DNA of 64,000 nucleotides from Diadema antillarum (Eukaryota): contig NW_027271365.1 in the NCBI RefSeq assembly GCF_040938485.1, positions 1,550,001-1,614,000 on the forward strand, given 5' to 3'. This document shows positions 1 through 64,000 of the stretch, one piece after another. Every line of letters starts with the position of its first letter. Position 1 is the first letter of the stretch. The position numbers were made by a program, and so were the translations under genes. The notes below the pieces were generated by a model that had not been told where the DNA came from, did not search any database, and saw only the letters and a program-made list of their open reading frames with translations.

Positions 1-1771
1 ATCTTTCTATCTTTCTGTCTCTCAACAGGAACACAGAGGTATTTATGAAGTGTGTTATATGAGGGATCTAAGGAATTTGAATGATGATAAAAAAGGGGAA
101 AATATGAAATGCATTATCTAAAGTTGTAATTTGAATATAAATTGGCCCATTTTCCAAACGATTTTGAAGAGAAATAACTATTCAAAAGACAAATGCCTCT
201 ATGCATCAATCTCTATCACTTTCACTGCTCAGACCCTCCCTCCATTCTGATAAAATTCACTTTCCCAAATATTCACCAAAAAATAATGAAACTGAGGTGG
301 TTTTCACACTGGTTGAGAAACATAACTGCAGTGCTCAATTATGATTATGCTTTTAGAATTATCGTCCCTACACAGACTCTGCAGTATTGATTGGAGGTGT
401 AGCTCCTTTCTGGGTACCCATTCAAATCCATTCACAACTTTTTGAGTTATTTTGCAAACAGACACAGGAATGCCGATAATCACATAACGTCCTCCTACCT
501 TGGGAGAGGAAATGATATCGTTTCCATCAATTTCCATATAAGTCTCACTTAGGTATTGGTAGATGCAAAATAAGTTTTGCCTTATAATGTGAATTGTCTG
601 CACAAACATACAAACATACACCCACATGCATGCACACCCATGTAAATACCAGTAGAGCCATTTGCTAGCAAAATTTTCACCTTTTTTATCTTTTTCTTTT
701 CATGAAAAAAGACTAACTGTGGCTGCTTACAAAATAAGTATTGTCCCGAGTATTCCTCTTGACCTTTTTTTTTTTTTTTTGGGGGGGGGGGTGGGGATAC
801 GGAAAGGTGGCTGCGGAAAGAACATGTGTACAGTAAAATTGATTCCATACAGAAAGGACTGATTATGTTTCAAGAGAATGTGTCATCTAAGGTTGAAAGC
901 ATTTTTGATGCCCGTTTATTAAAACCATTATGCTAAATGGCTCTGAAGTGGATAGCTTCTTTGTCAGGTTTTCGCTCAATTTGCAGATTGACAGCGAACA
1001 GTTTGGGCAACACGATCACACATTTGTGTCTGTTTTCTCCCACACAAATGGTTGCCAGGGTATTCACTGGTTTGGGGATTACATCATTTCATCTTTCATT
1101 AAGAAATAACACACTCATCTCCTTTGGGGGAAAGCTCCTCTCTCAATTTTGATTCCATCTTGACCCATCTCACTACATTTGCCGCCGGGAGGAATTTCGA
1201 GGGCTTTCACCCACTTATAATAAAACTTGCTTGTAAACATGTTTCTAAAAATGTTTCATGCCTATCAGTAATCTGTTTTTTTCTAGTTAGTCTGAATTCA
1301 AAACTGGAAACCATGTTTCTCCCACACATATTTCTAAAATGTAATTTGGCTGATTGTGGTCCAGAGGCATTCATTTTCTGATCAAATTTTGCTGGATTCT
1401 TGGCATTCATTTGCAATCCAAATGGTGTGACCATTGAAATTATGATTGAGAAGGGGGAACCAATTTTACAGACTCTGTAGTGTGGGGATGGAAGATTGGC
1501 ATGATTCGAATGATCGTCATTCGCTGCCCACTGGGGTACATTTGAAAAGCAGGCCCGCTAGAGTAGCATTGCCCATCAGCGAATATGTGCCTCAAAGTGA
1601 ACGCCAATCGGTAACATTTGACTTTAGTCATCATTTAATTCTTTGGCTGTGTCTGCACTTACATAGGGATCAGTAATAAAGCCGCACAAAATCATTACAG
1701 GAATTTCAAAATAAATTCAAGTTGGGCCAGCTTTCCCATTGCATGGTATCGCCACGCTACCGCATCTTTAA

Positions 1772-2338
1772 AGGGACGCAGTCCTCACGAAATTCAAAAA
1801 AATATGTTGTTGTTGGTACCTCCAATGAACTACTTTCATCAAAAACAAACTTTTAAATCACTAAATAAGCTTGTACATTTCGGTTAAAAAAGTGTGACTC
1901 TGCAAATGAGCAAGTCTTGGCGGAGAGTCATACGTCATCGATGCACAACTCTTTCCAGCGGTGTTCTGCTCGTCATCCCTAGTTATTTATAAATACATGT
2001 TTACTATTTATTTTCATATTAATTGTATATATAAATTAAGCTTGAAATATTTTGTTTGAAATAATAAAACCACATATTGTCACATTTTATGAAAAAATCA
2101 GATATGATCATTTTGAACACTTCAATTGGTTTTCTGAGGCACGGCTGTCAACTTGAGAGTAGGGCATCAATGACGTTGCACCTTTTGGCAGGCTCTTACA
2201 TGATCGCTTGCAGGAATTATTTTTAACAAATCACGTACGGAGACAATTTTTGATGTCCACGCGTATAAATTGGTGAAAGGTTATATTTTTTACTCTTCTT
2301 AATTATCAGTACAGTGAAAATCTCAGGACTGCTTCCCT
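1772..2338. mobile_element. Kolobok-type non-autonomous DNA transposon (MITE)
   Basis: TTAA on both sides (1768-1771, 2339-2342). TIRs AGGGACGCAGTCCT / AGGACTGCTTCCCT match at 13/14. TTAA TSD with 5'-AG termini is typical of Kolobok. Confidence 0.75.
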
Positions 2339-3393
2339 TTAACCATTTATCAGTATTCACTTATGCCATGTAGGTTGTGTAAGCAAAGTGCCTGCTCTTC
2401 TCTGCTATCAAGATCTGCGCTTTTTGATGGACGGGCTGTGGCATTTGTGACACAGCTGTCATATGAAATATCATTCCCTGTTTAGCGATTAGTAAGCAGA
2501 TTCATTCCTGCGTTTGAATAATCAGTAAGTACTCTGAACACAATACAAAGTAAAAAAAAAAAGCTTCAGAAATGGGTTAACAAACGAGTTTTGCAGAGGT
2601 GTAAAAGCCCTACTCCTATCTCTCAAAACCTCATTGACATCTTTTCTGCAGACGCTCAAAACTAGCATCTGCATGGCTAGATTATCAATTTCTTTATGGG
2701 CTTAGCACATGGACATTTAAAGTCCAGCTAACTCACAGTAAAGACATCATCTAATCAAGCTTTTTTTTTTTTTCCCATAACAGCTAGAGATAAAGAAAAT
2801 CGACCAGTAGATAGAGCATACAAGAGAAAATTGTCATGTAATCAAATTGCCTGCCCATTTAATTAAGTTATAGCTCAACTGAAAGTGCCTTAATATAAAT
2901 CTAACACTGAATGTTTTCCATTGACAGGCAGCCACAGAAAACTTACTGAATAATCAATTTACATTGTGCTCTGAAATAACAAAATTTCTCTTTTTCCCTT
3001 CCATTTTCCAAGCTTTAATTACTTTGTTCCATTTTGTTGTTGTTGTAAGTGCGGTCCCGTTAAACAGTAATGGGACAGATGCTGAAAGACTGGATGCATT
3101 TTACATGTCTAGTGGCAGTGGAAGAAAAGGTAGAAAGCAGAACAAGGTGATTTCAGCAAAATCCACGGATTCAATTTAGTTCATGGACTGAAATAAGCAT
3201 GAAGTTAGTACACCTTACAGGTGTGTGTCACACCTGGCTGTAAGGTGACAGCACGCATGTCAGCATGTCTTCAGTATTATGTCTGTTTGTGTATGAAGTA
3301 ATGTATCACACACATCACACGGTGAAGAGGTGCATTTTCTATGATCTGGCTCCACTGTAAATCCAAGCCAAAATCTCTTGATTCAGGAGTTTA

Positions 3394-3598
3394 CTGTAAA
3401 ACGAGGAATGTTTGCATGCATTTTAATTTCGCGAATTTCACGAGAGCCAAGATTTGCAAAATTAAAATGCACGCGAAAGTTCTTGTCTACACTATATGCA
3501 TTGAATGTTAAAGGCAACTCGCGAAAATTTCATGCCACGAAAAAGGCCGTCGGCTCCAATTTGCGAAAAATTTCATGCCGCAAAAATATGTTTTACAG
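3394..3598. mobile_element. TA-flanked MITE (Tc1/mariner/pogo-like, CTGTA...TACAG ends)
   Basis: TA|CTGTAAAAC ... GTTTTACAG|TA, with internal repeated CGCGAAA/TTTCGCG motifs. Confidence 0.75.
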
Positions 3599-5846
3599 TA
3601 ATACAGAGAAGTTACACCTGAGCTGCCATACTCTGATTAATAAACACACCAATGCACCATACAAATAACCAACCAAAAAATAAACAAACAAAAACAAAAC
3701 AAAACAAAGCTCCCACACACCCCTAAACAAAGGCGCTTCTCAAGGGCAAATATCATAATTAGGTTAAAATGTGGGAAAAATCAAAGACACTAAGCATGCT
3801 AAATCAAATTTCAGAAACTTCCCTCCTGGACATAAAAAATTGCAATGTCTTTTAAAAGATATACTACTCGGTGGCATTGCAGATTGTACATTCACCTCTC
3901 CTCCCACGCCCCATCCCAAACATAAACAGAAAAATCCTCCCCTAGCCTCCTGGCCCTGCCAATCAAATCATCCCTTTCATAGATGGTCTATGAAACCAGC
4001 TGACCCTCAGTGACACGTTCCGTCTTGGCCATGCCGTTCTCAGGAGGCCAGGTTTCTGGCACGGACGAAAAATAATCGGGCGGTAATCGTGTTAGTCCCA
4101 CCAACCAATGTCCCATGTAACCTGATTACCTCGCACTCGCTTGTATCTTATGATAAATGTTCACCTGCCTTGTTGTTGTTTTCCTCCTTTTTTTTTAACA
4201 AAAAGAAGTTATTGTGTAGTCTTTGTTCAAGACTTGAAAATTTCTCTTTAAACCATTGTTGTCATTATAGTATCATCTTCTCGCATACAAATTGCAGGCA
4301 AATACTTAGTTATGGCTATGATATGAGTAATATCATAAAATGCCTGTAGTCGAGCTGATTCCTAAGATTTAGTGATGTCTTCATTTGACGGCAATTAAGA
4401 AATTGGACTGTGGATTTCCCGCAAACACATACTTTGGATACGCCTTTCCAATATCATACTGGAGAAATTGCACTGTGGGTTCACAAGGAGTCGACCTCAT
4501 CAAATCACTGTGCAGTCATTTACCCTGCGTCAAATGCCAGTGCTTCACGACCTCTGTTGGTTGACGCTGCGCCGCAAAATGCCAATCTGCCGGGCAATTT
4601 TCGCAAGGTGCACGTGATATGAGATCGCAAGTCGGAGTGTCACTTCCAGGCAAAAATATATTGACTACCCCTGGTAGACAATCACAGGCTACAAAATAAC
4701 TTTGCTGATGTTGGAACTCGGTAGCAAGCATTACGTGCCTACCTCGCAAGTTTTTGCCAGTCCCCTGTGTTGGCATTTCATGTGATCAGTCAATATGTGC
4801 AGAGTGCTAACAGCGTGGCCGGAGTTGCATTGATCCTGCTAACTTAGGCAATCCAATCGAGTGTGGTGGTGGGGGGGGGGGGGGAAGAGAGCAAGCAAGA
4901 AAGTGATAAATATCATTGCGCAGAACACTCCTGACTATCCAGGCTCTTTGTAGATGCCAAACAATCATTTTGATACATTAATTGCAGCATACCAGTATAG
5001 ATGACATGCAAAGTATGTGCCACTACGGTGGGTTTGGAATCATACTTCAATGTCCATCATGTAAGTGTGTTTGCAGTGACTACAGCAGAGCAGGTGCATT
5101 AATGACACTTACATCAATTAAATATGTTCTACAATTGATGTTTGATGCCACCAGTCACTACCAAAGTTTTACATACTTAAAAGGATTGTATACAGTAGTT
5201 AGAGAACAAAACAACTAAATGAAACATCTTAGAGAATTCACTCCCCCCCCCCCCCCCCCACCCAGCACCTTCTCTTGTTTATGATCCATACATATACCAA
5301 AAAACCTTTCTTTTAATTAGCTATGTGTTGAGTGAGCACAGTCTCGGTACCTTTGTTTGTTTGTTTGTTTGTTTTTGCCAAAAAAACAACCACCATCCCT
5401 TTCCCAACAACAGTGATTGCATCATCACTGTGTTGTCCTATATTATGTGACAAGTGATATTGTAAAGCCACAGTAATATTGTTACAAGTGCAATTTTGCT
5501 ATGACCAGCAATAGAAGGCACAACCTATATTATCCGAGCTGCATGAAATCCCAGGAACAAATCTTACACTGTAGACAAAACAATGCCAACAACAAGAACA
5601 ACAAAGATGCTCCTGGATAGAAAATTTGAGGAACAACTAGACACCACGATGCCTCCGGCAGTCTCGGGAGCAAAGGGGGCGTGGAGAAAGAGGGTAATGT
5701 GCATCCCCCGTATCCCGTGTCTCAGACTTAGGTTGTCACTGATCATCAACCTCTTTGTGTTCCAGCACACAGTGAACATGATTTGGGGAGGGGAAGCATG
5801 GAGTCTTGATGAGGATATAATATTTATTTATTTATGTTTTCTTTAA

Positions 5847-6234
5847 AGGGTGTGTACAGTTCTGGTTGAGGTGAGGATTTAGCTTTTAATGTTTTGCGAG
5901 ATATTAAGAAACCACTCTATGAGATGTCAAAAAGCATGCAATTCTAAGGGGTATCAAAAGTTTATTTGATGAAAATCGGTATTGAAATGGCTGAGATATC
6001 CAAAAACAAGGTGAAACAAAGATATCCTAATAAAAGGCGTGGCCTGTCGCCTTTTATTATTGTCACTTTTTTGGATATCTCAGTCTTTTGAAAACCAATT
6101 TTCATCAAATAAATGTAGAATCCTTCTTAAAATTACATGCTCTTTCATATTTCATATATAACAGGTTTCTCATTATCTAACTTAGGAATGTTCAAAACAT
6201 GAATCCCCACCTCAACCAGTACTGTACAGTCACT
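5847..6234. mobile_element. Kolobok-type MITE (family also at 10792 and ~37005)
   Basis: TTAA flanks (5843-5846, 6235-6238). ~31-bp imperfect TIRs AGGGTGTGTACAGTTCTGGTTGAGGTGAGGA / TCCCCACCTCAACCAGTACTGTACAGTCACT. Internal inverted motif GCTGAGATATCCAAAA / TTTTGGATATCTCAG. Confidence 0.8.
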
Positions 6235-7391
6235 TTAAAAGCAGGGTTGTTCCATTCAGAGCCACAATGGCCTGCTTTGCAAATAAAAGATAACAAAGAA
6301 ACTCTCTTACTTCAGGAAGAAGTGAAACATGAGCGTTCTCTCAATTGAGGAAGAAAAAGCAACAAAAACAGGAGGTCTTGCTACCCATGGATCATTCTCC
6401 ATCTAAGGAAGACAAGAAAGGTAAAACAACCAAAACCAGTCCCTAACTTGAGGAAGTAAAGAGCAACAAAACCAACAGGCCCCTCTAGCTAGGGAAGAAA
6501 ACAAGAAATGAACACAACAAATCCTCCACTTTAGAGAGAAAGGAGAAACAGAAACAACAACAAAAACAACTAATTTCCCCCTCTCCCATCCCCCCTTCCT
6601 TTTTTCACTGCCCAAGAAATGTACAATCACACAAAGTGCACAGCCACTTTCTAAAGTGTGCCTCCACAAAATGGGACATGAATAAGCAATTGGTGTACAT
6701 CTGGGTTCTTACTCAGTGTGACGAAAGCCGGAAAGAGAAGTGGGCTAATCAAGGGGAAGAAAAGGGGTACCACGGAAAGACTCTCTGGGGGACGTTCAAA
6801 CGAGGCACGATGCTGAAGAATCATGTTAAGGGCTGACATATAGGAATGAAATATTTGCACAGTGTTGACAATTCATTCAAATGTGGGAAATTCAGTAGTA
6901 GATGGAGATTAACAAGAGGCTGTCTGCACCAGCGACAAAAAAGCACTGTTGATTATAATTCTTTCCCTTTCTGTCTGTTTTCTTTATAAAAAAAATTGTT
7001 CAGATGGCTGATGACATCAGTTCAACACTCCATTTCATGCAACCTGTCGGTGAACAATGTCAATAGCATTGAGAGCTTGAGGTAATAAGAGGGATAATTT
7101 CACTGTCCCCAAGGGCAATATACTGGAATAAGTTCACTGTTGTCCTCCAAGGGTAACAGACTGGAATAAGCTCACAGAGAAAGTTTGTCTTTGGCATATA
7201 CTGAATTCTGTGCTGGAACCTTCAACGAAAAAAACAAAAACACACACACAAAGCATTTCAATATTTCCATCTCTGACAGTTCATGAACTTGTCTGACACA
7301 CAACCCTTATCGTCTCTCATCCCCATCCCCAAACTACAGAGTTGCTTTTCTGCCATTAGGGCATCAATGTTTTATATAGTCACTGATAGGG

Positions 7392-7816
7392 TGTTCAGAT
7401 GCAAAAGAATTGATACTAGAACGGTATAGCTATACCAAAACGGTACGGCTATACGATGAATTTAAACGTCTGAACACTGACTATCGAAATGACGTATAGC
7501 GAAACGACGGTCAGAGCATCGTTTCGAACTAGAACTCGATAACAAATCAGCATTCCATCGTGCCATTGAGCGTCTGAACGTATGGCAACCATAGATCGGT
7601 ATAACTGGGCTGGGCTTAATGGGAGCGAGCAGGAAAGGTGACCTTGTACCTGTCACTCATGACCATAACAGCATGTGCAGTGAGAAACTGCACATCTATA
7701 CAACTTTTTTCCGGAATGGTCAAAATTAGTGTCTGAACGGTCTTTCGGCTATTCGATAATTCTTTGCACGTCGTTTCTTTATCGAGTTTTGGTATAAACT
7801 GTCTTGCATCTGAACA
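7392..7816. mobile_element. Probable MITE with imperfect TIRs
   Basis: TGTTCAGATGCAA (7392-7404) and TTGCATCTGAACA (7804-7816) are inverted. Similarity extends imperfectly for ~35 bp (TATACCAAAAC motif). No clear TSD. Confidence 0.5.
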
Positions 7817-8056
7817 GAGGGTGATGTGCCTTGATAACTGATTGACTGAAATGAGACAATTGTTGAAATCACAATATTCAGCACAAGATTAACATGCCAT
7901 CTTTGCAACAGAATTAAGACAGAGAAAAAGCCCCTAGAAATCACTTCTTCATTTAAAATGTGTTTTATTTGATAATAAATCAAATTTCTAAAACAAAAAT
8001 TTTGATTTTCATTAGCACCAGAGCCTAACCCTTCAAAAAAAGAAGAAGAAGAAGAA

Positions 8057-9066
8057 AACTAGACATATCGCTACAGCTACTGATATGCCTCCGCCATAAT
8101 GCATGGTTCTCCTAATAGGTCTATAGTACAATGTCTTGACAATGTGTGATGACAGTTTCACACAACTGGCAAAATATTAAAAGGACAGGTTTGACACAAA
8201 TGTGCTGAATGTTCACTTTCCTAGAACTAGGTTCAATTGGATGAATGATTAAAATGTCAGAGTGCAGGTATTTGGGGAACTGATGATTTTTACTTCACTT
8301 TTGACCCTTTTATAAGTTTATGCATTGAGTAATTTTCAAGGTATTGAGGAAAAGTATAATTTCAGTATCAAATGGGAAAATAGCATTATCTAAACCTGGC
8401 CTTTGACCTTTGACCTCACAGTTCCAAAGAGAATCACTGTTAGGTTGAACATGCATAAATATGTCAGTTTCATGATGATACCTGGAGTTACTTTCGAGAT
8501 ATGGAGGAAAAAGTGCAATTTAGCACTTTCACTTGACCTTTGACCTTTGACCTTTTGGCAAGAAACTTCCCCAAAAATATATAATGAGTAATACATGCCA
8601 TACATCAAGTTAAAAAAAAAAAAAAAACCTTCAGGCATATTGCATTCTAAGGAAAGTAGTGATATTTTGAGGAGTTGACCTTGACCTTTGACCCCCTGAC
8701 CTTTGACCCACGACCCCAACTTCCCTATATAATCACTGCCCATCAGTACAAGCATATATACTAAGTTCCATGAAGATACCTTGAACCATTTGCGAGATAT
8801 GGAGAAAAACATGAAATTTCAAATTTTTTTTCACAAAATAACCTGTGACCTTTGACCTTTGACCCTGTGACCCTAAAATCCACACAAAGTATTATCCCCC
8901 AAGGATATACCCTCATACCAAGTTTGATGTAAAACCACCACACAGTTCTTGAGATATCGACAAAAACAAAACGGGACGGACGGACGTACGGACGTACGGA
9001 CGGACGGACGGACGGACGACCCGAAAACATAATGCCTCCGGCCACTTCGTTGCGGAGGCATAAAAA
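8057..9066 (+). mobile_element. Helentron-associated non-autonomous element (HINE/DINE-1-like)
   Basis: 5' ATGCCTCCG motif (~8085); 3' hairpin ATGCCTCCG-12nt-CGGAGGCAT (9032-9061) followed by an A-run; (ACGG)n microsatellite ~8973-9018; many TGACCTTTGACC motifs. Confidence 0.7.
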
Positions 9067-10791
9067 GAAGGTGTGCCTCTAGGAGTACGAAACACCTTTC
9101 TTTACCAATAAGTGTGACTAACATCAGCTAAATGTGAAAGTGTTGCTAATGTAGGCCCTACCTAACGGTAATTTAATTCCTGGATATATCTTTCCCCTGA
9201 GGAACTGAGAAATATACTTTTCAACCTATAGTACTCAATTCATTGCAATGTCTGGAAACCAGTTCTGATGCATCAATCTTTGCTTTGTTGGGTAAACCCC
9301 AGCCAATGTTTTTGATTGTCAGAAACAATCTTTTGTTTGAAATGTAAGCATGAAATCTGAATATCTGAGTAAAACCAGTTTATTTCCCCACCAAATCCCT
9401 GAAAAAAAACAAAACAAAAACACACAAAACAAAACAAAAAACAAACAAACAGACGCAAACAAAGTCGTGGTGATTATGCAATTGATTCAGACATCTTTGG
9501 GAAATATTCAGATATTTAAAATCTTTTCATTGCTTGATTCCTGATTATCTTTGAAAAACAAAGGAGATGCATCCATGAATTTCTTTTAGTGAAACCAATC
9601 AACCCTGCTGCTACTTTATGATATCTGGAGATAAATAATTTTTGTTCTTCGACCAGCAGCCTACAAGAAAGTAGTGGGTATTAGACAAGGGATATAGGTA
9701 GATGTCGGAAAGATGAAAGGATTGGGTTGAATCATTTTCCTTCTTCTGATCCCCCCCCCCCCCCCACCCCTTTGAATTCAGTCTGTTCCTGGCATAGTTT
9801 TCCAACTCTTCTCTCCCTTAATATTCTCCACTGGTTCTCACATTTGTAAAACCATGTATGAGTTTTTGGGCTGCATTTATCTAAAAATTTTCTGAGGCAG
9901 AATCACCATCCTAAACTCATTTGAGGCATTTTCAGGGGTTGGATAATCACAACTGTGTTTTCAAATGCGTTTAGAAATGGCGCTTTGAAATGTCTTTCAA
10001 AGGGCGTTTTAAAACGCGTTTTAAACCACGATCGCTGTTCTGTGAGTAGATGAATGCAATGCTGTTTTAAAAACGTGTTTACATCTCAAGGTCAACTCTC
10101 AGCTGTTTCCGGTTGTGCTCTCTACCCATTATTTGTGTGTGACTGATAAGGTTATGTTTGCTGGTAAGCAGTTGACCTTTACTTCCCGAGTCGAACTGCG
10201 CAAAGTAGCTGCGCAGTGACAACACTCGAATCGTGATTATATGATGGTTACATAAATGCGGCACCCCCAGAATAGCATTTCAAACCATGAAACGTGATTC
10301 TCTCACTCAAGTTAGATAAACGCAGCCTTGGTCTGCCTTCTTTGCTACATCTCTCAAGACACTTCAGAGCATTTTGTGCATTTATTGACCTTATTGATTC
10401 TCCCTCTCTATCAAACTCTGGTCTCTTGCTCAACTCTCCTAAACTGCACTTTGCAAATTTCCTCTCTCTCTTTACTGCTCTTCTTTTTTTCTTTTTTTTG
10501 TACACTATAGATGAGTCACTATTCAGCTCCTACTCTTTCTAGAGTCTCTCTTTTAGCTCTTTGTTTGAAGGACGCAAGGAATCTTCATCAGGGTATGATC
10601 TCTCTCTTGCTTGTTTGTGGATTTATATTTTCATATCTCGTTGACCCTTTTGCTTTCTCATTTTTTGTCTGCCTTTCGAGTCTCTCTCTCTCTCTCTTTT
10701 TCTCTCTTCAGAAGCTGCATCCTTGAAGATATATTTCCTGGCATTCCTGTTGGATCTCTTCCTTGATTGCTATTGCTTGGAGATGGGTTAA

Positions 10792-11136
10792 AGGGATGGT
10801 ATAATTCCGGGTGAGATGGGGCTTCAGGTTTCCAACCTTTTTTAACGAGAAAATGAGAAACGTTTTTAATATGAAATCTTGAGCTTGCCATTCTAAAAGG
10901 AATCGAAAGTTTACTTGATGGAATTCGGTTTTGAAATGGCTGAGATATCCAAAAACAAAGAGGTCCTTATACTTTGTTCTGGGATATCTCAACCATTTCA
11001 AAACAGATTTTCATCACATGAACCTTGAATTCCTCTTAGAATTGTATGCTCTTTCGTATTTCATAAGTAGTTTCTAATTATCATGCAAAAAGTTCAAATC
11101 TGAATCCCTCGTTTCAACTAAAACTATACCATCCCT
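10792..11136. mobile_element. Kolobok-type MITE
   Basis: TTAA flanks (10788-10791, 11137-11140). Perfect 12-bp TIR AGGGATGGTATA / TATACCATCCCT. Internal similarity to 5847-6234. Confidence 0.8.
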
Positions 11137-12175
11137 TTAAAGCTACAGAGACCAGCCGAGTAAAGCATCACTCGCAATGCTCCGTGCAAAGGGAAGAGGG
11201 GGCTAGTGGGCTTTCTGTATGCGTCAGACTCTTTCCCCTAACCTCTCAATATCTCCACTTCCATTAGAATACCGATTAATCCCACTTCTGAATGCATCTA
11301 TCCTCTTCCCTCGTCTTGCTTGTTCTTCGTCATTCCAGTAAAATCGAGGCATTACCGTGTGTCACAACTCATCGGCGATTGATTCTTATGATACGCTATG
11401 AGATTATGATATGAAAGTGAACGATTCCCTTTATTTAGCCCAAAGTATTATTAAGTAAAAGGATCGGGCAAAGATGTGTGTTTTTTGAACTTCACTTGAA
11501 ATTAAAGGACCCCTGCTGCACCCATGAGAAAGCTACTCTTTCATCATGGATGGTTTCCAGGATGTGACTACTAACCCTGTCATGACTTTGGTCGAATGAT
11601 AATCACATTTTGGGGTGGGTGTCCTGTGGAGGTTAAACCTTTCTGTACTATAGACTTTTGGCTGGTGTGAACAAGGCTATGGGGTCTTTCGGACCAATCT
11701 GCTTTCAAAGCTCACAAAGGGTTAAAGTGTGTCGGCAGAAATGTTACATCCTTAAAAGCAGTTGGCTGTGATCCTCTCAACAAACCAGAATATTCTTTCT
11801 TCAGGTATTTTTTTTCCACATTTTTCTCCAATAATGGCTCTTTTCGATTATTCTCAGAGAAAGATACGTCAATACTAACACAGCAATTATTTCCCTCTAT
11901 GATCTTATGAATGAGACGATTGTACACTGTGCGGAAAAACTGTTATGAAAATGTATAGGAAGGTTATGTAACCATAATATCATATGTGGTGTGCTATGAT
12001 CACGTCTGGACAATTACTCATTCTCTATAGTTGACACTATGGATGCCCTTATCAAAAATTTGAAAAATAAGCAAAAACATAATGCTACAAACGTGACGTA
12101 AAGCACAACGTGAACAAAAGATTGACTCAAGCACTAGCATAAAAAAGAACAATGCACATGGATGAAATATGTGTA

Positions 12176-12625
12176 CAGTTGAACCTCTCTTATCCGGCCT
12201 CCCTTTATTCAGATCTCTCTATTATACGGACGCAATGTCGCCGCAAATTTTTATTTTTTTTAAAAATAATTACGGGAGGAAAGGGGGATTCCCAACTCCT
12301 TGAGAACTCCTACACAAACACACATGAATTACATATACTTGATACATTTCTTAATAATTATTTAGGTAAATCATCCCAAGAATTTATAAAAGAAAATGAT
12401 TTCATTCTTGCAAACACGAAGCTCTATTTTGGGGTCTGTTACTGAGTGTAACAATGAAAAGGTTGCAGTATGCATACACATTACTACATGTGGTACTACA
12501 ATGGGCTACATCAGTACATGTGTACGTATGTACATGTATAAAGCATTGACTCTCCCGTATCCGGCCAAATCCCTTATCCAGATGAGCCCCAGTCCCGACT
12601 TGTCCGGATACGAGAGGTTCAACTG
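12176..12625. mobile_element. pogo/Tigger-like MITE
   Basis: TA|CAGTTGAACCTCTCTTATCCGG ... CCGGATACGAGAGGTTCAACTG; ~22-bp TIR with 2 mismatches. The right TSD is imperfect (TT). Confidence 0.75.
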
Positions 12626-12724
12626 TTATATACATTGGTGTGTTTGAATTGCAGATATGTAGAATATGAAATTATGTGACATTGTACATCAGGATTAGAG
12701 CCAAAATTTCAAAGAGTGGACTTA

Positions 12725-13276
12725 GACCCCGTTTACAGTGCGGGGCCGAGCCCGACCTCAATTGCGCGGCCAAGCCTCCCAATTTTATCCATTTACACTG
12801 CTGGGCTCGGCCGCGCTTTTGATTCAAACCTTTCATTATTTGGTCATAGTGGCGCTCTACTTGTAAACTAACGCAATTTGGTATTGTCTGGTTTTCAGAC
12901 CCTTTGCCAAATGAATTCTGTGGCGACGAAGTCGCCGTTCGGGCAAAGGCCTTTGCCGAAGGAAAAAATCCTTTGCAGGACAAAACCACCTTAAACTATA
13001 CAAGTTTTCGATGCTGAGGGGGTTAATATCCTGAATAGCTAAATAGTACAGGCAGAGGGTTTGGCAGCCAGACTAAAATTGGCTGCGCATTTGGCCCAGT
13101 TTGCGTTTACACCGAGAAAAGGCCGGGCTCGGCCGCGGCCGAGCCGTGGCCGAGACCACCTCCAGAGCGAGGCCAAATGCGAGGCCAATTTTGGCCTTGC
13201 ATTTGGCCTTTTGCACGTTTACACTGAAGCGGGGCTGGGCTTGACCGCAGCCGAGCCTCGCACTGTAAACGGGGTC
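12725..13276. mobile_element. PIF/Harbinger-like MITE
   Basis: Perfect 18-bp TIR GACCCCGTTTACAGTGCG / CGCACTGTAAACGGGGTC. TTA on the left and AAA on the right (TWA-type TSD, one mismatch). GC-rich internal GGCCGAGCC and TTTACAC repeats. Confidence 0.75.
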
Positions 13277-15815
13277 AAAGTTTCACCTCTTGAGCACACA
13301 CATTCAACCACAGAAGTGAGAACTGGAAACAGATGACACTTTGAATCTTGTCGATGAGGAGCGTTTCACAGTTACTATAAGAGATGTTTAACAATGGACT
13401 CAGTCTTTTGTGTGCTGCAGGTACCCTACAAACCCACAGAGAGCCTCAAGGTGAGGGGAGAGAGTGTCAGAACGTCACATCTCCATTTTGTGTCTCAAGG
13501 AGAACATTTGAACCAAAGACTGCTGCCCTCCCTAAACTACATTACGGGCAACTGCCCTCGACAGTAAATAGAGCAGCTACGTGACATCACAATTGGATGG
13601 GGAGGAGGTAGAAGTGGCAAAAATCCATTTTCTCTTTCATTTTCTTTGTATTTTTAAGCTTTATTTTTAATGTTTTGTTTCATCAGTGATCTTGGCCCAG
13701 ATCTACCTGGGTTCAGTTTCTCTCTCTCTTTCCATGGATACAGGTCAGAAACAAAGGAAAGATTGATTAATCTGTAATGCATTCAATACTTCACTTTCAT
13801 AAAAAAAGACCCGTTCTCATCATTCATCCTCGCTGCCTTTTTCCGCCGATCTTTTCTCCCTCTCCTATATATGCCTCAACACTGCTGTTAAGTTTCATAT
13901 AATGCACATTTAGAAATCCACATAATGTAAATCGCAAACACACACTGAAAATAAAGCGAAAAGGGACAAAACCGCATCCAGACACAATGCTACGTGGCAA
14001 AAAAACATGATTTCTTTTACCCCCGGGGGGTGAAATGCAAGGTTATCTATTTCCTTTTGTCTGTGGGATGTATTTCCTTTCACCCGAGTATGTAGCTGAG
14101 TCAGCGGCTGTCAACACCACATGCATCCGTGCCTCAGATATGTTACGGACTCGATCCTCTTGATTTACCAATCTTTGCGGAAACGTATGTGTCACTTCAT
14201 ATTAGCTGCGGGGCAGATGTGGCATAATATGTGTGTGTACCGACAAATTCATCGTCATCGAGATTGCAAATTGACAGGTTTGATGTAAAACGTCTTATGT
14301 TTCATATGTCCATGCAGTTATAGATACAATGTAGATGGTAAATAAAGCTGCCAGTCTTATATGGTCTTTTCTTCTTTTTGTACCGAGTCATGATCACTGT
14401 TGAAAGGAAGCCAAAGAAGAAATAAGCTTCAAAGTTGTTTTGAACATTTAATCATTACCTTACTATACTATTATGTTTTTCATTTCCAGTTACTATTGTG
14501 TTTCATTTTTGTAATGATACATACTCTGGGTTTGTTGTTATGTACACAGGGTCCTTTGTTAGAACAGTTGGAAAACTCAAAGGACCATACCCTGCTGCAA
14601 CAAGCTTGAATAAACAAACAGGGCGTGCTGGGCCTGCAATAGTGGTTGAATCCTAAGTATTTGCATGGGAAAAACAACAACAACAAAACATCAAAGACAT
14701 TGCGCATGTTGCCTGTTAAGTCAAGGTGGCCACACATTTCATACCATGGCTCTTTTGTGAAAGCAATATTTGAACCATAATTGCTTGGGGATCAAAGATT
14801 CAGCACTAAGCCAGTTCAGAGTTAGCTCATGGGCACATTTGTACGAATGACCTTTCTTATTTCTCAGTCAGTTAGGGGCACTTTACTTGGTTTTTTTTCA
14901 GCCTTTGCAACTTCATTCTGGAACTTTTCACCACAAAAAAAAGAAGCTCTCCATTCTCATCTTTCAATCCTTAACCCACTGAAGACTAGCTCCAAGTACA
15001 CTCGGTCAGGTGTCTATGGGAAATACGTGTTGTAGCAATATTAGCTTGTCCTCAACGGGTTAATATTGCAATTCAATGAAACTCCAACAGTCGGCATTCT
15101 CAAACCCCTCGTGGCTGCCTATTCTATTTAAGCGATTGTGCAATGTGTATGCCAGTTCTATATTTTCCCTCCTCTGCACGAATGTTGCGCTGGGTGCCAA
15201 GCCAAAGTTGCAATTATTCACGATTGGAGCTTGCTCAGAGAACCACGTTCCTCCCTGTCACATTCGATCACGTCTCGTCGCATCGAGACTCATTTCCCAC
15301 ACCAGCCACAGCTGCATTTGAAATCAGAACACTTCACAGATCAGGAGTCGAATTCACAACTGTCCTTGAGACATGGTGCAACATTTGACTTTTCTTCGTC
15401 TTTGAATGAAATGTCAACAATATGTTGCCAATTTGCAGGTGGCAGGATTAAAGTCACGGTATAATGCATCACTGGTGTATTCTCCAGCATAAAAGGGACT
15501 CTGTAATTCCTTAACCGTAAGACTTAAACAAACACTGCTTTTATGAATGCCATCTTGTTGCTTTTGTACTTTCACAAATAAAACACATGAAAATGAAGCA
15601 TATAAGTGATATTTGTGAAATTTATAAAGGATCATACAGATTGTGAGATAGACATGTAGAAAATCAGGCATTGTAATCTTTACATAGTTTGTTTAATTCT
15701 TCCTTCTTTAATTTGTATGCCTCTACAGAACAGTAGAATATCATGGAGTATTATAATCTTGCATCAAAGTGACCATTGCAAACACATCCATCATCACGTA
15801 AGTTATTGTTTATCT

Positions 15816-16278
15816 NNNNNNNNNNNNNNNNNNNNNNNNNNNNNNNNNNNNNNNNNNNNNNNNNNNNNNNNNNNNNNNNNNNNNNNNNNNNNNNNNNNNN
15901 NNNNNNNNNNNNNNNNNNNNNNNNNNNNNNNNNNNNNNNNNNNNNNNNNNNNNNNNNNNNNNNNNNNNNNNNNNNNNNNNNNNNNNNNNNNNNNNNNNNN
16001 NNNNNNNNNNNNNNNNNNNNNNNNNNNNNNNNNNNNNNNNNNNNNNNNNNNNNNNNNNNNNNNNNNNNNNNNNNNNNNNNNNNNNNNNNNNNNNNNNNNN
16101 NNNNNNNNNNNNNNNNNNNNNNNNNNNNNNNNNNNNNNNNNNNNNNNNNNNNNNNNNNNNNNNNNNNNNNNNNNNNNNNNNNNNNNNNNNNNNNNNNNNN
16201 NNNNNNNNNNNNNNNNNNNNNNNNNNNNNNNNNNNNNNNNNNNNNNNNNNNNNNNNNNNNNNNNNNNNNNNNNNNNNN
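15816..16278. other. Assembly gap (N run)
   Basis: Continuous Ns, flanked on the right by a (CAT)n-like repeat. Confidence 0.99.
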
Positions 16279-19200
16279 CACCGTCACCATCACCATCATC
16301 ATCATCATCAGTTGGATATTTAACAAAAGATCAGTTCCACTTCCTATTCTACTTCTAAATTCTAGTTACCGTATGGATTATTCCTTTTCTACTCTTGCAC
16401 TGATTCTCTTGAATGATCACCTTGTCAAATTCCAAGACATAATTTCTGAAGAGATTTTCAGACCACACATCTAGCCTCCAGCTCTTAACCCACCGGTTCC
16501 TGGAACCGGCAGCACCATCTATCAAATCTACAGGGAATTACCATGCGATTACTGCTTTACAATATCTCGAGAAGTGCTGTTGTCTTGTTTTTTGTTTGCA
16601 TTCAAAAACACCTGCCTTGGAGCCTATATTTATGATTCCTCCTCCTCGTCTTTTCCTCCACATCTAACCATCATTATCCTCAAGGTAAAAGCAGATGTGA
16701 AATGCAGCACAAAGCATGGGAGGAATTTTGAGTAGTCCAGTGGTTTGCATGCTTGATTAGAAATAGGTTGGTCCTAGGCTCAAAGCCCTCACCATGGCTC
16801 CAGTTTCTTTTCGCCAGACATTTATCATGGAGAGCTGTCACATCTCATTCAGATAGCTAACATGGATGAATGCAAGCACGGGAAACCACAGACTGAGATG
16901 AATCATCATAACCTGGTCTGAAAGCTGAAATGTAAGCCACCTGGTCGCACCTGTGCCTTCATCACAAATTCAGTGAATGATGTTAACAATCTTCGGGAGA
17001 TTGAGAAAATGAATTAGCCCCATATTCATGGAAAGAGAGTTCAACACAGACTCCTACACAGACAAACACACATGCATACATCCCTGGTTTATTACAGATA
17101 TGGAGTCCTCCCCACACATTTTGCTAAAACACAAAAAACACACAAAGAGAGAGCTTTCAACCAAAATGTATGCATGGTCAGTGATCTCTCTCTGTTTGCC
17201 TCATATTTCCTCCTTCAGTCTCTTCTCAGAACACTGGTGGTAGAGTACAGATGAGCAGGTCTACCAGGGTAACAATAAACCCCCCCCCCCCCGGTAATTG
17301 AATCGCAATGTGCATATAGCGAGACAATGTCTGACTCATTACACTCGATGAGATATTGATTCCTGGTACACGTGCGCCACGCTACAGCACCACTCGTGAC
17401 ATCTTCTCGGGAATAACGGCTGACCTGTGCTCACTCGGCGCACATTTTTTCCCAGAATCTATAGCAAGATCTTCTCGTTACTGTCTAGCGAGCGGCATAC
17501 ATCAAAATTGTACTAACGCTAACTGCAAATGAAATAGCGGCCCCCAAGTGAGGAAGAAGGTTAACTGCTTTGTTTCCAAATCAAATCAAAACACGTACAC
17601 TTTCTAGCTGAAGGAGGAGAAAATTGATGTGCTCCAATATCAATACAGTGACTACACTGCTTTGACGTCATACACCCTAGTCATCAGTGGCAGTCTAATA
17701 TTGTTTCTTGGAAGCGAATGGCTCCAGGACTGGACAGGGTTGTCATTTCATTTCACTCATAGCAATCAATGCATGACTGCTTTATGATCTGAAACGGTTA
17801 TCACATGAGATGCTAACTACCATGTAGAAAAAAAAGAACATTTGAGCCAAAAATTGCTGACATTTAATGTCTTGTTTGTATGGCTTCATTTGAAATTGGA
17901 ACACATTACATACAATCAAGCATGCATCCTAAAAGTTTCCATTATCAATGATTACCATCACAAAAAAAAAATATAAAACTTACACTGGGACAGTATGATG
18001 AACTGATTATTGTGACTCCACCCCCCCCAAAAAAAAAAAAAAATGTAATTGTAATAGTTTCAGAAAGATTATTTGCTCAAAAGTTGTCAGGCAAAACCAT
18101 GTGAGCTCTAAAAGGATGCAGACCCAATTTCATTACTTGTAAGTTAATACTATCACTTCCTATAACAATGTTCGGACACATGGCTGGTCAACAAAATTTC
18201 ACATGGTATCATAGCAATTTAGATGAATTCGGTACTTAATCATTTTCGAGGCAAATCTGCAGACATTTTCCATCCAAACAGACCTATGAAACAAAACTCC
18301 AGGCCCTCTCATAATGCATATACATAAAATGATTTTATTAATGGCCACATGGGCTTTACATGGTGTTTTAATATCATTCTGGGAACAATTTACTCTTTTC
18401 AAGGAATAAACTTCCTGGTATACTCTACAATGGCATGCAAAGATGCACAGCCATCAAATCCATCTCATTTTGATTTGCAAAAGCAATAATTGATTAAAAG
18501 AGCATATCGCTTCATCAGTATTAGAATATGCAGCCACTTGTACTCCTTTGCCATACCTGAAGTTGAATGCACACTAAAGCTCACTGGACATCCTGAAGCA
18601 TGAAACCTTGTTCGCTTTTAATAAATTATGAACAGACCATCCAACGTACAACTGACATTGAATGGAATTGCAGTTGACTTTTTAAAATGTCTATATACTT
18701 TCAGAATGAATAGACTTTTGTTGATTGATGAGTCCCATAACTGTATTTTTTTCTCTTTTCCCCCTTGAATTACTATCAATTGTTGGATTATTCACAGGAG
18801 CACTTATCGCGTTAATTGCTTTTAATGATTTCTGAAAATGACAGCTGGTTGGAATGGGCCGACATCGCTACGTGGATTTGCACGCTTCTGCGAACATCTG
18901 TCGATGACCTGTCTGAAAGGGCTTTCCATGAATGCGACTTCAATCGGCAAGACAGCGATCGCAATTACGAGGACTGTCGGCAGGTTTGGGTGTCTATGAT
19001 GTCATTGAGAGAGCTCCTAGTAATCGAGTCTTGGCGTGCCATACAACGTAATGTAATGTGTTTGGTGTGCATGATGTGTGCATGCATGCGGTCATGCATG
19101 TAAAAACTTGCACGCATGTGTTGATGCCAACATGTGTGAATATCACGACCAATTTTAGCGTACGTGCCAGTCGCTTCATATCATAAAAAGTGAAAATATT

Positions 19201-19856
19201 GCAATAGACAGTGATGATACCCCTTCGCGGTCGAGACACCTGCAAAGACACTTTCAATAAAACCCATGCTTTTTCTCTCACTGGTTTCATTTCCCTTCCG
19301 TCATTTTATCCTTATCTGGGTTTGATTAGAGCTGTAGCTAATGCTTCCCCTTCAATAAATACAGAAAATTCAAGTATGCCAACAGAAATACGCCTTCTGT
19401 TTACTTCCACACTCATTCAAAGGAACAAACTTGGTAGAGTGACAAGTGAGTTTTAAGTATTTGGAAGAGCAGGAGAAAGGAGAGGATATTTGCTTTGTTT
19501 ATCAAAAGAATGTAAAAATACAAGCTGTCTCAAATGGCACTTCAAAACATGTTCTTTCATTGCAAGGAACTTATATAGAATCAGCTAAACTACAGTCAAG
19601 GACATCATACATCATTTTCTTTTTAAAGCAGGATGGCACTGCACTGGGAGATATGAGTATGTATTTCTGGTCAATACGGACATCAAACACCATGGCTCAA
19701 TTTCTTCCAATTATCTCTTGTACAGGTTGGGTTATAGGTGGTGGTGGTAGTGGTGGTGTGGTGGGGGTGGGGTGGGGTTGTGGGGGAGGTTTAATCAGCA
19801 GATGCAGACAGGTAGCATTAAGGGGATTAATGGTAGTATAAGTGAGTGTGAGTGTG

Positions 19857-19858
<2 letters not shown>

Positions 19859-19922
<64 letters not shown>
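19859..19922. repeat. (TG)n microsatellite
   Basis: Uninterrupted TG dinucleotide run. Confidence 0.95.
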
Positions 19923-19928
<6 letters not shown>

Positions 19929-20380
19929 GAGAGAGACAGGAGAAGAGAGCAACCTGCGTGAGAAGAAGACGCCCTTAGCGATGACAGGAAAGGGATGTGA
20001 GGTTGAGGAAGAGTAGGAGGAGGTGGAGGTTGGAAGATCGATACAGGAAGGAAATACTTGTCAGAACTATCGGAAAGGGCAAACTTTTTTTTTTTTGCCA
20101 ACATCAAAAAACCGAGAAAGGGGAGCCGGTAAGACCGGAGGAAATTGTTCGAACGACATCATTTGAACCTCAGTGTGTGGCATACTTCTGTCTAGAGAAG
20201 GAGGATGCTCTAAGAGCATATCAGCACTAACACTCTACTTCATGCTACAAACTGTAGAAGCGATCTCTAATCAAAAGGAGCTGTATAAAACAGTCGCAAT
20301 ATTTTCATCAATATTCATACTACATGATTAAAAAGGAAAAAAAAAAACTAGGAAAGTGTCATAATCTCCTGGATTTGGCT

Positions 20381-20384
<4 letters not shown>

Positions 20385-20437
<53 letters not shown>
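20385..20437. repeat. (GA)n microsatellite
   Basis: Uninterrupted GA run. Confidence 0.95.
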
Positions 20438-20440
<3 letters not shown>

Positions 20441-22129
20441 GATATTAAATCAAGAGAGCAAGAGATGAGGCAAGAGCACAGGATTCTGATTGGCTGAAAG
20501 CCACTGAGTTTCAAAGTGTCATTTTCAAGTTGATTTTAATTGAGATTCCAATGCAATTGGATCACAGTATCATATTCTTAGTTTGTGAGATGGCATACTA
20601 GCAATTATCACATTCATGCATACACAAACGATCAGCAAAAGCAAAAAGTCAACCAAAATATTTCGTTTTAAGAAGTCCATTGTTAATTTGAGGGATGGTA
20701 TGAAGTCACAACTTTGATTTGAACTAAACTTGAGCAATCACAAACTGTCAGTATGCTTATTATTGGCCTTTGAAAATGAAACAACCTTCCTGTGAAAACA
20801 AGAAAGTGAAGTTTCTGGATCATATTTAACGGTTTTCATTCCTCTTTTCATTGTGCTAATTTGGGGTTGATTGCATGAATGAGGTCATTCAATTTGTGTT
20901 TTTATACAGCAATTGATAAAGTGAACAGAATAGGTCTATTTTGAGTGAAATGACATCCATATTCTGTATAAAAGGACATTTTTGCAAAGTGTTTCAATTT
21001 CTTGTTTTATACAATCTGAGTCACACATGGTTTGTAGGAGAGAAATTTGTCCTTTAGGATATAGAAATATACAAAACCTCTGGCATTATGCACAACTGAC
21101 AACTTCACAGTAAAAATGCCTTAATTGTTTTTACCAATTAACCTGTCCTAGTGAATAAAAGCTAGATTGCACTACTGACTTCTTTTTAGAAATATAAAAG
21201 GATGACATTTAGTGATGCTTTGCTTTCATTCAAAAAGAATATAAAGTGGATCAAATTTCTCTCATTAAATTTGAACCTCAGAGTTTCTTGATGAAAATAT
21301 CATGGTTTATTCAGTTCCCATAGAATGCTACAAGAAATATGTTTTCGAATGTTCTAGAAAGGTATCTATCCTAAGCATTCAGCAACCTAATGATTCATTT
21401 GGTTTTTATAAAGAACAAAGTATGGTGAGAAACAACGTGGATGATTCATTATTATGCCATCTGTCCCACAAGAGAACCCTTACCTAAAAAAAAACCCCAC
21501 AGTAATATTTTTTTTTTAAAGTAAAAGAGAGAGAGAAGCTATGTGTAAGCTGCCAACAAAAAGAACAGCTACTCAGTATGAAGTCATTATTATTTCTGTC
21601 TAGTGTTTAGACCAAAAGCAGGAGAGACAATGTTTTGATTGAATGTCTTGGTCTCGTATTATGTCTGTGCAAGAGTCATCAATGAATTCCAGGTACGGCT
21701 GCATCGCAGAAATTTCAGCTTGTCGGTATAGGGCACAGTCGGTGATATGTGTTGGAGAGACATCTGGATTGATTGATTTCTTGTGATCGATGTTAAGGTA
21801 TTCAAGGCTTTCAAAGATGTGCTTTTCTTCCTTTTTTTTTTCTAGTGTGTGTGCATGCGCCTGCGTGGCTTGCAGCTCAGCATGTATGTGTATGTGTATG
21901 TGTATGTATCTACTGATATGAAAACGATGGAATTCATAGAAGGATAGATATAACATTTCTGTAGGCTGGCATAAAACTAACAATCATGATCATGATGTCA
22001 CTGTTTATAACTATGATAATGACATTCATAATAACAAAAATAATACTCATACCAATGATTATAACAATAATTAAAGTAACAGTAATGATATTGACAAGAA
22101 TAGCAGTAATAAAAATGATTGTATATAGT

Positions 22130-22360
22130 CTTGTTCATTGAAGGAAGCCTTTATACTTATATGTTCTCCCAGCATGGCCTTGCGGCTAGTCATTATGACC
22201 TGAATAACCATACATAGTCATTCTTACTTCTGGGACAAGAGAGAGAAGCACTTGCATGAAACATCTTGTCCATCTAGGATGTCATGCAGCTGCAGGCAGG
22301 ATTTGAACCTTGCACCCTATAATCTGAGCCACATCCTCATCCACTAGACCACAGGACTCA
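22130..22360 (-). mobile_element. Degenerate tRNA-derived SINE
   Basis: The minus strand reads GTGGTCTAGTGG (A-box-like) ... AGGTTCAAATCCTGC (B-box, + 22296-22310), followed by a body and an AT-rich tail. Boundaries are approximate. Confidence 0.5.
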
Positions 22361-23792
22361 CAAATGGGCCTTGCAAAATAGGATGGCTTGCAAAAATGCA
22401 TTGCAGATGACAACTGCTAACAAGATCAATGAATAGATGATCATTATGTATTAGACAGCACAGGAAAGAAACTGGTAAAAAAAGAAAGAAAAGGAAGAAA
22501 AAGGTCTAGTAATTGCCGACTTATTACATAATTCTTTCCGGGAAGACGCTTGCTTCTGTTTCATTAAAGAAAGAAAAGAAAAAGGAGCTAATCAAATAAG
22601 CTCTTCAAGGAAGAGGCACATCCACACACTTTATGCTCTCCTGTAAAACTTGATTTGAAATCAGGGACATCTGTGAACATGTAATGACTGAGTAAGAATC
22701 TCTCTTGGTATTGTGTTCAATTGCACTGACCTCGCTCATATCCCTGGGCCGCATGCTTGCTGATTGACAAACATTGTATTGTTTGTATTGGATATCAGGC
22801 AAGACATCGGAGCCAGCTCGGACTGACCTGGCAGGGATAATTTATAATGATTTCCTTCATACATGGATAATCCCAGGGACACACAGAATAGTAATCACGA
22901 GCCATCATGCCAGGATTTGGTTGGTAATGAAAATGCATCTGAGATTGGACACTTACCTTAGTCCTAGAATTACGATTTTTTTTTCAAGTTTTTTGGCCGA
23001 AAAAGAAGAATGTTTGACTTTAAAATGAGGGTTTGCTAGTGTGGACATATTTCTGTAACTTTGCTTTACGTCATGCAAACAAGGTACCATTATGAAAGCA
23101 CTCAACTAATGCTAAGGTACTGAATGGGCCAACGGGGGGAGTTCACACATAGTCAAACTGTGAAATGATTTACCATTAGAAATTAGGAAATCCCATTGTA
23201 CCGTATATATGCCAATAATTTCCCTAGCTTTTATTGTGAATTTCGTGAATCGGGTGATATGCGTGAATCTAACGATAAGCAATAATAGAACCTCTGATCC
23301 CAACTTAAATGTGGCGTGCACAAGAACATTTCTCTGTCCATTACTGCACTCCATCATCGCAAATCTAACCACCCACGAAACTGTCAGGAGGTCCTGATTG
23401 TCAGAAAGTTAGACTCTCTGAATAAATAAGTCATATAAAGTATTTAAATAAAAGATTAATACGCCATCAGGTTTCCTTACCTCTGGCACTACTTCTCTTC
23501 AGACACACGAACTAGCCTACCTCTGTGTTGCTTTCCATCATATCATTGTTTTGGCCATGTTTTATCCTCTTGGCTGCACTGGTTGATTCCTTGCACACCT
23601 ACACACTCATCTGCTAGTCATTACAGCCGTGCCATTGAATAAACTTAGAACACAAAGCATACCGCAGGCGCATTATACATCAATCCCCTCGACCTAGGAA
23701 AATCAGTTTGACAATATCATCTCTCATCCTTAACAGACAAAATGAACACTATGAAAATAAATCTCATCTCTGAAATACATTGAAAACTAGTA

Positions 23793-23960
23793 ATGTCGCT
23801 ACATGGCGACTGGTATGCCTCCGCCATGATGCATGGTTCTCCCAATAGGTATATGGTACGTCTCAACAATGTGTGATGACAGTTTTATGTAACTGGCAAA
23901 ATATTAAAAGGAAATGTTTGTCACAAATGTGTTGAATGTTCACTTTCCTTGAACTAGGTG
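23793..23960 (+). mobile_element. 5'-end fragment of the HINE-like family at 8057
   Basis: About 165 bp closely similar to 8062-8232 (…ATGCCTCCGCCAT…GCATGGTTCTC…AACTGGCAAAATATTAAAAGG…GAACTAGGT). Confidence 0.75.
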
Positions 23961-26900
23961 TCATGGATATGCATTTGTGCAAAGTGGGCGTGGCCTGTTC
24001 GGCCCACGTTGGAGCAGAGGATGGATTGAGACTGGGGACGATGGCACTCGAGGTGAGGGGAGGAATAAAGTTTTGTTGTTACTTAAGTCTGGTATGGCGG
24101 TGGTGATTTGTTTGTTGTCAGAAACGATACGAGAGACAAGTTGCTGTGCCACCAATATCTTCCTCCCTTCCGTTATATAGGTTTCATTGGTTGAATGGCT
24201 ATATTGTCTAAGAGAGCAGGTTTATAGGCAGAGACAAACAAATGCTTGCAAGCTCCCATAGCATGAGCCATTGTGTAATTACTCAATTAACTTTGACCAC
24301 AGCAGTGTTAAAATAATAATTATGGGCATAGGGACCAGGTATATTGATGAGTATTTCGGACGGAGCCAAAAGGGGGACCTTTCGATCCCAGCAGAATCTT
24401 TTATTGGATTAGCAGTTTCAGCTTTTTGTTGTAGTTGTTGTTGTTGTTGCTATGATGAGTATTTTGATGAGCATTTGAAATTCCCCCCCCCCAAAAAAAA
24501 AAAATTATGAAGTTTTCTTGATCATTTTTCAAAATGGTAAATACAAAGCGTACACTATGCACTCTAAGTTAACAGTAACAATAACCTTTCGTAGATATCA
24601 TCAAACATATCACACACATGATGCTCCCCTTTTATACAGAAAAAAAGAAGAAGACAAGAAACCTTCTTTACGCAAGGACTTGCAAAGTGATTACATATAC
24701 TTACTAGCATTCAGCATGCTACGTATGGGATCATTCGGAAATCAGGGAGGCGGTCATTACAACACATGTTTAATAGGTCAGTGCACATGGTGACAGAATC
24801 TATTCATAAGAAAAGGAGGCATAGTGCTCTTGAGTATCACAACATTAGCTGCCCCATATTGTGCCATCATCTCCATCAAGAAAAAAAAAGGAGAAATCTT
24901 TGAATTGACTGTTGATTAGCAATTGTTAGTCTTCACTGAATCAACAGCTCGAGTGCAAGAACATATCCCCCCCCCAAAAAAAAAAGAGATAAAAAAGAAA
25001 CAAGAACATAAAAAGCCTTCCTAACCTTCGATCCATGCAATGGCATAAAACTATTGATCTTTGCTTACTGGATGTTGTCTTCGATCCAGCAGTAAAGCTT
25101 TTGATCTGCATCAAAAAATGACCTCAAACACATTGCTATAAACTAACTCTTCCTCTTTCTCACTAACACATATAATCACATTATTCTTTCTCTCCCTCTC
25201 TTTCTCATACACACATACACACATTTCATTATATTTTCCTTATAATTAAGTAAAGCAAATTGTTCAATTCAAAGCTTAGCATCTACAAAAAACATATCTG
25301 CAAAAAATACAAAAGATTATTTCCTGACACTATACGGTTTTGTGAGGACGCATTACATACGTGCATACATTTTCTTATGCAGTCATGCGTACACTTGCTG
25401 TAGGGTAGTGTCATTGTAAGGGAAGACAGAACAGATTAAATCAAGAAAAAAGTCAATACTCTTGTAATATCATTTTATCTGCTATCACAGTATCCACAAA
25501 GTCAATGCTGTGAGCTCAGAGCCGTTCATAATCAATTTCCCCAGCAGTCTGGCAATTGATCACATGAATATCGGCAGAGAAAAGAAACAAATGCCATGCC
25601 TGCCAATAGATTACCGCAGATAAATCATCCAAAAGCCACACGGTGATGTTGACAACCAATCTTTTCTGTACTCTGATCAAATAGCTTTCAGTTCACTAGA
25701 GGACAACTGTTTTGAGCATTGAATTGAAATTCATTAACCACACCTGTTGGTTATCAAAACTTTATGATTCTCTCACAGGCTCACTTCAGAGACTCTGTGC
25801 AGGCTGCTAAAAAGAAAGCACATGATTTTTGTAAACAACTCACAAAGCACTGACAAAAGAATGAAAGCTGAAGTATTAAATCTTCATCTATTACCTTTAT
25901 AGCATATGGAGTTACTTTTGTTGTGTGAGTGTGTACTTTGTTTTGCTGTTTTCCTTGAATTTCCCCACACAATCACTATTGCAGCATGACAAAAGGTACA
26001 GGGACAATGGGTACAATGATTCAATAAGATACAGCCTGCTGTACATTGCACATTAAAGTGTCTCTTGTTTATTTTTTTATGCAACCCTACTACAGATGCT
26101 TGCAGTGTGTGCATCTTTGCATATATATATCATCTAAACTCGCCTGAAGATTTATGGCAGTCAAGATTTTGCTTATCAATCTTTGTTTCTGTGTAGGCAG
26201 CAAAATGTTGGCCCACGGCCAGCTACAATTCAACTGAAAAGATTCCTTTAACAGTTGTCTTTGGGAAACAAGGAAAAAACAAAGTTGATGTGGAGCATCG
26301 CTCTGCTCTGTAGAAGGTCCATATCTAAGGGAGATAACTCCAGTCACCCCCTCCGCCCATAGGGACTTGACATTTCTTGCAACCCGTCCATTGCTTGCCA
26401 TTATAACAACTGCCTGCTAGGTGAATTTCTTTTCAACAGCACCCTCTTTGGGTCAAAATGAGAAAGTGTAAAAGAGTAAACAGCTGAAACTTGGGTGAAT
26501 CACTTGTGTATCATGTTACTCTATATAAATCAATACTATCTACAGTCAATACTATGCAGACATTCCTGTTACTACAGGTATTGTTTGTGTGTGTGTCTCT
26601 GGACAAGGCCACTGCTGCATAAGTCCTGTCTTGCTGGGTTACCTGTTTGTCTAAAAGTATGTGCGCCAGCTGCCGAGAATGACAAAACAAGATCGAGTAG
26701 GCAGCTGCCAAATCTATGGCGACTTTTACGATGGTGTTGCTACATCAGTCAGATATCGAGCAACATCAAAACGATGTAAACATGTTGTGGTAAGCTCAAA
26801 ATATGAGTGGCCATTACATGCTTCTCAACATGAGTTACTCTGTTTAGACAAATCGTATTTCTGATGAGCATGTGCTAGATTTTTACCAATACAACTATAA

Positions 26901-29900
26901 AAGAGAAAGGCATATGAGAAAAAAGATGGGGGAAATGAAGGCTCATTAAAATGACTGCAGTTGTACAAGCGTTAATCCAAAGTCTATGAGAATTGTGCAC
27001 AATTGTAGGCTTAATGTACCAACACTTTCATTTGTACCACAGGGATGTTAAACAATTAATCTATGGTTTCAGTTCAGTTAATGAATTAAAACAAGTGTAT
27101 AAAAACAGGCATATCTTGCATGTATGCATGTGTTGGCATGTATACCCAATACGTCACATGCACTTGCACTCACAAACCACGAAGTATGTATCAAAGCTAG
27201 CTTGTTTTTTTTTAAATGCTATTTTCTAATTGAGAGCAGTATTTGAGAAATAGTGAACTAACTTCCTGGAGTACTACTTATACAGCCAATCGATTCACTC
27301 CTAAATGGTAATTTAGGAGTGAATAGAGTTAAATCATGCATGTTTGGAATGTTGTCAGGACAAAAAAAAAATCTCTTTGCCCCAGTGTGTACACACATGC
27401 TGTACAGTGCAAATTTATTGTGCCATTTCTCAAATTATCCCAATAATTCTGAAATAAATGCGAGATTTCTTGGGATTTAGATCATGATGCCGATCACGCT
27501 ATTTAGTGGGACTTTTATGTCCACACTCGTAATGAAATTCTGGATATTTGGATCGCAAATCTTGAGATATTTGTATCCCACTAACTTGTGTCGATGTGAA
27601 TTCCAATTATGTTAAAGGTGGGCAGTGACACCTTTTAGTGAATATCAAGTGATGAGCAGTGGACCAACCAGAAAGCTTGAATCTTGTCAGGTGTTGCATA
27701 AATTGCATTTGGCTGCAATCTCTGATGGCTTATTATGTTCAGATCATCTGGTACAATTAAGAAAGAGACCCATCTGAGTATTGCTTGAAACATTTTCTGA
27801 CTTTTTGCACGGGCAAGGAAAATAGAGTGACAGACAGAATAAGAGTAAAAGAGAGAGAGAGTGAGAGAGGACACGGAGATAGAGAAGAGAGAATCACAAT
27901 GGTAGGAGAAGGAGCAGAAAGGTAGAAAGAACGAGATAGAAAGATATTATTTCAGAAATAAACTAGAGCAGAGATATTAAACTATAGAGAAGAGAAAGAA
28001 CAGAGATTACAAGCCAAATGGAGGAATACAGCTAATCAAACTGTCAATCCATTTTCAGTGAAGATAAACAAGTTTCGAAGGACAGAGATAAACAGTCCTA
28101 GCAGCTTTCAAAGCGATAATTCTGATGGCATTAAAGCCAGGTTCTGGATGAGGCACGCAAAAAAATTCTGCCCACACCGGCTCATTAGGTATACGGTGAA
28201 TGTCATATTCCTACCCCGGAGGCCAGCTGGCCTGTCATATGTGCAAATGAGAGCCGTTTTGCATAATAACGTGACAACTCTGGGACACGCATCTCAGCCG
28301 AACAACCCAGGGGGTGCAGTCTGGATGCAGGACAACATCGCTATCAAGTCATCCAAACCCAAATCCACGAACCCTCCAGGAATGCACCGTCTCGCTCATC
28401 TTGGTCCTCGTGGGCAGGGGTTACTGGGCAGTGCGGCCACGGAGTGGGATATACAGTAGCCATAAGAAAAAGATAACAAAGGACCAAAGTATGTCATAAC
28501 AGCATGGACTGACAAAAAGGAATTGCCCCAGGAATCGTGGCTTGTGCGTCATCTCATGCAGTTGGGAGACACTTGATTTTTTATAACCCTGTTTTTGTGC
28601 AACCCTAGATGACATGGCCTACCTCTTCATATTCCCGCTGAAAAAAAAAAAGTTGGAATGTACAAGATTAAATGGTTCACAAATCTTGAGACAGATAGTC
28701 AGTGGTGGAGATAGGATTACAAATGGAAATTTAAACAAGTTTTCAAGTACCTCAAGTTATCTCTATTCTGGCAAGGCATGATGAATACTTGAGCAACATT
28801 ATTGCACTTTTATACCACTCTGAAAACCAGCCTTTAACTGATGAGGGTGTTCCACCCCATGATTGGAAAATAAAACTTGTAATTGAATTGAATACGCAAC
28901 TGTGCACTTACCTTGTAGCTGCTATGAGGAAACCTGCACATTGCTGAAGATGTCTAAATGTAGTCTGCTAGTATTTATATACAGATGGAATATAAATGTA
29001 GTCTGCTAGGTATTTATATACAGATGGAATGTCATTCATGTCATCATCTTCAGCTTTAATGGTGTTACAAATTTTGTACTGTCTTTATTCCCCACAGTAC
29101 TAGCAAATTCTAATATCCGCAGAGAACAAATAGTAGTCTGACTTCAGGTTGCTTTTATCATTAGTAGTATTTTTTTCTTTAGTAGAATGCTGCACAAGAT
29201 CCTTTTATCTACATACTATCAAGGCATTCACGGATGTCCCCCCCCCCCCCCAAAAAAAAAGAAGATACGGATAAATAAACTGGCAATGTTTAGTGGAAAG
29301 CAATATTTGTTTTGGTTTCAATCTACACAACATAATTCAACTATTTAAACTTAATTTATCAATGTAATGACCCTTTCTTGACCTCATAAGATCCACCCCC
29401 CCCCAACAGTACCACATCTGTGTAAACATTCACTACGGTAGAATGTATACTCCTGTGGGAGCCTAGATTCTAAGACGAACTCGGATCGAATGTCTCCACC
29501 GACACACACAAGCTTTCCTCTAATAAGGAAAGAGAGGCTACCATGGCCAGTTGTGGCAGATTGTCTGCGCAGACCGCTGCGGGATGAGTTACACCACCAC
29601 GCGGCCAGCACGGAATCCTCGTCTGACCCGCTGCGTGGCGTGGTACAGACAGACACGGCACATCTTGTATTTCTCTCTGACCCCATTTCGGGCAGCGTGT
29701 GACGGTGGGTCTCTCAAATTGACCACATTGGTATAGGTTTGCTTCTGCGTGCAAATATTAATCCTGCATATCAGTAAAGCTTTTCTTGATAAAAGGAAGT
29801 TGTCAAGAGCAACACATTCTTTTTAGAGACAACTGACTACAACAGAGCTTGAACATGTATTCCATCCGAGTGGGGGTTTGGTGAGGTGTGTAATATTCGG

Positions 29901-30313
29901 TTTGAATCAAAATTACTATGAACATGAACTTGTATGCAGAAAATACAATAGACACAAAAATGAACAATAAGTTTTATGGATTTTTGAAGGATTTTTTTAA
30001 TCTTTTGCCAGATAGAATCGATGAACTTGGGAGTTCAAGCTGCACGTATTTAAGGTTTGCATACCCACTCTATAAGCGCATGCTTTGTGTTGGTGAGGCA
30101 CCGCATAGCTGAAAGCTGACGACGTAAACAAAAGGCTAATATATTGGAAAATTGGGTAATTTTCAGCATACGTGTGTGTGAGTGGAGATGAGCTGCTTGA
30201 CAGAGGTCTGCACTCTCTGAGTGCTCTTCTAGTTCTCATTGCTATTAAAGTCCTTCAGAGGGGATGATTAACTCTTCATGTGCCATGGTGTAAACCAAAT
30301 GTGTGCCACATTA

Positions 30314-30534
30314 CTGTATACGCTGTTATTTCCGCGTATAGATATTTTTGCGAATGACAAGGTCACAGACATTTTCGCGAGATGTTGCTTTCGCGAATCA
30401 ACGCTGACACTTACGTTAATGCTATGTTAACACAGCGCATGGAGTCATTTTTGCGTGTTGTTAAATTCACGATCCAACTGTGATACGCGAAATTCGCAAA
30501 AATTAAACCCTCGCGAAAATAACAGCTTATACAG
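30314..30534. mobile_element. TA-flanked MITE (CTGTA...TACAG ends)
   Basis: TA|CTGTATACGCTGTTATTTCCGCG ... CGCGAAAATAACAGCTTATACAG|TA. Confidence 0.8.
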
Positions 30535-31312
30535 TATTCTAAGAATGGAATGCATGATGACTCTTGGGAAACATTCTGTTTTTCAAAACCATGTACCTTT
30601 CTATTGAAACATTTAAGTTAGACATGCGTTAAGCAAACTTGGAGAGAAATTTCAAGCTTTGCTGCAATGTACATCTTGTGACAAAGCTATGATTGTTTCT
30701 CTTGCAAATTGGCCAGTACAGCAGCAAAAAAGCACAACCTCCGAATAACAAAGCCTCAGGCATCCTTGATGCGGAGGTATACAGATCTATACTTATTGCA
30801 TTTTATTTCAAAATCAAAGCAAGATGGCAGCTCAAAGTCATAAATACTATCCCACCCACCCCACCCACCTCTCAACCAAATGTATATCTCAGCTTGATTG
30901 ACAACTGAATAACCCAGCGATGGCAGACGATGCGGCTCAATCAATTCACAGGGTCACTGCGGGGTCAACACTGCGCAAATCTTGATTTCCGAAAATGCAC
31001 AGTCTCACTGTCAAATCAATGGAACGTAAAGCAGAGCTGCATACACAATGATCACATGGCTGCAGATAAACCTGTGTCAACACACTACGAGTGGTAAGAG
31101 CGCAACTTCTCCAGAAAACATCTCGGGTGTTAAAAACACGATGGAGCCAGTACAAATGCATTGATGTCATTCCTGCTTTTAACTGTCAAAAAATTAACGA
31201 GGTCTAAACATGATGACCAAGCTTTATGGTAAACTTGATCACAGTTTATTAAAGCCATGACATGACATGAATGATCTGTCCTGTCCTCGTATAGGAAGAA
31301 ATTTCATGAGGA

Positions 31313-31971
31313 AACAAGGAAAAGTAGAAATTACGCGTTGCGTAATATATGTCCCCGCCGGAAGTAGCATTTTGTAGCAACATGTACAATATAGGTAAAA
31401 AATCAAGGTCAAAGGTCAAAGAAGTCAAAGGTCAAAATTCTGTGTAGAAGTTTTGAAGCCCTCACCTAGTGCCATCACATAAAGCAAACGGAATCGAAAT
31501 CGGGTTAGAAATGGCGAAGGAGTAGCATTTTGTAGCAAAATGTACAATAAAGGTAAAAAATCAAGGTCAAAGGTCAAAAAGTCAAAGGTCAAAATTCTGG
31601 TTAGAAGTTTGGAAGCCCTCACCTAGTGCCATCACATAAAGCAAACGGAATCGAATTCGGGTTAGAAATGGCGAAGGAGTAGCATTTTGTAGCAAAATGT
31701 ACAATATCTAGGTCAAAGGTCAAGTTCAAAGGTCACAACTGAAATTCTGTGTGCAAGTTTCAAAGCTCCCATGTAGTGCTATCATATAAAGCAAACAGAA
31801 TCAAAATTGGCTCATAAATGACAGAGAAGTAGCAAATTGAACATTTTGATCACACACGGACGCACAGACGGACGGACGGACACACGGACGCACAGACGGA
31901 CACACGGACACACACACGTTCGGAGCCCGTTTCATAGTCCCCTGCTCGAACTCGTTCGGCGGGGACAAAAA
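31313..31971 (+). mobile_element. Second HINE-like family with internal ~158-bp tandem repeat
   Basis: 5' GTCCCCGCCG (31351-31360) is inverted to 3' CGGCGGGGAC (~31957-31966), which closes a 3' hairpin. ACGG/ACAC microsatellite ~31853-31917. Three ~157-158-bp units start at 31363, 31521 and 31678. Confidence 0.7.
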
Positions 31972-32236
31972 GTGTACTATTGGCCTAATTACAGTTAGAG
32001 TTTGTTCATACAATGTAGGCAAAATCTGATGATTTGACTGATATTGTTGTCATTTTGAAATCCACATTGCCATTTTCTGACAAGTGTTTTTGTGTGTCAA
32101 GCAACTGAGTTAATTTTAAAGATGTAGACGAGAGTGTCTGCATTTGTGGCCTGAATTCATATTTATTTGTGTTATGCTGAGCAGAAATATGACTTTGATT
32201 CAAAGATAAGAATTGCTTCTATCAATTCAAATTTAT

Positions 32237-32643
32237 GAAATTCTTCGAGATGCTTTTATTGCAACTGATTGACAAATTGCCCTACATCTACTTGAATAAG
32301 CACTGAATTGATCAGTGTTTTGGTGGCACCCATGATATAAGAAATCACGGACATACATGTACATACTCGAGCAGGTTTCGAACCTAAGATCTCTGGATAG
32401 GTGTCATCTCAGCTAGATCACCGAGCTTCCACCCGACAGCAAGTATTGGTTCTAATCCTTATAGCATGCAGCGGGCATTGCATAATTATCTAAATCCATG
32501 AAATTCTTCCATTGAGATGTTTTTATTGCAAGTATTGACAAACTGCCCTACATCAACGTAAATAGGCACTGAATTGATCAGTGTTTTAGTAGTAGCCATG
32601 GTAACAAAGAAAAAAAAAATCATGGACGTACATACTCGAGCAG
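32237..32643. repeat. Direct repeat (~140-bp units, ~265-bp period) enclosing a tRNA-like SINE head
   Basis: GAGATG…TTTATTGCAA…ATTGACAAA…GCCCTACATC…GCACTGAATTGATCAGTGTTTT…TACATACTCGAGCAG occurs twice. B-box AGGTTCGAAACCTGC on the minus strand (+32371-32385). Confidence 0.6.
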
Positions 32644-33169
32644 TATTTCATCAATGCCTGTCTGTTTTGATGTATGAAAGCTGTGTGTATTTTTGTTTGA
32701 TTTGTCTTTTTCCAATAAAGTAGTGCACTTTTTTTGCTACAAAACTTGTATGAAGATGTACATAGCAATCCAGGCTGAGGTCACTAGATCTTGACTTTCA
32801 CTGACTCCATTCAGGTGATCTGAAAGTGTATACCGGTAACATGTTTAATGGCACATGTACTTGATTGTGTAAAGAGGAAACATGTACAATTTGATTCCAT
32901 TGTACATCAATAGAAATCTGACAACTGTTTGAATAATTACAGCAAGTTGGAACTCCATGTATAAAACCTCCTTGGTTCAATAGCCCCCCCCCCCCCCCCC
33001 TCAACTGACCCAACAACCACCTGTGCACACATGGTGTACGGTCAGGAGTGCAGTGCATGAAAAAAGTATGTCTTTCACTGGCACGTTCCCATCATCCGTG
33101 GAATTGTCCTCGTTTCTATTTGTTCTCTACAGATAATCGGTCTACATGGGTAAATGTGTGTGCTGACAT

Positions 33170-33870
33170 GGACTCATCCGCAGACAAATAAGGTGCGGGA
33201 CGTGAACTCTATGCACGTGGCTTGCAACATGGGCTTAAATTCTACTCTTGGAGATGTCTCTGTGTTTGGAGGTCGACATCAGTGAATAAAACCTTCCGGT
33301 GCTATATAGGGGCTAATGCTGCCAACTCGGCCTTAGCCCCAGACAAACAAGGCATAGGATGCACATCCGCCACACACATGGCATGCAATGTGGGCTTCAA
33401 TCTTGAGATGGTGAGAATCTTCTGTGTGGAGGTCAACATTGAATGAAATCATCAAGTTGACCTAAAGGGTCAACTCGGCCTTAGCCCCAGACAAATGAGG
33501 CGTAGGATGCACATCCGCCACACATGTGGCATGCAAGTGTGGGCTTCGATCTTTAGATGGTAAGAATCCTCTGCGTGGAGGTCAACATTGAATGAAATCA
33601 TCAAGTTGGTATTAAAAGGGTCAACTCGGTCTAAGCCCCACACAAACAAGGCGTAGGATGCACATCCGCCACATACATGGCATGCAATGTGGGCTTCGAT
33701 CCTTGAAATGTTGAGAAGTCTAGGCGTTGAGGTCAACATTGAACGAAATCATCAAGTTGGTATTAAAAGGGTCAATGCCACCAACATGGCCTCACTCACA
33801 GTTACTAAACAAGGTGTAGGATGCACATCCGCTACACGTGGCATGCAATGTGGGCTTTACCCTTGCGATG
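33170..33870. repeat. Tandem array of five ~148-163-bp units
   Basis: The core GGATGCACATCCGC…TGGCATGCAATGTGGGCTT recurs at ~33197 (diverged), 33357, 33505, 33656 and 33819. Confidence 0.85.
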
Positions 33871-35581
33871 TTGCGAAAAGAAACTCTACACAGGATCACC
33901 TTTGACACTTGGCAAGCATTATAATACTCTCTTTCAATCTGTTTTGAGCTGTGGAGACCATTTATGCTGTAAACCAATTGAGACAATCATGGTGGTTGTC
34001 AAAGAGGAATTCAAATCCAAGTAATACAAACTTTACATTAGTCGAATTAGAAAAGTAAAACTTTACAAGTACAACAAATTACGAAAGTTATGAAATTGTG
34101 AAGTTTTGCTGACTTCTGCACAACATTTTTCATACAGTTGAAATGAATATGCAAATAAGTGAACTGCTGATGTCATCACCTCACAAGTTTCCATCAATCA
34201 TGTACAAAAATTTAGAAAGAAAATTCTATGTTTCTGTTGCCAAAGTGTATAAAATGATGTTATTCCTGGTTAAATGATTTTAGAATAATGATCACCGAGA
34301 TATAGTAGGATTAGAGACTGGGACATAAGAAAATTGTAGTCCTTCTTTTCAGATTGACTTTAGACTGCACAGAAATTCCTCAGTGGCCTCTTTAAGCCTG
34401 TACTCTGAGCGGATGTACCAAGGATGAAACTATTCGGTACTTTACAAGCATGGACACAAATCTGATAGACAATATTGTAAGAAGAAAGTGAGAAGGCAGT
34501 TTGATCATGTTCGTATATGACAACCACATCAACAATGAAAGGTGGACACAAGCCACATCTAAACAAAAGTATCATTATCTCATGGAAAAACCCTCCGATG
34601 AAAATATCCCTCTTCCTTCACTTGTAGAGATAACGTTATGCCCCCAGCATGTTCAAATTGGCCACATTGTGTAATATTTGTTAGTACTAGGTAGTTTGTT
34701 AAGTAGCAAGATTCAAGAAATTTGATGTTATGGCAACAGAATGTTCTTAAAATAAATAGCAAACATTTTGTAGAGTACCACTAAGAATTATTTGATTACA
34801 GGCAAAGAGACAAAAAACAAAACAAAACTGGGAAACTTGTGTTTTTCTCTTGACTTAATTTCTTTTGCCGCGACTGATTACTGCGATGCTGTTTATCCAG
34901 CACAAACTGCAATTAGGGAGGAAAACCTAAATGCCTGATAAAAATTTTCAATGCTGCTTTTCCTTGACATTTGTCAAGACACTTGTAAACAGCCTCCTAA
35001 TCCATTTTTGAGTGGCTTCTCCAATCAACAGCCAAGAAAGGTGACTAATCTAAGTCTTGATGTAAGAAAGATGAGCACTAATAATCATGCTGATACCATA
35101 CATCTGGATTATTATTATTTTTTATTTCTTTACTTTTTTTTGGTGTGGATGATTATTGTCACGTGTTTCATAACATGCCGGTACCAAAATAGCAAAACAT
35201 GCAAACATATTTGTTTGCTACACTTTCTACAAGTGAATTTATATCATTTGGCAGACAGTAAAACTGAAAATATCAAACCCATCTTATATGAGCGAGTATG
35301 AAGACTTGATATCTCTCAAAACTTGCCACATTATCTATTGTTTCTTGCAGTTACAAATTGTAAATCTTTTTATTTGCAGAATTTATCTATATGCGGCCAA
35401 CTAAACCTTTCTACCTGTAAAAAAAAAGAGGATTTGGCTCAAACGTAGGAAGAATGAACAGTTCCCATAAGAGTGTGTACTAATATCATCAAGAAGAATA
35501 GGAAACTTCTATTGAAACAAAAGCTGGGAATGGTCAAAATTCAGATTCACCTCTAAATTCAGAATGGTTGGAAGGTCTGTA

Positions 35582-35752
35582 NNNNNNNNNNNNNNNNNNN
35601 NNNNNNNNNNNNNNNNNNNNNNNNNNNNNNNNNNNNNNNNNNNNNNNNNNNNNNNNNNNNNNNNNNNNNNNNNNNNNNNNNNNNNNNNNNNNNNNNNNNN
35701 NNNNNNNNNNNNNNNNNNNNNNNNNNNNNNNNNNNNNNNNNNNNNNNNNNNN
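35582..35752. other. Assembly gap (N run)
   Basis: Continuous Ns, followed by a (CTAT)n-like repeat. Confidence 0.99.
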
Positions 35753-37004
35753 CTATCTAGCTATCCATTCATGTATCTATCCATTTTCAATCTATTTTAT
35801 CTATCTTAATACCCACCTAACTATCTACCATATACTCCATACTATCACCACTGTAATCTACAAAAGTTCACCCCTAAACCAATCCTTGATCACAATCTGA
35901 CATTCTAGACTACCTGGAATCAGCGAAATTCACAAGCTTTTAAAGATAATTTCACCAAAAAAAACCCCACAAAATCATTCATTCTTAACGTACAACAAGC
36001 CTTCTACCACTTACTTGGTACCTATAATGTATGCAATTAAGTGCTCCATTTACGTAATTATTTGGTGCTTACTGAACAGTGGAGACATTCTGCATGAAAT
36101 GGAGAAGGAAATGAAATAAAACTGCTAGAGGGAAAATGGCATAACAATAGTCCCCACTCATTCGAGCACCACTAAATTGGGCACATTGCTTAATTGGGTT
36201 AGAAATAATAATAGTATTCTCCATCAGATACCATCAGAGGTACATGTACAACTGGTTAAGAGGAGACTCCTGTATTAATCTTTTAGGAGTAAATTGTGAG
36301 CTGCCATTACAATTACAACAATGCTACATCACATGATACACCAGAAGGGTCCAGTATGGTAAAACAACCTTTTGCACAATTTTTTTTTTCTCCTTCTTAC
36401 TCAGCAGTACCTATGGGAATGGGGATGCCGCTAGGGATGAGGCTGCAATATCTTAATAGGTAGCCAGGGTTTCATAAACCAACTTGCCCTCTTGCCGAAG
36501 GACAACTTATACTCACCGTCAGGCTGACAAATGAAAAGACATATGTGGAGGTGAAGTGTGGAGCCTCTGCCAAAATGCCTCCTCAGTCAAAGTAGAAGAT
36601 GTACCTTTGTACCTTGTACACATATTCCAAAGTGTGACTCAAAATACTTTCCATAAATAGGTGATACATTAAATTCTAAAATTCAATACCCTTGGCTTGA
36701 TCGACAAATGCTACTTGATTAATTTCTCAAGTGCACTCTGTGAAATCCAATACCTCAATCATCTCAAGCTCTCAACAAGTATCAATGTTATACAATGTAG
36801 ACGCTTGCAGGCGCATGTCTTCAAACAACTCTTGCCTTAGAAATGTGGCATCAACCAGGTGATCATTAGTGAGTAATGACCATCCATTAGTGAAAGTCAC
36901 AGGGGGCCAAAAATAAATGCCGTGCACGAGCCCCTTCAGATGATGATCTGGTCAGGGTCAACATGAAGGGCGAAGACAGTGTTCTTGAAGACCCCTTATT
37001 TGGG

Positions 37005-37403
37005 TTCTTAGATGGTTTATAAGGGTCTATAGGAAAACTGTACATTTTTTTTTGTTGCGAGATAATCAGAAACCATTTATGAAATATGAAAGAACATACA
37101 ATTCTAACAGGTATTCAAAGTTTATTTATTGAAAATCAGTTCTGAAATCACTGAGATATCCACAAAACAAAGTAAAACAAAGAAATCCTATTTGATTAAA
37201 GAAGGGTCCCACCGTTTATGAGGATCACTTTGTTTTGGATATCTCAGCCATTTCAAAACCAATTTTCATCAAATAAACTTTAAATTCCTCTCAGAAATAT
37301 ATGCTCTTTAATATTACATAAGAAGTTTCTCATTATCTTATTAAAAAAAAAAGAAGAAGCTGGAAGCATGAAGCCCAATTTGAAGCAAAACTATACCATC
37401 TCT
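37005..37403. mobile_element. Degenerate Kolobok-type MITE (same family as 5847/10792)
   Basis: Right end AAAACTATACCATCTCT|TTAA; internal CTGAGATATCC / GGATATCTCAGCCATTTCAAAACC. The left end is eroded, so the start is approximate. Confidence 0.6.
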
Positions 37404-37774
37404 TTAAGGGATAGCTATAAGCTGAATATTCATTGATTAAATAAGGTTTTATGAACAATCCATCAAAGTAATCACCAAACGTTTGTAATTGCATTACAAA
37501 AGGTAATCTAAAAAGCATGTTTCCAAATGCTTTAACGTAAGGAGGCAGTACACTGGGCCGTTACACAGGATGTAAATTGTACATTGTACAAGAACATCCG
37601 GTAAACCTGTGTGGGTGTTCTAATGAGCAGGAAAAAAAAATCATTCCTGTGGTCGCTGGAGACATTGAACATGAAAAATGATTAAAAAAGAAGCAAATAA
37701 CCATAAAATTCACCCACTCACTACTTATTATGCAAGGACGGGAGTAAAATCAATGTTAATGTCATCAATGTAGT

Positions 37775-38025
37775 GGGCGGTTAGGTGGCTCAGTCTACTG
37801 CACATCTGCCTAGCAATCAAACGGCACGGGTACGAGTCCCATCTAGTGGAGCGCTGTTGTGGGTAATCAAGCCATTCCCTCAGGTTAAGAAACAAAAACA
37901 TGTTGTCCCTCGGATAGGACATTAAATGGAGGTCCAATGTGTGAGCAAAGCCACAACTCATGCAGACCAGTATAAAGATCCGACACACAATGAGTGGGGT
38001 GCAAACCGAATTAAGTGGCCCGCCC
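37775..38025 (+). mobile_element. tRNA-derived SINE (resembles sea-urchin SURF-type SINEs)
   Basis: A-box-like TGGCTCAGT (37786-37794); B-box-like GGGTACGAGTCCC (37828-37840); body motif CCCTCGGATAGGACATTAAATGGAGGTCC. The family name is from recall and unverified. Confidence 0.55.
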
Positions 38026-41000
38026 ACATACCTACATCAGAAAACAGGTGAAGGATACCAACCCCCTATGCTTCGCCCCAGGTGATTAGCAATAGTCAGT
38101 AAACAGCATCAACTCAGTACATTGTACCATGAAAAGATGAAGGAGATCAATACACTGCAGAATAAAGACTGTGAAAACCTTTGGAATATTGCTGCATTGC
38201 TCCTTTTCGCTGAACTTCCTGAGCACTGCAATATGAAGAGTCTATACTAGAGCTTCACAATATCATCTTTAATATGTGAATTTTGGTACTGCAAATGCTG
38301 CAGACACTTAGCTTTACAGCAAATATGTCAAATGTCCCATTTTATTCAATGAAAGAAACAACAACAAAACTCCATATAAATCTTGAGAAAGCTGCCCCCA
38401 TATGAACTTAACTCTTAATGTGCCAGGCCCAAAACCCCTAACGTGCCAGAGATTTTTAGCCAGTGCTCGGAAGCTCCGAATCTGGATAGACAGGGTAATT
38501 TCAAACTGTCATATCTCTGTAATTACTGCTTGTTTTGAAATGTTGTCTGCACAAAAAATGTGGAGAAATGGTAGTTCTTTCGTGCCATGTCGTCAGTTTG
38601 CAGTAATATTTATCCTAATTTGAAATATTGCTGAAAGAAATCATATCATAAAAAAATTATTAAGAAATTTTGGGTAGCATGAAAAGGAAGAATTAATTGT
38701 GAATTTTCTTCAATAGAACGTGTGTTTGACTCTGTGACAAAGTTTTAGATATACATTTTTTCTTTCGAATGATACCACATTTGTCAACTAGAGTCGTATA
38801 CTTTCAAAGATATTCGCAGTTTGTTTTGCCCATGCAATTTACTTTTTTGACCGAGTAGTTCATTCCCAAACTTTGGTTATTTAGTCCCGGTTCCTCTTTG
38901 AGAGTAAAGGTAATTGTCCCGGGTCTTGGAGGAGAGTCTTTCCACTCTTTTATCCATTTGAGCAGGAAGTGCCAACAGTAATCCCTCTTTTGTTAGTGTG
39001 AGGGGCGAGCGTGCCCTATTGAAATCGGCAGTCCTTTGTCGGTGAGGGGCTCGTTGGCGTGCGAGCCCATGGTCACAGGCGGAGATAATCCGAGGATGCC
39101 TTGAACAATGTGCTACACTTTCGGACCAGAAAATATCTTATTGACAATGCGGCGCATGCCTTCCTTATTATTTCATCAAAAGTCTACGAGTAATCGATCA
39201 ATGGTCAGTTCCTTGTTTTGCGTAGCTACCCACCACCAAAGCGATCGCGGCATGACTAAAGTGTAACCTTAGTAACTTCATAACAACGACGCGTGTTTGG
39301 CTCACAACAAGCGATTTACTCACAGCACCACGAGGACAGCCGCTGAAACCTGCAGTTGAAGCCACGTGCTTGTTGCGCCTAGCGCTGGTTGAAACCAGAT
39401 ACGTGGAACAAAGTGGAATTTGAAAATATAGCACTACACATATCTACATAATCCTCATTCTGAAACGTTCACCAGATTTTGAAGAGCAATCAGACCCTCA
39501 TCTAGGTCTAATATTCCCGCGAACTGTATGCGAACATCGTTTTGTAGGAATATGAAATTCTCAAACTAATTAGTCCATTTCAAAATGAAGGACATAATGG
39601 CACACAGACCAAGAACTACACATCCATATGAAATAAACAAAGGTTACTGATAGTTCATTTGCGTGCACTGCAGTGCGGTGATTCGGGGGGGGGGGGGGGA
39701 GGCGTAAAGAAAGGGAGAGAGTGATTTTTGGTTTGCGTATTTCTGAATATTTCAAAAGATTTTGATCGGTAACAATATCATTGTTTACTGAAATTATTTT
39801 GGAGCTTAGTGAGTTTCATTTTCGTATCGCACCAATATTATGACCATGTGAAAAAATCTATTACTTTGCTTTTTGACGTGATCGGTACATTGGGTGTTGG
39901 GTAACACTTACAAACAGAATATCAGCGATATTAGAGGTATCCCAGAAATTGTACTTCACTTCGGAAAAGTGTTTTGATGCTGGACCTTCGCATGACGGCA
40001 GATTCATTTCCCGACATTTTAACCGCTAACGTCTCACAACCTTAGTAATATCGGAGAAAACTGCAAAATCAGAATGTAAAGTCTAGCACTCATCCGTCGC
40101 GAAAGTCATGCATCCACACATCAAAGAATATGATCAAGTCAAGCACGCATCCTTATGTTTTGAAAAAAAAAAAGAAAATATATATAAAATTGTTAAACAT
40201 TATATGATTAGTATGATCACGTTATTTGAGGTAAAAAAAAAAAAACATGAGGGAAAACATTTGAGGTGCAGTAAAAACTAAAATCTTTCCAACAAAATTA
40301 CCATGATGCAAAATGATAGAAAGAGAGAATCAAAGGACTTCAAAAATCATCGTACCCGTGTAGCAGCTATAAAGAAGAAGGCAATGCTGGTAAGTGGGAT
40401 TGAGCCGCCGGGGCAACAAAATATCAAGCAAAGAAACAAGATGTCAATCAATCAAACAAACAAACAACGAAAAGAAACTACAAACATAAAGACAACCTTT
40501 AGAAACTCTGCTAATGTGGGTTTTTTTGATGTCATTATCTCTCTTTTGAAATTACGTCTCCTTACTCGCTAATCGCTCCTGATTAGTTTACGTTATTCAG
40601 CAGTATAGTCAATACAGCTATCTTCTGTCGGAAGATCTGAGGCGCTTTTCTTATTGCTGCTAATTCTGTTCACTACACGTCTTGTAACTCAGAGTGTCAT
40701 CTTTTTCTCTAGCAGAAACAGTATTTACACTCTATACTGTCGAAGTTCAGTCGTCCCGGTGTAGCGTAGAATGCTAGCTTCATTATTCATACTTTTCTTT
40801 ATCAATTTTTATGATTTCGATCACTGATCGTGCCTTTGCATAAATCAAAGTATGTGCTCTGTCTCCCCCTCTCTTTCTCTCTCCCTCACTCTCTCTTTAT
40901 ATCTTGCCCCTCAACTTCTTCATTTCTGATCGTTGACTTGTTATTCACATTAGGCATAATTGACTGTGAAGTTACGATAATCTCAATGTCAATAGTAATC

Positions 41001-43107
41001 ACTATCGCTGCAAAGGAAGGGGGAAGTTTTCGCCGTCTGGTTCATGAGTTCAATTAGATACGCTCAATGATGATAATAATTATACATAATAAATGAATGC
41101 ATGTACACGCCAAATACAGAATGAGCTGTTTTTCACGTTTGTAGTTCGTATACACCCATGCAATCACTCGTATGCTGTAGGATGCATATAGGATGATGCT
41201 TCATTTCGCTACAAACTGAAGGGTTTCAAGGAATGAATGCAGAACACAGGTGGTACTGAAACTCATATTTTGTTGTGCACAGAAATGAAGCAAAATATGC
41301 TATAGGCAAAGGGAGTCGAAGTAATTCCTGTCAAAGATTAATTTGGAAACGTGTTTTACTGACCTAAAAACTCAAACCATGTTCAATAAAGCGTAGGTGT
41401 CACGCTAGTATATAAGTTTCATTCACAGGCTTCGACTATAACTATCATAGGGCTCTTCTAGTCTTCATAAAACATGTATCGTTTTCTTGCAGCTCCGCGA
41501 TGCTCACTGCATTTGAAAGTCGACCGAAAGAACTCTCACAAAAGGCGAAGTTTGTATATGCTTATACTGCGTTTATTCATGAACTAAAGCTTTCTTTGAA
41601 CATGCAAAATCTTCACAACTTATGCTACCATCAGGGGAGGTCTCTTGAATTCTTGGTTTCTGTTCTGTACGTTGCTCTGATTGACTCTTCTTTCTTGGTA
41701 AAGACCCTATCTGCGCTAATGATAATCATTTCCTATTTTTTCTCACAGTCTGTCGAAATCAGAGGCCTTCCTTGAACACCCTGTCATTACCACATTCTTC
41801 ATACAAGGTACCCCACGTATTTCAAGTACCTGTATACAGCTTGTTGATTTTCTTTTTTTGATAACAATTAGATGCATTACTGACATAATCACTTCTTGAA
41901 AAATGTACACGAAAATCGTTGGTACAATGCATACAGTCAATCCACGTTGCTATAGACATGATGGAGGATGGTTATGGAAATACATGTACGGACCCATCAC
42001 AACAGCCACGTCCCACCGGTATCGAGACAGGAGTAATGCAACTGGAATGGACAGAATTTGAATCTGTTTTGAAAATTGAATAATACAGAGCTAAAAAATG
42101 ATAGTTTGATTTTTTTAAGAACATGTGAATACCTCTAGTATCCAAAATTCACGGAAATGGGTATTGTACTGCCCGCGATCTTCAATTCTGATCTGTGGTA
42201 ACAGCGAGTTCTTCAGATCGGCGACGCTAACATCAAGACGGCGCAGCCTCCCGTGTTGGACAATGATCATGGCTGTTGGCTGTGTCGCGCATGTTCAGAA
42301 CATAATGATCTGCCTGATTAGCGTCCTCTTAGCGTTTGCGAGGCAAATCTTTGGTTCGTGTTTATACCACTGTGTGGTCAAGATGAGAGAGATGAATGGC
42401 AAGTTTTATGATTGAAACTTGTCTGTGTTCTTTCTTTCCTTTTTCTCGCAAAAGCTGATTGCTTTTCTTATAGGCTACAACACGGTATTATGTATCCTGA
42501 AGAAGCTTTGCAAAGCGGAATAAACAAAAAAATCTGACTGCAGCATGAAGGAGAAGCATTTTATGTTCTGCTTTACATGGTACATATTTTGTCCTATACT
42601 ATTATGACAGAGAAGAAGCGCCGTCTTAGGTTATCAAGCGCAGTCGTTATAACATTACTGTCAATATATATATATATATACTTCTATATACATGTCGGTA
42701 GAAAAGATGAAGAAGTAGAATGGTAATGAATTTTGAAAGTCCGAATGTGCTAATAAATAGCACTGTTGGACTGTCAAAATGCATTACCACTCTACTTGTT
42801 TATCTTTTCTTTACTGGTACCAACACGCGGACTATGAGTTTCATAATACATAATCATAATCTATATATATATAGCATACAAGGTGAAGCGGCTTGGCCTC
42901 CTACGTTGTGGGTGCTGCATTATATTCATGTGTAGGTGTGACGGGAAAGACTGCTCGCAGATGTTGCAGTAATGTTCACTAATAGCCTTTTACTCTCCCA
43001 AGCTTTCGACCGAGTTACCAGTCTTTTTCAAGGGCTTGGAACGTAAACACAAAAGCAGAAAAGCAACCAATTTGCATACATTTGAACAGAATAAGGCAAA
43101 ATCGTAT

Positions 43108-43109
43108 AT

Positions 43110-43152
<43 letters not shown>
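43108..43152. repeat. (TA)n microsatellite (more at ~43334-43380 and ~43597-43637)
   Basis: TA dinucleotide runs. Confidence 0.9.
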
Positions 43153-43156
<4 letters not shown>

Positions 43157-43161
43157 CACAA

Positions 43162-43281
43162 CAGTAGGTCAATATAAACTCCGTTGGAGACATAAATTTG
43201 ACGCATTTTCGCCCATAGGGCTTTGTCAAGTCAATACATTTGACACTTTACGTCTCCAACGGAGTTTATATTGACCTACTG
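43162..43281. mobile_element. 120-bp MITE nested in the piggyBac element
   Basis: Perfect 30-bp TIR CAGTAGGTCAATATAAACTCCGTTGGAGAC / GTCTCCAACGGAGTTTATATTGACCTACTG. TA follows on the right (AA on the left). CAGT…ACTG ends suggest Tc1/mariner/pogo. Confidence 0.8.
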
Positions 43282-43332
43282 TAGTGAATCTATACTTTCT
43301 TAGGACTCCGAGAAGAAACTATTTGTTGCTGT

Positions 43333-43370
<38 letters not shown>

Positions 43371-43596
43371 ATATTATACATATAAGAGAGAGAGAGAGAG
43401 AGCGAGGAAGAGAAGGCGCCTCGACCTTGTACAGAACAAGTGTACATGTAGCTACTTCATTATTCATCCAGGGTGAGAAGATAAGGGCATTCACGAACGT
43501 AGTTCAACGAATGTGTGTATACTGTATATACGTGAAACATGTACGTTATCTATACGTCCATGAATGCCTTTATCTTTTCCCACTCTATATATATGA

Positions 43597-43641
<45 letters not shown>

Positions 43642-44451
43642 TGTGTCTTTTAAATCGACATGGTAATGGTTTATTGAAATGAATGTACTTCATTTTATTA
43701 CAATGTTTAGTTCGTTGACATATTTGATGAAACTTAGATTTACTGACTAAAATCAACTGCATGATAATTATAATTTGTCACAATTATTAACGCGTTTGAA
43801 TCTGCTGGGAGAAAAGGTACAATATAACAGGGAAAAGGTAAGGTTGACATTCGCAATTGAATTACTGCCAGTTCAAAACATTCATTCCCAATTATTTTAC
43901 GAGTGTTTACAGACCGATATTCTTGTTTCGACAGGATATTTTCATGTATTTCCATAGTTTGACCAACGAAATACTGACACATGTTTTTCGAATGTAATAG
44001 ACCATGACCAAGGTTGGGTGTCAAGGCCTTCTTTTGTTTGAGGCGGTCTTTCGGTAGGCGCTTTCATCTATGCAAATAAGGCACTCTTATTGTATCCGCG
44101 GTGAGGTGGCGGTGGCCATGAAACATCTATTCACGCGTGCCGCGTCTTTATTATGGGCTAGGTTTTGGAAATAGGCGGTACTCTTTCTTTTCAGGTCTTT
44201 CAAACGAAAGTTTTATTCTAGAGCTATAATAACCTTTGCTTATACGTGATTGGCGAAGGTATCGAACGTTGATAGTTTTAATCCTGCTATTCTATCACCC
44301 GAACTGATCACATTGACTTACATAAGAAGGGGGAAATTGCCAGTGATCATCATTTATCTCGATCTCTCCTGCGATTCAACAACGTTACTGCTTCATAATC
44401 TCTAAATACTCTATCAGTCTCTCCTGAATGAGCTAAAGTGTGCTCGCTTCT

Positions 44452-46299
44452 ATGGCTCCACCGAGAAAACGGCGAAGGCGTGAGTTCACTGCCGAGGAGG
44501 TCCGTGATTTCATGTTGGACTCTGACTTCGAAATCGAGGATATTGTAGATAACAACTGGGAAGAAGACACGCAATCATCTCGTAGCAGTGAAAGCACAGA
44601 AGAACGTGATTCCTCACGTCTTCTCCCGGAGTTTGAAGAGCACGGTGAATCACTGTTTGAAGACTCGTCAGGCGACGAAGCTGATGGAGGTGACGATGAC
44701 CACCTCAATGATCTACCTCCGCCTCATCCAACAACTCATGCTGAACCACTCTCCGATCACGATTGGCGGAGACTTGAGCCTGACGAGCGATTCAAGTCAA
44801 GTCGACGAGTGTATGACGACCAACCCAGACTACTTTTCGACGCTGAAGGATTGGAGCCAGTGGACTTTTTTACGAAGTTCTATCCGACTCCCATCTTTGC
44901 CCACATAGCAGATGAAACGAACAAGTATGCGCAACAATTCTTCGATTGCCCAGCGCCCCTCCCAGAGGCTTCTCGATTCGGCGTATGGCTGGACACCGAT
45001 GAGGAGGAGATACGCGCTTTCACCGCACTTCAAATAGCGATGGGACTGGTGTCAAAGCCATCTGTGCCTCAGTACTGGGAAACGAACTCCGACATCTTAG
45101 TGACTCCTGGGTTTGCCGACGTCATTTCCAGGAATCGATTTCAGCTATTGAACACCTTCCTTCATTTCAATGACAACGAGAAGCTCGTGCCCCGTGGACA
45201 GCCCGGTTTCGACCCCCTTCACAAGACGCGCCCCCTCATCGATATGTCACAGCCGACGTACCTTGAGCATTTCCTTCCCGGGGGATACCTGTCAATCGAC
45301 GAGAGCTTGGCGCCGTTCAAAGGAAGAATCTCCTACAGACAGTACATCCCAAACAAACCACGGAAATGGGGGATAAAATTCTGGATGCTCTGTGACGCCC
45401 AAACGGGATTTTGTCTGCGGTGGCGGCAGTATGTCGGAGCCGAGGGACAAGACAATGGGGACAGCGCCACTGAAGCCCTGGTGAAACAGCTGACGGAGCC
45501 ATTCTACAACACGGATCGCGTGATCGTGATGGACAACTATTATAGTTCCGTAAAGCTCTACGAGGATCTGTCACGGAACGGACTTGGAGCCTGTGGAACG
45601 GTGAGGAGCAACCGACGAGGACTTCCAGAAGAGATCCGACGTGGTGGTCTGCACCTTGCGAAAGGTGACGATCCCGTGTTTTTCGCCAAAGGGAGGGAGA
45701 TGTCAGCAGTGACTTGGCATGACGTGAAACTCGTGAACGTGCTGTCGACCGTCAGCAGCAACGATCTCAAACAGAAGCAGATACGGAGTAAGAACGCCGA
45801 AGGAGGTCGCCGTACGATTCAGAAGCCAGCAACTGTTGACGTGTACAACAGGTTCATGAACGGCGTGGACAAAATGGATCAACGCATGTCCTACTACCGC
45901 TACCCTCATAAGAAAATCAAGGGATACCGCGTAACCTACCACTTCACCATGGAAGTAGCTCTCGTGAACGCTTACATCGCATTTCGCATGGCTGGCCACA
46001 AGATGTCCACGCGCGACTTCAGATGTCGGGTGATTGAGGGTCTGCTGAACGGCTACAGAGCATCTCGCTATCGTCGGACACCGTCACCTCCCATCGCCGA
46101 CAACGAGGCAAGACTGACTGAGCGCCACTTCCCAGCAGAGTTCGAAGATCGACAACATCGTCCTGACTGCTACGTGTGTTCGGACCGCAGGAGGGGAAGG
46201 CGAAGACAGACGAGGACATACTGCCGACAATGTGGACTTGCTATGTGTTGCATCCCGTGTTTCGAGATCTACCACACCAGAAAAGATTTCCGATCATAG
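44452..46299 (+). CDS. piggyBac transposase (PGBD4-like), 615 aa, intact
   Basis: Single uninterrupted ORF (first ATG 44452; the ORF track starts at GTG 44440). Basic NLS-like PPRKRRRR and an acidic N-terminus. Catalytic DDD triad in YLSIDESLAPFKGR, VIVMDNYYSS and MNGVDKMDQ. C-terminal cysteine-rich domain CYVC…YCRQCGLAMCCIPCFEIYHT. Confidence 0.96.
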   Translation: MAPPRKRRRREFTAEEVRDFMLDSDFEIEDIVDNNWEEDTQSSRSSESTEERDSSRLLPEFEEHGESLFEDSSGDEADGGDDDHLNDLPPPHPTTHAEPLSDHDWRRLEPDERFKSSRRVYDDQPRLLFDAEGLEPVDFFTKFYPTPIFAHIADETNKYAQQFFDCPAPLPEASRFGVWLDTDEEEIRAFTALQIAMGLVSKPSVPQYWETNSDILVTPGFADVISRNRFQLLNTFLHFNDNEKLVPRGQPGFDPLHKTRPLIDMSQPTYLEHFLPGGYLSIDESLAPFKGRISYRQYIPNKPRKWGIKFWMLCDAQTGFCLRWRQYVGAEGQDNGDSATEALVKQLTEPFYNTDRVIVMDNYYSSVKLYEDLSRNGLGACGTVRSNRRGLPEEIRRGGLHLAKGDDPVFFAKGREMSAVTWHDVKLVNVLSTVSSNDLKQKQIRSKNAEGGRRTIQKPATVDVYNRFMNGVDKMDQRMSYYRYPHKKIKGYRVTYHFTMEVALVNAYIAFRMAGHKMSTRDFRCRVIEGLLNGYRASRYRRTPSPPIADNEARLTERHFPAEFEDRQHRPDCYVCSDRRRGRRRQTRTYCRQCGLAMCCIPCFEIYHTRKDFRS

Positions 46300-47671
46300 G
46301 TCACAAACACTGAGTCTTCTGATGACATGAACTCTAAACAATGTCATGAACTTGTCGTGTATAGGCCTGTCTACCGTTGCTTATAGAATATACATGTTCA
46401 AATTACAGCTCACAGATGGCAAGCATTTCCAGGTGCATGATTCATTGTAATTACATGGACATTATTGGTTTTACGATCCAAGACTGAGATGTATTGAAGT
46501 ATAATCGCGATATCTGTCTGAACTTCACCCCAAAAGAAACGTTCCGTGTACTCTCACTTGTACTCATTTGCATGTACACAAAACCAGGTGGTTATTGTCT
46601 GTCAAATCGATCCCAATTACCAATGATTATGTCATTAGCCAGGGTAACGTGAAATCTTTAGACATGAATTTCTCTGCCAAGTTATCTCTCATATTACATT
46701 GCCTATTTACAGTGTACACACAATGTATGTACATTTCAATAATGGTGATATTCCCGTAATTGTAAGGATTGGTTATTTATTATCCGTAAGTCTTCGAAAT
46801 AGTAATTAATAGCATTAAAAAAAATCAAATACTGTACAAAGAGATAAACGTTCATATTGATGATATGGTTATACACAAAATATCAATGACAATGTGATAA
46901 TTAATTGAGATGTAGCTCACAAGTTCTTGTATTATCAGAAAAGGTTGATATTATGGGTCAAATCGATCCCCATGAGTAACCAGTGATATGCCAGTGATTG
47001 TGCCACTAGCAAGTTTATTATCAACTTGTACTAGTAATTTATTTTGTATACATACATATGTCCGACAAATTATGAAATTATGGATTTGTGTAGTGCTCAT
47101 TACACTTACAATGTATACTTGTCAGTGGCAATTCTGAATCTCGATGGTATATTGTCGTGTTTATGAATTCAATGGTGTATCTTATCAAACTTTAGATTAT
47201 GTGGGGTTATTTATGTCATTGTGTAATTATTCCTTGGCTCTTCAACAATAAGTAGCCGCTGTCATGATTTTACAGCGAGTTCCACGATCGCATTTGAATA
47301 AGTAATTGTCATATCACCACATATTACATGCATGTAAGTTGTCAATGTAAGAGCAGTGAATTCTTTTCCAGATATCACTAGTCATCGTGTGAATGAGGAA
47401 TTGAAAATAAAGCATTATTCACAGTGACGAGTGAAAGAGATAAACTATACTCATCTGTTTCTTATTTGTAATTTAATCAGCGTTGCTGAGTGTGTAATGT
47501 CAGATCAAAGCTGATCAATTATAGTGAGATTGCAAAACTGAAGTGTATGTAACTACTGAAGGATACTAGTAGTATCTAGAGTTATTGACGAGAGAAGGTG
47601 CAATGTATATTCAGTAACAGGTTGTATATGTGGAGTGAGATCAGTTTGAAGAGAGAATACTATTGCCAGAA

Positions 47672-47674
<3 letters not shown>

Positions 47675-47711
<37 letters not shown>
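47675..47711. repeat. (GA)n microsatellite
   Basis: GA run just upstream of the N gap. Confidence 0.9.
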
Positions 47712-47713
<2 letters not shown>

Positions 47714-47759
47714 TGACGAATGGAAATGGAACTCGACGTTCCAAAAATAGTTATCTATG

Positions 47760-47996
47760 NNNNNNNNNNNNNNNNNNNNNNNNNNNNNNNNNNNNNNNNN
47801 NNNNNNNNNNNNNNNNNNNNNNNNNNNNNNNNNNNNNNNNNNNNNNNNNNNNNNNNNNNNNNNNNNNNNNNNNNNNNNNNNNNNNNNNNNNNNNNNNNNN
47901 NNNNNNNNNNNNNNNNNNNNNNNNNNNNNNNNNNNNNNNNNNNNNNNNNNNNNNNNNNNNNNNNNNNNNNNNNNNNNNNNNNNNNNNNNNNNNNNN
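47760..47996. other. Assembly gap (N run) inside the piggyBac element
   Basis: Continuous Ns. Confidence 0.99.
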
Positions 47997-50900
47997 GGTC
48001 GTCAGTTTCTTCTTCGCCTAAAAACACAAAATCAAATAAACAACCGACAAACAAGACTCAAAAGCACACATACAAACAAAGCAAGAGTATGATTATTAGC
48101 ACACTTAGTTGCATGTAAGGTTGGAAAAGTATAATAAGCGAAGCTGAAAACATGCACAACAAAGGAATTCATCAAATCATACACTCCATGCAAACGTACT
48201 GTACAACAACGTCAACATGTAAGCTAACAGTTTTTATATCCGCATCAAATCATACGAGACGCAAGGTACGAAGAAACAATGCACGAAGCCTTGTACAGCA
48301 ATTCCTCTTTAGAGTATATAGTTCTCCCCCCCCCAAAAAAAAAAAGAGAGAGAGAGAGAAAAAAAAAGAAGAAATGAAATTCGCCAATAGGGTATTAGTA
48401 ACAACAAGAGTTTGAGAGACAAAGCGATTCTGTCAGAAAGAGAGAGAGAGAGAGAGAGAAGGGACAGGTGGATATTGAGGTTAACGTTACAACAATAATT
48501 TGAAGTTATTCATATATCATAGAGAGATATAATAATTTTACCTCGACTTCTTCACTTATTTTGTGAAGTAAAGATTTGAGTTAACGACATTCTTGTATGA
48601 CCAAATTGCACCAATTATTGAATATTGAAAAAGGCTGCGTCTTGATCGTTTGTATGGATAGTACCCCTCCCCCCCCCCAAAAAAAAAAGAACACACACAC
48701 ACATATCAAACAACACACAAACAAGAATCAAGGCAAGTTCCACAACAAAAGGTTTGATTATACGGGTACACTTAGTTCTATCTTAGATTAGAACAAAAAA
48801 GCTAAGCTAAAAAAAGGTCAAAATCACGTTGCACTTTGCACAAATTACGTAAAACAGCGTCAGGTGTCAAGTAAGACAGCCTACAGTACTGTGATCTGTT
48901 GTATTTGCCAAATTTATTCACGAAATTTTGTAGAAGAGGAAGTGCAAGAGAGTTGCTCGCCAAGTATATGAGGAGCTCATTGATACACAACAACAATAAG
49001 AAGAAATAAAGACATATCGCGGTTCGATTCATTGCCCAGAAATGTCAAAAGTAATATCTTTATTTTGTATTTCCGATGGATTTTTCACCGAGTCAAAAAT
49101 CCGTTATAAAACGATCTTCAGAAGTGTAACGTCATAATAATTTGCAGCCCTCGATACGTACGATAACAACAACAGAAATGAAAACACGGCGCACTACGCG
49201 GTGCAGATAGCAATAAGGTTCGTAAGTCCACAGGGTTTTAGTGAGAGTTTAGTCAGTTTGAATGACTTCCGCTATCTTGGAAAGTCCTTCACGTACGTTT
49301 TTGGATTTGATCAATGTCAACATTGGAATTCCTTTTGTTGACTAGTTTTGTTGAGCACTTTACCATTTTGCAAAACATGGGACACTTATCGTCAGAAGAA
49401 AGTACACAATAAACGCATACAAAGGGCCAAAAAGATAGGACATTAGCTATCGCGATGTGTGCTTTGTGAATGTCTATGAATCGTTTACTATGTATACAGT
49501 AGGAGAGCGGATCGTATCACCGAACGCCTTTTTTGTGGCTTTGAATTCAGCACAAAGTGGATGAAATGTCTGCAAAAAATAACACCGGTTATTCACAAAG
49601 TCCTGAAAATACGAATTCAGCAAAAGTACGCAAATTATTCACTCAGGTTTTTGGAGAATAGGCTTCAAGTATATCTTTCTCTCCAAAAATTTAAAAAAAA
49701 ATCAAAAGTTGTCTTTTACAACCGCAAAAAAAAAAATCGCATTATAATTAGGTACATGATTTTCGTAATGGCATAGTCAATGCTTTCACATCTTGTTCTT
49801 GCACCAGAACCACAATTCTTACCCAAGGTTCACTACATGTACCTACTAGTATTCTTACCGAGGGGAGGACAAAGAGAAAAAGAATCGGCTAATGAGGCTC
49901 ATTTTTTTTTCTCACCGCAAAATGTCTAATACGAACATTTTGAATAGTTCCCATGATAAAATCTTGCGATAAATCGACATCTTCTTCTAAATCTGAGGTA
50001 AAATGTGAATTTCTTAACGTTTTTGCATTTTTGTGTTGCATTCTATTTTTGCGGTTTCGGTCCTTATAAACGATTTGTGAGGCCAGTCTACGAGGTCCCG
50101 CGAGTATTGAAGATCGTAAGTACGCAGAAATATGCGTACGAAATTACTATGATGTCGGGCACTACCATACCAGCTGCATTATGTATTCAGTACTTCCCTT
50201 TCTCAAGGTGTGTATATCGAACTCTTTCTAGCGCTAATGATATTATGTAATGACACATTCATACACAAATGGGGACTATACCTGGGTATTTTTATACCCT
50301 TTTCACCTCCCCCTCTTTTTCTACCATTCTGTCTTTAGTCCTAAAGTACGCCAACCTAAATTTCTCCTGGTATTCACTTTCATTTGAACAAGGAGACCGG
50401 CAATGACAGGCTAAAAACAATGACGATCACGTCAACGCAAATTATATGGATGTGCCGTGCGGCTTAGTTCACGAGTCAAGTTTTCGCTTGCTGGTACGCG
50501 TGCATACACAAGGACAAAGGCGTTTTCTTCTTTTGTATCTGATTGTATGTAAGCGTCGGGACGATTACAGTACATCAAACAGACAAAAGGATGAAAGGCT
50601 TGACCGTCAAAATAAAAGCTGACCTTCTCTGAGGGACAAAATGAAAGCATGCTTTCAGCCGTCCCGCAGGACAGCATCCAAGCGGAACAAGACGACTGGA
50701 ACCTCATAGAAAAGACACGCAGACTCAATAGCGTACACACGCGTGGTTTACCAATGAGACTTTTGATTTATACACAGCTCACAGAGGGTGCGCTCACGCC
50801 GAATTTTCCCGGCGCGAAGAAAACATACCTTGTCGAAAAATCATGAATTTACTCTAAAAAATCCTATGTAAGCATACACAAATATTTAGTTCAAACGATA

Positions 50901-51004
50901 GATACACTTATCTGCTATCATTATATATCAATGGCAGTTTCATAGTGCAAGTAATTATGATACCACAAACATTTTAATGAGCAGGAGTTTTCTTGCTCTT
51001 CTTA

Positions 51005-51072
51005 GTCGCCGATCGGCGACCATGGCACGTCAGGACTATGGTCGCCGATCGGCGACCATGGCACGTTAAGAG
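51005..51072. repeat. Duplicated subterminal palindromes of the piggyBac right end
   Basis: GTCGCCGATCGGCGAC (51005-51020) and ATGGTCGCCGATCGGCGACCAT (51038-51059) are perfect palindromes. Each is followed by (CA)TGGCACGT, the TIR core. Confidence 0.9.
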
Positions 51073-52094
51073 TTAATATGGGGCTAACCTCCCTTCGACT
51101 TGATATATGACCATGAGTAATTTCTTGTGCTCAGTCAAGTAAAATGAATTTCATATTTTTAATTCTGCAGAATTAAAGCTATACAAATATTACTACATAT
51201 TACATGTAAAAACATTTGCATTCTTTTAATTTTCGTTCTAGTTTCATATTGCGTGAAATGGGTGAAAATGTCAACACCTCTAAAACGTACTCTTTTACAG
51301 TAAGCCCATGAGAGGTGCTGACTGGTAAAGGAGGCATACAAGTGCATAAGCTGATCAGCAAAAACCGCAAAGTATTCAAAGGCAAAAAAAAAGAAAGAAA
51401 TTATAGAAATGCAATATTCTTTAAGACTGAGAAAAGATGACACATCAAAAATCATTCTTGTTTGTCACTCAGTTTACTACATTGTGTACACAGCCGTATG
51501 TGCCATCACTAGCACATGTGGGGCCTTTTCTACAGACAGTAACAACCAATCGGAAACATACTCCAGTACATGGAAAACCATTGCATTTGTAAATCAATAT
51601 CATGATTAATTGCAAATCCTTGTGATGGGGGTGGGGGGGGGGGGGGGGGAATTGCTTGTCTGATAACCTAGGCTCTTCACGACTACGATTTGTATTTCCG
51701 GAGTCCAATATTAGGAGATTACTCATTATATTGAACTCAGGATTCCTCAATCACACTTCACTGTCATGCATCATCATCATCTCATTGTTCTTTAAACCCT
51801 TTCTATACCAGGGACTTTGAAAAGTGTGTACAAAGCTATAGGGTTCTTGGTACCAATTAGCTCTCCTAGCACTAAAAGGGTTATCAAACTGCTTAATGGG
51901 ACTAGGCAGCCAATGCATTCAATCTACAGGGTGCTACCACATGTCAGATGCAATGGGGCAATACTGCTCCATGGCACACACACAGCTGACCAAACAGATT
52001 AGTATCATTTGATGCTGCCACTGCCAATCACAAAAGCCACGGTACCGCAAGAGATACAAGGATGTAATGAGAGAAGTGGATGACTATCACTCAC

Positions 52095-52161
52095 CTCAAC
52101 TTCAGACTGGGCTTCAAACACATGGCACTGGAATGACTTGGATATGGAACAAGTTGTGTCT
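52095..52161 (-). CDS. Exon of PTB/PID-domain protein (downstream exon): (G)DTTCSISKSFQCHVFEAQSEVE
   Basis: Acceptor TTTTCAG and donor GTGAGT. The 67-bp exon (1+66) completes the GG|A codon left by the 54012-54157 exon. F-x-C-H-V-F is the typical last PTB beta-strand. Confidence 0.85.
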
Positions 52162-54011
52162 CTGAAAACCAAAAGAAACCCATTCAGTCTATTAGAATCA
52201 GGGATATAATACAGATCACAGAAAAATTGATTGCAGTCCCAATTAAGATGATACCAGCTAAAGTCATGGAAGCTCATTTAAGAAATAATGATAATTGAAA
52301 ACTACTGCCTTTTCATTGATCATGCATCGGAATAACAAAATACTCCTCAAAATATTTCCCATAAGCAGGTGATACATTAAATCTCGACTCTAAGAATGAC
52401 ATCCTTGATCTACTCAGGTGAGCTGGTTACTTCTACAAATGAATTTCACAGCTAGTGCATTCTGAGAAATACACCACCTTCACATACCAGAGCTCTCAAT
52501 AGATACAAGTATCAATGATATAGACATGGCTAGCACCACATTATCAAGTGTGTGTGTGTGTGTGGGGGGGGGGCACTTCAGACTTCTGGCGCAACTTCCG
52601 GATTTCATCAGCTAACAAGCAGAAAAAGAAAGAAGAAAAAATAAAAATAAAAGGCCAGCGCAAATGCTGTAAGGTGCCACTTCTGGGTTTCTTCAGCTGA
52701 CAAGCAAAAAAAAAGTCTTCAGCGCAAAAATGAATAGATCGTTTCTTTCTAGAGCCACTTACGCACTTCCGGGGTAAAAAAAAAGTGTGTGGGGGGGGGG
52801 GGCCAAACGTGGTGACTTCTTTTGTATTCCTTTGTATGTGGCAAAAAAGTGGCTCCCCGGTTCTGCCAGCCCTGATAGATACTTAATGGCAGATGTCTTT
52901 GGCAGCTCTGCCCCTGATAATGTGACAGTGACCAGCTGATCATTAGAGGTAAAAACCAGTCATTAGCACGGATTCCATGAATCCCACATTTCACAGATTC
53001 CATGAATCCCACATTTCACAGATTCATGGAATCAACTGTCGCATCGTATGTTTTATGCAAATAATAGAATTATGAAAATGATAAAAATGGTGAAATTTTA
53101 ACATATGCCATCACATGTCCTGTAACATGAAGGCATACTTCCTGTTCAAAACTTCACATACAAGGAATTCACTGATGAACAGCCATGTACAAATTCACTG
53201 GAGGCATTTTGGCCATACATGGCTCAAATTCCAAACACATGATGGAATAAGCAAGTATGTACGTGAATGTGAGCAACTATTTTCAGTAAAACACTTTTAT
53301 GTGACAAATAGCACATACACTGTATGATTGCAGATATTCTGAGAATCATTTAACTATTAAAGAAAAACAATCATCACCCAATCAGCTTGATTAGATTTTG
53401 TTCTCTTGGCTATCATTAGCAGTGAATGATGGTGAATGTAATCACGACTTTAAATAACATCAAGGAAACCTGAGCCACATCCATTCCCCTTCCCCCCCCC
53501 CCCCCCCCCGCCATATTGAAATGCATACGACATCCTAAATGAAAACTGGAGTATTTTGAAGCACATTTATAACAGTAGTTTCCACAAGAAATTGGAAATT
53601 CAATACACTACAGTCATGCATTAGAAAATTCATTCAAAATGAATGCTTGAGTATCTTTAAGTACATCGTGGTAGTGAGTTCTACAAAAAAAACTGAGATG
53701 GAAATTTGATCTAGCACCTTCATGTCTCAGAAAATTCTGATAACATCACTTGCCTCAGTGGCACAATTTGATACAGGCTTGCCTTTTTTGCTCTCTCATA
53801 TTGGCAGGTTTGCTGTGTTGTTTCACTTTGTGTTGAGCTTTTACAGGTGAAGATGAAAAAATGCAACAGAAACAAACATCATATTACCCTAAGGACGGGC
53901 ATTCATAACTTGGACATCCACAAAAGATGACTGGGGAGGATAAGGTAGATCCTGTTTCCATGGAAATGTGGTTTGCCTTGACAAGCATACAGCCAAGGAC
54001 TTCCTACTCAC

Positions 54012-54157
54012 CCGACCACGAAGGCAAAGCACTTGACGTGGTCCATGCGCCGGCCGCAGGACGAGATCTCGGGATAGCTGTGCTTCATCAGCATCGCCTT
54101 CGTTTCATCCAAGTCATACACCATGACCAGCGTCTCGCCGAGCTCCAGAATCATGTT
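54012..54157 (-). CDS. Exon of PTB/PID-domain protein: NMILELGETLVMVYDLDETKAMLMKHSYPEISSCGRRMDHVKCFAFVVG
   Basis: GC-rich, codon-biased 146-bp exon with CAG acceptor and GTGAGT donor. EISSCG…FAFV resembles the PTB core (compare TBC1D1-type EISFCSQG…HFGFI). It splices in phase to 52095-52161. Confidence 0.88.
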
Positions 54158-55377
54158 CTGTCATGTTGTCATGGTAACAAAGTACAGGAAGACAGACAGA
54201 CGAAAAGAAAGAGGAAGTCACGGCTAGGAGCAGGTGTATGTGAGTAAGCTCTGCGATAATTAGGTGATACGTCATCAGTGTATCACCTGTTGTATCTGTA
54301 TGGATTCTTCCTTTTTTCCCCCTTTCTCTCTGATGAATATTGTGAATGAAGTAGCTCAAAAATGACTTGACCAAATAACATGAAATTTTCAGTCATCGTA
54401 TGACATGTCAACATCTCGATAAAGAAAACTTTTCGTAATATTAACTTCAAATTGAAATTCCAAATCCTTCATTCCCTCAATTGCATAGCACTGCCTTCCT
54501 TAACTAGCGAGAAAGGAAAATGGACTTGACATAAAATATATTACACAAAATCCATCTTGCAATCATGTTATTTTGATCCCGACACCGGAAGATTCTTTAA
54601 TCTCCTTCTTGCCTTTTTTCAAAAATCTCCTTCTTGCCTTTTTTGAAAAAGCACAGATGAATTTCATATCATTGTAGCTCCATAAAGACTATCTCATAAA
54701 CTTGCTTTGTTTGCAAGATGCCAGGTCATGGATTTCCAATGTACATTTGATTGTCACCCTTCTTTCTCTCTTTTCTTTTCTCTATGGTTGCTCTTGTTCT
54801 AGTATAGTCCAGATTCTGGACGTTTTCTAGCATTACGCATCCACGCGCCGCTCCACAGCTTATCGCGCTATCCCCTGTAACCGCTCGATGCCAACAAACC
54901 TGTCCGAAAAAAACGTCCAGAATGGTTTGACAGTGCGTAGGGTCAAAAGTTCATATTAGGTATGCTTACGTAATGCCCTATCTCTCGCAAGCTCATTGCG
55001 TATGCATGAAAACTAAGGGATCGATCACAGAAAAGTTATGTGGGATCGATCGATCTGCAGCCAGCTGTGTGCATTGCACCGTGAATACAGTGCGATCTGC
55101 AACAATTACTAATTATGTGCACAGAGATGCCTGCATTTTTGCACAACACACATTATCACAATCAAAGAGCCAACTCTTTGATCACAATGCAATGAGATAC
55201 ATGTACTCAGTTCTTCAGTGATCCGTACCATGCATTGTTGCACAGCTGATTCGTGCAACGTTTTTGACTGGCTGAAAGTTATGGTTGCAGTCATGTCCGC
55301 CCTACTTTCACGTGGTGTTTTGGACTTTGTTGTGCCCAGATTCGATGATGACTTGAATATTATTCTTGAGATTGAAA

Positions 55378-55560
55378 ATGGCGAGCTACAAATCGCCAGC
55401 TCGCCGATGTATGATTTGTGATGTGCCACTTCTAACGTCCAAACACTACATAAAACTGCAAAGAACTATGTGAAGGTCGTGAGATGTGGACCTCAAGAAA
55501 AGTTGGAAGATTTGTTTGGCGATGTTATTGTTGGTAAAGGGGATCAATATGTTTTTTTTT
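55378..55560 (+). pseudogene. Probable 5' remnant of the Academ transposase-side ORF
   Basis: MASYKSPARRCMICDVPLLTSKHYIKLQRT (CxxC), then after a frameshift CGPQEKLEDLFGDVIVGKGDQ. Lies ~570 bp inside the left TIR, convergent with the helicase. No catalytic residues seen. Confidence 0.4.
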
Positions 55561-56240
55561 TTTTTTTTGAGGGGGGTGGATTGTGCCGATCATATTCATT
55601 AAAAGAAATAATTTTGTCATCAATTATTCTTCCTTAATAATATTGTATGATGAAATGTTCAGAAATTAAAGAAATTCTTTAATTGACATAGGCACTTGTG
55701 GCCCACTAAATAACAATGTAATTTTGTAATAAGCTCAGGGCTGTGAGATGTAGGTTCTATGAACCGCTACTTAGCTATGGTATACAAGATATCAAGCATA
55801 TTCTGATCAGGGGTGGTGGAGGTGAAGGGGATAGGGTACAACCACATTACACAATTTGTAGTGCAAAGTTGTGAAGTACATGTAAGGAACCAGAAGGTGC
55901 CTTATTTAGAGAGCAGTCTAAATTTAAAGAATTGTGCTAAGTTTGTACAACTTTTATAATTTTATTACCACTTCATGTAGGGCCTACTGGGCAGTTAGAC
56001 CGACACTATTCACTTTGGTAACTTCTGTAACAGAGACAATCAGACCAATATCCCTGTTGTAAGAATACCCCGTCACTCAGTTTTTTGTTTGTTAGTCTTC
56101 ATGATAGTACAGCTAAACTTAGTAAACCAAGATGAAGACGCTTAAGAGCATTTTTGCTAGAGATATTGGTCCATTTGTCTCTGGCATTACAAGTGAACAG
56201 TTTTTGGTTGAACTGCCCTTCTGCATATGCATATAAAGGT

Positions 56241-56244
<4 letters not shown>

Positions 56245-56290
<46 letters not shown>
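56245..56290. repeat. (TA)n microsatellite
   Basis: TA run adjoining the MITE at 56291. Confidence 0.9.
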
Positions 56291-56294
<4 letters not shown>

Positions 56295-56981
56295 ACCGTG
56301 CACCTCAAAACGAACATAAAGTCGCACACACTGATTTTGCGTGAGGACTGAAAATAAGTGAAATGGGTCAACCTAGCCGAACTTGACTTTTTCATATTTT
56401 CTGAAAGAGCGGGTCTTCTTTTACATTATGCTAAAATTTGGTATCATAAAACGGCCAGGAAAGTGCGTTTTTTAGCAGTTTATCTCGAACATTCTTGGTA
56501 GAATAGTGTGATTAGGTGTGTCTTTAGAATCCCTTTTTCATTTCTGAAAAACCTTGTCCACACTCTTCCCTTTCAACTCTAATAACTTTTGAAAGGATAG
56601 TGCTACTGCTTTGAAAGTTGGTGTTAATTATGGACAGAATGTGTTAATGAGGCATGCTTAATTTCAATTTAATCCAATAATCCCTTCATTGTCGTTACTC
56701 TGGTTGTTTACTTCCTGTTTTTTGTCCCATTCATCACACAGCCAACACGGTTTGGTAAAGATTAACCGCTTGAATAGACACTGTACTTCAGAGCCTCTTT
56801 TCTCAGTTCACACTTTTTCCTGAGTTTGTACTTTCTTTCCAATATTTAGATAGGTTAGGAGAGTCCATTTGATTTGAGTTATACATCATTTTAAAGCTTA
56901 ACGTCTGTTCTTTCAGAATATGGTCTGAACTAAAAATTAATGTCTGGCGACTTTTTGTTTGTTTTGAGGTGCAGGGTCACA
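56291..56981. mobile_element. Non-autonomous TIR element inserted in (TA)n, nested in AcademH
   Basis: ~35-bp TIRs TGTGACCGTGCACCTCAAAACGAACATAAAGTCGC / GCGACTTTTTGTTTGTTTTGAGGTGCAGGGTCACA, with TATA on both sides. Confidence 0.85.
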
Positions 56982-57139
56982 TATATATCTTCCTCTTTTT
57001 TTGGCAAACCATACCTGTATTTGCTCAAAATAGTAGCTCCATGTACATATACATTATCAAATAAGTAGGCCTATTCATATCAAAAGACAGTCTGACAAAG
57101 CAACTTGTTTTTTTCTAATTCACAAACATTTAAGGGGGA

Positions 57140-57211
57140 TATCAGTGTGAAATTATGCTTGGGAAATGTGTGGGCCATGCACACAACACACACAAACACA
57201 TACACGCATGT

Positions 57212-57246
<35 letters not shown>

Positions 57247-57283
57247 TACACAAACACATGCACACACACACACACACACACTC
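57140..57283. repeat. Imperfect (CA)n microsatellite
   Basis: Long CA-rich dinucleotide tract. Confidence 0.9.
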
Positions 57284-59214
57284 ACATGTTAGTAATTTGA
57301 TTAAACCCCCTATTACAAATCACATCCAAATTAAAACATTGTATATGTACTTTGTACATACAGCTGTACAGTATAGTAGACTTTATTTTTTTTCAACGTT
57401 TATGGCACCTGTAATATTGGTAAGTTTAGATTTTTTTTCAGTGTTGAGGTGTGGTCAGGAAATACATCAATTTATCACTATTGTACTTTGAAATGTACAA
57501 TGTACAGTGTACATGTACATTACACATATGTGCAAATATATGTACTGTTAAATACACTGTGTAGTCTTCATCATTTCATGTACAGTAAGAGCAGACAGCA
57601 AAGTGAAAACAAATGGACTACGAGTAGTGTAATTTGAGCATATGTACAGTATAACTTGTACATCTTTTTAATCACATTACTTCTTAAGCCTTCATTATAA
57701 AAATTTGGCCATGATGGTAAAACTGTTAATGTTGTACCAACTACCAAGGAAGTTTCAAAGCTAGCATCCCACTCCCAACTGTCAATAATGAGTTCAAAAA
57801 GTTGTCACTCTGGGAAGGACATTCAAAATAATTCCTCAGGTGTATAAGTGTCTTTAAAGTTGGATATTCTGTGCCACCAAGTACTCATAAGGAACTGAAA
57901 TTAAATGTTCTATAGTTTATAAAATATTAGGCATATTTCAGTTGTTTCTCCATGCTCTTGAAATTCCTTCATTATACACTTTCATTTGTACATGTACATG
58001 TACAAGTACTGTAATATACAATACACTGTATATTCATGATAGTTCATGATCATTGTTCAACAACAGTGCATTATTTCATACAAAATACATTGTAAACTGT
58101 TTGACTCTGAATTTTGATGTCAGAGAAATAATTTGATATGTCACATTTCAGTCTGATTACCATGTGTAGTAGACTCTCATTACACATCAAAAATACAGGA
58201 TTAACACAAACTGGTTACAAGTTATGACAAAGAAATCTTTGTTTTTTCATTTGTTGCGCTTTACAATTCTTGGTTTAAAAAAAAATGCTTCGAAGTTCAA
58301 AAAAGAAAATAAATTCATTGCCACACAGTTCAAACTATAGGTAAAAATGTTCATGTGCATTAACAGAACTAGTTTTAGTTTTATCAAAATGGGCCAAAGA
58401 ACATACTGTACTTCTCATGAATGATTTTGTATGTAAAGAAAGTATTATATGTAAACAAGTTCTTGGTAGTTGTACAACTCAAAAACACACTCTACACATT
58501 TGTACACTTGTATGTACATGTATGCATAGATGAACATGCGATGTACAATTACATGTGCAGACAAACAGCATTTTCAGTTCAATTTTCAAACACCCACCCA
58601 AACACCCAAAACACACAGCCCATCCCCACTTGGCATGGTCTGTATGTACATGTACATGTAATCCACTACATCACAAAAACACAACCTTGAAATAAAATAT
58701 TTCAACTTTTCCATAATTTTATCACTTGTAATTATGATATGTACCCATCAACATGTCCAATGAAAATCAATGAAAATATTCACGCCTAAAAAACAAAGTA
58801 CAGTATGAAAAGTAGGTGTGTACAAATGTACATTGTATTTGCTTAGATTTATGAATAAGAGCAAGGTACAGTAATTGCAGTGATAAAAAGAAAATTATTG
58901 TACATGTAGCATGGAACTGCAAAAATTCAGGTACACCAGAAACCAATGTACCAACCACTCACCATTACAAACCTTAAGGAGGAAAAACACCCACAGTGGA
59001 TTCTTGTTTTAAAACAATCATATGAATTCTCTAAAAAACAATTTTCAAATCCCAAAGGTACAAGCTAAGCTACATGTACACGTGTATACGTGACATTTTT
59101 CATTAAAAAAAAAAACAATCTCAGCTACGATGTACAGCTGTACAGCTGTACATGATTCTTCATGTTACCAGTATATCTGATAAGGCCTGAAAATTGAGTG
59201 CTTGTAAAAAGTGG

Positions 59215-61060
59215 ATATAATCGTCTAGATCACTTGGGCATCCACACAAAACCGTACTGTGTACGTTGCTTACATCAACACCCAGGCCAGATGCAATGGT
59301 AGCTATCAGAACTCTGATTTCACCATCTGTTGCTAACATGCTGTCAACAATTTCCTTTTGGATATCAGTTTCCATGTTCTGGTGGTACATATAAACTTAT
59401 TAACATACCTGTGGCAACCTTCTGGAAGCAGTGCCATAAAGGTCGCGTACACATTACTGCACATTTTTCTTATCATCCTTTCACAACATGCACCATGGAT
59501 CTTCAAGTCATCTGCCAGCCACTTGAACATTGTATCTAAATCTCTTGCAGCAGACTTGACAACATGTTTTATATTTTGCTTGTCCGGCAACTGATTTACC
59601 CACACATAATTGCGAAGACCAAAGTTTTCGATGATACCGCTACGCACATCTCTGGTTGCAGTGGCTGTCAGGGCAACAGCGGGAATGACGACTTGAGTTC
59701 CGATCGTAATTCACCAAATTTTCCATACACTGCTCGAAATGCTTTGGTGTCTCCACATGCAGTCCCCCTATTTGAAAAATAAGAAAAAAAAACAGTAAGA
59801 TTAAAATAAAAAACATTTTCTACATTGCACATGTGATTTCAATAATGCCTGCAGTCTCTTCAATGCATATCGCATAGCCATAGGACTGCATAATTTTAAT
59901 CTATAGATGAACAAGTATTGTAAGGGAACATAATGTGTAAACGATTGTAACAGATACGCCGAGAGAGGGCGGAAAGAAGAACGAAAGATGGCGACTGTCC
60001 TCAGAGGACCTATGTTGATGATTCGGTACCGAAGACCGAATTAAAGTGTTCAAAAGGCAAACCCTGTCTGGTTCTAGTGTCATTCCCTGTTGTGCAAAGT
60101 TGTCCCCTTTCAGTATGAGTACATTTGCATACTGAAGCATGTTCCTATTTGAGTTTTTTCTCAATGTACATGCACATGAAGAATTAGTCTGTGGGCCACA
60201 GCGTGTGTCTCGATTGCTCCTCTGTCTGTGTAGAGGAGCAAAGCCGACGAGACACAGGCTGTGTCTCACAGATTAAAGCTAAGGCAGTAGGCCTATGTGT
60301 AATTGCATTTGTATGCGAGAAAGTTACAGTAGTTACTGTACTGTACAAAACAATTAAACCAGTGCAGTTACGGTGTTAACAATTTATTACAATTACACAG
60401 GATTTGACTCAGCTCAGTACACCTAGGAACACTCACAAGTAGAGTAGCACTGTAGTAGAAGCCTGACATGTGTTTACCCTACCCGGCCCAGAGGCCAGAC
60501 ATTTAACTACATTTAGTTTTACAATCATTTTTTTGTTGTTCAACTAGGGGCCTACAGTTACAGTTTGACATGAGACACGTAATGAAAGTTGCCTTGACGA
60601 ATCATTTGTAGAAACTGGATAGATCTAACGTTAAATGATTAGCTTACCACTAGGCCGCTTGAGTCTTCGACTTTGTCACGCAGGCCAAGCAAGATCCATA
60701 ATAGCCCTGCTCATCTGGTCCGAAATTAAAGACTTCAAAGGCATGACAAGAGCCACAGCTTTCGGAGAGTCTGGTCCATCATGTAGATCTAGTTTGCGAA
60801 GAATATCAATGCACAACGGTGCAGCTTGGAAGTTGGAACACCACACTATTGCCGAAACCAGTCGGCATGGAGGTAAACAAAATCATGAGTCTATTTGACC
60901 ACGCACGGAGAAACAAATACGTGTAGTAGGGACTTCTAAGTTCTGGTTCTGCTGCTGCTCCCCGAAACCGTCAACGAATCCAAGCTTCTCAGTAGCACAT
61001 TGCATTGAATGCTCTTCTCATTATCACTGTCAGAAAAGCGACTCGGAGACGCTGATGTTG
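59215..61060 (-). pseudogene. RecQ-like SF2 helicase pseudogene of AcademH (spliced, frameshifted)
   Basis: Motif I MPTGFGNS (~60845-60868); motif Ia MPLKSLISDQM (~60712-60744); donor at 60647 and acceptor at 59768; FRAVYGKFGELRS; motif III VALTATAT (~59654-59680); MYHQ…DGEIRVLIATIASGLGVDV (motif V, ~59270-59330). Several frameshifts; motif VI not found. Confidence 0.88.
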
Positions 61061-61967
61061 ACATCCATTGATCATGTAAACAAGGTTTGGAGGAAATACT
61101 TGAAATGCTGCACAGATTTTGGTCGGAAAACGCAAGACTCGCAATCAATACGAAAAGCACATTTGTTGCACAAGCTGTATGATGTACACGCGATCCGGGG
61201 GATCCCCGATCGAGAAGTAAAAGCCACCTCGAAATTGACACGTACGATAAGTCACGATGCTTTAAATGGGCGAATATCTTTTCTACACGTATCTATCAAT
61301 TTTTTTTATTTGTAATTTTTGAATTATTTTTTTCTGTCGAAAAATAGATTTAAAATGCTGGTTATTGTGATATTTATAATTTAATTTATAACAGTTATGG
61401 AAACGAGTAGAAGTTAGTCTTAATCTTACGCACGGTTTATGTACGTTCTAATTTCATTCTCCTCTTATGATCTCTAAGATATATCATTTGAGCAATTTTT
61501 AATAAAAAGAAAAATAATTTTGAAATTCCATCAATATATGGAGAGATTAATACAAATATTGGTGTAAAATACATATGTTATATTGCTACATGCAATATAC
61601 CTGTTTGCAATAAGACTACAAGATTAGAGATCGATCGACTTTTTTCGATCCCACAAATTGCCTGCTGGACGCGATCTCATCGACCAATCAGGATGCTCGA
61701 AATGAATGAGGGGATGGGGGTGGGGCCAATTTTTTCCGAAATATTTCGGGGAGACTTGGCAAACCAGACTGGACTGTTTTGGAGGTCGAGATGCGTGCGT
61801 GCGCGGCAAATTAATACACGAGCATACGGTGGGGCATACGCGTGCTGTAGTGGTGTGTGCGCGCGGTAAATGATCACACAAAACAGTCCAGGCAGTGGAC
61901 TAGTTCTAGTACCGTGACAGGGTGGTATGCGTACGTTTACATAATTGGCCCGTGAACTGAATTAATT

Positions 61968-63005
61968 TGTTGCAGGCCAGGTGCAGCATCCCGCTCATCT
62001 CTTAGAAATGTACTTAATAAATTTGTTATTGTCAGGACTAATAATGGACTTGTAGACAGGCTGGAAAGGTATGATCCGAAGAGAACTTGGTATAGAAGGT
62101 ATTTCGTGCCACACTCCGCTGGGTGTAGTGTGTATAAAAGGGGTTCTGCCTCGTTCTGCCTTTGGAAACTGCTGAGCTTTTATTCTTGTTATGCATGCTT
62201 TCTATTGGTAGCCATAAAGGATGTTATATTGTTGATATCTGGGCAGTACAGAACGGAGCAACTACTGAAGTCTCTTGAGTTAAGTGGTAAGCGTTCAATT
62301 TGATATATCTTTTGTCTCATATTAAAATCAATCACTGATGATCAAGTGATATTTATGATATAATGACACTGTGCACCGGTATCTTATAAAGGAAGGTTCA
62401 TGCACAATGCAATCACTGGTACAATGTCATGAGTGCTACCATTGATTTCAGAGGAGAAATTGAGGTATGCCCATGTATTAGGGTGTGATTGTTTTTGAAT
62501 TCATAACATCATACACAGTGCTGCTTTGATTTCTCTGTGTCCCCTTTGAAGATGTGTAGATCACGGGCATCCGATATCTGATAATCCCCAGCGTATCACC
62601 TAACTTGTCTTCAAGTGACGAGTTTCATATCTCGCGTTTGATTTGGGAACACACGCACACACCAAAATGACTTGAAATTTGCTCACATTTAATCGATGAT
62701 AGCACCTTGTACCACAATTATTTGTGATTTGCAATTGTTGTTGCGCTTTACGAAGCAAAAACCCTGGTGAGGACAACCTCGCTGAACTTGAATCCACTAG
62801 GATACAAATAAGATATCATATTCATTGACAGTTAGTTTCCCCAACATCTCTGTTGATTGGGTAGGAAAGCATTCCAGTGGATGTGCCAATTGATACAAAA
62901 AGCGGTGTAAGGCTTATAAAGTCAGTTTGAATGGAGGATCAACAGACACTGCTATGGCCCGATTTGTAATTGATTACATAACATTACATAGCATCCACGA
63001 TAACA
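61968..63005. mobile_element. Possible solo LTR
   Basis: TGTT…AACA termini with 5-bp direct flanks TAATT (61963-61967, 63006-63010); TATAAAA near 62133. No internal retroelement genes. Confidence 0.35.
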
Positions 63006-63464
63006 TAATTATGTTCTGAGATTGCAATAGTGTTGGCGTACATTTTTGGTTAATATTTCGTATATTCATCATCATCAAAGTGAAATCGTGTCATCAATGT
63101 TATCACCAACATTTCTACATGCATATGTGTTTTACCTTGAATTCATGAACACTCACCCGCCTGATATTTCCCTCATCATTCAGGACTTGCTTCACACCAT
63201 CTTCAATGACTTCTGTTCCTCCATTCTAGGTATTGACAAGGACAGAAAAATTAACCTCATATTAAAAGGGGGTTGTGCTGAAGTGTTTGTGAAAACCTTA
63301 TCAGCAAATTCGCACAGAGAATATGACAGCAGAAATCTAATGTCGGTACACCACCAAACATGGAATACTACAGCCAAATAGAATATGCCAGGCTGTTTTC
63401 TACATGAAAGAAGCACACATTCGTCTACATGCACATAGGTACGTATTATAGTTAACAGTTAACA

Positions 63465-63730
63465 GTAAGAGTTAACACAGGGTGCATGGAGTTAACACAG
63501 GTGCAAGGGGTGTACAGCGGTGCAGACTGGTGTATGACGGTTCTTGTGGGTGCATACAGGGATGCACAGGGTTACAAAAAGGGGTACAGAGGGGTGACAT
63601 GTGCAAGGGGGCAAACAGGCATCTACACAGGTTCAAAGGTGTGCACAGGGGTACACAAGGGTATAAATGTGTACATAGGAGTGTGAAGGGGTACATGGGG
63701 TGCAAAGGGGTGCACACAGGAGTACAAGTG
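63465..63730. repeat. Degenerate ~10-bp minisatellite (GGGGTGCACA/GGGGTACACA-like)
   Basis: Recurrent GGGGTGCA, GGGGTACA and CACAGG words at ~10-bp spacing. Confidence 0.7.
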
Positions 63731-64000
63731 AAGTACAGATCCACAAAGTACCCTACAATGCAGGATGTGGAGCTCTGGAATGGAGTAGTGATCATATGCA
63801 ATCATAGGAAAGGACAATAGATACAGTCTCCATAGCAACAACTGAGTGACCACAGCCTTGCAATTTTAACTTGGCTACTACCATGGTAACTGAAATTCAA
63901 ATATGCTGTTTTTGCTGTGACAGTGTTAAACCAGATTTGTTTTATTCAGTCTGATTAAACAAAACCATGATACTTACTGTTCCAGTTGAAACTCTCCCAA

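Follow-up and report, generated by a model that had tools for sequence, protein, structure and literature searches.

A giant, mostly non-coding piggyBac transposon family with TTAA-poor arms in the sea urchin Diadema antillarum

The window analysed is a 64,000-nucleotide stretch of the Diadema antillarum assembly (GCF_040938485.1, contig NW_027271365.1, positions 1,550,001 to 1,614,000), and all positions given below are counted from its first base. It holds an intact, single-exon piggyBac transposase gene on the forward strand (44452-46299, 615 aa), whose open reading frame spans 44440-46299 with the first ATG at 44452. The product matches PF13843 (DDE_Tnp_1_7) with an E-value of 1.4e-86 over profile positions 2-349 of 349, and aligns to piggyBat (9c0f, E = 7.5e-45) and to the T. 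ni piggyBac (6x67, E = 5e-37). When aligned to the sequences of known structures, it retains the motifs lsIDE, mDNYY and GVDkmDQ. Three Asp motifs align with those of piggyBat 9c0f, and the residues concerned presumably act as the catalytic D-D-D core. An earlier note on this DNA, made from the letters alone, had described a complete DDD transposase placed centrally, which is borne out by the profile match and the three aligned Asp motifs. The protein carries a PPRKRRRR motif at its N-terminus and a Cys-rich domain at its C-terminus, where a CxxC...CxxC...C..C..H pattern is visible; residues 572-613 align to the piggyBat C-terminus with the Cys/His pattern kept, at a weak local score of 9.6 bits. 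Genome-wide, 31 intact copies of the gene were found, near-identical to each other (100% as rounded). Compact piggyBac families, with 597-aa open reading frames and about 30-35% identity, are also present in the genome, as is a sister family on contig C476.

The gene lies in a unit bounded by TTAA target-site duplications at 38408-38411 and 51073-51076, which correspond to a single TTAA in the empty allele on contig C736. The left TTAA is followed by CTCTTAATGTGCCA from 38412, and TGGCACGTTAAGAG runs up to 51072 before the right one. These terminal inverted repeats of 14 nt each are identical at 13 of 14 positions, and the 18-mer formed by inverted repeat and TTAA occurs three times in the window versus 0.01 expected. 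The left end module (38412-38451, forward strand, 40 bp) is composed of CTCTTAATGTGCCA and a second TAAYGTGCCAG motif 23 bp inward. The right end module (51005-51072, forward strand, about 68 bp) contains a 31-bp repeat twice, at a spacing of 36 bp; in both copies the palindrome GTCGCCGATCGGCGAC leads into CATGGCACGT, and the outer copy terminates in TGGCACGTTAAGAG. Between the giant and short subfamilies, which are elsewhere 20-27% diverged, the left module presents no variation, and the right module is nearly invariant between subfamilies. Genome-wide, a left 42-mer with the TTAA included was counted 509 times and a right-end 41-mer 337 times, versus zero for the control in both cases. TTAA flanks both sides of 9 of 9 giant copies and of all ten short relatives. 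The ends display the C-initial short inverted repeats and the asymmetric subterminal repeats of the superfamily, with second motifs 23 bp (left) and 36 bp (right) inward. The classic CCC...GGG terminus is absent from the element ends, and among piggyBac-like elements only the first C of the terminus is conserved (PMC5381638). End motifs within the element are confined to its two ends, which agrees with the earlier report of no inner inverted-repeat pair.

Arm sizes of 6.0 kb on the left and 4.8 kb on the right, as first described, are correct for this copy. The left arm comprises a unique, non-coding part (38452-42099), conserved at 99-100% identity across about 40 copies, and a hybrid single copy of a 2.26-kb unit (42100-44364), of which full-length copies have two in tandem. 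A nested foldback at 42700-42810, with 53-nt arms that are 85% complementary, represents a short dispersed repeat. The right arm (46300-51004) is likewise non-coding and includes an N gap and (AG)n microsatellites; a stretch of 194 bp within it (49022-49215) is missing from one subfamily. This stretch has GGTTCG microhomology at both edges, which points to a deletion; its interpretation as a nested MITE marking growth by accretion was rejected given the same microhomology.

Used as a query, the unique part of the left arm returned 75 first-look candidates, and all scored matches were giant copies. The interval 49300-50400 returned about 900 first-look candidates, the best 40 of which were all giant copies, and a foldback relative located outside any giant returned 1,003 on many contigs. 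Among the loci compared, relatives outside the element are known for the 111-bp foldback only, and the window DNA outside the element presents no similarity to the arms. The CpG observed/expected ratio is 0.73-1.05 in the arms versus 0.39-0.58 in the surrounding DNA. Values near 1 are also found in other young repeats and in some background regions, and the CpG content of the arms shows only that they are not local host DNA.

Copies were counted across the 1.75 Gb assembly, which contains about 40 collinear ones with an overall substitution divergence of 0.28%. The left 300 bp and the right 300 bp each yielded at least 40 matches at 99-100% identity, and the matches pair on the same contigs at distances of 14.7-15.1 kb. 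Eight retrieved copies are collinear from end to end and all carry TTAA duplications, seven of them with different flanks. The earlier note had proposed a search for full-length copies sharing both arms at different TTAA sites, of which there are many, and for an empty site. The latter was found on the other assembled haplotype (contig C736), which has a single TTAA and lacks the whole 12.66 kb, to the base. Two more loci are hemizygous, with a single TTAA in the empty allele (C2063 versus C17, and C37 versus C30), and in the same comparison the flanks of the copies on C1974 and C316 were repeats or local duplicates. The empty alleles are exact, being compatible both with a site that was never occupied and with precise excision. 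Copies, TTAA duplications and empty allele together confirm the claim that the TTAA-flanked ends enclose a single mobile unit with its transposase. The family appears to have moved very recently in this sea-urchin genome, and the window copy is present on only one of the two assembled haplotypes.

The element had been introduced as a 12.7-kb giant piggyBac. It is indeed giant and moves as one unit, but the 12.66-kb window copy is a deletion variant of a family whose canonical length is 14.7-15.0 kb. In full copies, the two 2.26-kb units are 12.1% apart. The window copy is one unit short: the first ~1.05-1.2 kb of its hybrid unit corresponds to unit 1 and the remainder to unit 2, with the crossover in a (TA)n zone at about 43375-43612. 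Another copy with a single unit (C961) and one reduced to 5.66 kb by an internal deletion (C98) also lie between TTAA duplications. Copies of 22-24 kb were observed on C30 and C666. The N gap (47760-47996) is flanked on either side by 200 bases that are 99.5-100% identical to, and collinear with, seven gapless copies, which have 204-240 bases opposite the 237 N of the window copy. Hence, there is no sign of the misjoin that the earlier note had named as a possible refutation, and given that the region is non-coding, the reading frame is not at stake.

Non-coding sequence makes up about 87% of the element, with 11-13 kb of extra DNA beside the transposase gene. The proposal that this DNA is a cargo of captured genes is unsupported. 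No open reading frame in the arms exceeds 125 aa, and the longest looks low-complexity. When 94 open frames of at least 45 aa from the arms were compared with Pfam, none gave a credible match after correction for 94 queries (best E = 3.6e-4, a domain of unknown function), and the same search detected no viral gene or other recognisable domain in either arm. Neither Rfam families nor tRNAs were found in the arms. The arms contain microsatellites and are rich in AT (61-64%), versus 53% GC in the transposase frame. They hold 46 variable sites in 7455 versus 4 in 1845 for the frame (P = 0.03, weakly significant), i.e., three times the density, and they are more variable than either the frame or the ends.

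Shorter non-autonomous elements number in the hundreds and have in common with the giant only the invariant 40-bp left and ~68-bp right ends; relatives of 1,153 bp have spread with only ~630 and ~520 bp of ends. On C236, an old and degraded relative has ~0.7 kb between its open reading frame and DNA matching left-arm position ~1,400, where the giant has ~6.9 kb. This relic has no recognisable termini and cannot, for that reason, define closer ends.

We interpret the element, with a probability of roughly 0.85, as an autonomous cut-and-paste piggyBac transposon that normally measures about 15 kb and whose arms are non-coding passenger DNA. The 615-aa transposase would bind the 40-bp left and ~68-bp right end modules, each of which contains a GTGCCA-type motif twice, at a spacing that differs between left and right. 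The whole unit would then be excised at the flanking TTAA and reinserted at another TTAA. The arms would be passenger DNA that has grown as sequence was duplicated in tandem, microsatellites expanded and repeats became nested within it. Given the two 2.26-kb units are 12% diverged, the arms have been carried long enough for such reshaping. About two thirds of the expected TTAA sites have been lost from them, and the cost of self-integration, or of hits by the element's own family, would grow with length.

The alternative that survives best is that the arms are functional non-coding cargo needed by the element, such as a long promoter or enhancer region for the transposase, insulators that protect from silencing, or a gene for a non-coding RNA. 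The duplicated unit stops about 90 bp 5' of the transposase ATG, and the tandem repeats of Pokey occupy the same position, upstream of the transposase (PMC3849761), yet copies with one unit (the window copy and C961) and the 5.66-kb C98 copy are still flanked by TTAA. Both arms are kept by almost all autonomous copies, and the giant architecture has been kept while the tandem units diverged by 12%, some 40 times the between-copy divergence, but the 1,153-bp relatives have spread with little more than their ends, and the arms vary more than the frame or the ends. The raised CpG ratio of the arms relative to nearby DNA speaks for a function, and the lack of an Rfam match in them speaks against one. 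On balance, this explanation deserves attention but is unlikely. Much less probable is a captured or element-specific protein gene hidden in the arms as short exons or with a novel fold. Eukaryotic exons can be shorter than the 45-aa frames scanned, but the low-complexity look of the longest frame, the absence of any Pfam match surviving correction, the AT-rich composition with microsatellites and the threefold density of variable sites all stand against it. That the outer repeats belong to another carrier or to host DNA into which the transposase was separately inserted, as the short distance in the C236 relic might suggest, or that the unit is an N-gap assembly artefact, is hardly credible considering the absence of internal end motifs, the same full architecture across almost all of the ~40 copies, the empty allele exact to the base, and the collinear gap flanks.

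The arms of the transposon are short of TTAA. Their TTAA density is 1.9/kb versus 5.1-5.8/kb in the background, and the observed/expected ratio is 0.45 versus about 1.0. Over 14,715 bp, 24 TTAA were counted, versus 112 +/- 11 expected from a first-order Markov simulation, and for the arms a second-order expectation is 52.8 (P = 7e-6). Three background samples presented ratios of 0.98-1.05, and other AT-rich tetramers are not depleted in the element. Mid-size non-autonomous relatives are only mildly depleted (ratios of 0.63-0.95) and do not vary clearly with size, a point against a selective cause. This depletion of the arms is a new observation made here. Its cause may, tentatively, be selection against self-integration or against hits by the element's own family, an explanation we place somewhat below even odds; the depletion could instead have been inherited from the source of the arm DNA.

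It has been shown experimentally that piggyBac autointegration increases with element size, and in cell assays productive transposition drops steeply as piggyBac size grows (PMC3952818). In a transposon with a strict 4-bp target, each internal TTAA would offer an occasion for suicidal self-integration or for a hit by one of ~500 relatives, and on this view a lineage could remain long only by purging its own target sites. Whether the shortage is moreover an adaptation permitting gigantism is a slightly more doubtful proposition. If true, it would be natural evidence of autointegration shaping the sequence of a eukaryotic transposon, and it would suggest a vector design rule, i.e., to strip TTAA from the cargo of large piggyBacs.

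In comparison with known systems, the giant family shares with Pokey of Daphnia an unusually long 5' non-coding region in which tandem repeats directly precede the transposase. Both also have inverted repeats that are short and imperfect, TTAA targets, and companion MITEs sharing the ends only, which retain 160 and 350 bp in Pokey and ~630 and ~520 bp here (PMC3849761). However, Pokey reaches at most 9.8 kb (~4.5 kb without its repeats), whereas the giant family measures 14.7-15.0 kb and has a long arm on either side, and the Pokey repeats are 200-bp rDNA-spacer units in an element that targets 28S (PMC3849761), whereas the unit here is 2.26 kb. The seven distinct flanks are not rDNA-like, as judged by appearance, and Rfam detected no rRNA in a full copy and its 500-bp flanks.

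The T. ni piggyBac (6x67) and piggyBat of Myotis (9c0f) share with the giant the DDE_Tnp_1_7 core, the three Asp motifs, the Cys-rich C-terminus, the TTAA duplication, and asymmetric ends with a terminal and an internal repeat. Repeats in the T. ni element measure 13 bp (terminal) and 19 bp (internal), with spacers of 3 and 31 bp, whereas in the giant the motif spacing amounts to 23 bp at the left end and 36 bp at the right. The giant is about six times the length of the 2.5-kb T. ni element, and its termini start with CTC instead of CCC, with a TTAA three bases in at each.

Teratorn of medaka is another natural piggyBac far over the usual size that transposes as a unit, although its 180 kb result from fusion with a gene-rich herpesvirus genome (PMC5601938), whereas the giant has no recognisable cargo gene. 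Engineered giant vectors are artificial, whereas the giant family is a natural lineage that keeps a large size and TTAA-poor arms. Such vectors are reportedly about 100 kb. Their existence is documented (PMC3239208), and 207 kb has been moved by piggyBac (PMC3634665). Given that engineered vectors move cargo far above 15 kb, the mobility of the giant is mechanistically plausible.

Surveyed natural piggyBacs measure 1.23-9.51 kb (PMC10813416), Pokey reaches 9.8 kb and, among the surveys covered, the virus fusion Teratorn is the only case above these sizes. The D. antillarum draft genome preprint does not mention piggyBac. A mostly non-coding 15-kb element with ~40 near-identical, largely hemizygous copies shows that high mobility can be retained by a natural piggyBac of this size, which is in the range where cell assays predict heavy losses. 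The TTAA-poor arms provide a testable hypothesis on a trade-off between length and target specificity, relevant to transposon evolution and to high-capacity piggyBac vectors, and the family contributes structural polymorphism to the genome of a species that matters to conservation.

In the window, the giant element is bounded on the left by TTAA (38408-38411) followed by CTCTTAATGTGCCA, and on the right by TGGCACGTTAAGAG followed by TTAA (51073-51076). These 14-nt ends are inverted repeats identical at 13 of 14 positions, so the TTAA-flanked terminal pair claimed in the earlier note is indeed present at both ends. Each inverted repeat also holds its own TTAA three bases from the tip (CTC-TTAA-TG..., within 38412-38418 and 51066-51072), and the junctions therefore read TTAACTCTTAA; the outer TTAA is the true boundary, as shown by the empty allele, i.e., the other haplotype's site without the insertion. 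In the empty allele a small palindrome is seen at the insertion site (38395-38411 with 51073-51084), CCCCATA...TTAA...TATGGGG, whose loop received the element. When searched across the interior, the end motifs are present at the two ends only; hence there is no inner end pair near the ORF, as had also been claimed. The window has three matches to the TTAA-including end 18-mer, where 0.01 would be expected. The third, at 30268-30310, is a solitary end from a related family of piggyBac type (TTAA then CTCTTCATGTGCCATGG, and another GTGCCA motif 24 bp inward); searching the window revealed no end to pair with it.

Across the giants and all relatives compared (shorter elements sharing the giant's ends), the outermost 40 bp of the left end and some 68 bp of the right end vary little or not at all, and these are probably the modules that the transposase binds. 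On the left, two TAAYGTGCCAG motifs stand 23 bp apart; on the right there is a pair of 31-bp repeats with a spacing of 36 bp, each repeat carrying the palindrome GTCGCCGATCGGCGAC and then CATGGCACGT. The ends of the canonical T. ni piggyBac are likewise asymmetric.

One long ORF lies between the ends (44440-46299, first ATG at 44452), encoding 615 aa. It covers the entire PF13843 DDE_Tnp_1_7 profile (E 1.4e-86), which upholds the description of the transposase as complete. Among transposases of solved structure, it aligns to those of piggyBat (9c0f, E 7.5e-45) and Trichoplusia ni piggyBac (6x67, E 5e-37), with conservation of all three Asp-bearing motifs and of the Cys-rich domain at the C-terminus. 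The genome carries 31 intact, near-identical 615-aa copies (100% as rounded), the window's among them; about 10 more are broken. When seven independent copies are compared, the ORF has 4 variable sites in 1,845 (three synonymous), the ends have 4 in 1,315, and the arms, the non-transposase DNA on either side of the ORF, have 46 in 7,455. The lower variability of the ORF relative to the arms (Fisher P = 0.03) is only suggestive of selection on parts of the element. Another piggyBac family of at least 8 copies (contigs C198, C456, C714, C864 and others) has an intact 597-aa frame with 32% identity to the giant's transposase, and further families in the genome show 29-35%.

The genome search covered 2,963 contigs totalling 1,754,659,819 bases. 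The terminal 300 bp at either end of the giant yielded at least 40 matches with 99-100% identity; left and right matches form pairs on shared contigs, in most cases 14.7-15.1 kb from each other. Eight other copies were compared in full: all eight read TTAA|CTCTTAATGTGCCAGG...CATGGCACGTTAAGAG|TTAA and are collinear end to end, and seven have distinct flanks, given that those on C113 and C587 share flanks and represent two haplotypes of one locus. Full-length copies sharing the arms at different TTAA sites, proposed earlier as a check, thus exist. Substitution divergence between copies is 0.28%, the BLAST identity of 98-99% reflecting mostly length variation at indels and microsatellites. On C1974, the 500-bp left flank of a giant copy (124289-124788) recurs at 141357-141855 with 99% identity, 1.8 kb past the right end, which points to a local duplication that takes in the insertion or else to an error of assembly.

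Given that 84.4% of BUSCO genes are duplicated in the D. antillarum draft genome (bioRxiv 10.64898/2026.05.24.727502), the assembly holds both haplotypes. Both flanks of the window copy match contig C736, the two matches overlapping by exactly four bases, and the empty site there (...CATATGAAC TTAA TATGGGGC...) joins both flanks via a single TTAA. The sites of the giants on C2063 and C37 are likewise empty, with a single TTAA, on C17 and C30, respectively, while the C113/C587 locus is filled on both haplotypes. Hence, three of the four assessable insertions are hemizygous; two further loci could not be assigned as filled or empty and were excluded from this count. Allele flanks differ by 2-11%, against 0.28% between giant copies, which makes the burst much younger than the allelic variation. 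The empty alleles and this age contrast rule out both segmental duplication as the source of the copies and host DNA as the source of the arms. CpG observed/expected also argues against local host DNA: it is 0.73-1.05 in the arms (up to 1.06 inside the element), against 0.39-0.58 in the window outside the element; in the empty alleles it is 0.31-0.36. Other young repeats in the genome are also near 1, as are regions around contig C555 (near 1.0), and the genome looks mosaic for CpG depletion. The sequences suggest present-day activity of the giant family.

Several flanks are themselves repetitive. The window's left flank at 37212-37407 (about 196 bp) is a dispersed repeat with about 5,500 first-look candidates at 80-84% identity, and the right flank at 51112-51302 (about 190 bp) is another, with many copies at 73-78%. 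The right flank of the C316 copy holds an extremely young repeat of about 323 bp (7316-7639 of L035, the extracted sequence of that copy); it matches 39 scored contigs at 97-99% identity, and its first-look candidates number about 3,000.

As for a misjoin at the N gap (47760-47996), which the earlier note had raised, the 200 bases on either side are 99.5-100% identical to and collinear with seven gapless copies, giving no sign of one. Opposite the 237 N, gapless copies carry 204-240 bases, the two closest having 237 and 235. Predicted ORFs spanning the N run are artefacts, the region being non-coding.

The size of 12.7 kb reported earlier holds for the window copy but not for the family, whose full copies are about 15 kb (8.3-kb left arm, 1.85-kb gene and 4.6-kb right arm). 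Full copies carry a 2.26-kb unit twice in tandem. In the copy on C2063, unit 1 spans 3695-5935 and unit 2 spans 5936-8225, stopping about 90 bp short of the ATG; the two differ by 12.1%. The window copy has a single hybrid unit (42100-44364). Its first 1.05-1.2 kb or so matches unit 1 (99-100% over the first 1,000 bp in the closest copies, against 87% for unit 2), and the remainder matches unit 2 at 98-99%, so that one unit was lost by a crossover placed within about 43375-43612, in a (TA)n zone. The C961 copy lost one unit with a different breakpoint, and the C98 copy, at 5.66 kb, has a large internal deletion. A private 1,909-bp insertion in the right arm of the C316 copy (L035:856-2764) starts with TC, ends with a GC-rich hairpin then CTAG, and sits between A and T, bearing the hallmarks of a nested non-autonomous Helitron. 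Since the divergence between units is about 40 times that between giant copies, the active lineage would have carried the long left arm far longer than the present burst, provided that rates were similar and that no diverged unit was imported later.

The arms were also proposed to carry captured genes, which their contents do not bear out. They hold no ORF above 125 aa; among all 94 stop-to-stop frames of at least 45 aa in both arms, the best Pfam match (a domain of unknown function, E 3.6e-4) is not significant over 94 queries; and neither a tRNA nor an Rfam family reaching its gathering score was found in the giant. What they contain is (TA)n and (AG)n microsatellites, two foldbacks and the tandem duplication. 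The foldback at 42700-42810 is one copy of a short dispersed repeat, for which there are about 1,000 other candidate loci. Searching with the unique left arm (39100-42100) gave 75 first-look candidates, and every scored match is a giant copy; for a portion of the right arm (49300-50400), about 900 loose candidates lie beyond the scored matches.

Allowing up to 2 mismatches, the left 42-mer including TTAA occurs 509 times in the genome and the right 41-mer 337 times (0 for each control pattern), and giants account for only about 40 of the occurrences. Most elements sharing these ends are 1,153 bp long and 4-7% apart from each other, with about 630 bp (73% identity) and 520 bp (80%) shared with the giant's ends. 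Other relatives measure 2.6-7.4 kb; their interiors are unrelated, and some of these elements are 99% alike.

All features of piggyBac membership looked for were found, and the giant family appears to work like any piggyBac. An engineered giant piggyBac vector is reportedly about 100 kb long. Engineered vectors include a giant one (PMC3239208) and one of 207 kb (PMC3634665). Natural piggyBacs span 1.23-9.51 kb in one survey, in which a sea urchin, Lytechinus variegatus, is the source of one of the longer elements (PMC10813416); Pokey reaches 9.8 kb (PMC3849761), and Teratorn, a herpesvirus fusion, 180 kb (PMC5601938). Pokey is the closest analogue, since its 5' region is likewise long and contains repeats, and it too has MITEs that share its ends. 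What sets the giant apart from known piggyBacs is a length that is a record among non-viral ones, a long non-coding arm to either side and an interior poor in TTAA.

A full giant copy has 24 TTAA in 14,715 bp (1.63/kb), two of them within the inverted repeats, against 112 +/- 11 expected from first-order Markov simulation. Individual arm segments have 1.4-2.2/kb and the arms together 1.87/kb, i.e., 0.45 of the second-order expectation (52.8; Poisson P = 7e-6); the ORF (1,860 bp) has 0/kb, which is uninformative with 0.5 expected. Three background samples (50.7, 40 and 33 kb) have 5.1-5.8/kb (observed/expected 0.98-1.05), a density from which the arms depart with P = 1e-10, and 25 sliding windows beside the giant have 4.6-6.2/kb. 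The Helitron-like insert in C316 has 4.7/kb (0.91), the 1,153-bp relatives 3.5-5.2/kb (0.78-1.16) and the 2.6-7.4-kb relatives 1.9-4.5/kb (0.63-0.95). Composition-matched tetramers are undepleted relative to background (AATT 0.82, TAAT 1.06, ATTA 1.08). We found no published report of such TTAA depletion in the literature, although one may exist. In cell assays, piggyBac autointegration climbs sharply above 4 kb, length and number of target sites being inseparable there (PMC3952818). Given the shortage of TTAA in the arms and the rise of autointegration with size, we propose that the giant's arms may have been purged of the element's own target.
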